Source: a virus | Taxonomy: Duplodnaviria > Caudoviricetes | DNA: 64,000 bases | Reading direction: 5' to 3' (one strand) | Virus record (IMG/VR): IMGVR_UViG_3300020050_009209 | Notes under the pieces: generated by a model | What the model was told of the DNA's origin: nothing | Seen by the model: the letters and a program-made list of their open reading frames with translations, nothing else | Database searches by the model: none | In this document: positions 1-64,000 of the stretch, piece after piece | Numbering within the stretch: position 1 is the first letter of the stretch | How the letters are laid out: each line of letters begins with the position of its first letter | Made by a program: the position numbers and the translations under genes

Positions 1-79
1 AGACTACACCGTTTTTCTCTAGCTCTGGGTTGAAAATCGGTGTAGAGGTAAAGGCTACCCCTTTAACCCAGAGCGTAAA

Positions 80-1276
80 ATGAAAAAAGAGCTACTAGTC
101 CCTACAAGTTGGTGGAACTCAACGAAGGCTACCGTCGTAGGTAACCTTGGACCGCTAGGTGGGATGCTACTTGACCAAGCGATGGCCTCAAAGGCTACCC
201 TGTACAGTGGACACTGCCAAGGCTTCCTGGAGCACCCAGACCTAGAAGAGGGTAAGAAGTACCTTCTCGAAGCTCTAGTAGAAAAGACCGGAGCCCACAC
301 CCCCTACACGGAAGGGCCGATTTTCGGCCGGGGCACCTTCGACACCTGGCTGACCTGGGATACTGGCGCCATTCAGCTGAAGATTGGGCTTGACAACAAG
401 TTGTCTGTTACTGTCTCCTGCTTGGACGAGAGCACTTACATGCTCGTTGCGGACACTCTTGGGGAGCACATCCTTCCAGACCATGTTCGACAGCCCGTGT
501 ACTCCCTCGCTGAAGGGCCTCAAGGAGTTGAAATCATTGAGGTTGGGTTGGCTGGGCAAGACTTCGAGGACGACAACTACGAAGCTGAAACGGTTGAGGG
601 TTTCTACTCAATTGCAGCTGAGCTTCAACGGGATAACCCTATCGGAAGGCTTGTTATCCTGGAGGGAAGCCCTGGTAGCGGTAAGACGTTCCTAGTTAGA
701 GGGCTCATCCATGAGGTGTTGGATGCCATCTTTGTGCTGGTCCCTCCGCACCTAGTAGACAGTCTTGCTGGCCCTCAGCTTGTACCCATGTTGGTCCGAG
801 CGAGGGGGATGGCTGGAACCAATCGCCCTATCGTACTGGTCATTGAGGACGCAGATAAGGCCCTTGTTCCACGAGATGAGGGGTCCCTTGCGGCAATTAG
901 TGCCTTGTTGAATGTGTCGGATGGCATCCTAGGCCATGCACTCAACATTCGGGTGCTTTGCACGACCAACGCTACGATCGACCAAATCGACTCGGCTCTT
1001 CTCCGACCTGGAAGGCTATCTCGACACCTCCATCTGGGGGATCTTAGTCCTGAGAAAGCTAAAGAGGTTTTCATACGGCTGACGAACGGAGAAAAGGGAG
1101 AGTTGGAGTTTGACAAGCCAACCTCGCTAGCTCAGGTGTACGAGACCATCAAGGCTCTTCAGATAATGGAAGACGATGAGGAAGACGAAGAAGAGGATGC
1201 GGGGGACGACGATGACGATGAGGATGAGGATGACGATGATGAGGATGACGACGAAGACGAGGATGACGACGAGTAA
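80..1276 (+). CDS. AAA+ ATPase with long Asp/Glu tail
   Basis: Walker A GSPGSGKT, Walker B LVIEDAD, SRH TTN...DSALLRPGRL; ~35-residue D/E tail. Confidence 0.85.
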   Translation: MKKELLVPTSWWNSTKATVVGNLGPLGGMLLDQAMASKATLYSGHCQGFLEHPDLEEGKKYLLEALVEKTGAHTPYTEGPIFGRGTFDTWLTWDTGAIQLKIGLDNKLSVTVSCLDESTYMLVADTLGEHILPDHVRQPVYSLAEGPQGVEIIEVGLAGQDFEDDNYEAETVEGFYSIAAELQRDNPIGRLVILEGSPGSGKTFLVRGLIHEVLDAIFVLVPPHLVDSLAGPQLVPMLVRARGMAGTNRPIVLVIEDADKALVPRDEGSLAAISALLNVSDGILGHALNIRVLCTTNATIDQIDSALLRPGRLSRHLHLGDLSPEKAKEVFIRLTNGEKGELEFDKPTSLAQVYETIKALQIMEDDEEDEEEDAGDDDDDEDEDDDDEDDDEDEDDDE

Positions 1277-1415
1277 CCAGTCTTGATCTGGAGAAAGCCT
1301 AGGTTCCGGGTCGCTGTATGGGTAAGTGTCAGTGTTATTGCACTGACACTTACCGTAAATGTGGCCTTCGAGTTGATACGTTGGGTGTCTAGCACAGCGC
1401 AAAGTAAGGACGTAC

Positions 1416-1706
1416 GTGAAGCCCACTGACATGACAATTCTTAGGGCGCTCCTGGATGCTGGGAAGAAGAACCTATCCACAGCTGAGGCAAAAGCCTTCA
1501 AGGGCATGCTATTTGACTTGGAAGGGGGAAAGTACATTCGACTGTCCAAGTCTCAACGAGAGTGGGCGGAGAAGAAGTACTATGGTTTACAACTTGACCG
1601 CGTGTATCGCGACACTCCACCCCCTCCTGTAGTGTCCGTAAAACCTAAGACTCCCACCGTGTATGCTTGGGAGCAGAATAAAGTCCTTAAGCCTCCTGGA
1701 CGGTAG
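1416..1706 (+). CDS. hypothetical protein
   Basis: ORF abuts the next gene (stop 1706, start 1707). Confidence 0.6.
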   Translation: MKPTDMTILRALLDAGKKNLSTAEAKAFKGMLFDLEGGKYIRLSKSQREWAEKKYYGLQLDRVYRDTPPPPVVSVKPKTPTVYAWEQNKVLKPPGR

Positions 1707-2624
1707 ATGCTCATTCAATTTGACCGCCCCAATCTGCGAATTGACTCTAGCCGGTACCCTCAACACTTGGTACTCATACTTCTGAGTCGGAATCTCACGC
1801 CAACAAGTGTAACTTGTGAGCTTGACTCTTTTGACCAGCTGTTAGCCCCAACTAGAGTCCACTACCTAGATGGAGATCAGCGTATCATAAGAGCTACGTC
1901 AGATAATGGCCTACAGGTGTCCGAGTACGCAGTTTCATTTGAGTCACTGTACGATCCAGACACTAGAAGGCGGCGCCAGCCTCTGGAGTTCAGGTTAAGA
2001 GTCGACTCTCTCTACCTAGAGGACCGAGCTTACCACACAAGGCATGTCGAACTTAACGTAACTTTCCCCTTAGTAGGTGGAGTTGGGACTCTGACTCTAA
2101 ACCCCACCGCTGGGTTTCAATACGACATAGCATCTTCAATAGAGTTACGCCCACCCAACATCGTACAGTTGTGCGACTCGACCGAGATCCTCACTAGTTA
2201 CCGTAGGACTCACGCAGGAAGGGTGCGAAGTCCTGAGGCACACACTCTACGTGATTGGCGAATTGCTAATCCTCAACTCAGTCAGCTAGACTTAGATAGC
2301 GTGCACAGCAGCTTCATCCCTGAGGCTCCCACGGTTTCCGTCAATTTCCCGTCGCTCGAACAAATTGAGAATGCAGTAACTACATTAACCACTAGCCAGC
2401 TCTCGACACTACTAGCCATTGACCCAGAGCAGGCTATTGACCTGGAGCGAGAGCGAGAGTTGCTGAGGGAAGAACTTAACCCAAAGGTAGCCCCCCAAGT
2501 GCCAACGAGTCGATTCGTTCGACCTAACCTAGACACGGACGAATTACTACCGTCTGATGCTAGCTTGGATCAGTCGCCTCCAAAGAGCAGTCTTTCCGGG
2601 GAGGGCAAGAGGGAAGGAGACTGA
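1707..2624 (+). CDS. hypothetical protein
   Basis: 305-aa ORF; VPTSRFVRP near the C-terminus. Confidence 0.65.
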   Translation: MLIQFDRPNLRIDSSRYPQHLVLILLSRNLTPTSVTCELDSFDQLLAPTRVHYLDGDQRIIRATSDNGLQVSEYAVSFESLYDPDTRRRRQPLEFRLRVDSLYLEDRAYHTRHVELNVTFPLVGGVGTLTLNPTAGFQYDIASSIELRPPNIVQLCDSTEILTSYRRTHAGRVRSPEAHTLRDWRIANPQLSQLDLDSVHSSFIPEAPTVSVNFPSLEQIENAVTTLTTSQLSTLLAIDPEQAIDLERERELLREELNPKVAPQVPTSRFVRPNLDTDELLPSDASLDQSPPKSSLSGEGKREGD

Positions 2625-3101
2625 AAGTTTCTCATCCCCTGTGTCCCCACCCCAAAACACGACTTCGTATGCAGTCCAGTCGATGGGCCCAAAAGTCACA
2701 TCCTTGTCGGCCTTTGGTGCGTAACTTAGGGTTACATGTGGCTTGTACACAGGGAAGTTCTTGTTGTATTCGACCCCTGCCTTGTCTAGGGACTTCTTGA
2801 GACTTGCATGTAACTCGTGAAGCTCTGGAGAGGTTACTGGGCAGATGATAGGGACAACATCCTTGTCTTCTCCCTTAGGGAAAGAGGAAACACGGTCTAA
2901 CTCTACCGAGAAGGGTTTCGTCTTAGAGACTACCTCGTAGATGGCCACAATAATGGGTCCTACATCATCGATGGGGAGGTCCTTACCGGTCACAAAAAGG
3001 GTGATGTGGTAGTGATTGATCGGCTCCTTGTCTCCAGGTACGCTCAGACCTGTAAGAAGCCTACCCACCTCTAGTGGTACTCGTAACCCGATAAAGCTCA
3101 T
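2547..3101 (-). CDS. 2H phosphoesterase (2'-5' RNA ligase / Acb1-like)
   Basis: Two HxT motifs (YHITL, PHVTL) about 90 aa apart; start chosen at MSFIG. Confidence 0.8.
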   Translation of the reverse strand: MSFIGLRVPLEVGRLLTGLSVPGDKEPINHYHITLFVTGKDLPIDDVGPIIVAIYEVVSKTKPFSVELDRVSSFPKGEDKDVVPIICPVTSPELHELHASLKKSLDKAGVEYNKNFPVYKPHVTLSYAPKADKDVTFGPIDWTAYEVVFWGGDTGDEKLSVSFPLALPGKTALWRRLIQASIRR

Positions 3102-3368
3102 ACTACCCCCTGAGCATAACATGAAACGTCACTCAAGTCCCGCTCTCCGGTGTATGAGTCTAAGTGGTGTACCGGTCCTCCTACCTTCCTAATTTGACTC
3201 CCAAACGGCAGTGGTTACGAAGTTTATGCTGGATCTTTGGACATAGGTGGGTTACTACTCGTGAGCAATTTAGCGCACTGCAAGCTATCCACCCACTTGC
3301 AAGATGCGATGCCTACTGTACTCGGTGTAGTTACACTTGGCTAGACTATGAAAAAGGGGACTCGACGA

Positions 3369-3989
3369 ATGGTTGATCGGATTGAAGTGGGCGATAGGGT
3401 TCGTAGTAATGTTGCATTTGACCCCTTGGTTCACGAGGGAATCGTGCAAAGCATCAGTCTGGGTTATACGAGTCAAGGCCCTGCCCCCATCCTAAGGATC
3501 AAAGTAGATATGAAGGATGGTGTGGCACTCGACCCAACGCACACCTTTGAGTCTGCTGCGATTCTGTGGGGTAAGGTTCAAGACGACTCGACTACGAAAG
3601 ATTGGGACAAACCTGTGAAGTCAGACATCTGTGAGACTTGTGGGATATCCCACTCAAAGGGGCCGTTTACCCCAGAGATGCTTGACCTGTTCGATCGATG
3701 GCAGCAAGCTCTCGAAGCAGACCAAGAGGTCATTCTACTTGAGCTTGTCGATAGGTTCAGGGACCACATGACCCCCATGGATACCTCAGTTCCAGACAGC
3801 GTACATAAGCTACTGGCCAAGGCAGATGCAGCAGACGAAAAAGCTAGGCATAGTCGCATTGCCATTGGTCGAGTGCTCGTTCACAACCTGAAGGAGATGG
3901 CGAATCAGAGCAAGTTGGAGCGCCAACTCTTGAGTGCCTTGCTACCTAAAACTCAAGCTCCGAAAAAAGAAGAGGGGAGCTTGAATTGA
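3369..3989 (+). CDS. hypothetical protein, SH3/KOW-like N-terminus
   Basis: IEVGDRVR N-terminus; CxxC; overlaps next ORF. Confidence 0.6.
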   Translation: MVDRIEVGDRVRSNVAFDPLVHEGIVQSISLGYTSQGPAPILRIKVDMKDGVALDPTHTFESAAILWGKVQDDSTTKDWDKPVKSDICETCGISHSKGPFTPEMLDLFDRWQQALEADQEVILLELVDRFRDHMTPMDTSVPDSVHKLLAKADAADEKARHSRIAIGRVLVHNLKEMANQSKLERQLLSALLPKTQAPKKEEGSLN

Positions 3990-4246
3990 CCCTGCTTCCA
4001 GATGCTCTAGTAGTTGACCCTTCCCCTGAAGTCCATCGCTCCCTCCACCTAGACCTAGATGAAATAGAGACCTTCGATAAGGATATCTCTGCTCTTAGGG
4101 AAGTGGCTCAACAGCACGAGCTAGAGGTTGATAGGTTGAAGATCATCCTACGGGCACTCTACGACCGCATCAATGAGCATAGAGATGCTAGGGGTGAGAA
4201 AGTCAAGACCCTTATTCTAAAGTTGAAGCAGGTAGCTAGCAAATGA
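3986..4246 (+). CDS. hypothetical coiled-coil protein
   Basis: 4-nt overlaps with both neighbours. Confidence 0.6.
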   Translation: MTLLPDALVVDPSPEVHRSLHLDLDEIETFDKDISALREVAQQHELEVDRLKIILRALYDRINEHRDARGEKVKTLILKLKQVASK

Positions 4247-4494
4247 AGATACCAGCCCCTGGCTTTCCCGGCCCACCTAACTCCGCCAGATCCTGGTCCT
4301 TGAGGGAGAGCTACATGCTCTACAGCTCAGGATTTAGAGACGGAGCAAGCACAAAGGCAATGCGTTCCAATTGTAAGGGGGCTCTCCCTTACGACCAAGG
4401 CTATGCCGATGGGCAAAAAGCATACCAAAGCGCAGTAGGATCCTACTGCAAGGCCATAGGGCATACGCCCTCGATTCTCAGGACGACCGAGTAG
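4243..4494 (+). CDS. hypothetical protein
   Basis: ATGA overlap; YxxG[FY]xDG occurs twice. Confidence 0.6.
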   Translation: MKIPAPGFPGPPNSARSWSLRESYMLYSSGFRDGASTKAMRSNCKGALPYDQGYADGQKAYQSAVGSYCKAIGHTPSILRTTE

Positions 4495-4532
4495 GTAAGT
4501 TGGAGCGTCAACCAACTCTTAGGAAAAGCCCC

Positions 4533-5285
4533 ATGCCCAAAGATCCAGCTCCAGTAGAGGCTACAGTAGTTATTGTCATCTACTGCCACATACATCGAGA
4601 GTCTGGAAAAAGGTACGTTGGGCAGACCCGTCTAACGATGCGACGACGATGGCTGCAACACCTTGGTTGTGTCCGTCGTGGCTCTACTTACTTTTTTCAC
4701 GCAGCAATCCGTAAGTATGGTGCTGACGCGTTTGATCACATCGTGCTTGAGGGAGTTGACTCTGAAAAGGCCGCCAACGAGGCCGAGAAACGTTGGATTA
4801 CGCTATACAAGTCCAACAATAGTGCGTTTGGGTACAATCTACATTCGGGGGGTGGAGGAGCAGCAAGAGATCCAAGCCCAGAAGGGGGACTGCGACGATC
4901 TCTTATCGCAAAAGCACGCGAAGCAGCTATGACCCCCGAGCAGAAAACAGCTCGGGCAATGCGTGGTCTTGCAGGTCTGTCGCCAGAGCAACGCAGCGAA
5001 ATTGCTCGGCGACGTGAAGCCAATAGGACCCCAGAAGCACGCTCACGGAGCATGCGACATGCCCGTCAAGCTCAAAACCCAAAACCCAGGAAAGAGCCTA
5101 CACCTCGCAAACTATTAACGCCGGAACAGCGTAGAGAAGCGATCCTATTGCGTGAGGCAAGGAAAACGCCGGAACAACGCAGTGAGGCTGTAAGAAAAGG
5201 TCACGCAAAGCGAACACCGGAAGCCAAAACCGCTGCCGTACAGAGAATGGTTGAAGCTAAACGCAAGGCACTCAAGATCGGATGA
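4533..5285 (+). CDS. GIY-YIG homing endonuclease, free-standing
   Basis: VIY...RYVGQT...R..QH, EKRWI, GYN motifs; C-terminal [TS]PE[QA]R/K basic repeats. Confidence 0.85.
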   Translation: MPKDPAPVEATVVIVIYCHIHRESGKRYVGQTRLTMRRRWLQHLGCVRRGSTYFFHAAIRKYGADAFDHIVLEGVDSEKAANEAEKRWITLYKSNNSAFGYNLHSGGGGAARDPSPEGGLRRSLIAKAREAAMTPEQKTARAMRGLAGLSPEQRSEIARRREANRTPEARSRSMRHARQAQNPKPRKEPTPRKLLTPEQRREAILLREARKTPEQRSEAVRKGHAKRTPEAKTAAVQRMVEAKRKALKIG

Positions 5286-5333
5286 CTCCCTTCCTCTTAC
5301 CCTGACTTACGGAACTGAGAAGGGATCATACCT

Positions 5334-5364
5334 GAAGGGGCGGATGCTTAGCATTCGCCCCTTC
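5334..5364. terminator. hairpin between convergent genes
   Basis: GAAGGGGCGGATGC-tta-GCATTCGCCCCTTC. Confidence 0.55.
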
Positions 5365-5412
5365 TCGTTATCCAGTACCGAAATCCTAGCCGTCCAAACT
5401 TCAAGAGGAGGC

Positions 5413-5892
5413 TTAGAATCGATCATAGCGAGATTTAGGGGTGGCGTGTCTCACTGCCTCGATTATCCTGAGGCACTTGGCCTTATCTAGAAAGCCTATC
5501 CTTAGGTAGTCCTGTGGCACACCTAAGAGGGTGTGAATCTCCCCATACTCACACTTACTCCTATCCCAGAAGGTATGCATAGCCTCATACGCTTGATGCC
5601 GTAGCTTTCGCGTCTCAGCGTTTGCAGGAAACCCTAGTGGTTTGGCAGAACGATTACAAGAGAGGGACCCCTTACACTGAGTCTCTCTCCAATTGACGCA
5701 ACCGTAGAAAATGCCGAACTTACTGTCCTTCAGGATGAGCAGTGCTCCACAGTCTGGACACTCCAGGTCATACCTTTGCTTTGGGTAGGTTTGAGCCAGT
5801 ACTTCCCGACTGGTCAACCTCCTGGGGACCTCGAATGGAAAGGGGTCCTCAGAGGTTAGCGCTAACCCAATAGAGTTGTCGTCAAATGCCAT
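5413..5892 (-). CDS. C4 zinc-ribbon protein (topoisomerase zinc finger / DUF3268-like)
   Basis: CPDCG..L.LK.SKFG.FYGC..W...C, then PLG.PA..E.R.LR..A. Confidence 0.7.
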   Translation of the reverse strand: MAFDDNSIGLALTSEDPFPFEVPRRLTSREVLAQTYPKQRYDLECPDCGALLILKDSKFGIFYGCVNWRETQCKGSLSCNRSAKPLGFPANAETRKLRHQAYEAMHTFWDRSKCEYGEIHTLLGVPQDYLRIGFLDKAKCLRIIEAVRHATPKSRYDRF

Positions 5893-6361
5893 TGGACCCT
5901 GGTACGAGTTGAAATGTAGTCGGGGGTAGAAACTCTGCCAAGCTCTCTTGAGTGTACCCTAAGCTCATCCAACGGTCAGGTGGGGCCAGTTTCTTCCAAT
6001 TGGTAATTGGAGCGCATCGAATTGCGGTCAACCAAAATTGCAGTAGAGCCCCTGCCCGCTTCACTTGGACGTACTTACGGTCTGGCAGTAGTTTCTGGTG
6101 CAGCGCCCTACCGAGATGTTCTACCCGTGCCAGAATCAGACTTGAGTCGGGAGTGAAGACTAGAGTGGGGTGGAAGGTTGGGTGGTACTTTCGCACCTCT
6201 AAGGACTGAGCCATGCCGTAGATGAGAGTTGCGTCCACTATCTCTACGTCTGGATTAGCTGAAGAAACCCCTCGTGCGTGAGGGTTGGTGTATAGAGTTT
6301 GCTGCCCCTGTGTAGGAGAAACTCTAAGTAGCAAGTTGTGTACCTCAAGGGGGGAGACCAT
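5882..6361 (-). CDS. hypothetical protein
   Basis: ORF preceded by the CGGTGTAG motif. Confidence 0.6.
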   Translation of the reverse strand: MVSPLEVHNLLLRVSPTQGQQTLYTNPHARGVSSANPDVEIVDATLIYGMAQSLEVRKYHPTFHPTLVFTPDSSLILARVEHLGRALHQKLLPDRKYVQVKRAGALLQFWLTAIRCAPITNWKKLAPPDRWMSLGYTQESLAEFLPPTTFQLVPGSNGI

Positions 6362-6541
6362 ATCTACAAACTACACCGCTGGGGAGGGCATGCACTTAAA
6401 ATTTGAACTCACCTCCAAGATGAGGTACAAGTCAGGCTCTTAATTTTCGGACTGCACTTAGACTAACAAACCTATTGGTAGCTAGTCGACCACTAATCTG
6501 GCCGACTTTTACTGCTACCTTAACTCGAAAGGGATACTGTT

Positions 6542-7192
6542 TTGGATATCGTAATTGCTTGGATCGTGGCCCTCATTATCTCCTCTGCCCCTCCTGGACG
6601 TACTCAGTACTTCCCGGACGCAAAGGAAACTGAGGCTGAGACCCTTACGCGGTACAATGAGATTGCTAGAGACGTCATGGAGGTGGTCTATGACCGAAAT
6701 GAACGTCCTCTTTTTTCTGGCCCTTACGGCAGAGCTAACACTGTAACCGTAGTACTTGCTGTAATGACCTACGAGTCCCATTTCCGCAAGGATGTGGACC
6801 TAGGTGTAGGTAAGTTCTCGAAGGGTGACGGCGGGAGGTCCTGGGGCCTCATGCAAGTCAACCTAGGTGCTGGCAGAATCGAATTGGTGACAGCTAGTCC
6901 AGGGTTTGCGTTCACCTCCGACCCTAACCGAGGGTGGAGTGGAGAGGACCTTGTTCGGGATCGAAAAAAGGGCGTGCGAGCTGGTCTTGCAATTCTGCGA
7001 TCCTCCTTTGCCTGCGGTAAGCCAGACCTTGAAAAACTGAACGCTTACGCTTCAGGTAAGTGTGATAGTGGTCAGGCTGAAAGCAAAACTAGAATGGGTC
7101 TAGCGTTGCTATGGCAAACTACTCGTAGACCGTCCTTCACAGATAATGATGTGTTGCGATGGCTTACACAACCAGTAAGGAGCCCCGAATGA
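6542..7192 (+). CDS. secreted lysozyme/SLT-like transglycosylase
   Basis: Hydrophobic N-terminus; YES catalytic Glu motif; GxSWGLMQV; LNAY. Confidence 0.7.
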   Translation: MDIVIAWIVALIISSAPPGRTQYFPDAKETEAETLTRYNEIARDVMEVVYDRNERPLFSGPYGRANTVTVVLAVMTYESHFRKDVDLGVGKFSKGDGGRSWGLMQVNLGAGRIELVTASPGFAFTSDPNRGWSGEDLVRDRKKGVRAGLAILRSSFACGKPDLEKLNAYASGKCDSGQAESKTRMGLALLWQTTRRPSFTDNDVLRWLTQPVRSPE

Positions 7193-7677
7193 CGACTCAC
7201 CTATCAAAGCATGAGATCAAGGACCTCAAAGAGCGAATCCACGCTACCAATGGTAATGGCGCAAATATCGGTAGAGCCAACGACTACCTGCTTCGCCTTA
7301 TCAATGAGGTAGAGGAACTCAGAGATCGCGTCTCACGTCCTCGCTCCCTATGTGGCGTACTGCGTGTAGGGGAAATGACTGTAAAGAAGGCCCCCAAAGT
7401 AGAAGAGACCTTGACGGTTGTTGAGGAGAAGGTGCAAGTAACTGAGCTTGTAGCTAATCTAATCGAAGTAGAGGTTCCAGTTCTTGAGGATTTCCCCATA
7501 GTGGCTTCTCAAAAGCCAGAGATTACGACAGTAGAAGTACCAGCTCCTGCGGATTTCGTCGTAGTGGCTCCTCAGGAGCCAGAGTCTCACTCAAGTGAAC
7601 CTCTTCCCGAGACTCCTGAGGTCCATGAAGAGCCTCAGGAGGAGGTACGAGGTAAGGGGAAGAAGAAGGGTAAGTAA
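7189..7677 (+). CDS. hypothetical Glu/Pro-rich protein
   Basis: ATGA overlap with upstream gene; AGGAG SD. Confidence 0.65.
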   Translation: MTTHLSKHEIKDLKERIHATNGNGANIGRANDYLLRLINEVEELRDRVSRPRSLCGVLRVGEMTVKKAPKVEETLTVVEEKVQVTELVANLIEVEVPVLEDFPIVASQKPEITTVEVPAPADFVVVAPQEPESHSSEPLPETPEVHEEPQEEVRGKGKKKGK

Positions 7678-7679
7678 CC

Positions 7680-8534
7680 CTATTCTTCTCGCTTGAGGGC
7701 CTCATCTAACAAGGCTTGCTTTGTTTTGGGGCCCACGACTCCATCTGGAGTTAGGTCGTGTGCTAGCTGAAATTGCTGAATGGCATTCTTGGTTTTTGGG
7801 CCAAGAATGCCATCGGCTGATCCTAGATCGAACCCCTCAGCTATCAGCTCTCGCTGCCATTGTGCAACGTCCTCAAAGTCAGCTAGGGTGAGCTTTGGCG
7901 GAGTCACACTAGGGTCGGAGAGTCCCATCACGTCCTCATAGGCAGTAGAGCCCATGAAGGCCTTGAATGAGGGTCGCATCCCATTCGCATAAGCACTAGC
8001 GTCAGCTGTAAAGTAGCCTTTAGCTCTAAGGCATACTGCAAACTCATCACAATCTCCGACGAGGACTCCCTTAGTCCACCCTTCAGCATAGCGCTTCTTC
8101 AAGAAGCGTACATGGTCTCTCATGGCCTCGTTCAAAGAAGCGAATGCCCGAAACCTAGTCTGAGGGTGTGGGGGCTTGAAGATAATCGAAACCCTCCCTG
8201 GACCTACAGCTTTCGCGTGGTCTTCGCTAGGATCTGCGACTGCCTCTCCGTTGGCAATCAACCGAGCAGCTTCTGCTGGGTTGAACCCTTCCCATACGCC
8301 ATTCAGGTACTGGTAGTCGTAGCCGTCTCCAGCTACTTTCTTGACGTTACCAATATTCCAGTTCCAGCACGCCCTGTTGCCAGTCTCGACCATGTATTGG
8401 GCCCAGAGGACTCCAATACTCGCCTTCGATGGAACTCCCTCTTCCACCAGGCTCCAAGCATCTACGACAGCTTGGACGTAGAGTTGTGGGGTTAGTTTTG
8501 TAGCAAGCTTAGGGACAAGTTGGTTGGACGCCAT
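7680..8534 (-). CDS. endolysin-like: glucosaminidase/FlgJ-like domain plus PG-binding domain
   Basis: AQ..VETG, NWNIGNVK, FRAF.S, GYFTA...Y; C-terminal DGILGPKT..AI..FQ..L..DGVVGPKT. Confidence 0.8.
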   Translation of the reverse strand: MASNQLVPKLATKLTPQLYVQAVVDAWSLVEEGVPSKASIGVLWAQYMVETGNRACWNWNIGNVKKVAGDGYDYQYLNGVWEGFNPAEAARLIANGEAVADPSEDHAKAVGPGRVSIIFKPPHPQTRFRAFASLNEAMRDHVRFLKKRYAEGWTKGVLVGDCDEFAVCLRAKGYFTADASAYANGMRPSFKAFMGSTAYEDVMGLSDPSVTPPKLTLADFEDVAQWQRELIAEGFDLGSADGILGPKTKNAIQQFQLAHDLTPDGVVGPKTKQALLDEALKREE

Positions 8535-8563
8535 ACCAACTTGTCCCTATAAGAAGGTTAGCT

Positions 8564-9268
8564 TTACCAGGTAACCTTAGACGCTAGCCCGCCTGCGAAC
8601 GGCTTCCCCGGTGTGGTCAAAGGGGTATCAGACGTTCTATCCAAGTAGTCTTTGATCACCTGAGGAATCCCCCCGCTAACCAAAGACTGAGCAGACCTCC
8701 TCAGGAAGTCGAAGTCCCCCTCCCCAACTTCAAGTGTAAGATCCACGGGTATCGTTGCCATCTCCACCTCAGAGCTGTGGGTATCGGCAGACTTGGGTAG
8801 GTCTAAACGTACGATCTTGATCGTGTGAGCCCCAATTCGCTTCAAGGCTTTGGCTTCATTGATGAACCGGGTATCTGGGATAAGAACCTGGGGAGTACCG
8901 TGGACCTCCTGAATGAGCATCTGAATCCAGAAGTCATCCTGGGCTCGCCTCACGTACTCAGTACCCAAATACTGAAGGACTTCTCGTGGATTGGTAGCCA
9001 CCTTACCAGCTGCTAGTAGAGGCAAACTTGACTCTTTGCGCATCTGCTCAAGATAGATATCCATCTCGATTGGCTGGCTGAGTGGGACCTCTTTGAAGTC
9101 TTGGTTGTATAGCTGGTCGTGCGTCAAGCCAAACACTCGACCTGCCATCTCCTTAAGCGACTTCGCGAAGTGGGTGATCTTGAAGTTCGGGTTAGCCTCC
9201 TGGACAAGCTTGGCAAACGTATCCTTCCCGTGCCCCTTGTTACCTAGAATCCCGTACACCTCTGACAT
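8564..9268 (-). CDS. deoxynucleoside monophosphate kinase
   Basis: G.KGHGKDT P-loop, FA..LK, R.VLQ.LGTE, DTRF.NE, HSSE (T4 gp1-type motifs). Confidence 0.85.
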   Translation of the reverse strand: MSEVYGILGNKGHGKDTFAKLVQEANPNFKITHFAKSLKEMAGRVFGLTHDQLYNQDFKEVPLSQPIEMDIYLEQMRKESSLPLLAAGKVATNPREVLQYLGTEYVRRAQDDFWIQMLIQEVHGTPQVLIPDTRFINEAKALKRIGAHTIKIVRLDLPKSADTHSSEVEMATIPVDLTLEVGEGDFDFLRRSAQSLVSGGIPQVIKDYLDRTSDTPLTTPGKPFAGGLASKVTW

Positions 9269-9610
9269 TTACTTGGTCTCCAGTACTTGCTTGTAGATAG
9301 GCCCTAGTACCCTGGACACAGCGGTTCGGTAAGCCTCAACAATTGCTTGAACCGCACCGGCTAACGTTGAGTAACGAGTTTGGTCCAACGCATCATAGCC
9401 GACCTTTGATGTAGCTGCAACCTCATACTCCCTACCTATCTGAGTGATTGCAAAGCCATTCGTGTAGACACGAGGCTCACCCTCAGAGGGATCTGAAAGT
9501 GAGGTGCCCCCGTGAATTCGAAGTGGCTCTGAGCTAACCAATCTTGAGGCTAAACCAGCAGCTGCAAGCCGTCTAGCAGCCGCAAGCCGTTCTCGCATGG
9601 AGGGCGTCAT
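9269..9610 (-). CDS. hypothetical protein
   Basis: Operonic ORF with Arg/Ala-rich N-terminus. Confidence 0.55.
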   Translation of the reverse strand: MTPSMRERLAAARRLAAAGLASRLVSSEPLRIHGGTSLSDPSEGEPRVYTNGFAITQIGREYEVAATSKVGYDALDQTRYSTLAGAVQAIVEAYRTAVSRVLGPIYKQVLETK

Positions 9611-11265
9611 TCAGTGCTCATTTCTATGGTTGCTAGGTCCTCTGGGATCTTACCGCTGGTGGCAAGTCCAGTGATTAGCCGATTGATCTGACTTCTCTTA
9701 GCCGCATCCAAAGGTCCAGCCCTACGAGGGCTTGGTAGCCGTAGAGTAAGGAACAAGGACTCGGTAAGTGTGAGTCTCATGGGAGTTGTGTCGAGCAGCT
9801 TCTTTGTTGCGGGGCCTATCCCGTAGAGGTCTGGTCCGAACTCCACAACATTGAGGTACAGTTCTAAGATCTGAAACTTGGAGAGGTGGCTCTCTAGGTC
9901 AATCGTTAGGAAGGCCTCTTGGACCTTTCGCCCAAGGGTCTTGGATCTCGCTAGCCATAGGTTTTTGGCGAGTTGCATGGTCAGAGTGCTTCCCCCACGC
10001 AAGGGCTTCTCTGCCTTCAGGTTAGCTGCAATAGACGACACCAAAGCCTCTCGGATAAAACCATGGTGCAGAAAGAAGGCTCCATCCTCCGTGGTCAGTA
10101 GCGCTGTAATTACGTTTGGGCTAACCTCTTGAAGAGAAACCCAGTCCTTTGTCTTGGATCCGGACATCCTACTCGTCTCACCGTTAGCTCCGACTTGGTA
10201 CTGAAAGGAGTCTTTTAGGCTAGCTACCGCAGGGGAGACGGTAGACTTACAACCCAGATTCCACCGTAGCTTAACCTCTGGCTTCAACTCTAGGTCAAAG
10301 TCAAAGTTTCCCGTATAGGTGGACCCAAGTAGCATAGGAGCTTTGAGTTCTGTGGGTAGCGCTGAGAACCAGGCGCTGCAAGTCTCCGCCCCCCACACCC
10401 TCCTTTTTTCGAGGTTGAAGTGAAGCGTTGCCGAGTCCACTCGAACTCTCTGATCAGAGCTAGCAAGTTTATCTAGGACTACTGGACCCACTTCGATTGA
10501 CTTGAATGTCGTAGGTAAGCAGTTGCCTTGGTGATCCGCGTGTAATTGCTTTGAGCACACTACGAGGGACTCCAACGTGCCGAGTATCCCCTCTGGAGTT
10601 TGCTCTACCTTCATACCTACGGCAGCTAACCCAGCCCCAAAGGCGCTCGTAGTAGTCGACCCTACTTTGAGGGTCTTATTCGCCAAGTGGGCCGTGACCT
10701 TTTGAAATGAGACCTTACCTAGGGTATGCCCCATCACTTGCCCTCTAGGAGTAAACTCCCCGCTATCTAGAAGTACTTGAGAGCCTGTCCGGGTGAGAGT
10801 CACACCCTTCGCGTCAAAGTCTCCTCTAGGGTGGTACCCACTAACCGTCTCAGCCACGACAGCTTGAGACCCAAAACGCACCCCACCTAGGGTCGCTAAA
10901 GACTCTTCGTACGTAGCGTAAACCTCCAGGTCTTCCCCAGTGACTAGATAACCGTCACTTTTCTCATCGCCTTTAGCTCCCTTTGGCTTCTGACTCAGAG
11001 CTATATTGATGCTACCACCCTGCAAGTGAACTTGCTTTGTGTCTCGCCACACATAGACCTTCGGGAAGCTACCCTTCACCCAGCCCCGATCAACTGTCAC
11101 GCCTGAGAGGAGAAGCCCCCCTCTCAGAGGAGCTACTATCTCCACTTTCGTGACGGTTACTCCTGTTTTCCCATTGAGGTAAGCTCGAATAGCAATGGGG
11201 GTCCCAAACCAAAATGCCACTAGGGTAATGGCAAGACCGATCAAGAAGGCGTACTTTTTAGTCAT
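9607..11265 (-). CDS. membrane-anchored GT51 peptidoglycan glycosyltransferase (monofunctional, MtgA-like)
   Basis: N-terminal TM helix; EDGAFFLHHG, GGSTLTMQLAKN, RKVQE, KFQILELYLN; no transpeptidase domain. Confidence 0.88.
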   Translation of the reverse strand: MTKKYAFLIGLAITLVAFWFGTPIAIRAYLNGKTGVTVTKVEIVAPLRGGLLLSGVTVDRGWVKGSFPKVYVWRDTKQVHLQGGSINIALSQKPKGAKGDEKSDGYLVTGEDLEVYATYEESLATLGGVRFGSQAVVAETVSGYHPRGDFDAKGVTLTRTGSQVLLDSGEFTPRGQVMGHTLGKVSFQKVTAHLANKTLKVGSTTTSAFGAGLAAVGMKVEQTPEGILGTLESLVVCSKQLHADHQGNCLPTTFKSIEVGPVVLDKLASSDQRVRVDSATLHFNLEKRRVWGAETCSAWFSALPTELKAPMLLGSTYTGNFDFDLELKPEVKLRWNLGCKSTVSPAVASLKDSFQYQVGANGETSRMSGSKTKDWVSLQEVSPNVITALLTTEDGAFFLHHGFIREALVSSIAANLKAEKPLRGGSTLTMQLAKNLWLARSKTLGRKVQEAFLTIDLESHLSKFQILELYLNVVEFGPDLYGIGPATKKLLDTTPMRLTLTESLFLTLRLPSPRRAGPLDAAKRSQINRLITGLATSGKIPEDLATIEMSTE

Positions 11266-11816
11266 TACTCCCCAGTGCCATGTAAACGGGCTTCATCGTA
11301 ATCCTCAGTGCGGAACCCTACAACCGCAGCGAGCAAACGAGCAACAGCTGCCTGTTTTACAGCCTTGCTCTGGGTACCTGTGGCCCACCCATGGTAGAGT
11401 GTACCTCCAATATCCAAGACCACCTCAGTAGTGAATGTCAAGTTGTCTTCGGGTCCTGTGCGAGATGACTCGTACCTTGGGGTGGAGTTGGCTTTGTTTT
11501 GGCTATGTAGAGCTAGAACCTTTACTGCTACCTCGTGGCGATCCTGCAAGTACTTCACTGTGGCTAATTGAACAGGCCTCCACCCAAGCTCATACGCATC
11601 GAAGATTACCGTATGAAGGCACGGCAAGGAGACTCTATTCTCCGCCAACCTATGTAAATAAGCCTGGTGTAGCTCGGGTGGGAGGACATTGGTGGAATTT
11701 GCCCAAGATTGAACAACCCGCTCAAAGTCCTTTGCATTGAAGCCCTCAAGTTGTCGAAGGTCTAAGCTCATAGGTACCGATCCATCTAGAGTAACCCAGA
11801 GTAGTAATCTGCCCAC
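11265..11816 (-). CDS. protein with C-terminal dsRNA-binding-motif-like domain
   Basis: PRYE...GP...TF..EV.....G.G...K..KQAA..LL pattern. Confidence 0.6.
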   Translation of the reverse strand: MGRLLLWVTLDGSVPMSLDLRQLEGFNAKDFERVVQSWANSTNVLPPELHQAYLHRLAENRVSLPCLHTVIFDAYELGWRPVQLATVKYLQDRHEVAVKVLALHSQNKANSTPRYESSRTGPEDNLTFTTEVVLDIGGTLYHGWATGTQSKAVKQAAVARLLAAVVGFRTEDYDEARLHGTGE

Positions 11817-12112
11817 ATATCATCCCAAAACTGATGATGGTCTATAGCACAATCTCTACATAATGGTATGGGGGCGTTAGGATCCGAGAGAGGTTCCTCG
11901 AAGATCCGCTCCATTCGCGTTTGGGGTACTGACTCGTAGCAGGTCCTAGAGGGCTCTAGCTCAACTTCGTCCTCCTCAGCTCCTTCAGTTTTACAGCAGC
12001 AACAAAGCATGCGCGTCACGCCCCACCAGGTAAGCAATGCCAGGTCCTAGGAGAACCGCTGCGATGAACACGAATGAAATGACTTTCTGATGCATCTAGC
12101 CCCATCTACACC

Positions 12113-12164
12113 AAAAAGAGGTCCCACCGAAAGAAAAAAAAAGAGGTCCCACCGAAAGAAAAAA
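12113..12164. repeat. tandem duplication of AAAAAGAGGTCCCACCGAAAGAAAA in a divergent intergenic region
   Basis: Two adjacent copies read directly. Confidence 0.8.
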
Positions 12165-12167
12165 CGT

Positions 12168-12204
12168 GTTAAGGTTCGCGTTAAGGTGTACGTAAGGAGA
12201 GGGT
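12168..12204 (+). promoter_or_regulatory. class I promoter motif
   Basis: GTTAA-N18-CGTAAG, ATG at 12205. Confidence 0.7.
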
Positions 12205-12579
12205 ATGAACATCAATCCTACGACTTTGAAAGACGCTGGTTATCGAGGCCCCTACCCCCAGCCTATCCATGGGGATTTCTGCCGAGGCTTGTACCAGAAG
12301 ACCGTTCACGGTCAAGCTCATGGCGAGGTGAAGAAAAGCTACTTCATCAACGTCCTCATCTGGGAGTTCCCAAACCGCCCCCTTAGCGCGAGCGTGGACG
12401 TGGTATTCTCCCAAGAGGATGGCCTGACCTCGCGTGGAAGTGAGGGCCGTGATTGTTACACTTCGTTCAAGGTGGACCTTTACCTTGGCGGTGATACAAC
12501 CATCGAGCAAATGGAGGAGTTCTATGCGAAGCTCTACACGAAGCTTGAGTGTACTCCGGACATCCACAACAACGACTGA
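12205..12579 (+). CDS. hypothetical protein
   Basis: Directly downstream of the class I motif. Confidence 0.75.
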   Translation: MNINPTTLKDAGYRGPYPQPIHGDFCRGLYQKTVHGQAHGEVKKSYFINVLIWEFPNRPLSASVDVVFSQEDGLTSRGSEGRDCYTSFKVDLYLGGDTTIEQMEEFYAKLYTKLECTPDIHNND

Positions 12580-12746
12580 AAACTCAATGAAACTCACTTT
12601 CCTCGACTATGACCAGGCCCGTGCATGGATGGAGAAAACTCAATGAAACTCACTTTCCTCGACTATGACCAGGCCCGTGCATGGATGGAGAAAACTCAAT
12701 GAAACCCACTTTCCTCGACTATGACCAGGCCCGTGCATGGATGGAG
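12578..12746 (+). repeat. 56-bp tandem repeat, 3 copies
   Basis: Units start at 12578, 12634 and 12690; one T>C difference in unit 3. Confidence 0.95.
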
Positions 12747-13079
12747 CAGAAGGCAAAAGAACACGGTGGGCTCAAAGCGTTCTCAGCAACTTCGGAATAC
12801 AAGCAGGTGTATCCCGAGATCGAGGCTATCTACAAAAAAGAGACCCTAGCTGCAAGTACAAAAGCTCTACAAAAGGCCGGTCTTGAGTACGGGGAAGAGG
12901 TAACTTACTCGCAACTCAACCTGCTGTTGGGGGGCGTGATTACTGCCAAGGGGAAGCTTGTAGAACGGCGTGGGAAGCCATACGTGAAGCTAGACCCACC
13001 TGTGCTGGGTCGAAAAGAAGTTCGTTGGCACTCAGGCTTCGTTCGCGTCGCGTACAGTTACGACAGAGGCGGCACATGA
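12699..13079 (+). CDS. hypothetical protein (starts within third repeat unit)
   Basis: MKPTFLDYDQARAWMEQ... Confidence 0.7.
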   Translation: MKPTFLDYDQARAWMEQKAKEHGGLKAFSATSEYKQVYPEIEAIYKKETLAASTKALQKAGLEYGEEVTYSQLNLLLGGVITAKGKLVERRGKPYVKLDPPVLGRKEVRWHSGFVRVAYSYDRGGT

Positions 13080-13697
13080 CTCAAATTACAAGATTCAGGG
13101 ACATACCACCCTACACTAAGAGCCCAACCCTACACCGTGAATGTAGGGTTGGGTTACTTGGTGGCGCACTATACCATGTGTGTAACCGAGTGGGGTCTGG
13201 ACGTGGCCCCAGACTTCCAGAGGGCTTACGTTTGGACTGATCGTCAGAAAGTCAGTTTCGTGGAGTACTTCCTCCGAGGTGGTTCCTCTGGGGTAGACAT
13301 CTACACGAACTGCCCTACCTGGAATTCCATGGTACCTCCACTGGATCCCAAGTCATGGTTCGTCCTTGTCGATGGGAAGCAGCGACTTGACGCATTGCTA
13401 GGGTTCCTTAACAACGAATTCCAAGTGTTCGGAGGAAGCTACTTCCGAGATTTCACGGACAAGCCAAGGATTACGTCCGCTAACCTTAGGTGGCATGTAA
13501 ATGACCTGAAGACTCGTGAAGAGTGCCTTCAGTGGTATCTGGACTTGAATAGTGGAGGTACTGTCCACACTCAAGAAGACTTGGATGTCGTGAGAAACCT
13601 CCTAGCTAACCAGGTACCTTACGTAAGGCCTGAGTACAGCACTATACTAGAGCATGCTCGGCTGAATCGTGAGGCCTTTCGGGGTCAGGGAAAGTGA
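13076..13697 (+). pseudogene. DUF262 (GmrS/ParB-like) protein with frameshift near codon 18
   Basis: PDFQRAYVW and VDGKQRL motifs; N-terminal FRDIPPYT lies in another frame than VNVGL, unlike paralogue 57923..58636. Confidence 0.7.
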
Positions 13698-14368
13698 TCA
13701 CAGGAGCTGACACCTTAATGAGGGAGGTCTTGAAGTTGGAGTACTTCCAACCCACCTCATCCGGAGTTACCCCTATTCCGACCTACTGGAAGCCTGGAAC
13801 AGGTAATACAGTAGTCGTAGTAGGGGAAAACGCGTCCGGTAAGAGCTTTCTACGTCGTGTGATTGCTTACCTCTGTCAGCAGTCCAACCTAGAGTGCATT
13901 CATACCAGCATGCAAGAGCGCGTTCAGTCCACCGGGCTGAAGCGTATCATGGTCTATGGGGAAGAGACTGAGAGTGCAACGGGCTACAACTCAGCAAACC
14001 TCATCCAAGGCAGCATGCGAACCTGTCAATCTCGGGAAACTCCTCACGTTATGGTGTGGGATGAGCCTGAGCTTGGACTGTCAGATAACAGTGTAACTGG
14101 AGTAGGGTTAGCACTGCGAGACTTCCTCAGTACCCCTCCAGCTCACACCTTAGCTCAAGTTATCATTACGCACTCTAGAGTCCTGGTACAGGAGCTTCTA
14201 GACCTTGACCCGCACTACCTTCACCTTGGCAGTGAAAGTCCCCCCAAGAGTCTCCTGGAGTGGATGAGAGCCCCTATTACCCCTCGTAGTATCTCTGACA
14301 TCCTGCTTGCAGGGAAAGGTCGTTACCGTCTCGTTGAAGATGTACTCAGGGCAAGGAGAGGGAAATGA
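13694..14368 (+). CDS. ABC/AAA_21-type ATPase
   Basis: GENASGKS, VWDEPE, IITHS. Confidence 0.8.
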   Translation: MITGADTLMREVLKLEYFQPTSSGVTPIPTYWKPGTGNTVVVVGENASGKSFLRRVIAYLCQQSNLECIHTSMQERVQSTGLKRIMVYGEETESATGYNSANLIQGSMRTCQSRETPHVMVWDEPELGLSDNSVTGVGLALRDFLSTPPAHTLAQVIITHSRVLVQELLDLDPHYLHLGSESPPKSLLEWMRAPITPRSISDILLAGKGRYRLVEDVLRARRGK

Positions 14369-14524
14369 CTGGCGATGAGATTTACAATGAAGTAGTCAGG
14401 GGTGGCTCCAATCAAAGAGAGCCCCCGAATCCTCCATTGAGGAGTTTGCCAATTCTGGTGGCTACTTTGATGCTTTTGGGGTATACGCTGGTCAACCCGA
14501 CTTGACCGAAACCAAGAGGCACAG

Positions 14525-15751
14525 ATGCTAAGTGAACTTGAGATTCAGCTAGTAACCAAGTATATCTTGAGCCTCGATGAGCGATCAGACCGCTATGGGG
14601 ATGAGTTGGTAGACCACGTACTCCATCGTATCTCCTATCTCAACTCTGACGATGAGGTTGATTGGGATACCTATCGGGCTATCTGCTCATTTAGAGATGA
14701 GTTTGGGGGTGAATTTGATGAGGCACAAATGGCCTTTGTTGAGAGAGTCCTCCAAGGAGATAGCCCACAAGTAAGTGCCAAACAACCCCAGGCTCCATGT
14801 CACATTCTGGCTGCGAGTCAATTTGACATCAAGACTATCGACCTCGTATTCAAAAGGGCTCAGGAGATAGAGCATTCGACCACTGAGAGACTTCTACACA
14901 AGCTACAGGGTAAGACCTTGGCTTGCGTTTTCTATGAGCCGTCTACCCGAACATCCTCCAGCTTCATTGCTGCAATGGGTAAGCTTGGTGGGAACGTGAT
15001 ACCCATCACACAAGGGGTCCAGTACTCAAGTGTATCCAAGGGGGAGTCGCTAGAAGATACGATCGTCACCTTGGGTCAATATGCAGATGCGATTGTTCTT
15101 CGTCATCCTACGGTAGGGGCTTCAGCTCTTGCGGCTAGCGTTAGTCCCGTGCCAATCATCAATGCAGGGGATGGTATTAGTGAGCACCCCACGCAAGCTC
15201 TTCTAGACCTATACACGATCCAAAGGGAACTCGGGCGTACATCCAACCTTAAGGTAGCCTTTGTGGGGGACCTTGCGAATGGGCGGACGATCCACAGCTT
15301 AGCTGCACTCCTAGCGCTCTACTCAGGAAATGAGTTCTCCCTAGTATCCCCATTCCTACTGAAGCTAAGTCATGATTCGGCGCCTTACCTGCGAATCAAA
15401 GACAAAGTAACCCATGAGATTCACGTAAAGGATAGCCTAGTAAAGGCTGAGGAGGTTTTGGCAGAGGCGGACGTGGTCTACATGACGCGAATCCAGCGAG
15501 AGCGTTTCGGGTTCCTAGAGAACTATTCTGAGGTAAAGGACTCCTGTATTCTCACGGAGGAGTTAGTAAAGAAGCTCAAGCCATCGGCACGTATTCTACA
15601 CCCCCTCCCGAGAGTCAACGAGATTCCAAGAGAGATCGACTCTGACCCTAGAGCGGCCTACTTTCGAGAGGTCAAAATGGGACTTTACGTGAGGATGGCC
15701 CTCCTAGACCTAACAATGGGGTCGACCGAACCTTGGCTACTCAACCTATAA
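14525..15751 (+). CDS. pyrB: aspartate carbamoyltransferase catalytic subunit with ~90-aa N-terminal extension
   Basis: FYEPSTRT, KGESL.DT, NAGDG..EHPTQ, TRIQRER, HPLPR. Confidence 0.93.
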   Translation: MLSELEIQLVTKYILSLDERSDRYGDELVDHVLHRISYLNSDDEVDWDTYRAICSFRDEFGGEFDEAQMAFVERVLQGDSPQVSAKQPQAPCHILAASQFDIKTIDLVFKRAQEIEHSTTERLLHKLQGKTLACVFYEPSTRTSSSFIAAMGKLGGNVIPITQGVQYSSVSKGESLEDTIVTLGQYADAIVLRHPTVGASALAASVSPVPIINAGDGISEHPTQALLDLYTIQRELGRTSNLKVAFVGDLANGRTIHSLAALLALYSGNEFSLVSPFLLKLSHDSAPYLRIKDKVTHEIHVKDSLVKAEEVLAEADVVYMTRIQRERFGFLENYSEVKDSCILTEELVKKLKPSARILHPLPRVNEIPREIDSDPRAAYFREVKMGLYVRMALLDLTMGSTEPWLLNL

Positions 15752-15773
15752 CATACTTATCCTGAGGTTAGGT

Positions 15774-16715
15774 ATGTCCTTCAACGCCAGAGAAGCGGTT
15801 CGTCTACTCCTTGCTATGTCTATGGAAGAGGCCAAGCAAGCACTAGGATTTGCTCCAAATGCGAATCCTAGCTCGGGAGAGATTCAACGAGCCTATCGCG
15901 CAAAGGCTATCCAAAATCACCCTGACCGTGGAGGTGACCCAAAGAAGATGGTCGTCATCAACGTGGCTAAGGAGATATTGGAGGGGAAGCGAGTCAACGA
16001 TAAGACCGAGTACACTCCGGACGTTGAGGATGCTGGAGTAAAGAAGCAGCGGCAACAAGAGGCGTTTGTTGCGGACGTGAAAGCGGAGAAGGCGAAGGTA
16101 GGGAGTGCATTTGAGTCATCAAAGGCGGCAATTCTATCGCCATTCGGTCGGCACACTATACCATTCCCTGAGTTCTTGGATACTGCCTTCGAGTCAATAG
16201 CCAAGATCCAAGACGAGATTCAGGATACACTAGATGACTCCCCTCAGAAGGACCCAGCTTGGGTGAAGACTCAGCAAATCTGCGATATCATCGTAGGTAA
16301 GATGCGGCGAGTAGATCAGCAACGCATCGCAGTAACTCTGCCCTTACCAAAAATTCTTACTTTCAAGGATATCGAGTCTCGGTTCAGGGCAATGAGGGTT
16401 CTCCTTAAGTCCTACGAGGCTTTGATGGGGGAGTCCTCTAGTCTCGTAGGCTTGCTCAATACTAGTGAGGACGTCCCACTGAATTGGGATAGTATCTACT
16501 ACCACACTCACGGTATGTTCTCGTCTTATCTGTCGAACCTTCGTGACACCTTGAAGCAATTACACTTGACTTCCCTCAAGAAGCAATTAGAGGATAGTAG
16601 AAGCGCTATCATTAAGAGCAAGACTGCCAATAAGATCGGCGGGTTTACTCCTATCGAACAATGGGACCAGCTAGAATTCCCTACAAGCTTCAATGACCTC
16701 ATGGAGGTCAAATGA
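15774..16715 (+). CDS. J-domain (DnaJ-like) protein
   Basis: A.Q.LG....S..EI.RAYR.KA..NHPDRGG...M..IN.A.EIL. Confidence 0.85.
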   Translation: MSFNAREAVRLLLAMSMEEAKQALGFAPNANPSSGEIQRAYRAKAIQNHPDRGGDPKKMVVINVAKEILEGKRVNDKTEYTPDVEDAGVKKQRQQEAFVADVKAEKAKVGSAFESSKAAILSPFGRHTIPFPEFLDTAFESIAKIQDEIQDTLDDSPQKDPAWVKTQQICDIIVGKMRRVDQQRIAVTLPLPKILTFKDIESRFRAMRVLLKSYEALMGESSSLVGLLNTSEDVPLNWDSIYYHTHGMFSSYLSNLRDTLKQLHLTSLKKQLEDSRSAIIKSKTANKIGGFTPIEQWDQLEFPTSFNDLMEVK

Positions 16716-17773
16716 ATAACATAATAGCCAGGGTCGTCTACCGGTTCGCAGCAACCAAACAAGAAACCGCCTTCCTCGCCCTTCTGGAAAAGGTACGCCG
16801 GGGAGCGGACTCTTCCCTCAAGTTACCTCAACTACTCCAAATTCTAGACTATCTTGGTGGTTGGAGCTACAAGGCAGTTGACAATATCAAACAGCCTTGG
16901 GTTTCAAAGCCTAAAGTGGTGTCTACTGATACGCTAACAGAGGCAGAAGTTAGGGAGCGCTACCAAGTTCGACTAAGGCTAGAGAGTGGGCCAAAAGTCA
17001 TTGGTAAGGTGTACCCATTTGAGCTTACAGCCCCTAAAGACCTACCTGGAGGTAGTTTCGGATTTACCTACAAGGAGTACATGCTTTCCAACGGGATTTT
17101 GTTTCGATCCCCGGAAGGGAAGGAGTACGAAGCTATTAACGACACTCACGACCAAGTCGACCCATTCCAAGGAGTTATTTGGACCTCAAAGATGAAATCG
17201 TGGTTTCGTACGGAGACTAAGTTCCTTGACCAGATCTCTCAGGTACTTGGGGTGCCTAACTCTGACCGTCCTACATCCACAGGGCTAAGTAAGTCCAAAC
17301 CAAGAGAGCTTAGTGGTACTGGTACCTGCCCAGCTTGTTTCCGTAACATCAAGCTCAAGAAGGCTGGAGATGCCTACAAAATGGTTCTCCATGGTTATGA
17401 GCGGCCAGGGTGGGGGTACACTGAGGGTCGTTGCATTGGAGTGGACCACCCTCCCTTTGAGGAAAGCCCTAAGGGCACTAAAGAGGTGATTAAGGTACTT
17501 GCCCTTCGACTACGGGGGTTGCAGCAATATCTAGTCGACTTGCACTCTGGTAAAATTACCTCTATTCAAAATCGGGACAATGCCGTTGTCCGCAAGGGGG
17601 ACCCCTCCTGGACAAAAGACTACCTTCAGAAGATCTCCGATGTGGAGTACGACTACAAGCAGGTAGATGAGGATGGGAAGGCGTTTGAGAAATTGGTCCG
17701 GGATTGGGTGAAAGCGGATTTACCTAAAACGGGGGATAAAGTAGCACCTCCACCACGCTTCCTTACCTTATAG
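16712..17773 (+). CDS. hypothetical protein with CxxC..H..C motif
   Basis: 353-aa ORF; GTCPACFR...HGY.RPG...C. Confidence 0.75.
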   Translation: MNNIIARVVYRFAATKQETAFLALLEKVRRGADSSLKLPQLLQILDYLGGWSYKAVDNIKQPWVSKPKVVSTDTLTEAEVRERYQVRLRLESGPKVIGKVYPFELTAPKDLPGGSFGFTYKEYMLSNGILFRSPEGKEYEAINDTHDQVDPFQGVIWTSKMKSWFRTETKFLDQISQVLGVPNSDRPTSTGLSKSKPRELSGTGTCPACFRNIKLKKAGDAYKMVLHGYERPGWGYTEGRCIGVDHPPFEESPKGTKEVIKVLALRLRGLQQYLVDLHSGKITSIQNRDNAVVRKGDPSWTKDYLQKISDVEYDYKQVDEDGKAFEKLVRDWVKADLPKTGDKVAPPPRFLTL

Positions 17774-17783
17774 GAGTTACAAA

Positions 17784-18464
17784 ATGTCGCTCTCAGTCAT
17801 CTCAAATGTCGTAGCTAGGTGGAAGAAAAAGGCTAACAACGAGTCCGTCTGGGCCGTAGGATCTGAGCGTAAGGACTACGTTGAGGTCGTTTGGGACATG
17901 TACAAGTCCTCCTACCAAAAAATCGGCATGCACGTTTCAAGCCCTGCGGGTCTCTTGGACTACGACAAGTGGGAAATTATGCTTGACGGAGACAAACCCG
18001 TAGCTTTCAACCTGTACAAGAGCACCTCGATGGGGTTAAAGGCTGGGTTGGCAGGTACGGATGGGTCTGCTGTAGGTAAAAGTTTGATGAAAGACCACTT
18101 CAAGGCTCGACTTCAGCGTCCTGGAGTGTACGCTGAAGTTAGCCATGCCGTAGAGCGTCTAAGTGCCGGAGCCCCTGTCGTTTGTGCTGTACACGTACCC
18201 AAGGTTCTCGGTAAAACTGTAATACCCCAAGAAGATGGGGTACACTACCAAAGGTCACTGGAAGGGTTAGGTCCCGTGGTGAAAAAGTTGATTGGGAACC
18301 CCAAAGGGGTTCCGTCTGGTTCGGAAAATGCGTGTGAGATCTATGCTAACCCAGGGGAACCACTATCCCCCGAAGAGGCTGTAAGGCTCGCAGCTGAGCA
18401 TAAAGTGAGTCAAGAGATTGACATGGCAGAGCATGCCTCTTGTCAACTTGACCTAGACGACTGA
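17784..18464 (+). CDS. hypothetical protein
   Basis: 226-aa ORF with AGGAG SD. Confidence 0.75.
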   Translation: MSLSVISNVVARWKKKANNESVWAVGSERKDYVEVVWDMYKSSYQKIGMHVSSPAGLLDYDKWEIMLDGDKPVAFNLYKSTSMGLKAGLAGTDGSAVGKSLMKDHFKARLQRPGVYAEVSHAVERLSAGAPVVCAVHVPKVLGKTVIPQEDGVHYQRSLEGLGPVVKKLIGNPKGVPSGSENACEIYANPGEPLSPEEAVRLAAEHKVSQEIDMAEHASCQLDLDD

Positions 18465-18482
18465 ATGCTCTATAAGAGGGGC

Positions 18483-19925
18483 ATGAAGAATCTACGAACT
18501 GTTCTAAGTCTCCTAGGTCTTGGGCTACTGTCCTGTCATGCCTCAGAGCGTTCTTTGGGCTTGACTCCTGTGTCGTTTACGAAGGGGTCAATCTTCACTA
18601 CGAACTCTGGTACGACCAATTGGGCTTACGTCCCTCTAGCCTACGATAGCTCCCATGCTACGCCGATGCCGATGTTTGTTTGGCTCCATGGGTGTGGCGG
18701 TCGAGGACAGTACGATATCGACATGGTCTCCCCAGGAGGCTCCTCTCAGACCTGGATCTCCCTAGCCGTGGGAGGGCGTGAAGGTTCGTGTTGGTCGAAT
18801 CTAGGAGTGGATGGCCCCAAGGTCCTTGCAGCTATTGCGGACATGAAGTCTCACTTCAATGTGGACTCCCGACGAGTTGTGCTTGGAGGTTACTCCTCTG
18901 GTGGTGACATCGGTTATCCTCTCGTGTTCCAGAATGCAGACATGTTTGCAGGTGCGATCTTCGAGAACACCGCACCTAGTAGCGAAGCTCTTACTCTGGC
19001 ACCCTCCGCAAAGTGGAAGCTCAACCTGGTTCAAATTTCCCACCTATCGGACACTACGTACCCTATCTCTGGAGTTCGGTCAAAAATGGCTACCTTGGCC
19101 AGCCTAGGGTTTCCAGTAAGCACCATCGAGAAGACTGGAACTCACTGGGATAACGACACTGGAACCTCAGGTACCAAATACGACCTGGTGATGTTCGGGC
19201 TACCCTTTCTCAAGCGTGGGTGGGCTACACCAGCTCCTGCTTGTACTTACAGCTACTCGGCATGGGCAACATGCGCCTCCAGCGGATCGCAAACTCGGAC
19301 AATTCTGTCGAGTCTTCCTGCTGGATGTGAGGGGACCCCTCAGCCGCTGCAACAAGCTTGCGTTTACGTGCCTCCTACGTGCTCAGACTTCACCTACTCC
19401 GCTTGGTCGGAGTGTGCCCCAACGAGTAGCCAAACGCGTACAGTACTGACCTCTGCTCCCGCAAGCTGTGTTGGTGGAGCCCCCGTGCTGAGCCAAGCTT
19501 GCACATACACGGTACCCGACCAAGACAAGGACGGGATCGATGACAAGCTGGATGCTTGCCCTACGGTCGCAGGAGTGAGAACTTCGGACCCTACAACGAA
19601 TGGCTGTCTAGCTCTCGTGGTCTCGTCTAAGAAGACTGCGGATTGGGGGACAGGATACTGCCGTAAGTTCTACATGCGCAACCCAAACCCCAAGGCAATG
19701 AAGTGGGTTGACATGACAATCAAGTTGGGGGACGGTCGACTTCGCGGTCCAGGGGCCGTGTGGGGAGGAGTATTTCCGGACCCCGCAGCTACAGGTACCA
19801 TCGTGGTAACTCCAGCAGCCTGGACAAGTACAGTCAACCCTGGAGTTACCATTGAGACGGTAGGCTTGTGCGCCAACTACGGTCCAAGCAAAGTCTCTGC
19901 TTCTGTAGGTAGCCTGAAACTGTAA
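18483..19925 (+). CDS. secreted/lipoprotein alpha-beta hydrolase with TSP1-like repeats, TSP3 Ca-binding repeat and CBM2-like domain
   Basis: Signal ending LLSC; LHGCG; GYSSG nucleophile elbow; two YSAW.C...QTR repeats; DQDKDGIDDKLDACP; DWGTGYC. Confidence 0.75.
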   Translation: MKNLRTVLSLLGLGLLSCHASERSLGLTPVSFTKGSIFTTNSGTTNWAYVPLAYDSSHATPMPMFVWLHGCGGRGQYDIDMVSPGGSSQTWISLAVGGREGSCWSNLGVDGPKVLAAIADMKSHFNVDSRRVVLGGYSSGGDIGYPLVFQNADMFAGAIFENTAPSSEALTLAPSAKWKLNLVQISHLSDTTYPISGVRSKMATLASLGFPVSTIEKTGTHWDNDTGTSGTKYDLVMFGLPFLKRGWATPAPACTYSYSAWATCASSGSQTRTILSSLPAGCEGTPQPLQQACVYVPPTCSDFTYSAWSECAPTSSQTRTVLTSAPASCVGGAPVLSQACTYTVPDQDKDGIDDKLDACPTVAGVRTSDPTTNGCLALVVSSKKTADWGTGYCRKFYMRNPNPKAMKWVDMTIKLGDGRLRGPGAVWGGVFPDPAATGTIVVTPAAWTSTVNPGVTIETVGLCANYGPSKVSASVGSLKL

Positions 19926-19943
19926 AGCGTACCTCTCGAAAGA

Positions 19944-19980
19944 AAGAAGGGAGTCTCCCAATTGGAGACTCCCTTCTTTT
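19944..19980. terminator. bidirectional intrinsic terminator
   Basis: AAAGAAGGGAGTCTC...GAGACTCCCTTCTTTT between convergent genes. Confidence 0.85.
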
Positions 19981-19984
19981 CTGC

Positions 19985-20398
19985 TCATCCGTCTTCGTTG
20001 GGAACTCTGGGTTCATTCCACCCGTAGTGGTCGTGCCAACATTCTAGTACCTCACTAAACGACTCAGGAGGTACAATATCATCAAGGGCATAGTAACTCA
20101 TTACGTCGCTTGAAAGGGCGTTGTAATTGAGGCCAACGGATGGCTTACCCCAAGCATAAGCCATTCCCACCTCTGCCGTAAGGTCTTTGCCGTAGTCTAG
20201 TAGAACCGCAACGAAGAAAAGAGAGGATCGGATCAACTCGACATTACGTTGAAATATGCCTTGCTCAGTTAAGGTCTGATCCGTGTGAGTTATCGCAGAT
20301 ACGGCCTCAAACCCCGCCTCAGTAGCCTGCTTCAGTAGCGCTCTAGTGACGGTTGCATGCTTATTTGGAGAGCAGATATACACTCGTGGAAGTGTCAT
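19985..20398 (-). CDS. nucleoside 2-deoxyribosyltransferase-like protein
   Basis: VYICSP; DLTAEVGMAYAWGKP. Confidence 0.7.
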   Translation of the reverse strand: MTLPRVYICSPNKHATVTRALLKQATEAGFEAVSAITHTDQTLTEQGIFQRNVELIRSSLFFVAVLLDYGKDLTAEVGMAYAWGKPSVGLNYNALSSDVMSYYALDDIVPPESFSEVLECWHDHYGWNEPRVPNEDG

Positions 20399-20655
20399 GG
20401 TTTCGGCTCCTTCTTGCAGATCGAAAACCGAAGCGTGGTGATGTCATATCCGCGCTCCTCTAGTTCGGCGACAAACGACTTAGCATAGGCAATGAATCGT
20501 TCACCGTTGTCACGGTAGTCCACGTACGGGCGCTCGACGCAAAGCACGCTGTACAAGAGGTGCCCATTCGCCTTGTGGTCGGGATGGTGAAATACAAGGT
20601 CCTTCTCCCGCTTGCTCCAGGATGCCTTGAGTGTGTTGGCGTTGGTTCGTTTCAT
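20395..20655 (-). CDS. hypothetical protein
   Basis: Operonic; ELEERGYDITTLRFSI. Confidence 0.65.
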   Translation of the reverse strand: MKRTNANTLKASWSKREKDLVFHHPDHKANGHLLYSVLCVERPYVDYRDNGERFIAYAKSFVAELEERGYDITTLRFSICKKEPKP

Positions 20656-20665
20656 ATCAGGTCCA

Positions 20666-21238
20666 CTACCTATAGTCCCTTCGCCTAAGTGGCTTACCTA
20701 CACGAACCTTGTGCCCTACTGTCTTGTCCTCTTCCCTAGGAAGAACCGTAACGCAAACGGGTCGAGACTTACCGCCATCCCGACGCATGACGAATATTAC
20801 CCCAGAGGTACTTACCCACTGCTCATCCCCAGTGAGAGTTTTCTCTCGGATAGGGGTAGCGGTCTTAGCCTCTTCCGTCAGGTAAGCTATTGCCCTCTCC
20901 AAGGGTTCGCTGCGGAGGTGACGTTCGGCATACCGCTCAAAGGCATGATTCGTTACCACGAAGGGGAGACGGTAGTGGCAAAGGAGCTTTACAATAGCTA
21001 GCCCTCTTTCCTCTTTTTGCCGCCTGACTTCCTCTCGGGTCTTCGTGTAACGTGGGGATACCCTTAAGTCTTTAGCTAACTTAAGGTTGTTGCGACCAGC
21101 AGCTGTTTGCGCGGTAAGTATGCTAAGACACGCCTCTTGGGTCCTACCCTCTTTAGCTGCCAGAGCACATAGAAGGTCGACCTCGTCTTGAGTAAGGTCC
21201 CTAAGGCAAGCCTCTTTTACCAGTTCGTCGAGAGTCAT
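20666..21238 (-). CDS. hypothetical protein, possible RelE/BECR-like C-terminal domain
   Basis: VTNHAFERYAER...IFV....VCVTVL. Confidence 0.4.
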   Translation of the reverse strand: MTLDELVKEACLRDLTQDEVDLLCALAAKEGRTQEACLSILTAQTAAGRNNLKLAKDLRVSPRYTKTREEVRRQKEERGLAIVKLLCHYRLPFVVTNHAFERYAERHLRSEPLERAIAYLTEEAKTATPIREKTLTGDEQWVSTSGVIFVMRRDGGKSRPVCVTVLPREEDKTVGHKVRVGKPLRRRDYR

Positions 21239-21289
21239 GACTTGACTGAGTTTTCATTTTGAATAAGACGTTTGTAGGTTAGTGTAGGT

Positions 21290-21463
21290 GTGAAAAGAGT
21301 TGACACACATCAGAGCCCTGAACCTCACGTCGAATGTCTAGACCCCGCATGTTGTGCGTGTGAGTGCGCAACATGCAAACGTGAGTGGTTTGCAGCGAAT
21401 CGACCTAACCCGAGGGATTGCTTTACGCACAACCCCCCAAAGTCAAGGTTTGATCGAATCTAG
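21290..21463 (+). CDS. 57-aa Cys-rich protein (absent from ORF track)
   Basis: GTG start; HVECLDPACCACECATC; ends PPKSRFDRI. Confidence 0.6.
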   Translation: MKRVDTHQSPEPHVECLDPACCACECATCKREWFAANRPNPRDCFTHNPPKSRFDRI

Positions 21464-21933
21464 TACATACACTTTGGAGTCTGCCGACACAACGTTCGCA
21501 TACCTCCAGGATTTTGCTCTCGCCAGGCCTCAGTTACAGCAGGGTCATACCCCCCACAGCAAGCACATGGAAGGGAGTCTGACTTTGTAGACAAAGTTCG
21601 GTATCGCAGCTTCTTGATAGCTGTAAACCATCGACTATTCAGGTTAGTCGTCTTAGGGTCAGACTTCACCTTACGTGCATAGGCGGCTCTTAGTAGAGCT
21701 AAGCCATCTTTGGAGTTCTCTTCAACCGCCAACCAGAGTGCCAACTGACAGGCATCGTTCGCTTGCTGGCGCTCCCAAAACACCTCTGTGAACTCAGAGC
21801 CCGATGGCTCACAACTCCTTATCCCGTTCTCATCTGGATGGTGCTCCATCCCGCACAAGTGACAACCAAAGTCAATTCGAGTGATTTCCTCAGGTGTGAG
21901 CATAGACCTCAAGTAGGGTAAGGTATAGGGGGA

Positions 21934-22554
21934 TTAACCCTCGACAGAGAGGCCTGCCGAGGCGAGGATGCGACGGGCTGCCTCGTAGGTGTCCCCACGA
22001 ATACTACCGCTCACCTCCCACGTCGCGAGCATGTCCTTTAGCACCTTCACAGCTTCGGCATCACGCCTGTCTCGATTGACAAGAGTAGTAACCGCGTCTT
22101 TTGCCTCCTCAGGTCGAACTCCAAGTAGGTCCCCTATGCGATGCAGGTCTATTTGTGACCTGTCTCTTTGACTTGCTGTTTCCTCAGCAGACTGGCGTAG
22201 AGTCTCATAGTACAACTTAAGGAGGGCTAGCTCATTCTCAGCTTTCTCCGCTCTTTTTAGAGAGTCATTACCCTTTAGAACGTCACTGCCCTTTTCACGT
22301 AGCGCCTCATGGGTAAGACCCTCTGCTTTAAGGTTTTCCAAGTCCACCTTTTCAGGAGAGATTCGATTTGCTAGATGCTCCGCGTAGCTAGCCAGCCACC
22401 CATTGGAGTACAGCGTTTCCTTGTCTGGAGTAGCCCCTTTTACGAGTTCTTCCACTACTCCACAAGGAAGATGGTCCCGCATCAACGAATACAGGAAGCT
22501 TACAAGCCTGCTTGTAGACCTCACTTCCCCACTCACTTCTCGAATGTCACTCAT
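21934..22554 (-). CDS. hypothetical coiled-coil protein
   Basis: Start MSDIREV overlaps upstream kinase stop. Confidence 0.65.
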   Translation of the reverse strand: MSDIREVSGEVRSTSRLVSFLYSLMRDHLPCGVVEELVKGATPDKETLYSNGWLASYAEHLANRISPEKVDLENLKAEGLTHEALREKGSDVLKGNDSLKRAEKAENELALLKLYYETLRQSAEETASQRDRSQIDLHRIGDLLGVRPEEAKDAVTTLVNRDRRDAEAVKVLKDMLATWEVSGSIRGDTYEAARRILASAGLSVEG

Positions 22555-23038
22555 CGAATTCCCCAAGGTTGTAGTCCGGGTCGAAGTCCACAACCTCCAT
22601 GGCCCAGTAAGAAGGGCACTTTCGATTGCGAATTTGGACATCCATTTGATAGATGGTCGTGTCAGGCACCTTGTGGATGTTACGCTTGATTGCTGTCTTT
22701 GGGTTGCACAGAATCGTAACAGCCTTCGCCTCATATCCGAATGCAGCTGCGGCTTGCATGTAAGGAGCCAACTCGGCCACATCAGTGTTGGTGTTGTCTA
22801 CCACCACACACTCCACCCCAGCCTGGAGAGACTCAATGAAGTTTCTGAAACATGCGTTATGAGCTTGCCCGATTTGAAGAGGATCAAATCGATACTCCCC
22901 TCCCACCATGAAAAAGTCGTCAGCTGAAACCACCTTAGCGGTTGGCCACATCGTTTTCGCCACCGTGGACTTACCCGAACCTGGAATCCCGCAAAGAACA
23001 AAAACCTGCTTCATTTCAACCTTAATCTTGGTGCTCAT
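22547..23038 (-). CDS. P-loop kinase (AAA_33 / polynucleotide-kinase-like)
   Basis: GIPGSGKST, SADD, VVDNTN, RNIH.VP. Confidence 0.85.
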   Translation of the reverse strand: MSTKIKVEMKQVFVLCGIPGSGKSTVAKTMWPTAKVVSADDFFMVGGEYRFDPLQIGQAHNACFRNFIESLQAGVECVVVDNTNTDVAELAPYMQAAAAFGYEAKAVTILCNPKTAIKRNIHKVPDTTIYQMDVQIRNRKCPSYWAMEVVDFDPDYNLGEFDE

Positions 23039-23416
23039 TTGTCTTCGAGTACCCTAGTGCCTTGAGCAAGTTGGTGGGGAGTATTGTCTACCAAGTAGTC
23101 AACCAGTGCGTGCATAGCATCCGATACACCACCCGTTATGTGAGCACGGCCTAGAAATTGATCGTCGACCCGATCGTAGGTAGGTACTCTCCCACCACTT
23201 ACAGTGGATACCGAGCGCTGCCATCTCTCCAGTGTTGCCCCTCTATCGGAGATGCGCAGGTGCACCCAACGTCCGCTTGTATGGTGCGCCTGCACATCTA
23301 CTCGTCTAGCAACCGAGTCAACCTCTACCGAGCGCAGCTCCCACCCAAGCCTAGCAAGCTGGATAGTTGGAACGGTAAGTTGCACTGATAGCTCAGTTGA
23401 GATCATTCGTTAAGCT

Positions 23417-23842
23417 TTACTCTACGCTCAGGACCATGACAGCAAAACCAGCCTTCTTAGCCTTGTAGGCCAGATCCCGGCTTCGGGTTGCGTTGTAGGT
23501 CTTTCCCCCAAAGGTAGCCGTAAATCCACCTCCAACACGGTTCCTGATGAACACGGTACCGTTGGTCGCCTGAGTAGCAGCAGGCTTCGAGGCAGCAGGA
23601 TTCGAGACTGGCTTGGGGGCAGGAGGAGCAGGAACGTATCGTGCTGCCTTTACCTCCTTGACTGCCTTCGGCTTGGGAGCCGCCTTGACCTTGGCCTTGG
23701 GAGCCTTGACCTTGGAAACCTTGGCTGGGGCTGGGGTTGCCAGAGACTGCAACTCCGTCAGGGGGACCTTTCGGATCTCAGAGAGAATGGCAGTGGCAAA
23801 CGACATGGCAATGGCTTTGATGGAGGCTTCGAGATTCGTCAT
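23417..23842 (-). CDS. Lys/Ala/Pro-rich basic protein (possible DNA binding)
   Basis: PAKVSKVKAPKAKVKAAPKPK low-complexity tract. Confidence 0.55.
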   Translation of the reverse strand: MTNLEASIKAIAMSFATAILSEIRKVPLTELQSLATPAPAKVSKVKAPKAKVKAAPKPKAVKEVKAARYVPAPPAPKPVSNPAASKPAATQATNGTVFIRNRVGGGFTATFGGKTYNATRSRDLAYKAKKAGFAVMVLSVE

Positions 23843-24615
23843 GATTTTCTCTTATTTGGGGGTAAATGGTAGGGGTTTCTCTTTGAGAGCCTACCGTGGG
23901 TGTTCAGTACCTTAGCGAGTTACTGCTTTTCCGTCAACAACTTTCTCAGACCAGTTAAGTTTAGGCTCATCCTTGCAGGTGAAGGTGTGCAGCTCGTACC
24001 CTTGGAGGTACTTGATGATGAACGTGCATCCACCTACGGAGCAAACGAACGGCTTCATGGCCGTCCTCTCGGGAAGTAGTAGCGAAGAGCCATGATGTCT
24101 ACACCAAAATGTCTGGCGGCATCATCATAAGCGGCACGCTCACAGGCTAGGGGGTCCTGAGACTCCTGAGACTTGGGAGGGTTCTTCGTCTCCACGTCTT
24201 CCGTCTGCTTAGTTTTATCTGTCATGCTAGACCCTACGTAGAAGACTACACCGGGCTTAAGGTAATTTTGTTGGGATGGGTGCACTGACACAAGAAATAA
24301 GCTCCCGCTGAGCCTTGACCCAATCTTCCTTGCCCGTATTTTCGCAGGAAAGCTTCTGGACGAGACTCTGCAACTTGTATCGCAGGTCTCCCTTGTGCCG
24401 GTAGAAGCAGTAGTCTTCAATAGTGTAAGCTGTAGCATGCCCGTAGGCATCGTGGATACGGCCATTAGCTAGCTTGTACTGGCGTCCGGCTACAGTAAAG
24501 TACTGCCTGCCTACCTTGGTGACGACTTCTTTCCGATCGTCTAGACGGTTAACATCCACGATAACAACGGGGGTCCCTACGCTTACCTTCAACATGCTCA
24601 CCTTTACTTCACCAT

Positions 24616-24687
24616 CTACGTGAGCTGAGGTGGGAATTTAACCGAAAAAGACGTTAAGGCTCGGACGCCACGTTACGTTATAGAAGC
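24616..24687. promoter_or_regulatory. divergent pair of class I motifs
   Basis: Minus GTTAA(24642)-N17-CGTAG; plus GTTAA(24653)-N18-CGTT, ATG 24688. Confidence 0.65.
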
Positions 24688-24948
24688 ATGGCAACCTTCC
24701 GAAAGAATACGCAGGGCGATTGGGTGGTCCTTGGGGCATCTGACGAGGTGGTCCCTGGGACCTTCTGTCAGGTCTTCAAGAGGGATGGGAGCGTCCGTCG
24801 CATCTTTATCACTGGGGTGGGAGCACCTTTCGATGTGTCTGGCACCCCCATGGTGTATGGTTACATCGGAACGGCTCCTCGCACGGAGCGAAAGACCAAA
24901 GCTAGGAGCGAGTCTCCGAGGGAAGAGAACTTCGCGCTGCCATGGTAA
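24688..24948 (+). CDS. hypothetical protein
   Basis: Downstream of class I motif. Confidence 0.7.
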   Translation: MATFRKNTQGDWVVLGASDEVVPGTFCQVFKRDGSVRRIFITGVGAPFDVSGTPMVYGYIGTAPRTERKTKARSESPREENFALPW

Positions 24949-24963
24949 GCACAATGAAAGAGA

Positions 24964-25275
24964 GTGCCTCAAATGGGCTGGGCTGACTCCTACATCGCAA
25001 AGCTACAGTCGGGGGAGGTTGTTAGCTTCCGCCCCCGAGGTAACTCTATGCAAGGCAGAATCGAGTCCGGTCAACTTGTAACTCTAGAGCCCCCAACCCA
25101 CCCTGTAGAAACAGGCTGTATTGTCTTGTGTAAGGTAGCTGGAGCCCAGTACTTACACTTGGTTTTGGCGGTAGGTGCGGACGGCCGATACAAGATCGGT
25201 AACAATAAGGGTCGTGTGAATGGGTGGTGCACGCCATCCCAAGTGTACGGAATTCTTACTAAAGTTGAGGCTTGA
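24964..25275 (+). CDS. S24/S26 peptidase-like protein
   Basis: GNSM...I.SG..V; G.IV.C. Confidence 0.6.
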   Translation: MPQMGWADSYIAKLQSGEVVSFRPRGNSMQGRIESGQLVTLEPPTHPVETGCIVLCKVAGAQYLHLVLAVGADGRYKIGNNKGRVNGWCTPSQVYGILTKVEA

Positions 25276-25917
25276 GTGACAGGTAACATGAAGACAGATA
25301 CCGTTTTGGACCTCCAGTCGTGGGCCAATGCCAATGAGCCGGGCAAGGAGATGTTCTACGCCCAAGGTTTTTGGAATCAAGTCATGTTCTTACGGGACGA
25401 TGTTGCGGGAGTACTGAGTTCTGGCTCGAACATCTACCCGAAGATCGAGGGTAGGGTAATCTCCCAACACAGGTCGAAGTCTGTAAACCTACCCGTCGTA
25501 GCTTTTGCCCGCCCTGACCTGGAGTTGCGGATTGTCCTGCGAAACAACTTCTACAACTGGAAGATGAGCGTCAGCTCCTCGACCCCCATCGAAGCCGACT
25601 TCACTGGCTTGTTCATCGAGTCGCCCCCGTTGGAGCCTGATTACACTGGGGACAACCTTTCCAGAGTGTACTTCGAGGGGTTCCCACACGAGGAAATCTT
25701 CGGATACCGAAAGTCCAACTCTCTCAAGTGGAGTGCTGAGATTCACGGCAACTTTAACCTGATGACAACTCTGTTCCTCATCATGCGAGGGCTGGGTCAG
25801 GTGAAGCCTCTCGTGTATAACACAAGAGCTACGCACAAGATTCAGCTAGAGGAGGATGGTAAACGTCTTGACAAGTACTTGGCTGAGGCAAGAGCCAAAC
25901 GAGAAGCCCAAACATGA
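25276..25917 (+). CDS. hypothetical protein
   Basis: 213-aa operonic ORF. Confidence 0.7.
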   Translation: MTGNMKTDTVLDLQSWANANEPGKEMFYAQGFWNQVMFLRDDVAGVLSSGSNIYPKIEGRVISQHRSKSVNLPVVAFARPDLELRIVLRNNFYNWKMSVSSSTPIEADFTGLFIESPPLEPDYTGDNLSRVYFEGFPHEEIFGYRKSNSLKWSAEIHGNFNLMTTLFLIMRGLGQVKPLVYNTRATHKIQLEEDGKRLDKYLAEARAKREAQT

Positions 25918-26335
25918 GTCAACAGTACACCTACATTGGGCCATACCTAGAGTATACAGTCAAGGACCACGAGAGGGGATGGTATCCTGATCAGGATGTC
26001 TATACATCCCGCCTTAAACGGCTAGAGCAGAGGCTTCGGGATTTGAAACCTCCATGTCTACTAGAACTCCACACTCTCGCCAAAGTCTACTCAATTCAGA
26101 TGCTATGTGGGCAAAGATTGCCTTTGGATCTGTCTCTGTGGGGTTGGATTCCAACTTAGCGGTAGTCGGGATCATTATCACCAAGTAATCGCCCGTCATC
26201 ACGTATCCGTTCATCACGTACCTTACTTTGAGCTTAACCAAAGGCTTTGACAGGCATTGACCATGTCTGGCACCAAGCACCCGCGAGACCTGACAGCCTC
26301 AGCCGTCTCTCCCAAGATAGGGATGGGACCTCGCA

Positions 26336-27094
26336 TCACGTACCTCCTGCCATCTCAGACCAACGTGCCGATAACATTCGAGCGTAATCCGCTGGCTTCA
26401 GCCCATAGTGCCCAAAAGAGTACCCTTCGTTGCGCTCTACGAGTAGAGTAAGGCCATCGGAGGTTACCCCCCAATCACAACAGTAGGCAATGGGTGCCCC
26501 TGCTTCTTGATGAGCTGCTGTAGCTTGCTCGATAATGAGTCTGTCAGGGGCTTTCGACCAATCCCCACGATACAGACGAACATCTAGAATACGTCCTTGC
26601 AAGATGAATGCTCGGTACTCAGCTACAAACTGCACTGGAGTTGACGTCCAAAGCAGAGTGTCATCAGGCACGGTTACGGTCCTAGCTCTAGACTCAACAT
26701 CTCCAATCCAAAGCAGGCCTGTAAAGAGCTTGTGCTCCTTCGGCTTGATGAAGATAGGCTCGATACTGGAGCGAACTTCGATCATGGTTGCCGTACCAAG
26801 AGTACGCCCTAAGTAAGGTTGGAGTTCCTCTGGATAGTCCACGTTTTCCGGTGGGGTCTTACCCATGGCTTTGAGTCCTGCATGGACGTCTCCAATGAAC
26901 CCAGCAACTCCTACTGTAGGGCTTAGGTCCACCTTTTCAGCAAGATCGTCGACCCAGTAGAAGGGTTTCGTTTCTACCCCATGCGTCCACATGCCCCTAC
27001 GAGCATAGTCGCACAACTCGCCATCGGGAAATTCTTCTCGATATCGAACGTAGAAGGCAGTGGCTTCAATGTTACCTAAGATAGGATACGACAT
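26336..27094 (-). CDS. ATP-grasp protein (DUF4343/R2K-like)
   Basis: DYPEEL..YLGR, FIKP...KLFTG, EYR.F, D.G.....L.E.N. Confidence 0.8.
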   Translation of the reverse strand: MSYPILGNIEATAFYVRYREEFPDGELCDYARRGMWTHGVETKPFYWVDDLAEKVDLSPTVGVAGFIGDVHAGLKAMGKTPPENVDYPEELQPYLGRTLGTATMIEVRSSIEPIFIKPKEHKLFTGLLWIGDVESRARTVTVPDDTLLWTSTPVQFVAEYRAFILQGRILDVRLYRGDWSKAPDRLIIEQATAAHQEAGAPIAYCCDWGVTSDGLTLLVERNEGYSFGHYGLKPADYARMLSARWSEMAGGT

Positions 27095-27695
27095 AGGCTA
27101 GCCCTCTACGAACATACAGGTGCGGGACATTGTCTCTACCCACAACAAGCTCCCAATCCCCCTTGGGGTTAGACTTCACCGTTCGCTCCTTACGCACACC
27201 TTCATCCCAATCCATCTTAGGTTGTGGCAAAGCCAGCATGGAAACTGGGAACTTACGGTGCAAGTCGATTACATCCAAGCTGTAGCTACGAACTGCCTTT
27301 AGGCAGGCTTTGAGCTTACGATCCAAACTCATCTTTTTGTAGGCCTTTGGCGGGTCATTGTCGAGGGTGTACCCCTTCACGATGATGACTTGCTGTAACA
27401 GCTTAGCTAGCTCTATGTCTAGTGGAGGGCTCAAAAGTCCCTGAGGTGAGGGAGCTAGACAAGTCAACTCACAGAACAACCTACGAAGCTCTGGAGTAAG
27501 TTTTGGCCTCCACTGGTAATCCTCCCCCCAGTATCGACGTTCTAGTGTGGTTGGGTCGCAAATCCCAATAGGTGTGTCAACTAACTTCGTCGTCAACTCA
27601 GCTAGAGTCTCAAAGCATGCGTTAAGCTGTAAGCTAAGGAATTGGCCGGTATTGAGCTGTAGGCTGACAAGTTGGTCTGTAGATGAGCGGGGCAT
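27072..27695 (-). CDS. hypothetical protein
   Basis: 207-aa operonic ORF. Confidence 0.6.
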   Translation of the reverse strand: MPRSSTDQLVSLQLNTGQFLSLQLNACFETLAELTTKLVDTPIGICDPTTLERRYWGEDYQWRPKLTPELRRLFCELTCLAPSPQGLLSPPLDIELAKLLQQVIIVKGYTLDNDPPKAYKKMSLDRKLKACLKAVRSYSLDVIDLHRKFPVSMLALPQPKMDWDEGVRKERTVKSNPKGDWELVVGRDNVPHLYVRRGLAYVVSYLR

Positions 27696-29793
27696 TATCT
27701 TTCTCCGTACTTCGCTTCAATGTAGTGGGACAGGTACACACCAATGACTACCCCTACAGCGACTAGTCGATCCAAGGAAACCAAACCGCTTGAGAGTAGA
27801 TGGACTGACATCCCCAACACAAATATGGTCAACGTGGATAGGAACCCAGCAAGGAGTAACCCCCAGAAAGCATTAGTAGCTGGGGTTCCCCTCATAGCGC
27901 ATCCAAACTAGCTGCTATATCAAGTAGACGCTTACATCGTACGCAGGTAACGTTAGCTATTTTGCCACTGTGAGCCCCCCTGGCCGCAATCCGGTCCCTA
28001 TCTCGACCATTTAGACAAGCAGACCGCCCCTTCTCATGTAGACCACACCTAATGACAGACAGCTCGCCAGAGTAGTGGACGACTATCTTTGATGGCTTTT
28101 CTCTTCTCTGCCACTCCGCGTCCCACTCGAACTCCAAGAGCTTATTGACCGCCTCAATATGGGTTATCAATGCTCTTTTCCTATCTCCAGATAGGAGAGC
28201 TTTTGACGCTGCTAAGACCTCAACGATAGCCTTTGCGTGAGCTTGAGCCCTGCGGGAATTCTTGACCCACTCTCCGTACACCTCAGGTCGATAGACCTGA
28301 ACAGGGTCGTTCATGTCGAAGTTGACATGGCTTGCTTCGTACTCGTAGGGTTCGGTCATGGTTTTCCCAGCTTGAATCCGATCAACAACTCCAGTCCAGC
28401 CTTTGCCAGGCGATCCCGCCACGAATTATCTCTGCCTTGACATCGGATAATGGTTTTCGTACAGCGGTCCTTGGCTGGAATGCTCCTTCCGTCGTGGTAC
28501 ATCTTGCACTCGCACCCCTCGAAGGACTCCCAGATCGCTTTGCGAAGGGCCTTCTCTCTTTCCGCTAAACGCCACCAAATTTTGGGTTACGCTATCGGAA
28601 GTTGGAGGGCCCCCCAGTGCAGCTCGGCATCGTCCAATGAAGTCCCGTTCTTCTTGCGCTTCCTCTTTGTCAAGGTCGCCAGATTCCTCACTTGCCTCTA
28701 CCGCCATATCTAGGTGGGTGCATGCCTCTTGCAGCGTCGTTTTCAGCCTCTCCACCTCCGCCTCAGCGGCAAGCACCATGGGTCCGAGCCTCTGAATAAG
28801 CTCCTCATCCATGAGAGTGCGAGCCTCCGCAGCCTGAAGCCGCGCGGAGATCTTTACATTCTCGGCAAGAAGGTCCCTCACATCATCTAGGACCTGGATC
28901 GTGAGACAGTCACGAGAGTCCATAATCCCGTTAGCCCACGCCATGTTTCGCAGTCGTTCCCTTGAATCTTCTGTTGTCTTCATGTTGCCGGATGTGCAAT
29001 TGGAGTATTTGGCTTCTTTCGGATTCCGTAAGTGGTGCGCTTACGGTTCCCATGGTTGGCTACCCCCCAGCCATCGAGATCTCTACGGACCCAAGCTTTC
29101 AGCTCAGCCACAATGAGCTTAGCTTCACGCTTGTAAGCTGCGAGGTCTAGGACCATCCCATTTACTTCGATAGGCTCAGCTTCACAGGTTTCCACTTGGG
29201 CCTTTGTTCCCCATCCTACGGATAGCTCCTTGAGTGCTTTCTCACACATAGCTACTCTCGCAGATAGAGTCCGATTACGAAACTTCATGGCCATTGCTAG
29301 CACACCAGGGACCCCAGGAGGCCACTGATCTCTGGTAAACCGAGAGGCGCTCATGGAGCCCATCAAACTTTCAGGGGTGACCACCTTGTTCTTCTTTCGC
29401 AAGGTATTCGCCCGATACTTAAGTAGCTCAAGTAGAGTCATCTAGTCACTCGCCTTTCGTAAATTCGGTAATGATTCTCGTAGGCCAGTCCACACTCCAA
29501 TCATACCGATTGACACAGAGTCTATGGATCTCAGTCACTAGCTCTAGTTCTTTTTCTCCCCAATTGCAGGTGCTCCCGTAAAGTACGTAATCGTGAGCCA
29601 CTGGCTCGACCTTATAGCCCACAGCTGGAGAGGTAATTTGCTCTCGTACTATACCATAGGAGAAGGGTAGTGTGCCTCCTTCCCCTTTGTTAACATCTAC
29701 GAATCGAATCAGGTCCCCAGGCTTGAACTTGAACTTGACATTCTCTGCCCAAAAGTTGTTGAGCAGCTCCCTTTTCTCGTCTTCTGTCATGCT

Positions 29794-31509
29794 TCACTTC
29801 ACATGCTTTGCGAGATAGCTAAGAGCTAGCTTCTTAATGTGCCCTGGGTCCACCTGAAGCCGTTCGAGCAGGTCTCCCTCCTCTGGTTTGAGGGCTCCGT
29901 CCAGTTGCTGGAGCTTCAAACCTAGGACCTCGGATACGATAGGGTCAGACCCTGTATTGGCAGTGAGGTAGTAAGCTACCACGGGATTACCTTGACCATC
30001 TCGATAGACTCTAGCCAGACACTGATCCATTACACCAGGAGACCAGTCCAACTCCGCAAATACGACGGTACTGCATTTGAATTGTAGCCCGTCCAACCCA
30101 GCCCCACTTCGTAGGGACATGAGAAGGATCTGACTATCCCCATCGCAGAATGCCTTCTTAGCTCTCTCTTTTTGACCTACCGTCTCAGACCCCGTGTAGA
30201 GTAGGGGATTGAACTCCTTTAGGCGATCTAGAAGGATGCTGTACACCTCTCGATGCCAAGCGAAAACAAGGATCTTCTCCCCACTCTCAGCTAACATCTT
30301 CACGAACTCCGCAACAAATGGAGCCTTTGCCACTCCTGTTGCTTGTCGGAGCTTGTTGGATAGCTCCTCAGAGGCGAGCATCTTGGCTCCCTTCTTGACC
30401 TCTTTCTCCCCAAGGATGATTCGAGCAAGCTCCATGCAAGCATCATTGACCTTGTTGAGTGCCTCAGGGTTTGCGTCTACCGTATGCTCAATCTTCTGTA
30501 GAGCTGGTAGCTCTCTCGCAATGTCCTTGCGTGTTCTCCGTAGCATCATCCCAGAGCCTCGAAGATACTCTCCAAACGCCTTTGGCGAGGCTAGCCTAGG
30601 CTTATCTCCATAGGTGTGAGAACACCACTCCCGAGTAAACTCCTCGAATGACCCGAGTTGGCCAGGGAACAGGATGTTCAGAACAGCGTAGAACTCACCT
30701 CCATAGTTGAAGATAGGAGTAGCGCTCAAACCGCTACGGTATTGAGCACTTTCCGCAAGCATTGCCGCTGCCTGGTACTTCGCTGGAGTCTTCGATCCAA
30801 ACCCAGACCTTAGCTCTTGAATCTCATCGAAAATGACAGACTTCAATCCCGACTCGGATAGCGTGTGAGCCCAACGGGCCAGCTTCGCGTAATTCAGGAT
30901 GGTAACGTCAGGAAACTGAGGGGCAATCTTGTACTTCTTCGCTACGGCCTTTGTCAGGTCGTAGGGGTTACCTACCTTAACCACATGAGTCTTCAACTGA
31001 GGTAGGAAGCGATTGACTTGCTCTTCCCACTGAGGCGGAAGACTGGTCATCGTAACTACCAACGCTGGAAGGGTCTTGGCGTCACTGAGGGTACAGAGCG
31101 CTGATACTGTCTTTCCCGTGCCAAGATCGTCAGCTAGGAGCAATGCTCCTGTAGACAGAATCAGGTCTCCAGCAATCTTCTGGTAGTCCCTGGGGGGTAG
31201 GGCCAAGTCAAAGCTACGAGTTGTTGACGGGTTCGCTAGGAACCTCTGAACGAGACTCTCTTTTTCCTTGTGTACGGAGGACCGACCCTGAAGACGCTCA
31301 AGATCTAGAGCGGACACCTCGTAGGGCTCATATCTAGAGATGAACCATTCCAAGTCTCTTGCGGTCTCGGGGGAGTCACTGAGGTGAAGGGCCTTACTAG
31401 GCCCTTGCTGGGCCTTCGAGAAGACCCGCTTTGCTCGCATCAAGATGTGGGGTGGGGCCTCTAGAATCCACTCTTTTTTCTTGACGCCATAGCTTAGCTT
31501 CACAACCAA
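29794..31509 (-). CDS. SNF2-family helicase
   Basis: LADDLGTGKT, DEIQE, SATP..N, LRR.R, G.GLDGLQ, Q...R..R.GQ. Confidence 0.9.
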   Translation of the reverse strand: MVVKLSYGVKKKEWILEAPPHILMRAKRVFSKAQQGPSKALHLSDSPETARDLEWFISRYEPYEVSALDLERLQGRSSVHKEKESLVQRFLANPSTTRSFDLALPPRDYQKIAGDLILSTGALLLADDLGTGKTVSALCTLSDAKTLPALVVTMTSLPPQWEEQVNRFLPQLKTHVVKVGNPYDLTKAVAKKYKIAPQFPDVTILNYAKLARWAHTLSESGLKSVIFDEIQELRSGFGSKTPAKYQAAAMLAESAQYRSGLSATPIFNYGGEFYAVLNILFPGQLGSFEEFTREWCSHTYGDKPRLASPKAFGEYLRGSGMMLRRTRKDIARELPALQKIEHTVDANPEALNKVNDACMELARIILGEKEVKKGAKMLASEELSNKLRQATGVAKAPFVAEFVKMLAESGEKILVFAWHREVYSILLDRLKEFNPLLYTGSETVGQKERAKKAFCDGDSQILLMSLRSGAGLDGLQFKCSTVVFAELDWSPGVMDQCLARVYRDGQGNPVVAYYLTANTGSDPIVSEVLGLKLQQLDGALKPEEGDLLERLQVDPGHIKKLALSYLAKHVK

Positions 31510-31850
31510 CCTCCCACATGAAGGACGCGTACAGGCTTTCCTTGTAACACGGAAACGAGCCCCTTGTGAGAGCTTTTTGTGGTTACAAGAAGTAGTCCCT
31601 CAACCCCTGGGGAGGCTAGATACCGATGAATCTGACGCAGCATAGGGGCTAACCCACCACCTACCTTGACCTCTAGTCCCAGAGCACCCACAAGGAAGTC
31701 TATCCGCGACTTCGCATCTAGCTTGACCTCCCTCTGGTAAGAGTATCCTAAGGTCTCCAGGGCAGCTTGGAGGGCGTCCTGTAGCACTACCTCACTATCG
31801 AACCGGTACTTGTAGCTACTCAAGCCTTCATGTAATTCGTCTAGAGTCAC
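31500..31850 (-). CDS. PD-(D/E)XK nuclease-like protein
   Basis: E...Q; REV.L...RIDFLV..LGLEVK; Q..RY; overlaps SNF2 gene. Confidence 0.7.
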   Translation of the reverse strand: MTLDELHEGLSSYKYRFDSEVVLQDALQAALETLGYSYQREVKLDAKSRIDFLVGALGLEVKVGGGLAPMLRQIHRYLASPGVEGLLLVTTKSSHKGLVSVLQGKPVRVLHVGGWL

Positions 31851-31867
31851 GAAGAGCAGGTAGCACG

Positions 31868-31923
31868 AAATGGTCTATCAGACCATCGAAAAGGTAAATG
31901 GTCTATCAGACCATCGAAAAGGT
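31868..31923. repeat. 28-bp tandem duplication; each unit palindromic
   Basis: AAATGGTCTATCAGACCATCGAAAAGGT x2. Confidence 0.9.
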
Positions 31924-33670
31924 AATGGGTAGGTACCGATCAACTTGATTGAGGTGCTCTCGAATACACCCTTCGGTAAGACTGATCTCAACAAACGGCA
32001 GTACTTCCCGGTCAAGCTGAAATTGAAATCGGAGGATTCTAGCCAAACCCTGACCTGAGCCGTGAAGCAACTCTCCATGCTTGTACACGTAGGTAGCTAA
32101 CGTACCACCTACAGCTAAGTAGGAAGCTGTAGAGGATAGGGCATTGGCTACAACGAGCCCATTACTACCACCTCCCACAAATGGGTGTGTGCAACCCTAG
32201 CGGACCTACGTACATGTGCGCTCTTGCACGTATAGCCCATGCGGAGTTCTTTCTCGAACTTCCCCCAAGGGGTTCATGATGAACAAGCCATCCCCCAAAC
32301 GGGTGATCTTTGGGGTAATAACGCAAGGTCCGGTCAGCTTTGACTTGACCTGAATTGCACCTTCGTTCGGGACGGGTACTACGGTATCCTCGCTCTGCTT
32401 CTCAAAGCAGATGCTAGGAGGAGGCGAAAAGTCTTCTTCAGTCACCTCGAAAGATACCGAGACCACCTGGTCGTGAAGCCGGTACAGCTTCTTTGGATCC
32501 ATCCAAAACTCTTCTCGACCGTCGTTGGGTGTGAGCTGAAAGTTCGGGCCAAACTCGGTTTCAATCAAGTTGAAGGTCCCGACCCCCAGGTCGACAATCT
32601 CCCCTACCTTGGGACGAGAGGGGAAGATCTTAAGGAATAGGTCTCCAATGTGCCCAGATTCGTAGTCACAGAGAACCGTTACGGTTACCTTAACCCTCTT
32701 ACCCTCAAGCTCCTTAAGTGCTTCAAGGTTGAAGTACGGGATAACCTTTACCGTTTGCTCGTAATTCGCTGGGTATACCCCAAACGATCCGTATCGACTG
32801 GAACGACGCTCATGTCCGTCCCAAGAAAAGATGCCAGTCACCCCAGGCTTGGAGTACGACCGTTGAAAGAAGGCTTCTAGCTTGGTTACATCACTCATTT
32901 TTTCTCTCCTCAAAGAACCTACGGACACCAACCGAGAAGTTTAACCACAGAAGCAACCTGATCCGTATCCGTACCTGACTGGAGTGTAACCACAGACCGT
33001 ACACCGTACCGGGGCAGGTAGCGGATTCATCGCAAGGATGACCGCAAGAGTGAACCAAATTGTCGGGGTCTCCCGATGGCACCACATGCCTGTACGCCAG
33101 TCCCTGGAGTAGCCCAGATTCATGACGTACGTTTGCTTCGCCGCAAAGGCCCAATCCGGAGAACTTTCAAAAGGTTCGACGAGTCGAGCATACTCCTCAA
33201 GACGCTCGCCTCGATTCCACTCCTCAGGCCAACGATGTAGTTTCATGGTCTATGGCACCTAGGTGCCCCTTTAACAGGTTTACAGGTTGACCCCTTAGGT
33301 TGGGTCGTCCAAGGCTAGAAACCGATTCAGCGGGCCCCTGGGTAAGGCCAAAGAACTATCTCCACCTCGTGGAGAAGGCTCAAGTAGGTCTTTAGGTCGC
33401 TCGTATGGGGGCCTAGCTCACTCTTCTTGTTCTCGATAAGCAGAGCTACCCCTTGTTTCAGCACGTCGATTTGCTTCAGGTTAAGGTCCGGGGTGAATCT
33501 CAGGCCATCTTGGATAAGGCCAAGGGTGGCTCTAGCGTTTCCCTGGACCTTATCCTTCCCTCGTAGCGACCGTAGAGTGCTCTGCACTTCCGGAATGTAG
33601 CTTGCAGGGCTCCTACCTCCAGAGATCATAGCAGCTAGCGTGTCAAGGTCTTCCAGTAAATCCTTGTACT

Positions 33671-34495
33671 TCATTTGGGCTTCGGTGTGGGTGGCGGTTG
33701 AGGCTTTTCCTCGGACCAACCCTCTAGGAGTTTGAGAGCCTTTTCAGACCCCTTCAGGTAATCCGAGCCAAGCTCGATGTAGTTGGCTTCTGGGATGCGA
33801 AGCGCGAACAAAGAGTGACTTGCCACAATGAATTGAGTCGTAGGTGCGAACGCTCGAAGCAAACGCCAAATGGCTGGCTGATAGTTCAGGTCTAGACTTC
33901 GCTCTGGCTCGTCAAGAAGAATCGTAGGTTGCCCTACTTTTCCGGACCCCTTCAAGAAGGTGTTGGCAATCTTGAGTCGATCCTCCCAGAGACTGTTCAC
34001 CTTACCTGATGTGACCTTGTACTCCACCTTAGGTGGGGTCGTTCGCCTGACAAGAGACTCTAGAACTTTGTCGAACCGCTTTAGGGTTGTCTGCCCAGCG
34101 GAGCCTCGAAACATGTAGTTCGAAACCCCCTCAACGCCAAAGTCCCAATCGAACGCCGCCCCACCCCCAACAACTCCAATCTGCATACTAGGGTCGAAGT
34201 ACCTAACCCCTTGCCCATCGTGGCTAACCTTGATGCTTTTCGTGAAGTCTTCCTCAGACCTAGAGAATAGGTCTTGAATGGAGTTCTGAGTTACGACAGG
34301 AACTCCAGCCTGGTGACAGTGAAAGAGGTTCGCTAGGAGCTGGATGATCGTAGACTTTCCAGCTCCATTCCGCCCCCAGATGACGTTCAAACCAGGCTTG
34401 AACTCAAACTTCCGTGGCGTGGAAAGAGCCTCCACGTTTCCAAGCCACTTGAGAAAGGTGTTCTTAGGGTCAAGAATTTCAAGAGACCGAATCAT
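33671..34495 (-). CDS. ABC/AAA_21-type ATPase
   Basis: GRNGAGKST, SAGQ, LLDEPE, ASHS. Confidence 0.85.
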   Translation of the reverse strand: MIRSLEILDPKNTFLKWLGNVEALSTPRKFEFKPGLNVIWGRNGAGKSTIIQLLANLFHCHQAGVPVVTQNSIQDLFSRSEEDFTKSIKVSHDGQGVRYFDPSMQIGVVGGGAAFDWDFGVEGVSNYMFRGSAGQTTLKRFDKVLESLVRRTTPPKVEYKVTSGKVNSLWEDRLKIANTFLKGSGKVGQPTILLDEPERSLDLNYQPAIWRLLRAFAPTTQFIVASHSLFALRIPEANYIELGSDYLKGSEKALKLLEGWSEEKPQPPPTPKPK

Positions 34496-34902
34496 TCGTC
34501 ATCCTCTACGATAAGGTGGATCGTCACCGTATGGTGACGGGTAACTCCAGATGGGTCTTGGGTTGTACCCGAGAGGTGCACAACGGTAGGGAAGATGAAG
34601 GTCTCTTTCCCATGGACAGTCTTAAGTCCCTTAGGAAACTCAAGGTTTTGAGCTTCATCAAGCTTAGCTACACTAAGCAGATAGGAAACCTTCAGCTCAT
34701 CCCCCCTATCCCCATAGAGACGGTAGGTCCTGGTGAAGGAAGGTTGGACGTTTGACAGGACTCGGAGGAGGTTGCGTTGGTAGATGCAGGGCAGACAGCA
34801 CCCTTGAGGGGTTCCGCAGTTGCAAGGAGGCTCCTCCTTGAAGAACTCCGTAACGAGGTGCATGATATCCGAATCCAGGTTCATGTAGCTGTAGTCCGTC
34901 AT
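34492..34902 (-). CDS. hypothetical protein
   Basis: Start 13 nt from the CGTAG of a class I motif. Confidence 0.65.
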   Translation of the reverse strand: MTDYSYMNLDSDIMHLVTEFFKEEPPCNCGTPQGCCLPCIYQRNLLRVLSNVQPSFTRTYRLYGDRGDELKVSYLLSVAKLDEAQNLEFPKGLKTVHGKETFIFPTVVHLSGTTQDPSGVTRHHTVTIHLIVEDDE

Positions 34903-34911
34903 ACTCACCCC

Positions 34912-34937
34912 TACGGTGGAAGCTCAGGAAGGCTTAA
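34912..34937 (-). repeat. 26-bp exact direct repeat of a class I promoter (second copy 35706-35731)
   Basis: TACGGTGGAAGCTCAGGAAGGCTTAA at both sites. Confidence 0.9.
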
Positions 34938-34953
34938 GCAAAAAGTACGAACC

Positions 34954-35400
34954 TCAAGGAAACAGAAGCGTTAACTCGGTGAAAGTCTCAATAAGCTCTT
35001 CCACTCCTACAAGGATCTCAGACTCCAAGTACATAAGCTCAGGCTCGCACGGAGTAGCGCTGTAAACAAATGTGTTCTTTCCTTGCCCCATGGCGTACCC
35101 TAGCTCCCAGGAGGCTGAGCGACCAGAGGGGAGAACAAGGATGCAAGTATCGCAAGCACGAAGGGCTGCTATGTCGTGTGAGTATCCAAGTTTAGCAATC
35201 GGATGCTTAAGGGCGTCTCGATACTGTGCAGGAGTCCAAGACTCCCAGGCGGGGTCAATTTCCGCCCATGAGAACCCATGAACTCCAGGAGCAGGACTAC
35301 GGAAGTCGTAAACTTCGTGCCCTAAGCCTCGAAGCAAAGTTACAACATGAGGTTGAACGGTGTTGCGCCACGAGCTGGCAACGTAGATGTTTCTTTTCAA
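34954..35400 (-). CDS. nucleoside deoxyribosyltransferase/RCL-like protein
   Basis: IYVASSWRN; D..AL..CD..ILVLPSGRSASWELGYAMG.GK. Confidence 0.75.
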   Translation of the reverse strand: MKRNIYVASSWRNTVQPHVVTLLRGLGHEVYDFRSPAPGVHGFSWAEIDPAWESWTPAQYRDALKHPIAKLGYSHDIAALRACDTCILVLPSGRSASWELGYAMGQGKNTFVYSATPCEPELMYLESEILVGVEELIETFTELTLLFP

Positions 35401-35414
35401 GGTGCCGCCTAACC

Positions 35415-35696
35415 CTACATGCAAAAGCCGACCATGAAGGCTTCCGAGCAAGGGTGGACCAAGTCGGCCTTCACCTCAAATTCAGAAGCCCAACCAGTCC
35501 GCCCCGCTTCAGCTTCAGCGCAAAAAGCGTTACAGATGATCTCCACGGCTTCGTCTCTACAGTCTACAGTGTTCACGGTTTGTCCTGCAACCGTACGCAA
35601 CTCTGCGATCTGAGGGTGATCTGACGGTACAAGGAAAAACCGAACGTTTTCAGGGAACTCTGCGTACACAACCAGGGTCTTATTTGGGGTAGTCAT
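35415..35696 (-). CDS. hypothetical protein
   Basis: Class I motif 13 nt upstream. Confidence 0.7.
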   Translation of the reverse strand: MTTPNKTLVVYAEFPENVRFFLVPSDHPQIAELRTVAGQTVNTVDCRDEAVEIICNAFCAEAEAGRTGWASEFEVKADLVHPCSEAFMVGFCM

Positions 35697-35787
35697 AGGT
35701 GTCCTTACGGTGGAAGCTCAGGAAGGCTTAACTTATCTACACCAAAAAGATGGTTAAATCTCGTCCCTGGTGTACGTAAGTAGGAGC

Positions 35788-36099
35788 ATGAGCAAAATAA
35801 CCGTGGTCGCGTGCAAGCCTGGAAAGAATCCTGAGGTGATCGAGATCGAGAACACCTTGGATGCTATGCAGCACATTGTGGGAGGCCTCATCCAGCTGGT
35901 AGCTGTGGGAGAGTTCGACCTTTTCGTCAATGAGGAGGGGCATCTTCTGGACCTCGCCTACAATAGGGATGTCATGGGGCTGCCCATCGTAGGCCCTCTT
36001 TTCATCTCTAAGGCGGATGACGAGGGTGAGACCATCGGACTTAACCCTGAGGAAGTCCAGGAAGCCCTGAGGCTTCTAACTCAAGAGACAGCAGGATGA
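35788..36099 (+). CDS. DUF3846-like protein
   Basis: L..MQ..VGG.I; NEEG.L.L..NR; IVG. Confidence 0.7.
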   Translation: MSKITVVACKPGKNPEVIEIENTLDAMQHIVGGLIQLVAVGEFDLFVNEEGHLLDLAYNRDVMGLPIVGPLFISKADDEGETIGLNPEEVQEALRLLTQETAG

Positions 36100-36599
36100 A
36101 ACCAGAACTCAAGACCCTTGTAGACAGCCTCTCAAAACTTGAACGAGAGGAGCTACTTAGCTACCTAGAAACCTCTAGTGAGGCCTATAGTGGCAACTTC
36201 CAGTGTTCTTTCCAACCTGTACTAGACATGGAGACACGGCACAATGGAGCGCTAGCTCTTCAAAAGGTAACAGTGTTCGACTACCACGAAGCTTACAGGT
36301 ACCTAGCAAATGGTAATGAGCGTACCTACCTAGACCTCAAGACCATTCGAACTCTTCAGGGTCTTGGCGTCCAAATCCTCAGGAAAGTGAAATGAAGTGG
36401 TGGAGCTGGAACTGGGACCACGTAAAGACACGGGAGTTGTCTGTTCCGTACCTCAGCATCACCCGTTGGCGTAGAGGGTGGGTTACCCTCTACCGCCTCG
36501 AAAGTGCGACCTCCGTTGAGTGGCGGCTTTACTTTCCGTTCAGCATAAGCATTGGATTTCAGCGTTAAAGAATACGCGAGACCTTACGTAGGAGATAGC

Positions 36600-37844
36600 A
36601 TGAGTGCGAACAGGCCAATTTCTGAAACACTAGTCGAAGACTCTTACTATCCACCGTGCAATCAAGACGTTTTCAAACGAGGCATTGGTCTCGTGGCTGT
36701 TGATGGGTGGGCTAAGGATGTGGAGCCTTGGGTACGGCGAGTCGCCGAACTTTCCGGTCAATTGGTGGATTGGCACTACTCAGGAGGAGTCGCCAATGTG
36801 CTAGTTCTTGGCGACCACGCGAAGGCAACCGCAGCTGCGAAGATCCTAATTCCTAGCCCTGGAATTCGAGTTATGCGTTGGTTTTCTGGCGGCGCCTCTC
36901 TTTTCCGGGCTGGAGACCCCGTACCGGAAGGTACTGTTGGTGTGGACGCCTCGGCTACCTTCCTATCCTCAGTGGGGAGTTGTGAACCTCCCAAGGGCCT
37001 GCACTCTTACCGGTTCAAGGACAACCCAGACGAAGCGAAGTTTGCTGAGATTTGGGGCAAACCAGGCTTTAGTGATCACTTGAAGTACCTCCTGTGTGAG
37101 GGAGATCAACACTACCCCAACCCTCCCAGTGATCGAGATGTTACCGTAGCTGCTACGGTCATCCAGTGGCTTGGCTCCCCTGTTGGTCAGCAGTTCCTAG
37201 AAGAGGTTGGATTCAAGGCTGCGGCAATGGCCAGCCTACATCGAGTCGTAGAGGCTGGGTGCCGAGGCGTCTTCCTCATCAACCAGGGGATGGATGCGCC
37301 AGCCGTTCTGTCTCTAGCAAGACAGGCTAAAAAAGAGTACCCTTGGATTTGGGTTGGACTCAACCTGCTAGGACACTCGCTAGAGTGGTCCTACGGGATA
37401 ATCAACGCTTCTCAGCTTGACGGAATGTGGGCAGACAACACGGAAGTTACCCAAGCTGGGATCAGTGGTCTTTTTGACCACATATCAAATCGACCTGGGT
37501 ACTCTACGCTCTTTGGTGGAGTGGCCTTCAAGTACCAAACTCCAGTGGCATTTGAGGATCTGCGTCGTACAGCCCAGCTGGCCTCTGTCTACGTTGACGT
37601 AGTCACCACCTCGGGTCCAGGCACGGGTCAAGCAGCAGATCTCAATAAGATCAAGGAGATGAAGCTTGGGGTTGGTAGCAAGGCCCTTGGTCTTGCCTCT
37701 GGAGTCACGCTAGAGAACGTCGAGTTGTACAAGCCCTACGTGAGCGCCTTTCTTGTGGGGACCGGCATTGAGCAGTCGCTTGGGGTCATTGACCTCGCGA
37801 AGGCTACAGAGCTACGTAGAGCCATTGAGGAGACCACCCCGTGA
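36600..37844 (+). CDS. fusion protein with C-terminal BtpA/SgcQ-like TIM barrel
   Basis: GVFLIN, W.G.N.L, FGGVAFKYQ, TSG.GTG, ASGVT.EN, VGTGI. Confidence 0.7.
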   Translation: MSANRPISETLVEDSYYPPCNQDVFKRGIGLVAVDGWAKDVEPWVRRVAELSGQLVDWHYSGGVANVLVLGDHAKATAAAKILIPSPGIRVMRWFSGGASLFRAGDPVPEGTVGVDASATFLSSVGSCEPPKGLHSYRFKDNPDEAKFAEIWGKPGFSDHLKYLLCEGDQHYPNPPSDRDVTVAATVIQWLGSPVGQQFLEEVGFKAAAMASLHRVVEAGCRGVFLINQGMDAPAVLSLARQAKKEYPWIWVGLNLLGHSLEWSYGIINASQLDGMWADNTEVTQAGISGLFDHISNRPGYSTLFGGVAFKYQTPVAFEDLRRTAQLASVYVDVVTTSGPGTGQAADLNKIKEMKLGVGSKALGLASGVTLENVELYKPYVSAFLVGTGIEQSLGVIDLAKATELRRAIEETTP

Positions 37845-38368
37845 GCTTTACACCTACATTCACGGACCTCAGCGATATTACAAGACAAAGCGCTAAGTGT
37901 AGGACCGTCGTGTCTATCAACTTGGCCTCGAACCCCAAGTTTGATCGCAACTTTACTCGATGGGTGGAGTTCGGACAGGCTAACTTCAGCGTGGAACGGT
38001 CTATCCTTGAAGCCTTCCTTGAGGAGGGGGTGTACGACTTTGAGCACGACTCTTGCTTGGCTTTGAGGCTGCCTCTTATAGGAGTAGAGCTTGCGAGTGT
38101 GGACTACCACTGGACTGAGCTGAGGGGGTGGGTGGACCCTAACAACTCGGATGACTTCCATGTCCCACGTCCTGGGTACAATCCTGCAAAACACCCAAAG
38201 GCCGTACGCTGCAAATGTGCAGAGTGTCAAGTCATCGACACCGAAGCTGGTCGTAAGTACCACACTCTCGTACCTGATGGGTTCTACATCCCCCCATTTG
38301 ATGCAGAGCTGTACGAGGCAGTTCGGGGGAAGCCGGTAAAAATCAACCTCGGTCCAAATATCAGTTAA
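37841..38368 (+). CDS. hypothetical protein
   Basis: Operonic; its TAA is part of the next promoter motif. Confidence 0.65.
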   Translation: MSFTPTFTDLSDITRQSAKCRTVVSINLASNPKFDRNFTRWVEFGQANFSVERSILEAFLEEGVYDFEHDSCLALRLPLIGVELASVDYHWTELRGWVDPNNSDDFHVPRPGYNPAKHPKAVRCKCAECQVIDTEAGRKYHTLVPDGFYIPPFDAELYEAVRGKPVKINLGPNIS

Positions 38369-38398
38369 CTCGCGTCCAGCTCTTACGTAGGTCGCTAC
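38364..38398 (+). promoter_or_regulatory. class I promoter motif
   Basis: GTTAA-N17-CGTAGG-N7-ATG(38399). Confidence 0.75.
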
Positions 38399-38577
38399 AT
38401 GAAGAAGCTCACCTGGGTTAGCACCTCAACCTACCTCCAAGTCTACTCCTCCCGCGCTCAGGCGGTTATCCACGCCCCTGAGGGAGCTTACCTCCTCAAC
38501 CACGACAAGACTTCCAACACTTGCGCGAGCATCCCCTTCGCCAAGATTGTCAACGGCAAGGCCGTGAAGGTTTACTC

Positions 38578-38841
38578 ATGAATAGCATCGCCGTTATACT
38601 TACGAGCTACAACATGGGCGACGTCACAGAGGCTGACTACGACGCGTGGATCGAGCACGTTGCCGATCGGATCGATGAGCGGACCGGGCTCGACGTTACG
38701 GTTGAGGCGTCTCCGTTCGGGCGAGGTCCTAGTGAGGACCTCATTAGTGGGTACGAGGACGAGGACGATCGTCAGAGCATCCAGGATACCCTCCACTCCC
38801 TCTGGGATGACTTCTGTGCGGACGGTTTCCCCAACTCCTGA
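38578..38841 (+). CDS. small acidic protein
   Basis: ATGA overlap with 38399..38581; D/E-rich. Confidence 0.65.
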   Translation: MNSIAVILTSYNMGDVTEADYDAWIEHVADRIDERTGLDVTVEASPFGRGPSEDLISGYEDEDDRQSIQDTLHSLWDDFCADGFPNS

Positions 38842-39932
38842 GAGTCCAAGGTAATGAGCCTGAACCTACACTTCAAACTGGACGGTAAGCTGGTCGGCTT
38901 CCCCTGGCAGACAACTACAGCAGAAACCATGTCTGTGTTCAAAGAGCGTGGGCATTTCTTTAACTCTCTCCAAGGTAAGGCTGCCCTGGCAGCGTACGAG
39001 GGAGTGGTCGCCCGTAAGATGGCCCCCGTTGCCCACCTCGTGGAGCAACTAGAGAAGCTTAAAGCCAAGACAGAGCTGACCTACAGCGAGCAAAGCAAGT
39101 TCTTCAATCTTACCAAGGAGTTGGAGGTCTCAGCTCCGGTCTTCCTAGAGACTCTTGAGAAGTACAGGAAAATGCTTGACTCTGCGAATGCTATCGAGCT
39201 GTTTTGGGCGTAGCTAGAGGTTCATATGATTCCTAGAGCATTCACCAACAGTGAGACCGGCATGGAGTCTTACGTAGTCTTTAACACGGGTAGGAGTGGG
39301 GGTTACAACGTAACCTTGAAGTGCCTTGATACTGGTGAGATGCTACCTACCGCCTACATTGGCATTCGAGACTACGATGCAGCTGTTCATAAGGCCAAAG
39401 AACTTGTCCAATACCACGATGACGAGTATTGGCGGCACCTCCTGACGATCAACAAGATCCCATGCCCACCGGCTACGATCACTATATCCAATGTTCGTTG
39501 GATCGCCCGTAATAGAGACTGCTGGTGGGTGTATAGTGGATCAGGCCAGTGGTTTTGGTTCGATACTCGGGCCAAAACGTGGGAACTTGCCCCTATGGGG
39601 CCAGATTGAGGCCCACGGAGGAATGGAATGCCTAAGATGAAGACGACGGCAGAGAAGCGTGTGAGGTGGCGTGCTGCGTGGGCCGAGGGATGGGATGGCA
39701 TGGCAGACGTGGAGGACGCACCGCTATGGCTGCTCGCGACCCTCGATGACATCGACACCCTTCTTGTCGAGCGCAAGAGCCTCCTAGCCGAGAACGAGCG
39801 GCTGAAGGCGGAAATTGAGGGTTGGCGCATTGGTGTGCAGGTAGCCCAAGACATACTCGATACCCGCGCTAGCGGGTATGATGACGAGTGATCCCCGTTA
39901 AACCCTCCTCCCCCACCTACGTAGGTCTCTCT

Positions 39933-40118
39933 ATGGACAAGCCCAAATGCAAACTTGGTACAGACGGGAACGTTTTCGCGATCATCGGAGCGGTCTCCCG
40001 AACCCTTCGAGCTGCAAAGCTCCCCGAGCAAGCGAAGGAGTTCACGGATAAGGCGCTGTCTTCGGCTTCATACGAAGCTGTCCTTAGGCTCTGCATGGAG
40101 TATGTGGAGGTCCTGTGA
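39933..40118 (+). CDS. small hypothetical protein
   Basis: Class I motif 13 nt upstream; GTDGNVFAIIG. Confidence 0.7.
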   Translation: MDKPKCKLGTDGNVFAIIGAVSRTLRAAKLPEQAKEFTDKALSSASYEAVLRLCMEYVEVL

Positions 40119-40745
40119 GCGATCAGGCAAGTGAATTTCGCTCTGCCCTTGACGACGTCAAGGATACTCTGGCTAGGCTTCTAGCCATCGAGAAGCTTGC
40201 CCTTCTAGTCGTAGCGGGTGAGGTAGGACATGGGCGTTACTGCCAGTACCGCCTCAATGACCCCGATGGGCTAGATGAGGATTGTAACTGCACTGTAGGG
40301 TACCATCAGCGGACCCTTAAGAGGGCTCTTTCCGCTAAGACTACTATCGAAGTGGTCAGGATTGCTCAGAGTCTCCACGAGCAGAACGTTCGATTCAAAC
40401 AAGGTAATGTTACGTAGTAACCTAGGAGTGGTAACATGAAAACTGGTGCTAAGTTTGTTGTTGAGAAGATCGATCCAGAGGGTTCCGGTGCGGATTACGG
40501 TGGGCACTTGGGTAGGATCGTGACGGATGCCAAACGTTGCTGTACTCGATGTACGGTAATCTTCGGTACTGTCGGGGACAACAAGGAATTCGGCCCTTTC
40601 GTTCCAGGCGAACTTAGGGCGCTGAATGATGAAGCTCGTGCTATCGAAGCTGAGATCCAAGTGAGCATGCGATCATGAAGCGAATTGGGCCTAAGATGGC
40701 AAGAGCCATTCGCTACGTCGAGCTGCATCCCGACTAGTTCCACCT

Positions 40746-41246
40746 ATGGGACCTACCTCCCTACAGTGGTGTGCCCAAGTAGTGGGACGAATTCGCCCAT
40801 TCAAGGACATCTTGCGTGCAAACATGCTGCCTCATCGTGTGGACAGTACACTTCACGCAGAGTTCAGTAGTTTCCCTAAGTACTCATATGACGAAAATAA
40901 CGTTTATGCCATTACACATAGATACCTAACAACACTGTGCGGTATCTCCTGTGAAGCGGTACCTACGGAGTCTATCCAACTTGGTATTCCAACCTGCCCC
41001 AAGTGCCTAGAGTCCAAAACCTGGACGTCCGCGATCGTTTTGCCTTACACGCCACCTGAGGTACTCCGTAAGAGAGATCAAAAGGCTCAGCAAGAGCGTC
41101 GTGCTAGGGCAAGGATACCCTCAAGGTACGACCTTGCCCTAGATGGCCCCCAACCAAAAACCTCGATTCTTCCCATCTACCAAGAGCTTGACCCAGAGGA
41201 CCTCTACATGGGACGAGAGTTGAAGCTTCAGGCTAGAAAAGTCTAA
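40746..41246 (+). CDS. hypothetical protein with zinc ribbon
   Basis: H....TLCG....PTCPKC; IPSRYDL. Confidence 0.55.
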   Translation: MGPTSLQWCAQVVGRIRPFKDILRANMLPHRVDSTLHAEFSSFPKYSYDENNVYAITHRYLTTLCGISCEAVPTESIQLGIPTCPKCLESKTWTSAIVLPYTPPEVLRKRDQKAQQERRARARIPSRYDLALDGPQPKTSILPIYQELDPEDLYMGRELKLQARKV

Positions 41247-41702
41247 ACATGAGTAAAGAGACTCTTCACCTATACGTGTCTTCCAACCGAGACGGAATCC
41301 TTTTTTGTCCGGAGATCGAAACCATCGTTCATGATGACACATTTCGTGGTCCTGACTCAAAGCGACGTATCTTTGTGGCTGGAGACCCAAACATCCAATC
41401 CTTGAGTCCTGACCAACTGAACTCCATTGTCGAACTGGCATTCAGGGATCCGAAGATTAGGGAAGGGCGTAGCAAAGCGCGCTTTTATGAGTACGATCCA
41501 GGAATTGACAGTTACCGCAGAGTTCTAACCCATGTCTGGGAAAACTGAATATGAGCCTCAAGAAGAGTAAGCCAGTGAAGCAGCCAGTGAAGCCAATCAC
41601 ACCAGCCGAGGTGGTTGCTCGTCAATCCCGACCTCCTCCTGAGCTTCTTAAGGCCATCAACGACATGCTTGTAGATAGTTCTCTTGTAAGCTACCCTAAG
41701 AG

Positions 41703-42473
41703 ATGAGCTACGACTACGATCGACGGGTGGCAAAAAAGGGCTTTGACCCAGCCGAGTATGACCTTGACGGCCTCCTGAAAGGAGAGTCTGTCACGTTGTA
41801 TCATGGTACAACACGATCCTTTAAGGTGTTCAACCTAGACAAAAGTCGAACCGACCTGGTCAATCAATACTATGGAAGTGGTGTCTTCTTGACGCCCTCC
41901 AAGTTGGTCGCTGAGAAGTACGCGAACGCAAATCGTAACATAGGGTTCGACCCTGAGATCATCGATGACCTCAAGAGAGCCAACCCAAAGGCCGGAGCCT
42001 TCATGCAGAAGCTCTATGACCTAGGGGATGACGCCTGGGAGGAGATTACTCCCGAAGCCCTTGGCGTAGCCCCAGAGGCCCTCTGGGGGGCTGCTCAGAG
42101 TCTTGTTGGGGACGTAGACCCAAATACGATTGCGGACGTCACTCGGTTCATCCTAGGCTCAAAGCTGAAGTCCTCCTTGGGGGATGACGACTCGCTTAGC
42201 CTCTTTAGCCAGAGCACTGGGATGCCAGGGTACATGTACGATAACTTGGACGAGCTAGGAATCGACTCGGCAAACTATAGGCCAAAAGTCTACAAGGTGG
42301 GAGTGAAGGTCGACAAGACCCTGGTTACTCCAAGCAAGTCCCTAGCTAAGTCGGCCAAGTCGAAGGGGTATGACGCTGTCATCTACCACGGGACGGACCT
42401 TGTTGGAGGTGTTCCAGAGGTGGCGGTCTTCAACCCAAAAAATGTTCGAGTCCTAGGGATGGAGCTTGTCTAG
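41703..42473 (+). CDS. ADP-ribosyltransferase-like protein with helical insert
   Basis: LYHGT..F..F; YGSGVFLT....A..YA; GYDAVIY....E.AVF.P. Confidence 0.65.
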   Translation: MSYDYDRRVAKKGFDPAEYDLDGLLKGESVTLYHGTTRSFKVFNLDKSRTDLVNQYYGSGVFLTPSKLVAEKYANANRNIGFDPEIIDDLKRANPKAGAFMQKLYDLGDDAWEEITPEALGVAPEALWGAAQSLVGDVDPNTIADVTRFILGSKLKSSLGDDDSLSLFSQSTGMPGYMYDNLDELGIDSANYRPKVYKVGVKVDKTLVTPSKSLAKSAKSKGYDAVIYHGTDLVGGVPEVAVFNPKNVRVLGMELV

Positions 42474-42491
42474 ACCGGTGTACTAGAGGGC

Positions 42492-43268
42492 ATGATAATT
42501 GGAGCCATCCAACGTGTCCTGTATACGGTTGAAGTAGAGCAAGAGCATGAGCCCAGTGTTGGTAACCAATACCAAGACTTGATGGGGAGTATCTGGCGCA
42601 TTCGAGAGGTTCACCCAACCTCCAGAGCACGTACGATGTTTCGGAACCCTCAACCAACCTTTCCTGTTTGGGATGTCCAGTTTGAGGGGGAGCCCGATGT
42701 AAACCCACACCCTTTAAGGTACTTGGCGGAGCTTGAAGCACTCTACGAGAAACGACCAATCGGCGTTCTCTATCGTGGCTCAGTAACTCCAGATACTACC
42801 CTGGTAAGCCTAAAGCCAATTCTTGGCTTTGGCACCTTGACCAAGAACGACACCAAGTACTCCTGGATGTTTAGAGTCACCCCAAAGGGGGAATACGTGT
42901 TGAGAGTAGGGCCCCTGGTGGCTCACTTCAACGATTTCAAAGGTCCCGTAGCCTTTGAGAGAGAAGGTCAAGCAGAGTTCCCTCGTGACCCAAAACGGAA
43001 CCCTAAGGACCAAAGAGACTTTCTGCCCTACCTGCCCTGGGACCTCGTAACCAACCTACTCAATGAGTTTGACGGTGCGATGACCAGAGGAGAGATGACC
43101 ATCGAACCCGAGTACACCCTACGTGTGAACCACAAGGGGGAGTCGGTACGGGCCATAACGCGGAAGGATGCAATCATAGCCCTTAGAGAGAACGAGGACT
43201 ATGGAGACTCCCGCCTACAGTACAGGGGCACATGGTATAGCTCGTTGGCGTCTACCCCCCCCGCATAG
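42492..43268 (+). CDS. hypothetical protein
   Basis: 258 aa; CGGTGTAC motif 16 nt upstream. Confidence 0.7.
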   Translation: MIIGAIQRVLYTVEVEQEHEPSVGNQYQDLMGSIWRIREVHPTSRARTMFRNPQPTFPVWDVQFEGEPDVNPHPLRYLAELEALYEKRPIGVLYRGSVTPDTTLVSLKPILGFGTLTKNDTKYSWMFRVTPKGEYVLRVGPLVAHFNDFKGPVAFEREGQAEFPRDPKRNPKDQRDFLPYLPWDLVTNLLNEFDGAMTRGEMTIEPEYTLRVNHKGESVRAITRKDAIIALRENEDYGDSRLQYRGTWYSSLASTPPA

Positions 43269-43499
43269 AGCCTCTAGAGTCACCGGCTGCTTCTCTAGTA
43301 GGAGACGTTTGATAGCCGTCTTCGCCCCCAACATGACTCGCCTAGACCTCTTGGGTACAGGCTCAACGTCGTCATTATCCATCCCAAGAAAGTTCGTCGG
43401 TAGTGGCATCCAAAACTCCTGTAAGCGTGTATGTGATGTATACACCAGTCGTGTCTGGTTTGACCTCAAAATATGTCTGAAAATCAAGTATGAGGGTGT

Positions 43500-44280
43500 T
43501 TAGAGCAACCCACAAGTAAGCTCTCCTAGAGGAGAGAGGAGTCAGTCAGAGACCCTCCCTGGGAGAGAGGGGAGAGTTACCATCACACGGACCTTGGGTC
43601 AGCAGCCACTCCTAGGTAGTGACCCCCATGAGAGAGGGAGGGACCCATCATGAGGGTGAGGACCTGGGGAGAGACCCCTCATGACTACCTGGCTAGAGCT
43701 ACCTGGGGTAGTTGTGCACCCAATAGGCTACGGCTTTGGCCAGTACCTCATAGGCTATGGGTGGTGGGTACATGACCAGGATTGTTGCGAGTGTAGTTAG
43801 GTTGAATAGCATTTGCATCTTGAGATCACCTGACCTGAGCCAGAATAACTTGAATGCTCTCATACTAGGTCTTTAGTCATGGGTGTAAGGATGCTGGCCC
43901 TTGTGAGCCTAGGAGAGTGAGAGAGAGGGAGGAACCCCAAGACCCACCATGGAGGAGCGAGGAGTCCTTCTTGGGCCTGCCCCTCTGTCCTTGAGTCTTC
44001 GGTCCTGTAGTCTGAGTCTAGTCTTGGGTTTGATAGTCTTGGCGCAGTCTGAGTCTAGTCTTGGGTCCCCTTAGATAGCCCCTTAGATAGGTCTAGTCTT
44101 CGGTTTGAGTCCCCCAGACCCCCGTATACCAAACCCAGAACAGATCTCTCGCCATTAAAGTCCAGAGACTTTAATTACAACCTTGTTGGTACGGGTTTTG
44201 CCGACGACTACAAGATCCAGGTACCTGTAAGAGTATACGGGAAACTAGCTAGTTACAGCCGACCCGCATAGAGGCCGTTT
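43500..44280. other. long non-coding, repeat-rich region at a convergent junction
   Basis: No ORF >=60 aa; GAGAG tracts; AGTCTGAGTCTAGTCTTGGGT x2; CCCCTTAGATAG x2. Confidence 0.65.
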
Positions 44281-44660
44281 TACCGTGCAATCAAGGCCCT
44301 AACAACTTCGGAGTAGACGCTACAGTAAAGCATGACGTAGGCCTCATAGTCCCCTGGTGTTGTCTCCTTGGGGAAGGCGACTTGAAAGTCCTTCCAGAGG
44401 CTCATGGGACTATCGTCCAATTGAAGTCTGGGTTTCCGTGGGCGAGACTTACATTCTCGGTTGCCCGCTCTGTAGCCCAACGAATAATGTTCATCATGCA
44501 ACCCACATCGATAGGTTGAGTCACTTCTTGAATCCAGCCTTCCCTTGTTCCCGTTGCCGTCGAAGCTCCTCACGTTTCTTTTCTCGGATACGGGGGGCAA
44601 GGAATATATCACCCTTGTCGGTGAGTACGGGTGTTTGAGAGTTGTAAGTCTTCGGCTCTT

Positions 44661-44801
44661 TCACTCGGCAGCCCCCTCACGGAGGGCGTTGAGGCGGTCC
44701 TTTCGGATGCAGTTGCGGTTGTGCTTGCGGTCAGCACGACGACGGGTCTTGCAGCCATCGCTGTTGTGGTTGGCCTTGGCGATCTTCTTCCAGGTGTTCA
44801 T
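44661..44801 (-). CDS. 46-aa basic peptide (absent from ORF track)
   Basis: MNTWKKIAKANH...; class I motif 13 nt upstream. Confidence 0.6.
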   Translation of the reverse strand: MNTWKKIAKANHNSDGCKTRRRADRKHNRNCIRKDRLNALREGAAE

Positions 44802-46945
44802 GTTGATACCTACGTAGGATTGGAGAGAGAGCTTAACCTGAAATCAACTCTTTGAAAGAAGGTTGTAGGTGGAAGCACCCCAGGACTGTACCACTCTCAG
44901 TGAGGTACCCATGCTTCTCTAGGAAGTGGGCGTCCTTCATCTGGGGCCATCCTACGTAGTGGGCCTCACCTGGACGTCGGAACTCCTGCTCAGCGAGGGA
45001 GAGGATAAGCCCAGAGATCTTGATAGCTTGTAGCCGGTCTTGGTGGGAGCCGCCCGTCTTAGGGGTAGCTCCTGCCTTACCGGGTCTATTTTTTCTTGCG
45101 GGCATTTGGCTTCTTGACTTGGGGGATGGTCTGAATGCGAACGTACCGCTTCTTATCTCCATCCCAGTAGTGCTGAGCGTTCTTGGTTTCTTCTTCGGAG
45201 GGGATGCGGTAGGTGACCTCTCCTCCATGGGTGTGACCAAGGTTGCAGACCTGAATAGGAGTGCGGTCCTTGACGAAGGTCTCCAGGATTTCGGGAGGAA
45301 TGACCCCTACCGCATCGCAGTTGGTGTCATCAACCGAGTTGGTCCAACTGAACTTCGCCTTGCAGATGGAGCATGTAAGCTTTCCGTACCACATGTCGTA
45401 GGGTTCGGGAAACGTGCTGTAGTGACCGTTTTCGCAGATTGCCTGCACATAGCCTTCGTAGCTCATTTGCGTTTGCTCTTCTTCTCGGGGGCGCTGGGGA
45501 GGGAGTAGGGGTTGTAGCCCTTGGCTCTAAGCTCTAGGATGCGAGCAGGAAGCTCAGCCACCTTGTAGGTTGTAGGCTGGGGTGCAGACAGGGACTCAAG
45601 AAACTCATGAGGGTAGAGCCAGGTTTGAGATGCCTCACACCAGTAGGTGAAGCGGCCCTCTGAGTCGTCTTGAACCAAGTGAAAAGTTCGGTAGGGGTTA
45701 GGCTTCTTCATGTTAGTGCCGTGCTGCATCACCTCGTGTTATCCGCCAGTACACCAGAGCTGCAAGGTGCTTAGTACTCCAGACTGACGTGAACCTCAGG
45801 TGTAGCCATCTGGCAAACCGTTCGAGATCACTTCTAGGGATCCTCCGCAGGTGATGACGTCGAATTTTCATGTGCGTCAACAACGGCAGCACGTTTAGCT
45901 CTCAGGAGTCGAAGAACTTCTTCTGACTCTACCACTTGGCGACGAGCAGCTTCGAGCGTAGCTTCCTCATCTCGGATGTCAGCGTCAATGATTCGAAGCC
46001 ATCCGAGGGATGCGGGGTCATGAGGCACCCTGTGCTCATGTACGCGAATACTCCTCCAGTATGCTATCGTGTCCTCACTAAAGCTGGGCATCGCACTCCA
46101 CCTCTTCTTGAGAGACCACTCGGTCCGCCTGAGCCATTCCACGACCCACCTGGTAAGCTTGGAAGGAGGTCTTGCAGAGGTAGAGGGTACCAAGCCCATC
46201 GTCTCCACCCACGTACCAGGTGGTACCATCCTTCAGCGTGACCTTGCTCTCTGTCTTCATACCTGTACCTACGAAAGGGGCAGGTAGCTCCTTAACTAGA
46301 ATTCTCAGACAGCTTGATCAGGTGAAGGCATCGAAGGCAGGTAACCTTCCGCAAGTTCTCGGACAGCTTCCAGTCGTTCGTCTTTCGCTTCTGGGTGCAA
46401 GCGGGGAACCCTGCGAGTAGGCGTGTGAGCTTCGTCCCACTGGTCCAGCGTAGGCCTCCACTGTAGTGAACCCGTGTAAGAGCCTCCTTCGGGATTACCT
46501 TAGGCGTTTCGAGGTTCAGCAGGGCCTCTACGGCATTGTAGTGGGCCTCCCTAGCCAGGATCAGGCGTTGGTCGGCTTGTAGCCACGCACTTGAATCTGG
46601 GTGGTGACAAGTAAGCTCTTCCAGCTTACTCGCAGTATGGAATTCCTTTGCGGCCTTTACCACGGCCAGAGTAGCTGCTTTGAGTTTAGTCATTCAAACC
46701 CGTACGAAGGTTGTGGCCTCTTTGGTGACCTTGAGGGCGTGTCTACAGTAGGCGATGTCCTGCCCTTGAAGGGTGTCGATACACCTCTGACAGGGTTGAA
46801 GGTAAACCGAGCAACCCATGAGGGACGTGGACGGTGTTGCAGTCAAGTAGTTGAGAAGGCTCATGCGTGCCATCTCACTAGGAGCGTACAGCTCTTGAGC
46901 CATACGTATCGTAGCTAGGGTAGCGGACTTGAGTCGGTTCATGCT

Positions 46946-47116
46946 TCAATCCACAATGTTCGACCACTCCTCTTGGGAGGGGAAAGCCTCATCATTGTCC
47001 CCGAACATAAGTGCCCGATTGTACTCACCAATCTCGGAGGAGTCCAACCCCTGGTAGGTGGAGCGGCCACTCTTACGGTTTTCAGCAATCACGGCCTTGA
47101 TGTGTTCGAGCGTCAT
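46946..47116 (-). CDS. 56-aa protein (absent from ORF track)
   Basis: MTLEHIKAVIAENR...; ATTAA-N18-CGTAGG 13 nt upstream. Confidence 0.6.
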   Translation of the reverse strand: MTLEHIKAVIAENRKSGRSTYQGLDSSEIGEYNRALMFGDNDEAFPSQEEWSNIVD

Positions 47117-47720
47117 GCTCTCTCCTACGGAGGGGAGGCTTGCGGGTTTAATCTCTTTATGATATACACCAAGGGTAGGTACGAGAGATCAGATAAGAAC
47201 AACCTTTCGCAGTTCGGTTCTCGGGTCAGCTTCCCTCACCCTTCGGGGTTAAACAAGCAAAGAGACCATAGTAACTTTCCGATTGGACGCTCCCACTCAA
47301 GTCTCAAAGCCCTCCCTCTCCTGACAACTTCATACGCTCTTCAAGGTAGCATCGGGTAGAACTTCCGATGTTTCGTCGTGTCTGAGGTTTTCTTCTCGGA
47401 TAGAACGACACTCAGAGCAGCACTTACAGCCGTAGTGGAGGCAGAGGTTGCACTCGTCACAGCGATGGGGTTGCTCTCCAGCGATGTATTCTTGGGTAGT
47501 CATCTTACAGGCAAAACTCTGCGTACGCCTGGTCAATGAGAGTGCACCATTCCTCGGGGCACTCGGCGGACATCTTTACAGAACCAAGCTGCGAGCTGAG
47601 TGTCCGTACCTCAGCTTCAGGACACAGCTCTCGGATCCTGGCTGCGAGAGCATCCACGTCCTCGGGGCCTGCATCCTCCCCAAGGTAGATGGGGTCACTG
47701 GAGATCGTGATGGTCTTCAT

Positions 47721-47791
47721 GTTGAACCCTACGAAGGGGTACGCTCACGATTTAACTTAAATCTCTCACCCTTCCTGACGTAAGGTAGGAC
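47721..47791. promoter_or_regulatory. back-to-back divergent class I promoters sharing one base
   Basis: TTAACTTAA centred on 47756; CGTAGG to ATG 47720 (-) and CGTAAG to ATG 47792 (+), both N18 and +13. Confidence 0.8.
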
Positions 47792-48298
47792 ATGACCCTC
47801 AGTCTTACCACCAGTATGAGCACACGTCCCACCCACACGATCGCTAGGACTAACTCCTCGGTCCACATCACAACTCCACGTAACTCCGAGGTTCTTGGGC
47901 TTATTGGGGGTGGTCTCGTACACGAGGGGTTAGCACTGACCAATGACGAGGTGAGGGCCCTTCGGAAACTCTACGGGTACGACGAACCTCGGAAGCGTCC
48001 GCGCTTGTCTGAGGAGGAGGAGCCTTCTTACGAGGTTCGCGAACAGATTCGAAAGGAGGACCAGACTCAAAAGGCGGTCGACTTTCACCAGGCGGGGGCA
48101 GACCGTAACCTCATCCGACACGCCCAGCTTGATGGGTTGCGGCTAGTTGCCTGGCTGGCCAAGTACGTAGACAAGGATGAGGACCCTCTCGCCTTCCTTG
48201 TCAGTGTAATGGCAGACAGCGGGATGGACGTGGACATCGAAGACATCGAGTGGGTTCACGGTACAGCTGACGACCCCCCTGACTTTGACCCACGATAA
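47792..48298 (+). CDS. hypothetical protein
   Basis: Class I motif upstream. Confidence 0.7.
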   Translation: MTLSLTTSMSTRPTHTIARTNSSVHITTPRNSEVLGLIGGGLVHEGLALTNDEVRALRKLYGYDEPRKRPRLSEEEEPSYEVREQIRKEDQTQKAVDFHQAGADRNLIRHAQLDGLRLVAWLAKYVDKDEDPLAFLVSVMADSGMDVDIEDIEWVHGTADDPPDFDPR

Positions 48299-48489
48299 AG
48301 GTGGAACTATGGGAAATCAATCAACATTAGCAAGCGTTCCAGTCCAGATTGTGGAGGAGAGGGTGGAGCGGTATGGCTAGACTCAAAAAGCTCCAGCTGT
48401 ACCTCAATCTCACCAAGGGGCGGTAGTTGTGTCATCCTCCGGGCCCCAATCTAGTTAACTCCTCCCTCTTCATCTCCGTAGGTACAGGT

Positions 48490-48765
48490 ATGAAGTTCAA
48501 GAAGGTAGCTCCTGCGATTCACCTCTCTTCTACCCCGGTCACCTACCGTGACATCTACGGGGGAGTTCATACCTCCCAGGTGACTCTGCGCATTGATGCG
48601 CGGACCAAGGGTCGGATTCGGGTGGACCGGGCATCCTTCGGGATGTGGGAAGCCATTGACAACAACTGGCTTGGGTGTAAGACCCTCGTAGCTGCGCGTA
48701 AGATCGCAGAAGACTGGGCTACCCGAGCCAACGCCCAAGCTACCCTCAGCCCGCTTGAGTCATAG
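48490..48765 (+). CDS. hypothetical protein
   Basis: Class I motif upstream. Confidence 0.7.
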   Translation: MKFKKVAPAIHLSSTPVTYRDIYGGVHTSQVTLRIDARTKGRIRVDRASFGMWEAIDNNWLGCKTLVAARKIAEDWATRANAQATLSPLES

Positions 48766-48807
48766 ATTCAGGTTAAACCTTCTAACCTCCAAGACGTAGT
48801 ACTCTCC

Positions 48808-49128
48808 ATGACCACCAGCTACCCCTCAAAGACCACTGAACTCACGGTTCTGCGAAAGTTTCCGTCCGCATTTACCTGGGGACGGATCGTGGCCTTCCAT
48901 GATCTGGGTCCCTACACGATCGCAGAGTTCCGCCATATCTCCTACACTGGGGGAAGAGAAACCAAGCATCTGGACGTCACGGAGTACCATGTGTGGGTGG
49001 ACGGTAAGAGCACTCACTCGGGAGCTAAGACCCTGGAGGAAGCCATCCTGCTTGGGATTGGCATCCGCAACCTGGGTGCAAACAGTGGCCCCCACATGGC
49101 ACGAGCTGCCTTCAAGATCCTTCAGTGA
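48808..49128 (+). CDS. hypothetical protein
   Basis: Class I motif upstream. Confidence 0.7.
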   Translation: MTTSYPSKTTELTVLRKFPSAFTWGRIVAFHDLGPYTIAEFRHISYTGGRETKHLDVTEYHVWVDGKSTHSGAKTLEEAILLGIGIRNLGANSGPHMARAAFKILQ

Positions 49129-50408
49129 CCCCCTACCAAAGGGTTTGCGAGCTGCACTTCAAGTTTCTTGAAGACGTTTACGCCCTTCTCATCACGGATG
49201 CGGGAGCAGACCCAGACTCCAAGCAAACCTTTATGAGGTACATGCTGGATCCTACGGGGAACCAGATAAAGGAGTACCGCTTCAAAGGGGCGTTTAGAGG
49301 CGGTGGTAAGCTCTGGATGGACAACAGTAAGTTCTGGATGGGTAACTCCCCCTACTGGGTCTCCTGCTACCCCGAGCACTATGCAGAGCTTGGTGCTCGT
49401 GTGGTCTACCTCAACGAAAAGATTGAGGCCCTCTACCTAACGTACGCAACCAAGAGCCGAGAGCTAGTCCCATGAACAAAGCACGTCGTAGACTCGCCCG
49501 AGCACGTAGGTACCGAGACCGGGCTTACATCCCCTTCCCTTGGTACTCTGGGTACATGAGTCGAATAAACCCAGAGTTCCCAACGAAGACAGATGAGCAG
49601 GTGGGGCTCTTATTGGACCCCCAACCCGCTACACCTTCGAGCTAGTGTGGGAGTCCTGGGAAGGCGAGCAAGACCTCCGCTCTGCTCTCCTTGCATCGAT
49701 AAAGTCCTCGGAGGTAGCCACCAAGCCAGTTCTGAGGCTCATAGAGCAGAAGAAAGTAAAGCCATGAATACACTTCAAGAGCAACTTGCCCACCTACGCT
49801 CATTGAAGGACGGGTGGGATGATGACCCCAGGGAGCGAGAACCCGCTCCAGCACCTACCCCAAAGGTCATCGAGGATGCTGAGCGGGTAGCTCTAGCCCT
49901 TGAGGCCTCAGGCTTCACGGATGTCACGCTCAGTGCTGACGTCATGGGTGGCGTTTGGCTGGGTGTGAGCCGAGGGTGGATTATCTTCCGCAACAAAGGC
50001 ACGAGAATTGCCTTGGGTAAGGGGTTCTGAGGGGCTCGAAAGAATCTGGTTAAAGGTTGACCCCGAGGTTACGTAGGATAGAATGAGGGTGAGACGAAGA
50101 GAACCTCTTCAATCTGCCCAACCTCCTCAGCTGGACCTAATCAACCTAGCTGAAAGCACTCGACGAGATGAGGGAGAAGTGATTACCTCTCTTGGCAAGC
50201 TTGGCGTAACCTTCTGGCGTAACCCGGAAAAGCTAGGCAGAAAAGCCCCTACGTGTTGGCCTAATATAGGCTCTCTAGGTTCTCTCGGGTGTGAGTTTGG
50301 GCAGACTTAAGAGGCTCTCGGAAGAGACCCAAAGAAAAAACGTAGAAGACGCAAAATAAGTTAAGAGTGATGAAGCTCTTGGCGTAATGAGAATCAAGGA
50401 GACTGAAA

Positions 50409-50861
50409 ATGACGATGACGAAGGATGAGCTGCTTGCGGGTATCGAGAAGAAGGTTGCCGACCTGGCCGTGATTGCGGCCACGAAGGCTCGGGTGGAGGG
50501 GCAGGAGAAGGCCCTCATTGCTGAGCTGCTTGCGGCTCACGGAAAGGGACCCCACATGGTGGGGGGTAAGCCCAAGTTCATCTTCACCAGCAAGACAGGG
50601 ACCGTGTACATCTCGGACCCTCGCGGTACCGCGAAGGGCGTCAAGCGAGGCCCCCGTAAGGGCAAGTCGGTTCCCCCGGCGGCTGCTGCCGAGGTTACCG
50701 CTCCGGTTACCTCCCCTGAGGAGGAGGCTCCTGAGGAGACTGAGGAGGAGGCTCCTGAGTCGGGGGGCTTCACGGCTGAGCAGCTGGCGGACAAGCCGGA
50801 GGATGCCTTTGAGGGCTCGGAGGAGGATGAGGACCCTCTCGCTGGACTGGACCTCGACTGA
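50409..50861 (+). CDS. protein with basic N-terminal half and acidic tail
   Basis: AAGGAG SD; class I motif at 50360; hairpin after the stop. Confidence 0.75.
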   Translation: MTMTKDELLAGIEKKVADLAVIAATKARVEGQEKALIAELLAAHGKGPHMVGGKPKFIFTSKTGTVYISDPRGTAKGVKRGPRKGKSVPPAAAAEVTAPVTSPEEEAPEETEEEAPESGGFTAEQLADKPEDAFEGSEEDEDPLAGLDLD

Positions 50862-50872
50862 GATGATGGCTG

Positions 50873-50902
50873 GGTAGGAGAGCTGTAACGCTCTCCTACC
50901 TT
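50873..50902 (+). terminator. hairpin after acidic protein gene
   Basis: GGTAGGAGAGC-tgtaac-GCTCTCCTACC-tt. Confidence 0.55.
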
Positions 50903-50903
50903 C

Positions 50904-51010
50904 CTTAGAGGGTAGGAGACTGAGCACACTGCATGGTGACCTAGGAGAGCTAGGTACGGCTTGTTGTGTGGCCTGTGAAACACGGTGTGCTCATTCTCCT
51001 GCCCTCTAAG
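50904..51010 (+). ncRNA. structured RNA motif, copy 1
   Basis: ~27-bp closing stem and 3-way junction; covaries with copy 2. Confidence 0.75.
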
Positions 51011-51029
51011 ACACGACTAATCAACACCT

Positions 51030-51112
51030 GCCGAATCGCGAGGCCGCAAGGCCGTAAGGGCGACCCTCAGATGGCCAAGAGGGGACCAGGTTCAAGCCCT
51101 GGATTCGGCGCC
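51030..51112 (+). ncRNA. non-canonical tRNA-like element
   Basis: Acceptor GCCGAAT/ATTCGGC; T-arm CCAGG-TTCAAGC-CCTGG; CCCTC/GAGGG stem with 10-nt loop. Confidence 0.65.
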
Positions 51113-51123
51113 TCAGGAGCAAA

Positions 51124-51342
51124 ATGCTGTATCTGCTGGAACGTAAGACTAAGGTGATGTACGACCAAACTACGGCTATGGTCATACGCGCAAAAAGCTA
51201 CAAAGACGCTAGAGCAGAGGCTGCATTACAAGCGACGGATGAAGGCCCCTCTGTGTGGCTGGACCCCCACCTCTCTACTTGCCTTAAAATAGCAACAGCA
51301 GGTGTACGTCAGTGTATTCTCGGCTCCTTTAGAGCTGGGTAA
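51124..51342 (+). CDS. small hypothetical protein
   Basis: AGGAG SD; 72 aa between RNA elements. Confidence 0.7.
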   Translation: MLYLLERKTKVMYDQTTAMVIRAKSYKDARAEAALQATDEGPSVWLDPHLSTCLKIATAGVRQCILGSFRAG

Positions 51343-51343
51343 C

Positions 51344-51455
51344 CCTCAGGGGTAAAAGACTGAGCCTATTGCATGGTGTCCTGGGAGACCCAGGGACGGC
51401 GTAAGTATTCTCCGCTCATGAAACACAATAGGCTCGTTCTTTTGCCCCTCTGAGG
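51344..51455 (+). ncRNA. structured RNA motif, copy 2
   Basis: Same core and fold as 50904-51010 with compensatory substitutions. Confidence 0.75.
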
Positions 51456-51469
51456 CCCCAATGCTCTGC

Positions 51470-51689
51470 GGTTACTGCCTAGGTTGCTCTTTCTGCTCCG
51501 AACGTGAGGAGACCCTCTCTGAGAAGCGAGAGCGTACCCGTAGGGAGGATACAGCCCTTCGAGCACAAGGCCTCCCTACCTTCAAAGTGAAGATGAGGGA
51601 GTTCTTCAGGATAAGTCCAGAACGCCCCTCAACGTAAGGTACTGTATGGGAGCTAAGAGCTTCCATCCTCATCTAACTACTGAGTAACC
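51470..51689 (+). ncRNA. unassigned multi-stem RNA
   Basis: GGTTACT/AGTAACC closing pair; GTAGGGAGG/CCTCCCTAC; AGATGAGG/CCTCATCT. Confidence 0.45.
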
Positions 51690-51690
51690 C

Positions 51691-51864
51691 ATGTTCAAGC
51701 TCGTCCTACGCCCACGATTCGACTCAGATAACTCCTACACTAGCGATGTCACCTTCTCCCAGACCGAGGACGGTCACCTTATGATCGACTTGGGCGATCG
51801 AAGGATTGAGATAGACAAGGACGACATTAGCAAGCTCAGAAAATTGCTTGACTTGAGTCAATAG
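51691..51864 (+). CDS. 57-aa protein (absent from ORF track)
   Basis: MFKLVLRPRFDSDNSY... Confidence 0.55.
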   Translation: MFKLVLRPRFDSDNSYTSDVTFSQTEDGHLMIDLGDRRIEIDKDDISKLRKLLDLSQ

Positions 51865-53983
51865 TCCTTAAGGGTTAGCCCTGAGCGTACGTAGTAGAGT
51901 GTGGGTCACCTGAGACGTGACCCCTCTAAAACCGCGTGATTATCTTTTCGATTACCGGTAAGAGCCCAAAACCGCGTATTCAGTTAGCGTATGGTCATGG
52001 TGCGGCGGTAAACCCCAAACTAAAAGACTATCCAAGACAGACTAGACTACCCAAGACCCACCCCTCTTCAACGACCAAAAATCCCTTTCCTACAGCAACG
52101 ACCAGGGTCAGAAAATTTCTAGGGGAAATTTTTTGAGGGTCCAGAAAACTCAAAGAGCATGGCAACGAGTTTCCGATTCACTGCAACTGCAAATCGAAAT
52201 GGTATGGGGGCCAAGAACCCTGGGGTATACAACCCCTGCACCTGCCACCCGATACAGTGGGGGGCTAAGAAGGCAGCCCGTCGAGCCCGGAGACGAATCT
52301 CCAAGCAAGTCATCCTAGAGGGACTGAAGAACCAATGAACCTACGAATCGTACGTTACCACCTCTTGAGGGGGGAACGAGAACTCGACCAAGGGGCGGCC
52401 GAGGTTTCGGTTGACATGCGAACTGGGGCCACCAACCTGACGTTCGGATGGGACAAGAGCACTCTCTACGTTTGGGCTCTAGAGGACAGCCGGACCCTGC
52501 TGAGGAACCGTAGGTTTAGGGTCATCTTCTGCCGAAGCACGACAGCGCAAGAGTTCCAGGTGGGGAACCCCGATATGCCCGATACGCTCTCCACCGATCG
52601 GGAGGTAGGGGAGTTCCTTGGGTTTGCCGACCGATTCGCTTTAAGCCCATGGAAGGACTACTTCCTGTATGGTCGAGCCTACATCTTCGAGGTCCAATGA
52701 AAACCGACCGCGACAAGTTGGACGAACGACTGGATGAGGCTCACTACGTGAGTTGCCCGCAAGACTTCAAGGGGGACTTGCTACGAGCTTACGAAGTAGC
52801 TGACAACCCCAAGGCTGAGGCAGCGTTTTTCATCGCGTGCCATCATATGGCTTTGTTGGGAGGGCACAAGGACGTAGCCGTGCTCTTTGCGGATCTTGTG
52901 ACCCTGATTAAGTGACCCTATGCCGAACTCTGACCTCGACAAGTTGAAGGAACGGATAGACGAGACGGGCCTTTACGTTAAGCCTAGGCTGTTGCAGTGT
53001 TTGGATTGCCAACAGATAGGAGAGCTGTACATGCTAGAGCACTCGGTATGGCTTGAGGCCATACCGGACTATCGAGAGTTCATCCGGCATGGCTTCAATC
53101 ACATATACCTGTGTTTGCAGTGTGTGCAAGTGCGTCTTGGTCGTAAGCTTACGCTATCAGACTTCATGGATGCGCGAGCCAATGAGCTACTGTTCTTCGG
53201 CTACGAGCTGGCAAGTGGGGTTTCAAAGACATGACTACTTGGAAGACGACATGGTTGGCCAGGCTACACGTTCGGTTCCGTAAGTGGTTGCTGCCGAGGC
53301 TGCACCATCCCATCTGCCCCTTGCACCGGTACGAGTTCATCCGGATGCTAGAGCTATTCCACCATCGTAAGCCGCACACGCGATCAAAGATTCTAGTTAA
53401 GTCTCTCCCCACACAACCCGTAGGAGTTAGCATGCAAATGAACATGAACATGAAGGGCACCTTGGTCTTCATGCGAGACCTGGAGGAGGACGGGTACTTC
53501 CTCTGCTTCTGGGAGGGCAATAAGGTCTTCCGAGAGTTTCGCGTCACCCGAGCAGACGAGTTTCGATTTCTCCTTCAGGAGTGGGACACCTGGGAAACGG
53601 TGGAAGCTGCCCCTACCACCATTCAGGAGGCTGAGAGAGTGGCACAAGCGATTTACGCGGTCACTAAGCCTTGGGAGGGGTTTAACCAGTGAGCTTCGAG
53701 CCAGGCTACTACTGGGTCAAAGGTCATGGTGTCTGTAAGTACTCCCATGCCACTGGAGGGCTAGCTTACAACACTGGGGAGCCTACTCACGTTGTGAACC
53801 CCTACCAGTTCGATTCAAACAAATTTGAAGGGAACCTCTACGTCGACTCTACGGACATTACCAGACCAGCGTCTGAAAAAGAAGCCAAGTCGTACAAGGC
53901 AGCAGTTCGGAGAAAGCTCACTTCCTCAGGCGTGAAAAGAAAAACTAGTTAAGGCCGTTACCCCAAAGGACGTAGGTCTCTAC

Positions 53984-54097
53984 ATGAACTACGATGACTG
54001 GAAAGCGACGGACCCCCGAGACACTGACCGCGACTATGACCTCGAAGGAGAGGAAGACCACTTCGAGATCGAAAAAGACTACTCTGGTGAAGACTGA
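53984..54097 (+). CDS. 37-aa highly acidic peptide (absent from ORF track)
   Basis: MNYDDWKATDPRDTDRDYDLEGEEDHFEIEKDYSGED; class I motif 13 nt upstream. Confidence 0.65.
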   Translation: MNYDDWKATDPRDTDRDYDLEGEEDHFEIEKDYSGED

Positions 54098-54202
54098 TTC
54101 CGTGTGACCGTGTACTCCTGGGATACCCAACAGGTGACGGCTCTGCCTTAGGGAGCGTTAACAACGTCTATTCAACCAACCCGGCACGGGTGTAGAGTAT
54201 TG

Positions 54203-54603
54203 GGTAAGTGCTGACACCTCGGAAAGACGGGGAAATTTCTTAACTCCTACTGGCGAGACACGTTAAGTGTCGGGACACGCGTGGCTTGGAATCGTTCCAG
54301 TCACGGAACCAACGTAGGAGCTGTAGTCAACTTAGCAAGGCAGTCCATTCTCCGGAATAAATCTCCGGACGCGTCTGCCCCAAGTAGGGTGGCGAAGGGT
54401 AAAGCCGAGAGGCGAGCAAAACCCATGCCCCGAATTTGCTGCGGGGCGCTTTTCTTACTTTGAGAGTTGAAATGCACATCCGTGACTGGGTTGTCGTAAC
54501 CTGAGGGCCTCATCCTTCCTCTAGCCTCGGCAATTCGGAGCACACCCCCAGGCCTGATGAACCTGGAAGGTTCGGTTCAAACCCGAAGTGTAAGGGGACG
54601 CCA
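54203..54603 (+). ncRNA. ~400-nt structured RNA ending in a tRNA-like domain with CCA
   Basis: GGTGTAG motif upstream; nested stems; T-arm TTCGG-TTCAAAC-CCGAA; 3' GCCA. Confidence 0.55.
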
Positions 54604-54685
54604 ACGCCCACGTCATGTGTTAGGGTCACGAGTGTGCTTTTCAACTTTCAATAGATCTAGAAGCCAATCAACGCACGAGAAACAT

Positions 54686-55234
54686 ATGAAACTCATTGGG
54701 TGGAAGAAATCCGTAACGACAGAGCAGCGACGTCGTATTGTGGTGGAGGTCATCACGCGCTCCCCCGTGAATGGGTACGACGGTGCCACAGTGACGCATG
54801 AGGATCTTACGCAGGAAGACTGGGAGAAGGTGATGGCGGAAGTCTCATCCGAGAACACATCGCTGTCAGAGGAAGTGAGTGCGTGGAAAAAAAGTTGGGA
54901 CAAGGTACGCCAAGAGCTGCGGGACGCCAACAACACGTCCCAGCACCTGGCAGCAAGCATTCTGAAAATACACCAGGAGATCGACCCAGTCACTGTTGAC
55001 AACTTGTGGGAGGGCTCTGGTAGGGTAGACCGCATCGTGAGCCTTATACGGAAAATGCGGAAGTTCCAGTTCCCAACCATAGCCAGAGAGGACCTGGACA
55101 GCATCACTGACAAGGTGTACTCCACGGAATTCGACACTCCTACTCTGCCATCAAAATCCATAAAGAATGTGGTAGTAAACATCGTTGCGATCGTTCTCGA
55201 CCGAGCACACCCCCAAGGACTGGAGAGTAAGTGA
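54686..55234 (+). CDS. hypothetical coiled-coil protein
   Basis: Start MKLIGWKK. Confidence 0.6.
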   Translation: MKLIGWKKSVTTEQRRRIVVEVITRSPVNGYDGATVTHEDLTQEDWEKVMAEVSSENTSLSEEVSAWKKSWDKVRQELRDANNTSQHLAASILKIHQEIDPVTVDNLWEGSGRVDRIVSLIRKMRKFQFPTIAREDLDSITDKVYSTEFDTPTLPSKSIKNVVVNIVAIVLDRAHPQGLESK

Positions 55235-55255
55235 GCCTGGGATCGAACGGACATG

Positions 55256-55382
55256 CCCTTTTCTTCCTAGGTCTGGAAGCCAAGCGGTCTAGTTCAACGA
55301 GACTGATCCTCTCTGTGAGCTAGGACGTGGGGTCAACGCACGGGAAAACCTAGCCCTGCTTCCAGACCTAGGAAGAAAAGGG
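55256..55382. repeat. perfect 25-bp inverted repeat enclosing two hairpins
   Basis: CCCTTTTCTTCCTAGGTCTGGAAGC ... GCTTCCAGACCTAGGAAGAAAAGGG. Confidence 0.9.
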
Positions 55383-55417
55383 TTAAGCCTAGACCCCTCA
55401 ATCACGTAGGTCTTTAC

Positions 55418-55619
55418 ATGGAGAGGTTGGCCACCTCAACCAGACACCTCTAGCGTATGGACTCGGTCCTACCTGAGAGGTTAACCTTGTAGCGATGAAA
55501 GAGAGCCCAAGTCAATGAATATAATCGTGCGGAGGGAGTCCGCTGTTAGAGAGTAAGTAGCCCTCCTGATCAGTGGGTACACTCTCGGGGTAGAGTTCCA
55601 AACGGAACTCTACCTTTTT
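55418..55619 (+). ncRNA. candidate ~200-nt sRNA
   Basis: Class I promoter, only an 11-codon ORF, then intrinsic terminator. Confidence 0.55.
55589..55619 (+). terminator. intrinsic terminator
   Basis: GGTAGAGTTCC-aaac-GGAACTCTACC-TTTTT. Confidence 0.85.
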
Positions 55620-55695
55620 GGCGTTGAGAGTGGGAAATCAAGTAACTTTGAGTATTGTAGTTAAAGCCTCCTCTTCCCCGTACGTAGGTCTCTAC

Positions 55696-55938
55696 ATGAG
55701 CACCGCAAACTACCTCGCTCTCTGGCAAGCTGGAAACAACGAGGGGGACGGTTACGACCCTGACTTTGGAGGCGATGACGTCCATGCAGCTGCCGCAGGT
55801 TACGAGGGAGAGGGAGCCACCGTGCTCCACTGGTCGACCACGGACGATGACGTGACGGTTCTGGACTACTACGGCGTACTGATCGCCATTGGGGATGCTC
55901 ACGGTCCTTGGGCGGTCACGATTGACCGGGGTATCTGA
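55696..55938 (+). CDS. small acidic protein
   Basis: Class I motif 13 nt upstream. Confidence 0.7.
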   Translation: MSTANYLALWQAGNNEGDGYDPDFGGDDVHAAAAGYEGEGATVLHWSTTDDDVTVLDYYGVLIAIGDAHGPWAVTIDRGI

Positions 55939-56593
55939 AATTTAGGCTTCCTCGTAAAACCTGATGGCGTAAAGTATGCAACCTACTTCTTCGATTCTGG
56001 GCTCTGCTGCAAGTCATAAAACAGATCTCATGAGGGTTACTCAGGAGAACATCACTCGTCTTGAAGCTGCCCTTGTTGCTGGGTGGGACGTAAGAGAAGA
56101 ACTAGCTCTGGAACGCAGACGCCTTGAGGCGTACTCAAAGGAATGACGATGCTGCAACTTAAGAAGTATGTCCTACCTAACTTTGGGGTAAGCTCGATTG
56201 AGCTACCTCGTGGAGCTACTGTCGTACACATTACTTTTGAAGGTACTAAGGCATTTGAATTTCCAGCTCTTTGGGTGCTGGAAAGCGTTCGTCCTAGAGC
56301 TGCCCTTGAGGGGTCTCTTGAAGAGAGAACGTTCAGGGCAGTGGAGACCCAAACCTACGGCCCTGACGTCTCTGATAGTTGGGAGGTTGCCCCTAACACA
56401 GTGGAAAAGTACCTTGGAGCATGCCCTGTCCTGAGAACAGACCCATGGGGTAAAGTTTACATGTGTGGCTCATTCCACGTTTTTGAGATAGTGACGCCCT
56501 TAGGTGGGTAGACCCAGCCTGAGCCACACAGAAAGCTTCGTCAGTGGGGTGGTTTGAGTTAAACTTCCTAGGCAACTCTTCGTAGGTACAGAC

Positions 56594-56854
56594 ATGAACA
56601 CCTCCTCTAAGGTTACGGTTGGCTCCTCGGTCAAAATCCTCAAGGGCTGTAGGGCTAGGAACATCTCCAAGGGGTCTGCCAAGATCCATGATGTGGTTGA
56701 GCTGGGAGCGGAGTACGGTGGAGGAGTTCGCGTTCTCCTCTCCTACAAGGGTCGACTTATCGCGTTCTACGCGAGACACACCAACCGGTTGGGGGACCCT
56801 GAGGTTAACCTCAACGATGGAAACCCCCTCCACAACATCAAGATCTCCCTCTAA
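56594..56854 (+). CDS. small hypothetical protein
   Basis: Class I motif 13 nt upstream. Confidence 0.7.
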   Translation: MNTSSKVTVGSSVKILKGCRARNISKGSAKIHDVVELGAEYGGGVRVLLSYKGRLIAFYARHTNRLGDPEVNLNDGNPLHNIKISL

Positions 56855-57701
56855 GGAAACGATGAGTCCCCTTACAAATGAAGAGCTTCGCGAAGTGTAC
56901 CTCTCGGGGTTCGTGAAGTCCGCGCAGGACGTAACCTCTCAGGAGGACCCGCGTAGTGCAGGATTCCGAGCCTTGTTTGAGTACGGTCGAACTTACAACT
57001 CCACCACTTCGGCTCCAGGACCTGTGGAAGTCAAACTAAGTATCACCCCTGGGGTCGCCCGTGTAAACGCAGCACACCTAGCTTACACGGCCCCCAACAT
57101 CGTGTGCATCGATATTGACATGCACTCCAAGTATGCCGTCAGTGACGGTGGCGAGGATGGGGACCAGGACTTTGCGCCAGCGATCTACATTGAGGCGGAC
57201 GAGAGAACCCTCCATAAGCATACCAGATTCAAGAGGGATACTCGGGTAGCCTTCCCGGAGTTCAAGGGCTGGAAGGTTTACCTCCAGAGTTGTTGTCGCT
57301 ACACATGCCGGGTAGTTCTGGTTCGAGTAACTGAGGGGACTTAGAGCATGGCACTCAAGCAGAGAACAGAAGTAGTTCACATAGTGGACTACTTCGACCT
57401 AGATGCGTTCATCGAGGAAGCTTGCGGGATTGAAATCGAGTGCCAGCAGATCGAGTGTTGGGGTAATAACACCCAGCATCGGTTCGTTGCGAAGCCCCTT
57501 AGAAGCTACGAGAAGGAGTTGTGGGAGGAGATTAAAACTACCAAGGTGGTCAAGGACTACAGCCTCCGTACGATTTTGAACGGCCTCTGCACTGAAGGTA
57601 AGTTAGAGGAGGGCGTGTACCTCATCATGGTCTGCTGGTAAATTACTGCGAAGGGTATGAAACCAGTTAAGAGCCACTCTCAAGAAAACGTAGGTCTCAG
57701 T

Positions 57702-57926
57702 ATGAGCAATCGTAAAGACTCCCAAGGCTTCGATACGAAGGTGACCTTTCTGGGAAAGGGTTACGGGGTTCGAGTTCTCCGAAACGGTAAAGTCGTGTCG
57801 GAAGCTACGACACCTACAAAACTTCAAATCGGTTCGACCATCAAAGACATGCTCCGCATGATCGACAAGTGCGGGAACCCAAGCGAGATGGCTAGCTCCT
57901 CTCGCGACCGCAGAAAGACTGCTTGA
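57702..57926 (+). CDS. small basic protein
   Basis: Class I motif 13 nt upstream. Confidence 0.7.
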   Translation: MSNRKDSQGFDTKVTFLGKGYGVRVLRNGKVVSEATTPTKLQIGSTIKDMLRMIDKCGNPSEMASSSRDRRKTA

Positions 57927-58636
57927 TGCTCTTTAGAGATATCCCACCATTCACTAGGTCATCCAGCTACATGGTCAACGTGGGGCTGGATTACCTGTCT
58001 GCTCACTACGCTCGGTACGTTGTACATTACGGGCTCGACGTGAACCCAGACTTCCAGCGTAACTACGTCTGGACTCCGGAGCAGAAGACTCGATTCGTTG
58101 AGTATTTTCTCCGAGGTGGTACGTCTGGGTTGGACATCTACGTGAACTCCCCAACGTTCCACGGTGGGAACTTGGGTCCAGAACACCCTGAGTCCTGGTG
58201 TGTTCTCGTGGACGGCAAGCAACGTCTGGACGCGGCCCTTGGGTTCCTCAACAACGAGGTCCCTGTTTTTGACGGACACTATTTCCGAGACTTCACGGAC
58301 AAGCCAAGGTTCACTCAGTGCAACTTTCGCTGGCATGTCAATGACTTGAAGACTCGCGAGGAGTGTCTTCAGTGGTACCTAGACCTCAACTCTGGTGGGA
58401 CGGTCCACCAGCCTGAGGAGCTAGACAAGGTACGAGAGCTTCTGGCTAAGAATGAGCCGTACGCTAAGCCGTCTCACGAAACCATCCTAAGTCAGTCTCG
58501 ACTCGACCGTCCATCGGTCCAGGAAGAGGTCCAACTGATTGCTGTAGAGCAGGAGAAGTACCGCCTCACGGCTGAAACGCGAAAGCAGAGCCCACCTCCC
58601 ATCAAAAAGAAGGGGCGCTCAAGGGGCGCCAGGTGA
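57923..58636 (+). CDS. DUF262 (GmrS/ParB-like) protein, intact paralogue
   Basis: PDFQRNYVW, VDGKQRL, LNSGG. Confidence 0.8.
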   Translation: MMLFRDIPPFTRSSSYMVNVGLDYLSAHYARYVVHYGLDVNPDFQRNYVWTPEQKTRFVEYFLRGGTSGLDIYVNSPTFHGGNLGPEHPESWCVLVDGKQRLDAALGFLNNEVPVFDGHYFRDFTDKPRFTQCNFRWHVNDLKTREECLQWYLDLNSGGTVHQPEELDKVRELLAKNEPYAKPSHETILSQSRLDRPSVQEEVQLIAVEQEKYRLTAETRKQSPPPIKKKGRSRGAR

Positions 58637-58874
58637 GGATTTAAGTTAAGTCTCCCTCCGCTATCTACGTAGGGTCTAACATGAGAGTTAAAAACCAAGT
58701 CGTCGAGTGCGAGTTGACAGAGGAAGACATGGCTGTTCTGAGGGACATGGCATTCGAGTTCAAACGACGAGCCTGGAGGCTTCTCAAGAACTCAAACCCT
58801 GACTTGAGTGGGACGGCTACCGAGTCGGTAGCCACGCACCTGTGTAACGACCTGATCAAAGAGGTTCAATTCCG

Positions 58875-59462
58875 ATGAGTCACCATAGTAATCAAAGAGT
58901 AGTTATGCTCCCCCCTACCGTCTCATTTCACCCAAACTTTCTGAGAGACCCTGGGGCGGTATTTGATACCCTCCGGGGTGCATCAGCTTGGGAGCAGAAG
59001 AGTGTTCGAATCTATGGGAGGCACATCCCTCAGCCTCGCTTGATCGCGTGGTACGGGGACCCTGGCACCTCATACACGTACTCAGGGCTCAGGGTAGACC
59101 CCAACCCATGGTTCCCTGCCCTAGCCTCTCTGAAGGACGAGGTTGAACGAACTACGGGAGCCACCTTCAACTCGGTTCTCCTCAACCTGTACCGTAACGG
59201 GTCGGATTCTATTGCGTGGCATGCAGACGATGAACCGGAACTTGGCTCGGATCCGACGATCGCCTCTGTAAGTCTTGGAGCTACACGTAAGTTTCAGCTC
59301 AAACACAACCTGACGAAGCAGGCCTTCAGTGTAGACCTAACCTCAGGAAGTCTCCTCGTGATGGCTGGGAGCGTCCAGGAGAGCTACAAACACGCGGTTT
59401 TGAAAACGACCCGTCCTGTTGGAGAGCGGATTAACCTGACGTTTCGGCGAATTTTCAGTTAA
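58875..59462 (+). CDS. alkB: AlkB-family 2OG-Fe(II) dioxygenase (ALKBH2/3-like)
   Basis: PRL.AWYGD, N..L.N.YR.G.D...WHADDE, H.V, RINLTFR. Confidence 0.88.
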   Translation: MSHHSNQRVVMLPPTVSFHPNFLRDPGAVFDTLRGASAWEQKSVRIYGRHIPQPRLIAWYGDPGTSYTYSGLRVDPNPWFPALASLKDEVERTTGATFNSVLLNLYRNGSDSIAWHADDEPELGSDPTIASVSLGATRKFQLKHNLTKQAFSVDLTSGSLLVMAGSVQESYKHAVLKTTRPVGERINLTFRRIFS

Positions 59463-59500
59463 GTCTCCCGCAAGGAGTGCCGTAGGTACTCTCGGAGGCA

Positions 59501-59719
59501 ATGAAAATGTCAGACTATCGAAAGTGGATCAAGAAGGTGGTGGCGCTTGTGAGTAAGCTCGGCTGGAAGGTCGACCAGAAGAACCACTACAAGTTCAAGT
59601 CCCCGAACGGAGGCACGACCGTGATCGCGCCTTGCACCCCCAGTAGTTACAACGCCATGTGGACGGTTCGGAGAGATTTCCGTAAGGCCGGACTCGAATT
59701 GGATATGAGCAGCCTCTAG
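59501..59719 (+). CDS. HicA-like small protein
   Basis: LGW.V...NHYKF.SP.G...V..P.TPS; no HicB partner nearby. Confidence 0.6.
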   Translation: MKMSDYRKWIKKVVALVSKLGWKVDQKNHYKFKSPNGGTTVIAPCTPSSYNAMWTVRRDFRKAGLELDMSSL

Positions 59720-59725
59720 TTACTC

Positions 59726-59798
59726 GGGACCTTAGCTCAGTTGGTAGAGCTGCGGACTTTTAATCCGTAGGTCGTGGGTTCAAGTCCCACAGGTCCCA
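59726..59798 (+). tRNA. tRNA-Lys(UUU)
   Basis: Full cloverleaf GGGACCT/AGGTCCC; anticodon loop CTTTTAA; no encoded CCA. Confidence 0.95.
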
Positions 59799-59943
59799 CA
59801 AACTGGATACTAACGTAGCGAAGGTGCCTAAGTTAGGACTCCAGCGAGGAGTTACCCGTTCCCACGTAGATAGAGTGCCTCACCCTTCCCCCACTGGACT
59901 TGTGAAGCCCAACCGGATGGTCAATGAGGTACTTAAACGGTAG

Positions 59944-59983
59944 AGAGGGAGGTTAGGATGCAGCTAACCTCCCTCTTGTTTTT
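59944..59983 (+). terminator. intrinsic terminator
   Basis: AGAGGGAGGTTAG-N7-CTAACCTCCCTCT-TGTTTTT. Confidence 0.8.
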
Positions 59984-60200
59984 CTCTAGGGTGTGGAACC
60001 GAGGTGTAGTGTGTCTACTGTAAACGATGTTACCGGTACTGACCATGACGGGCTCTGCGAGGAGTGCGATGCACCCTTGACGCACGAGAATCTCATTGAG
60101 AGCAGCCTGGGTTTCTACTGTTCCGAGACATGCAAGGCTACGGCAGAGGACTACCCCTACGCCCCTTACCGCGAGGACTTCCACGCAGATTGAATGCAGC

Positions 60201-60518
60201 ATGTCAAAAAAGAACGTGAGGCAGAAGTTCAGGGACTTGGTCTTCACTCGGGACAAGCATGTTTGCCGGGTCTGTAAGGCCGTAGGTGGTGAGCTAGATG
60301 CGCACCACATTACAGATCGCAACCTGATGCCGGGTGGGGGCTATGTACCGGGGAACGGAATTTCCCTGTGCAAAGATTGCCACTTAAAGGCAGAGCACTT
60401 CCACTCGACAGGTACGAGCTTGCCAGGGTTTTCTCCAGAGGACCTGTACCAACTAATCGGTTCAAGTTATGCCGAAGCTCTTCGAGATTTAAGCACCTCT
60501 CTGGTTAAGCCGCACTAG
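60201..60518 (+). CDS. HNH endonuclease
   Basis: RD.H.CRVC; AHHI; N.ISLC..CH. Confidence 0.8.
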   Translation: MSKKNVRQKFRDLVFTRDKHVCRVCKAVGGELDAHHITDRNLMPGGGYVPGNGISLCKDCHLKAEHFHSTGTSLPGFSPEDLYQLIGSSYAEALRDLSTSLVKPH

Positions 60519-60538
60519 CAGAATCCGTAAGGCTTTAC

Positions 60539-60901
60539 ATGACCGACTACAACCTATCTAAGATCGATCAACTCTTCGTGTCCGGTTTGGAAGCCCACAT
60601 CGAGATGATGAAAGCTACTCCTGGTGAGGATGGCGTTACGCGTCAACTCGAAGCTCAAGCTCTTTTGCAGACGTTCAAGACCTTGGGGGCAACCCTAATC
60701 TTGCGGGTTGTACACGATGCACTAGCTGCGTCTACTGGGGAGCAAGAACAAACCATTGGTCTTGACTCGGCTTCCGTGGATTGGCACTTGAACCAACTCG
60801 TCACAAGTCTGGGTCGGGCACGAACAATTACCTCGAACTTGAGTCGACGCACTGCTAGTGAACTCCAGGGTATTCAGGCAAAATGGTCGAGCATTCTATG
60901 A
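60539..60901 (+). CDS. hypothetical protein
   Basis: Class I motif 13 nt upstream. Confidence 0.7.
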   Translation: MTDYNLSKIDQLFVSGLEAHIEMMKATPGEDGVTRQLEAQALLQTFKTLGATLILRVVHDALAASTGEQEQTIGLDSASVDWHLNQLVTSLGRARTITSNLSRRTASELQGIQAKWSSIL

Positions 60902-61739
60902 TGGACGAAAAAGTGACTCTGTCTATGGAGCTTGCGACTCGCCTTAAGGACCTCGTGGGGGGCCTTCTCCGTAGAGTCTCTGATGTTGCATCAGATGACC
61001 CTAGGTTCGACTACTGTTGTGAGTTTTGCGGCAAACACTCCTCTGAACCTCACACGATTACGCATAAACCTGACTGTAAGGGGCTGGCCCTTCAGCGGGA
61101 GCTTCAGGAGGTTCTAGGTGGTTAAGTGGCGTATTCGTGAGCTTGGGCCCACCTTAGTGCTTGGAGATAGTACCGTCCGGTGCAATACTCTTGCGACAAA
61201 GGTTGCACAGTGGAGTCGTGAGGGTGGGTCGGATGGCCGAGCATTCCACTCTCATGGGAATGACTGGCACCACCGAGAGATTGAGCCTTGGATGGAGTCT
61301 ACCAAGCTCTGCCGTCAACCCATGATCGTATCTACGATGAACCCATACGTAGTAGATTGTCTTGGGTTACGAGACGCAGGGGATACCTACCTGGCTCTCA
61401 TTTTCTGCCCTACAGGGAGAGAGCCTTACAGCCCTACCTGGGAAGAGGCTCAGAGGATCTACGCTGCTTACAAGGCTGGCGTCCAGCACCTGAGTGAAAT
61501 TCTGAGGGTAGGTGGGTTTTGGTAGTCATGAAAGACCAGTTGAACGAGAATAAAGCAGAACTCCGCCGTATTGCAGATGACCTGTGGGCCCTAGCAAAAG
61601 AGCGGTACCGAGTGGTTGGGGGCTCGGACGCAATGGTAGAGAAACTAAAGGTAACCTCCACCCAACTTCACGGTATTGCCTCAAGGCTTGACGCAAAGAC
61701 TCCGGTTAAATCCTAGCCCCTCTCTACGTAGGAGTAGGT

Positions 61740-62018
61740 ATGATTTACGCGGAAGTTCAGAAGGAAGTGGTTCTGGGCCTTGTGGGAGCCGACCTCATGG
61801 CCTGGTTCGAGTCTCAGATCAGGGAGTTCTGGGAAGCTGCCGCAGAAGACGATTACCAGGAAGCTGACAACTTCAGGTTTGCTCTCGTTGGGGACGCTCA
61901 CAGTGAGGGTCTCTACGATGACGCAGTCTCTGATGGCTGCTGTGGAGCCTATGACATGCTGTTCGCCCATCCGAATGGGCAACATACCTTCAAGTACGGG
62001 TTTAACTACGGCCACTGA
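61740..62018 (+). CDS. small acidic protein
   Basis: Class I motif 13 nt upstream. Confidence 0.7.
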   Translation: MIYAEVQKEVVLGLVGADLMAWFESQIREFWEAAAEDDYQEADNFRFALVGDAHSEGLYDDAVSDGCCGAYDMLFAHPNGQHTFKYGFNYGH

Positions 62019-62611
62019 TTTCGTAGGAGTAGTTAGGAAAGCCGAAACCAACGGGAGGTCCCCATGCTTATTGAAATGACGCTAAAGCAGGCGAGGTTGC
62101 TCGGGATTGTCGTGTGTGCTCATTGCGGCATGCCGCCCAACAACCACTGGGGTGACGGGAAGCCTGGAGGTAAGTGCGCTCACGTGCGCTCACGACTCGA
62201 AATGTCCAGGCTATGAGCAAAAGATTCGACTTCCTAGAGGAGAGTAAAGTGCAACGAAACTTCAAGTATAGTGTGGTCGGAATGGTTAGGTTGTCCCAGG
62301 TCACGTTGCGGACAGATACCCCATGTAAGTACCGTGAAAAAGATCTCACTGTCATGTGTGAGGCAAGGGATGTACCTCCACATATTTCGCAGATTTCGGC
62401 CTACATTAACGATAAGTGGACCCCAGGGGACCTCGTTACGGCTCCCGTTAGTTACCACTTCGTAGTTGAAGTGAAGTCGACGATGGGTGCGGATGAGGCT
62501 CAGCTTCAACTGAAGAATGTACTGGAATGTTCTTTCCCGCGTAGCGATGATCCTACCCTTGCATACCCCCTTGCATTCCACTACATCAAGCTAGTAAAGC
62601 ACGTCTAACCC

Positions 62612-64000
62612 ATGTTCAAGCCAGGCGAAATCGCACGAGTCAACAACTCTGATCTCACGGTCACCGTCCTAGCTGGGACGCCTGAGGGTTCTCCCCTTAC
62701 GTGGCCTATCCAGACCGACGCTGGAGTGTACAATGAGAGTGATCTCTCTCCTGCTCACCCATCGGTTCTAGCCACGGTGGAGGCAAAGGAGATAGGTTTC
62801 GTAGAGCGCCCTTCGAGTGCGAATAAGGAAATCCTGCCCTTTGATCTCCGAGACAAGATCGAGAGTATCATCAAGGGGGCCAAAATTGACCTTCGAGGGC
62901 ACTGGAAAAATGGGGCCCTGCTAGAGGGTATGTCGGTAGGTCCCTCAATTTTCATCCACGTTACCTCAATGTCGACAGCAGACGCTAAGGCTGTACTACA
63001 AGCGAATAGCAAGAAGACTCCTCTCGACCGCTGGGTCCCAATCGACGTCCACCTGTCAAATCTCCCTCGAACGTGCTCGTTCTGCGGGGCAGAAGACTTC
63101 TACCTGGAGACGAACGGAATCGAAGTTCGTCTTGCGTCAGATCCGTGCCCTTTCGAGGCGGGTCTTCCGCCCACGGAATGGGAGCTGAATGTTCCTAGCG
63201 GTAAGTTGATTGTTGCCAACGATCTACGCCAGATTTTCCCCCTCCCTGAGGCTGAGGACTTTAGCTTCAACACGGCATACGGTTGCAAGCAAACGGCGCT
63301 TGCCTATGCCCAGCACGGGATGTCTCATGCTTTCGTGGGGAACACCTGCCCAGCAGTCTACCAGCTAGAGAAAGGGGTATACAAGATCGCCAATGCCCCC
63401 TCCACTGAGATGTGGAACGGTAAGAAATACGTCGACATTGACCCTCCTACACCCTTCGATGGTAAGCAGGTTGCGGGCATTTGTACGGATCTCTGGTGGT
63501 ACTCTATCTGTGATCAGGCTGAATTCAAGCGTCGATGCAAGCGATTTGGACTCAAACAGGCTGAGTTCAACGTTGAGGTAGTCAACGTTAAACCCGGTGT
63601 CTACCGGTTCCGCCATAACGACTTTGTTGATCGAGGTGGCCCTGAGGAGGTAGTGTACGCTCAATTCGAGTGGGTACGAGAGCCAGATCCGGTCAAGAAT
63701 TACTTGGAGTCGTACGAGCAGGTTGAAGTTAACCCTCACGCTTACGTACAGGCCATGGCGTGGAGATGGCCAACCCTCTACGGTACTGGCAAAAAGACCG
63801 CATGGGAGAACCTGAAACCTGAAGATAAAAGCCGGGCTTGGAGGCTCGTTACAGACTCTGTACTGTGCCTTCTCGGTGGTGGAATCAAATGGCACGAGAG
63901 GGGCTTCCCCTGCGCTAAGGTTGACGCGTCTATTCCTGACGTAGAGCCACCCTCATTCCGGTCCCAGCAGCACTGGTACCCGTTTTCTCGACCCTACGGT
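62612..64000 (+). CDS. large hypothetical protein running off the window end (absent from ORF track)
   Basis: ATG 62612 MFKPGEIARV...; CSFCG; PSGKLIVANDLR; GNTCP; frame appears open. Confidence 0.7.
   Translation, partial: MFKPGEIARVNNSDLTVTVLAGTPEGSPLTWPIQTDAGVYNESDLSPAHPSVLATVEAKEIGFVERPSSANKEILPFDLRDKIESIIKGAKIDLRGHWKNGALLEGMSVGPSIFIHVTSMSTADAKAVLQANSKKTPLDRWVPIDVHLSNLPRTCSFCGAEDFYLETNGIEVRLASDPCPFEAGLPPTEWELNVPSGKLIVANDLRQIFPLPEAEDFSFNTAYGCKQTALAYAQHGMSHAFVGNTCPAVYQLEKGVYKIANAPSTEMWNGKKYVDIDPPTPFDGKQVAGICTDLWWYSICDQAEFKRRCKRFGLKQAEFNVEVVNVKPGVYRFRHNDFVDRGGPEEVVYAQFEWVREPDPVKNYLESYEQVEVNPHAYVQAMAWRWPTLYGTGKKTAWENLKPEDKSRAWRLVTDSVLCLLGGGIKWHERGFPCAKVDASIPDVEPPSFRSQQHWYPFSRPYG

Follow-up and report, generated by a model that had tools for sequence, protein, structure and literature searches.

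An apparently undescribed three-way-junction RNA family found between the genes of tailed phages and prophages

Two similar elements in a tailed-phage sequence raise the question of what kind of structured RNA they encode, how far it is distributed, and what it may do between the genes that it separates. The sequence is a 64,000-nt stretch of DNA (IMG/VR record IMGVR_UViG_3300020050_009209), which was analysed whole and is called the window here. A first-pass annotation had placed the elements at 50904-51010 (copy 1) and 51344-51455 (copy 2), both on the + strand, and had described them as having the same fold built from different stems. Reading of the sequence gives the same coordinates and strand, and a pairwise comparison agrees with the description, as the copies are 79% identical and their stem differences are compensatory. 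Copy 1 has a predicted folding energy of -62.4 kcal/mol (z -8.5 against shuffles) and copy 2 of -56.2 kcal/mol (z -6.9), and in both cases the + strand folds better than the - strand. A pattern of three core blocks matches twice in the window and in none of 100 shuffles. The covariance model R1, run over the 64 kb with filters off, likewise returns the two copies only, with 67.8 bits for copy 1 (on 50917-50997) and 74.6 bits for copy 2 (on 51357-51440).

The fold is a three-way junction. In 5′ to 3′ order it is made of a closing helix (P1), a G-C closing pair, a helix P1b, a GUG junction strand, a hairpin P2, an AC junction strand and a hairpin P3. P1b is a 4-bp helix, CAUG/YRUG, to which P3 returns without a linker. 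P2 always has 6 bp and a GAGAN pentaloop, and P3 begins with GG(C/G) and has a loop that varies in length and sequence. A 5-nt AAACA bulge on the 3′ strand follows, and then the 3′ strand of P1. The order of parts first proposed for the element holds for the fold, with the bulge now delimited as AAACA and a flanking G-C pair found to close P1. Two pieces that had been listed separately as TG-CATG and (T/C)(G/A)TG are better described as the strands of P1b, in which CAUG pairs with YRUG over 4 bp. The long closing stem and the GAC-UGAGC stem are also present, but the latter and the outer 16 bp of P1 are specific to this phage and are not features of the family: P1 has 27 and 23 bp in the window, against typically 8-15 bp family-wide by a crude count. 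The family-wide core consists of CAUGGUG, the GAGAN loop on its 6-bp P2, AC-GG and UGAAACA.

In copy 1, whose 50904-51010 span includes the phage-specific outer P1, the 5′ strand of P1 (50904-50931) is divided into an outer section (50904-50919), a mismatch at C50920 and an inner section (50921-50931), and pairs in the predicted fold with the 3′ strand at 50983-51010. The CAUG strand of P1b and the GUG junction (50932-50938) do not vary in the family, and this holds for members that were recovered by the model and not by a pattern. They are followed by P2 (50939-50955; ACCUAG/CUAGGU with loop GAGAG), by the AC junction with P3 (50956-50973; GGC, a 10-nt loop, GCC; 96% paired in the family) and by the P1b 3′ strand UGUG with the AAACA bulge (50974-50982), within which UGAAACA is the form kept in every member found. 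The core of copy 2 (51372-51425) has the same succession of CAUG-GUG, P2 (UCCUGG/CCAGGG, loop GAGAC), AC, P3 (GGC...GCU), CAUG and AAACA. A small ORF that starts at the conserved AUG was considered and rejected, as copy 1 reads AUG GUG ACC UAG.

The fold is not confined to this phage. The viral search pattern ATGGTG-N6-GAGA-N6-9-ACGGC-N8-38-GAAAC matches 63 stretches in IMG/VR, about 57 of them with the full fold, and a slightly stricter pattern matches 20 stretches (about 18 true) in a one-per-species set of bacterial genomes. The bacterial copies belong to Acidobacteriota, Actinomycetota, Verrucomicrobiota, Planctomycetota, Myxococcota and others. A related pattern gives at least 120 matches in metagenomes, on contigs from soil, freshwater and marine samples. 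All 100 metagenome loci that were searched also match R1, which was built from viral and genomic copies only, and in the viral, genomic and metagenomic collections together more than 160 distinct homologues have the fold. Lysogens that carry it include Terriglobus albidus DSM 26559 and Streptomyces triticagri NEAU-YY421. Presence in bacteria is sporadic (3 of 151 sampled genomes in the class of Terriglobus, and one site each in three other bacterial genomes examined), which fits carriage on prophages. Two phages chosen by portal similarity, Brevundimonas phage Polewnik and a Manatee Spring podovirus, lack the element, and a BLAST search of INPHARED with a consensus-like member returns a chance match only. 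The elements of the window apparently belong to a large family of three-way-junction RNAs, 80-110 nt long and not catalogued before, whose carriers are tailed phages and prophages from many bacterial phyla.

Nine of the IMG/VR stretches (L087, L127, L133, L140, L154, L173, L175, L180 and L181) represent one environmental phage lineage in which the motif is identical or near-identical and the order is fixed as large terminase, 92-aa ORF, motif, 75-aa ORF and SU10-type portal. This lineage was recovered from many separate samples and is suited to comparative work. As for the phage of the window, its DNA has no match in INPHARED, its 150-aa protein upstream of the elements has no relative in IMG/VR, and a pattern for its own P1 has no match in the metagenomes. 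Very few of its genes are recognisable: there is a helicase at 29794-31509 (-), and the rest are PHROGs without a known function.

Homologues in this number allow the fold to be judged by covariation. The compensatory nature of the stem changes, first read from the two window copies, extends to the family, in which covariation is very strong and exceeds both shuffled and slid controls. In the set of 54 viral and genomic members, pairing in P2 reaches 98.5% and each of its six pairs has compensatory changes, and double changes occur at all 15 pairs of P1; 78.6% of cells are paired and the covariation score is 0.565. The corresponding values for 103 distinct metagenomic members are 88.4% and 0.728. 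Shuffles score 0.20, with none of 500 reaching the observed value, and sliding the partners gives 0.20 or less. P3 also covaries in the metagenome set, where its third pair switches from G-C to C-G. Many of the ‘invariant’ columns are partly set by the patterns with which the searches were made. Those copies that only the model recovered nevertheless keep AUGNUG, G(A/G)GAN, UGAAACA and the 6-bp P2, and their ACGGC segment varies (ACGGG, ACGAC, UCCGC) with matching changes in P3. In all, about 25 unpaired or junction bases are near-invariant.

The same alignments indicate the strand. G-U pairs outnumber A-C mismatches by 20 to 2 in P2, 41 to 0 in P3 and 17 to 1 in P1b, or about 78 to 3 in total, and this asymmetry fixes the strand of the RNA as +, as had been proposed. 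Long open frames flanking the element favour its own strand in 107 loci and the other in 53. Judged from sequence, in the absence of expression data, the + strand is thus the functional one, and transcription would take place within polycistronic phage messages. With compensatory changes beyond controls and strand-specific wobbles, the element meets the generic test for a structured RNA.

Comparison with Rfam 15 (4227 models) gives no family match to the elements, in keeping with the initial impression that they belong to no known class. At gathering score the only match in the whole window is a tRNA-Lys at 59726, and at E≤10 the element region draws only scattered spurious miRNA-hairpin matches on the long stem. 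Nineteen related loci give nothing at gathering score, 16 further loci give only tRNAs and one group I intron, and weak matches on two loci (L216 and L198) have none in common. The elements fail as tRNAs and as Y RNAs, since they are called neither by ARAGORN nor by the Rfam models for tRNA and Y_RNA. The hammerhead was considered and set aside, as junction strands of GUG, AC and none (3/2/0 nt) map to no type I-III and GAAAC is present only as a bulge five pairs below the junction. The string GAAACA resembles one strand of loop B in the hairpin ribozyme; here it is a simple bulge with no bases across from it, the two internal loops (A and B) on separate arms and the two conserved strands of loop B that define that ribozyme are lacking, and there is no Rfam match. 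No description was found in the literature on portal-associated motifs, new ribozyme classes, RAGATH motifs and phage structured-RNA catalogues, although the more than 10,000 unnamed phage candidates of PMC10690425 were not covered and may include this RNA. The absence of an Rfam 15 match, the more than 160 covarying homologues and the wobble asymmetry together support the first-pass annotation in its proposal of a new phage non-coding RNA family made from the + strand.

What the RNA does has to be inferred from where it lies. The element fills short gaps between co-directional genes, the upstream stop codon being within 10 nt of the modelled start in about one third of sites and within 30 nt in half. 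One copy, for example, is fitted between a terminase gene and a portal gene and leaves gaps of 17 and 7 nt. Neighbours in the IMG/VR sample are often packaging or head genes (SU10-, P22-, HK97- and Mu-type portals, large terminase, protease, capsid), and the order in an Archangium prophage is portal, Bbp19, element, scaffold, capsid. The phi29 pRNA (RF00044) offers a parallel, as it too has a three-way junction on a long 5′/3′ helix with a bulge and the element is often next to portal or terminase genes in that sample. However, the element has no Rfam match, and in metagenomes, which form the larger sample, most neighbours have roles in replication, recombination or lysis (helicases, Erf, integrase, exonuclease VIII, clamp loader, endolysins), so the portal link fails and a role in packaging is not upheld. 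An all-against-all BLAST comparison of neighbouring ORFs links loci within phage lineages only. Position is syntenic and stable within those lineages, and since no protein recurs across them, the element appears to be gene-independent.

This gene-independence weighs on the possibility that the element is a riboswitch aptamer whose ligand is some ubiquitous ion or small molecule. The information content of the core, which is typical of ribozymes and aptamers, would suit such a role, and tandem copies, which occur here, are known for glycine and guanidine-II riboswitches. There is, however, no common function among the downstream genes, and the long P1 is stable at all times, without an alternative expression platform at the window copies. 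A generic riboswitch was rejected on the heterogeneity of the downstream genes, the stability of P1 and the lack of a terminator after the window copies, and an aptamer for a ubiquitous ligand seems to us very unlikely. A long, stable P1 without a terminator or switching platform fits a constitutive module and not a switch.

The surroundings of the two copies in the window provide further evidence. A tRNA-like element (51029-51112, +) and a small gene were said to lie between them, and both are there by sequence, fold and ORF content. The tRNA-like element has a 7-bp acceptor stem (GCCGAAU/AUUCGGC) and a canonical T arm (CCAGG-UUCAAGC-CCUGG) and is without a normal D or anticodon arm. A GGCC-GCAA-GGCC hairpin stands in place of the D arm, a 5-bp stem with a 10-nt loop stands in place of the anticodon arm, and the 3′ terminus is GCC instead of CCA. 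It is called neither by ARAGORN nor by the Rfam tRNA model. The sole standard tRNA of the window is a canonical tRNA-Lys(UUU) at 59726-59799 (+). The small gene is a 72-aa ORF without a family match (51124-51342, +), and copy 2 begins 2 nt past its stop codon (51340-51342).

At both outer flanks the copies touch possible signals. The last four bases of copy 2, GAGG (51452-51455), lie six bases 5′ of the ATG of a 58-aa ORF (51461-51637) and could be its Shine-Dalgarno sequence; as they also form the final four pairs of P1, folding would mask that ribosome-binding site. On the other side, an 11-bp hairpin (50873-50900, +) lies just past the stop codon of ORF 50409-50861 and coincides with a weak R1 match (50869-50904). 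The 10-mer GGGUAGGAGA occurs twice, at 50872-50881 beside this hairpin and at 50910-50919 in P1 of copy 1, and the 3′ arm of the hairpin (50892-50900) could pair perfectly with 50911-50919. The hairpin and the outer P1 of copy 1 would thus be mutually exclusive alternatives. This arrangement may form a switch, or the hairpin may be a stem left over from a third copy that has decayed.

These flanks bear on the idea that the element is a cis-acting platform for a universal host machine, either an RNA polymerase that is made resistant to terminators, as by the put RNA of phage HK022, or a ribosome or ribosomal protein that sets how the following gene is translated. An element conserved in phages whose hosts belong to many phyla needs a partner that is universal, and starts right after stop codons, the possible Shine-Dalgarno sequence in the P1 3′ strand of copy 2 and the terminator-like hairpin just upstream of copy 1 are all compatible with such a role. 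The likeness to put extends to a phage cis-RNA of about 70 nt with two adjacent hairpins, present twice per genome as putL and putR are (PMC9378689), that would act on a universal machine. Yet put is an open V of two stem-loops without a closing helix, promoter-proximal and limited to a few lambdoid phages (PMC9378689), whereas the element is closed by P1, lies deep inside operons, as in the terminase/portal gap above, and spans many phyla. On its closing helix and position, put RNA itself was rejected. The spacing from the element to the next start codon is not constant either, and a simple scan of about 1.3 kb on the downstream side of the window copies reveals no site that resembles a terminator. 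A platform of this general kind is unlikely in our judgement, though it ranks highest among the rivals of the reading that we place first.

Many phages carry the element more than once. Tandem pairs occur at four loci (L185, L218, L230 and L255). The phage represented by L216 and L231 has three copies, a tandem pair and one copy 1.1 kb on, which bracket four small ORFs. Pairs at L251 and L256 are 135-585 nt apart, and the window pair, with 333 nt between copies and 440 nt from start to start, is comparable; more distant pairs are found at L142, L180 and L297. The L231 sequence also contains a group I intron (4651-4859, +; Rfam, 89.8 bits) about 230 nt from the tandem motif pair, on the opposite strand.

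The element might instead act as DNA, be it a miniature mobile element or a single-stranded hairpin that serves in recombination or transposition. The insertion sites do vary, and copies right after stop codons flank small cassette-like genes. However, copies in the same genome have diverged with compensatory changes instead of remaining near-identical, and the syntenic stability within phage lineages speaks against mobility. Conservation lies in interior loops and not at the stem base, which is where integron attC sites are conserved, and no recombinase or transposase recurs nearby. We give a DNA-level element hardly any credence.

Copies that flank small genes may also be recognition or stabilising signals for a host ribonuclease (RNase III, E or P), in which case a protein would make the cut and the structure would define or protect the new ends. 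The RNase III sites of the T7 early genes are intergenic stems that bracket small genes in polycistronic RNA, and the window stems of 23-27 bp are alike in position. A P1 of 27 and 23 bp is enough for RNase III, and the adjacent tRNA-like element would recruit RNase P. The difference lies in the family as a whole, where P1 has only about 8-15 bp on the crude count and the three-way-junction core is invariant; RNase III sites are not known to need such a core. A host ribonuclease signal is accordingly a reading that we hold to be distinctly unlikely.

The tRNA-like neighbour of the window is not an isolated case. A tRNA or tRNA-like RNA is found 3′ of the element on the same strand at four loci, beginning 19 nt away in the window, 2 nt in L146, 105 nt in L129 and 250 nt in L155. 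That of L146 (6819-6910) is a remodelled tRNA-like RNA similar to the window's and directly follows the motif, and in L215 the element lies within a tRNA-like cluster. T-arm signals are about ninefold denser within 350 nt of the element, on the motif strand, although the numbers are tiny (4 distinct arms against 5 elsewhere). This association, together with a position that is independent of the neighbouring genes, is what may be expected of a stable trans-acting RNA, which would be made from any operon that happens to contain it, would inhibit or serve as a decoy for some host protein of wide occurrence, with a role in defence or RNA binding, and would sometimes have a tRNA-like partner. Against it stand the lack of a dedicated promoter or terminator at the window copies (other loci were outside the scan), the usual confinement of the element to a tight gap between ORFs and the absence of a recurring partner protein nearby. 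We rate a trans-acting role as improbable, below a ribonuclease signal.

The association with tRNAs also recalls the HDV-like theta ribozymes, which are found beside phage tRNAs (PMC10879173) and are likewise small phage-borne RNAs next to tRNA genes. Theta ribozymes differ in having a double-pseudoknot HDV fold and a place downstream of the tRNA, whereas here a three-way junction precedes the tRNA or tRNA-like RNA, and no tRNA lies close to the majority of copies.

The reading that we place first, tentatively and in the knowledge that it may well be wrong, is that we are dealing with a new self-cleaving or processing module in the polycistronic RNA of phages. No cleavage, RNA-end or expression data are available for it. 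It is ranked first on several grounds. One is that the element is gene-independent, self-contained and constitutively folded, with much invariant sequence, as small ribozymes are. Another is the habit of occurring in multiple copies around changing genes, which is also seen in prophage hammerheads, where several copies flank single genes or short blocks of inconstant identity (Perreault et al. 2011, PMC3088659). The close packing between genes and the tRNA or tRNA-like RNA that follows at several loci also speak for it. What is observed is a P1-closed junction, a P2 of fixed length, a conserved loop and bulge, the multi-copy habit and a phage-only distribution across many host phyla; the remainder is inferred. 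In the proposed mechanism, P2 would fold back along P1 in such a way that the GAGAN loop meets the AAACA bulge. P2, with its six pairs, is matched by the four pairs of P1b taken together with the bulge, which would give a pre-organised core. A self-contained, gene-independent module would then cut the transcript at its own site, most likely by self-cleavage, and cutting in the window would release an RNA piece with the tRNA-like element and the 72-aa ORF.

In its more specific form, the proposal is that the element constitutes a small self-cleaving ribozyme of a new class, one that is widespread among tailed phages infecting soil, freshwater and marine bacteria and that cuts polycistronic RNA to gene-sized pieces and sometimes frees tRNA-like RNAs. 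We regard this form as possible but doubtful. The argument from genomic habit is one of analogy only. With the prophage hammerhead the element shares a small three-way junction with a conserved junction core, an intergenic place in phage operons and multiple copies, but its core reads CAUG-GUG / AC / CAUG-AAACA and not CUGANGA / GAAA / UH, it has no Rfam match and no cleavage data, and no permuted forms of it are found. A search with the permuted pattern gave only tandem copies and chance matches, and no known ribozyme lies near the element in about 270 kb of loci. The lack of permuted forms, which hammerhead and twister do have, and of neighbouring known ribozymes counts mildly against self-cleavage. 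In the Rfam comparison the core also matches no known ribozyme class.

The element is a genuine, abundant and apparently undescribed class of structured RNA in tailed phages, the function of which is untested. Widespread new RNA folds with some 25 invariant core bases are rare, and only about ten classes of natural small self-cleaving ribozymes are known. The family is abundant, with at least 120 metagenome matches to a very narrow pattern, it spans phages of many host phyla, and the element is small enough for immediate biochemical and structural work. RNA engineering could gain a compact new part from it. Whatever its function, phages insert it between all kinds of genes as an RNA device of general use, and it bears on the processing and timing of phage operons.
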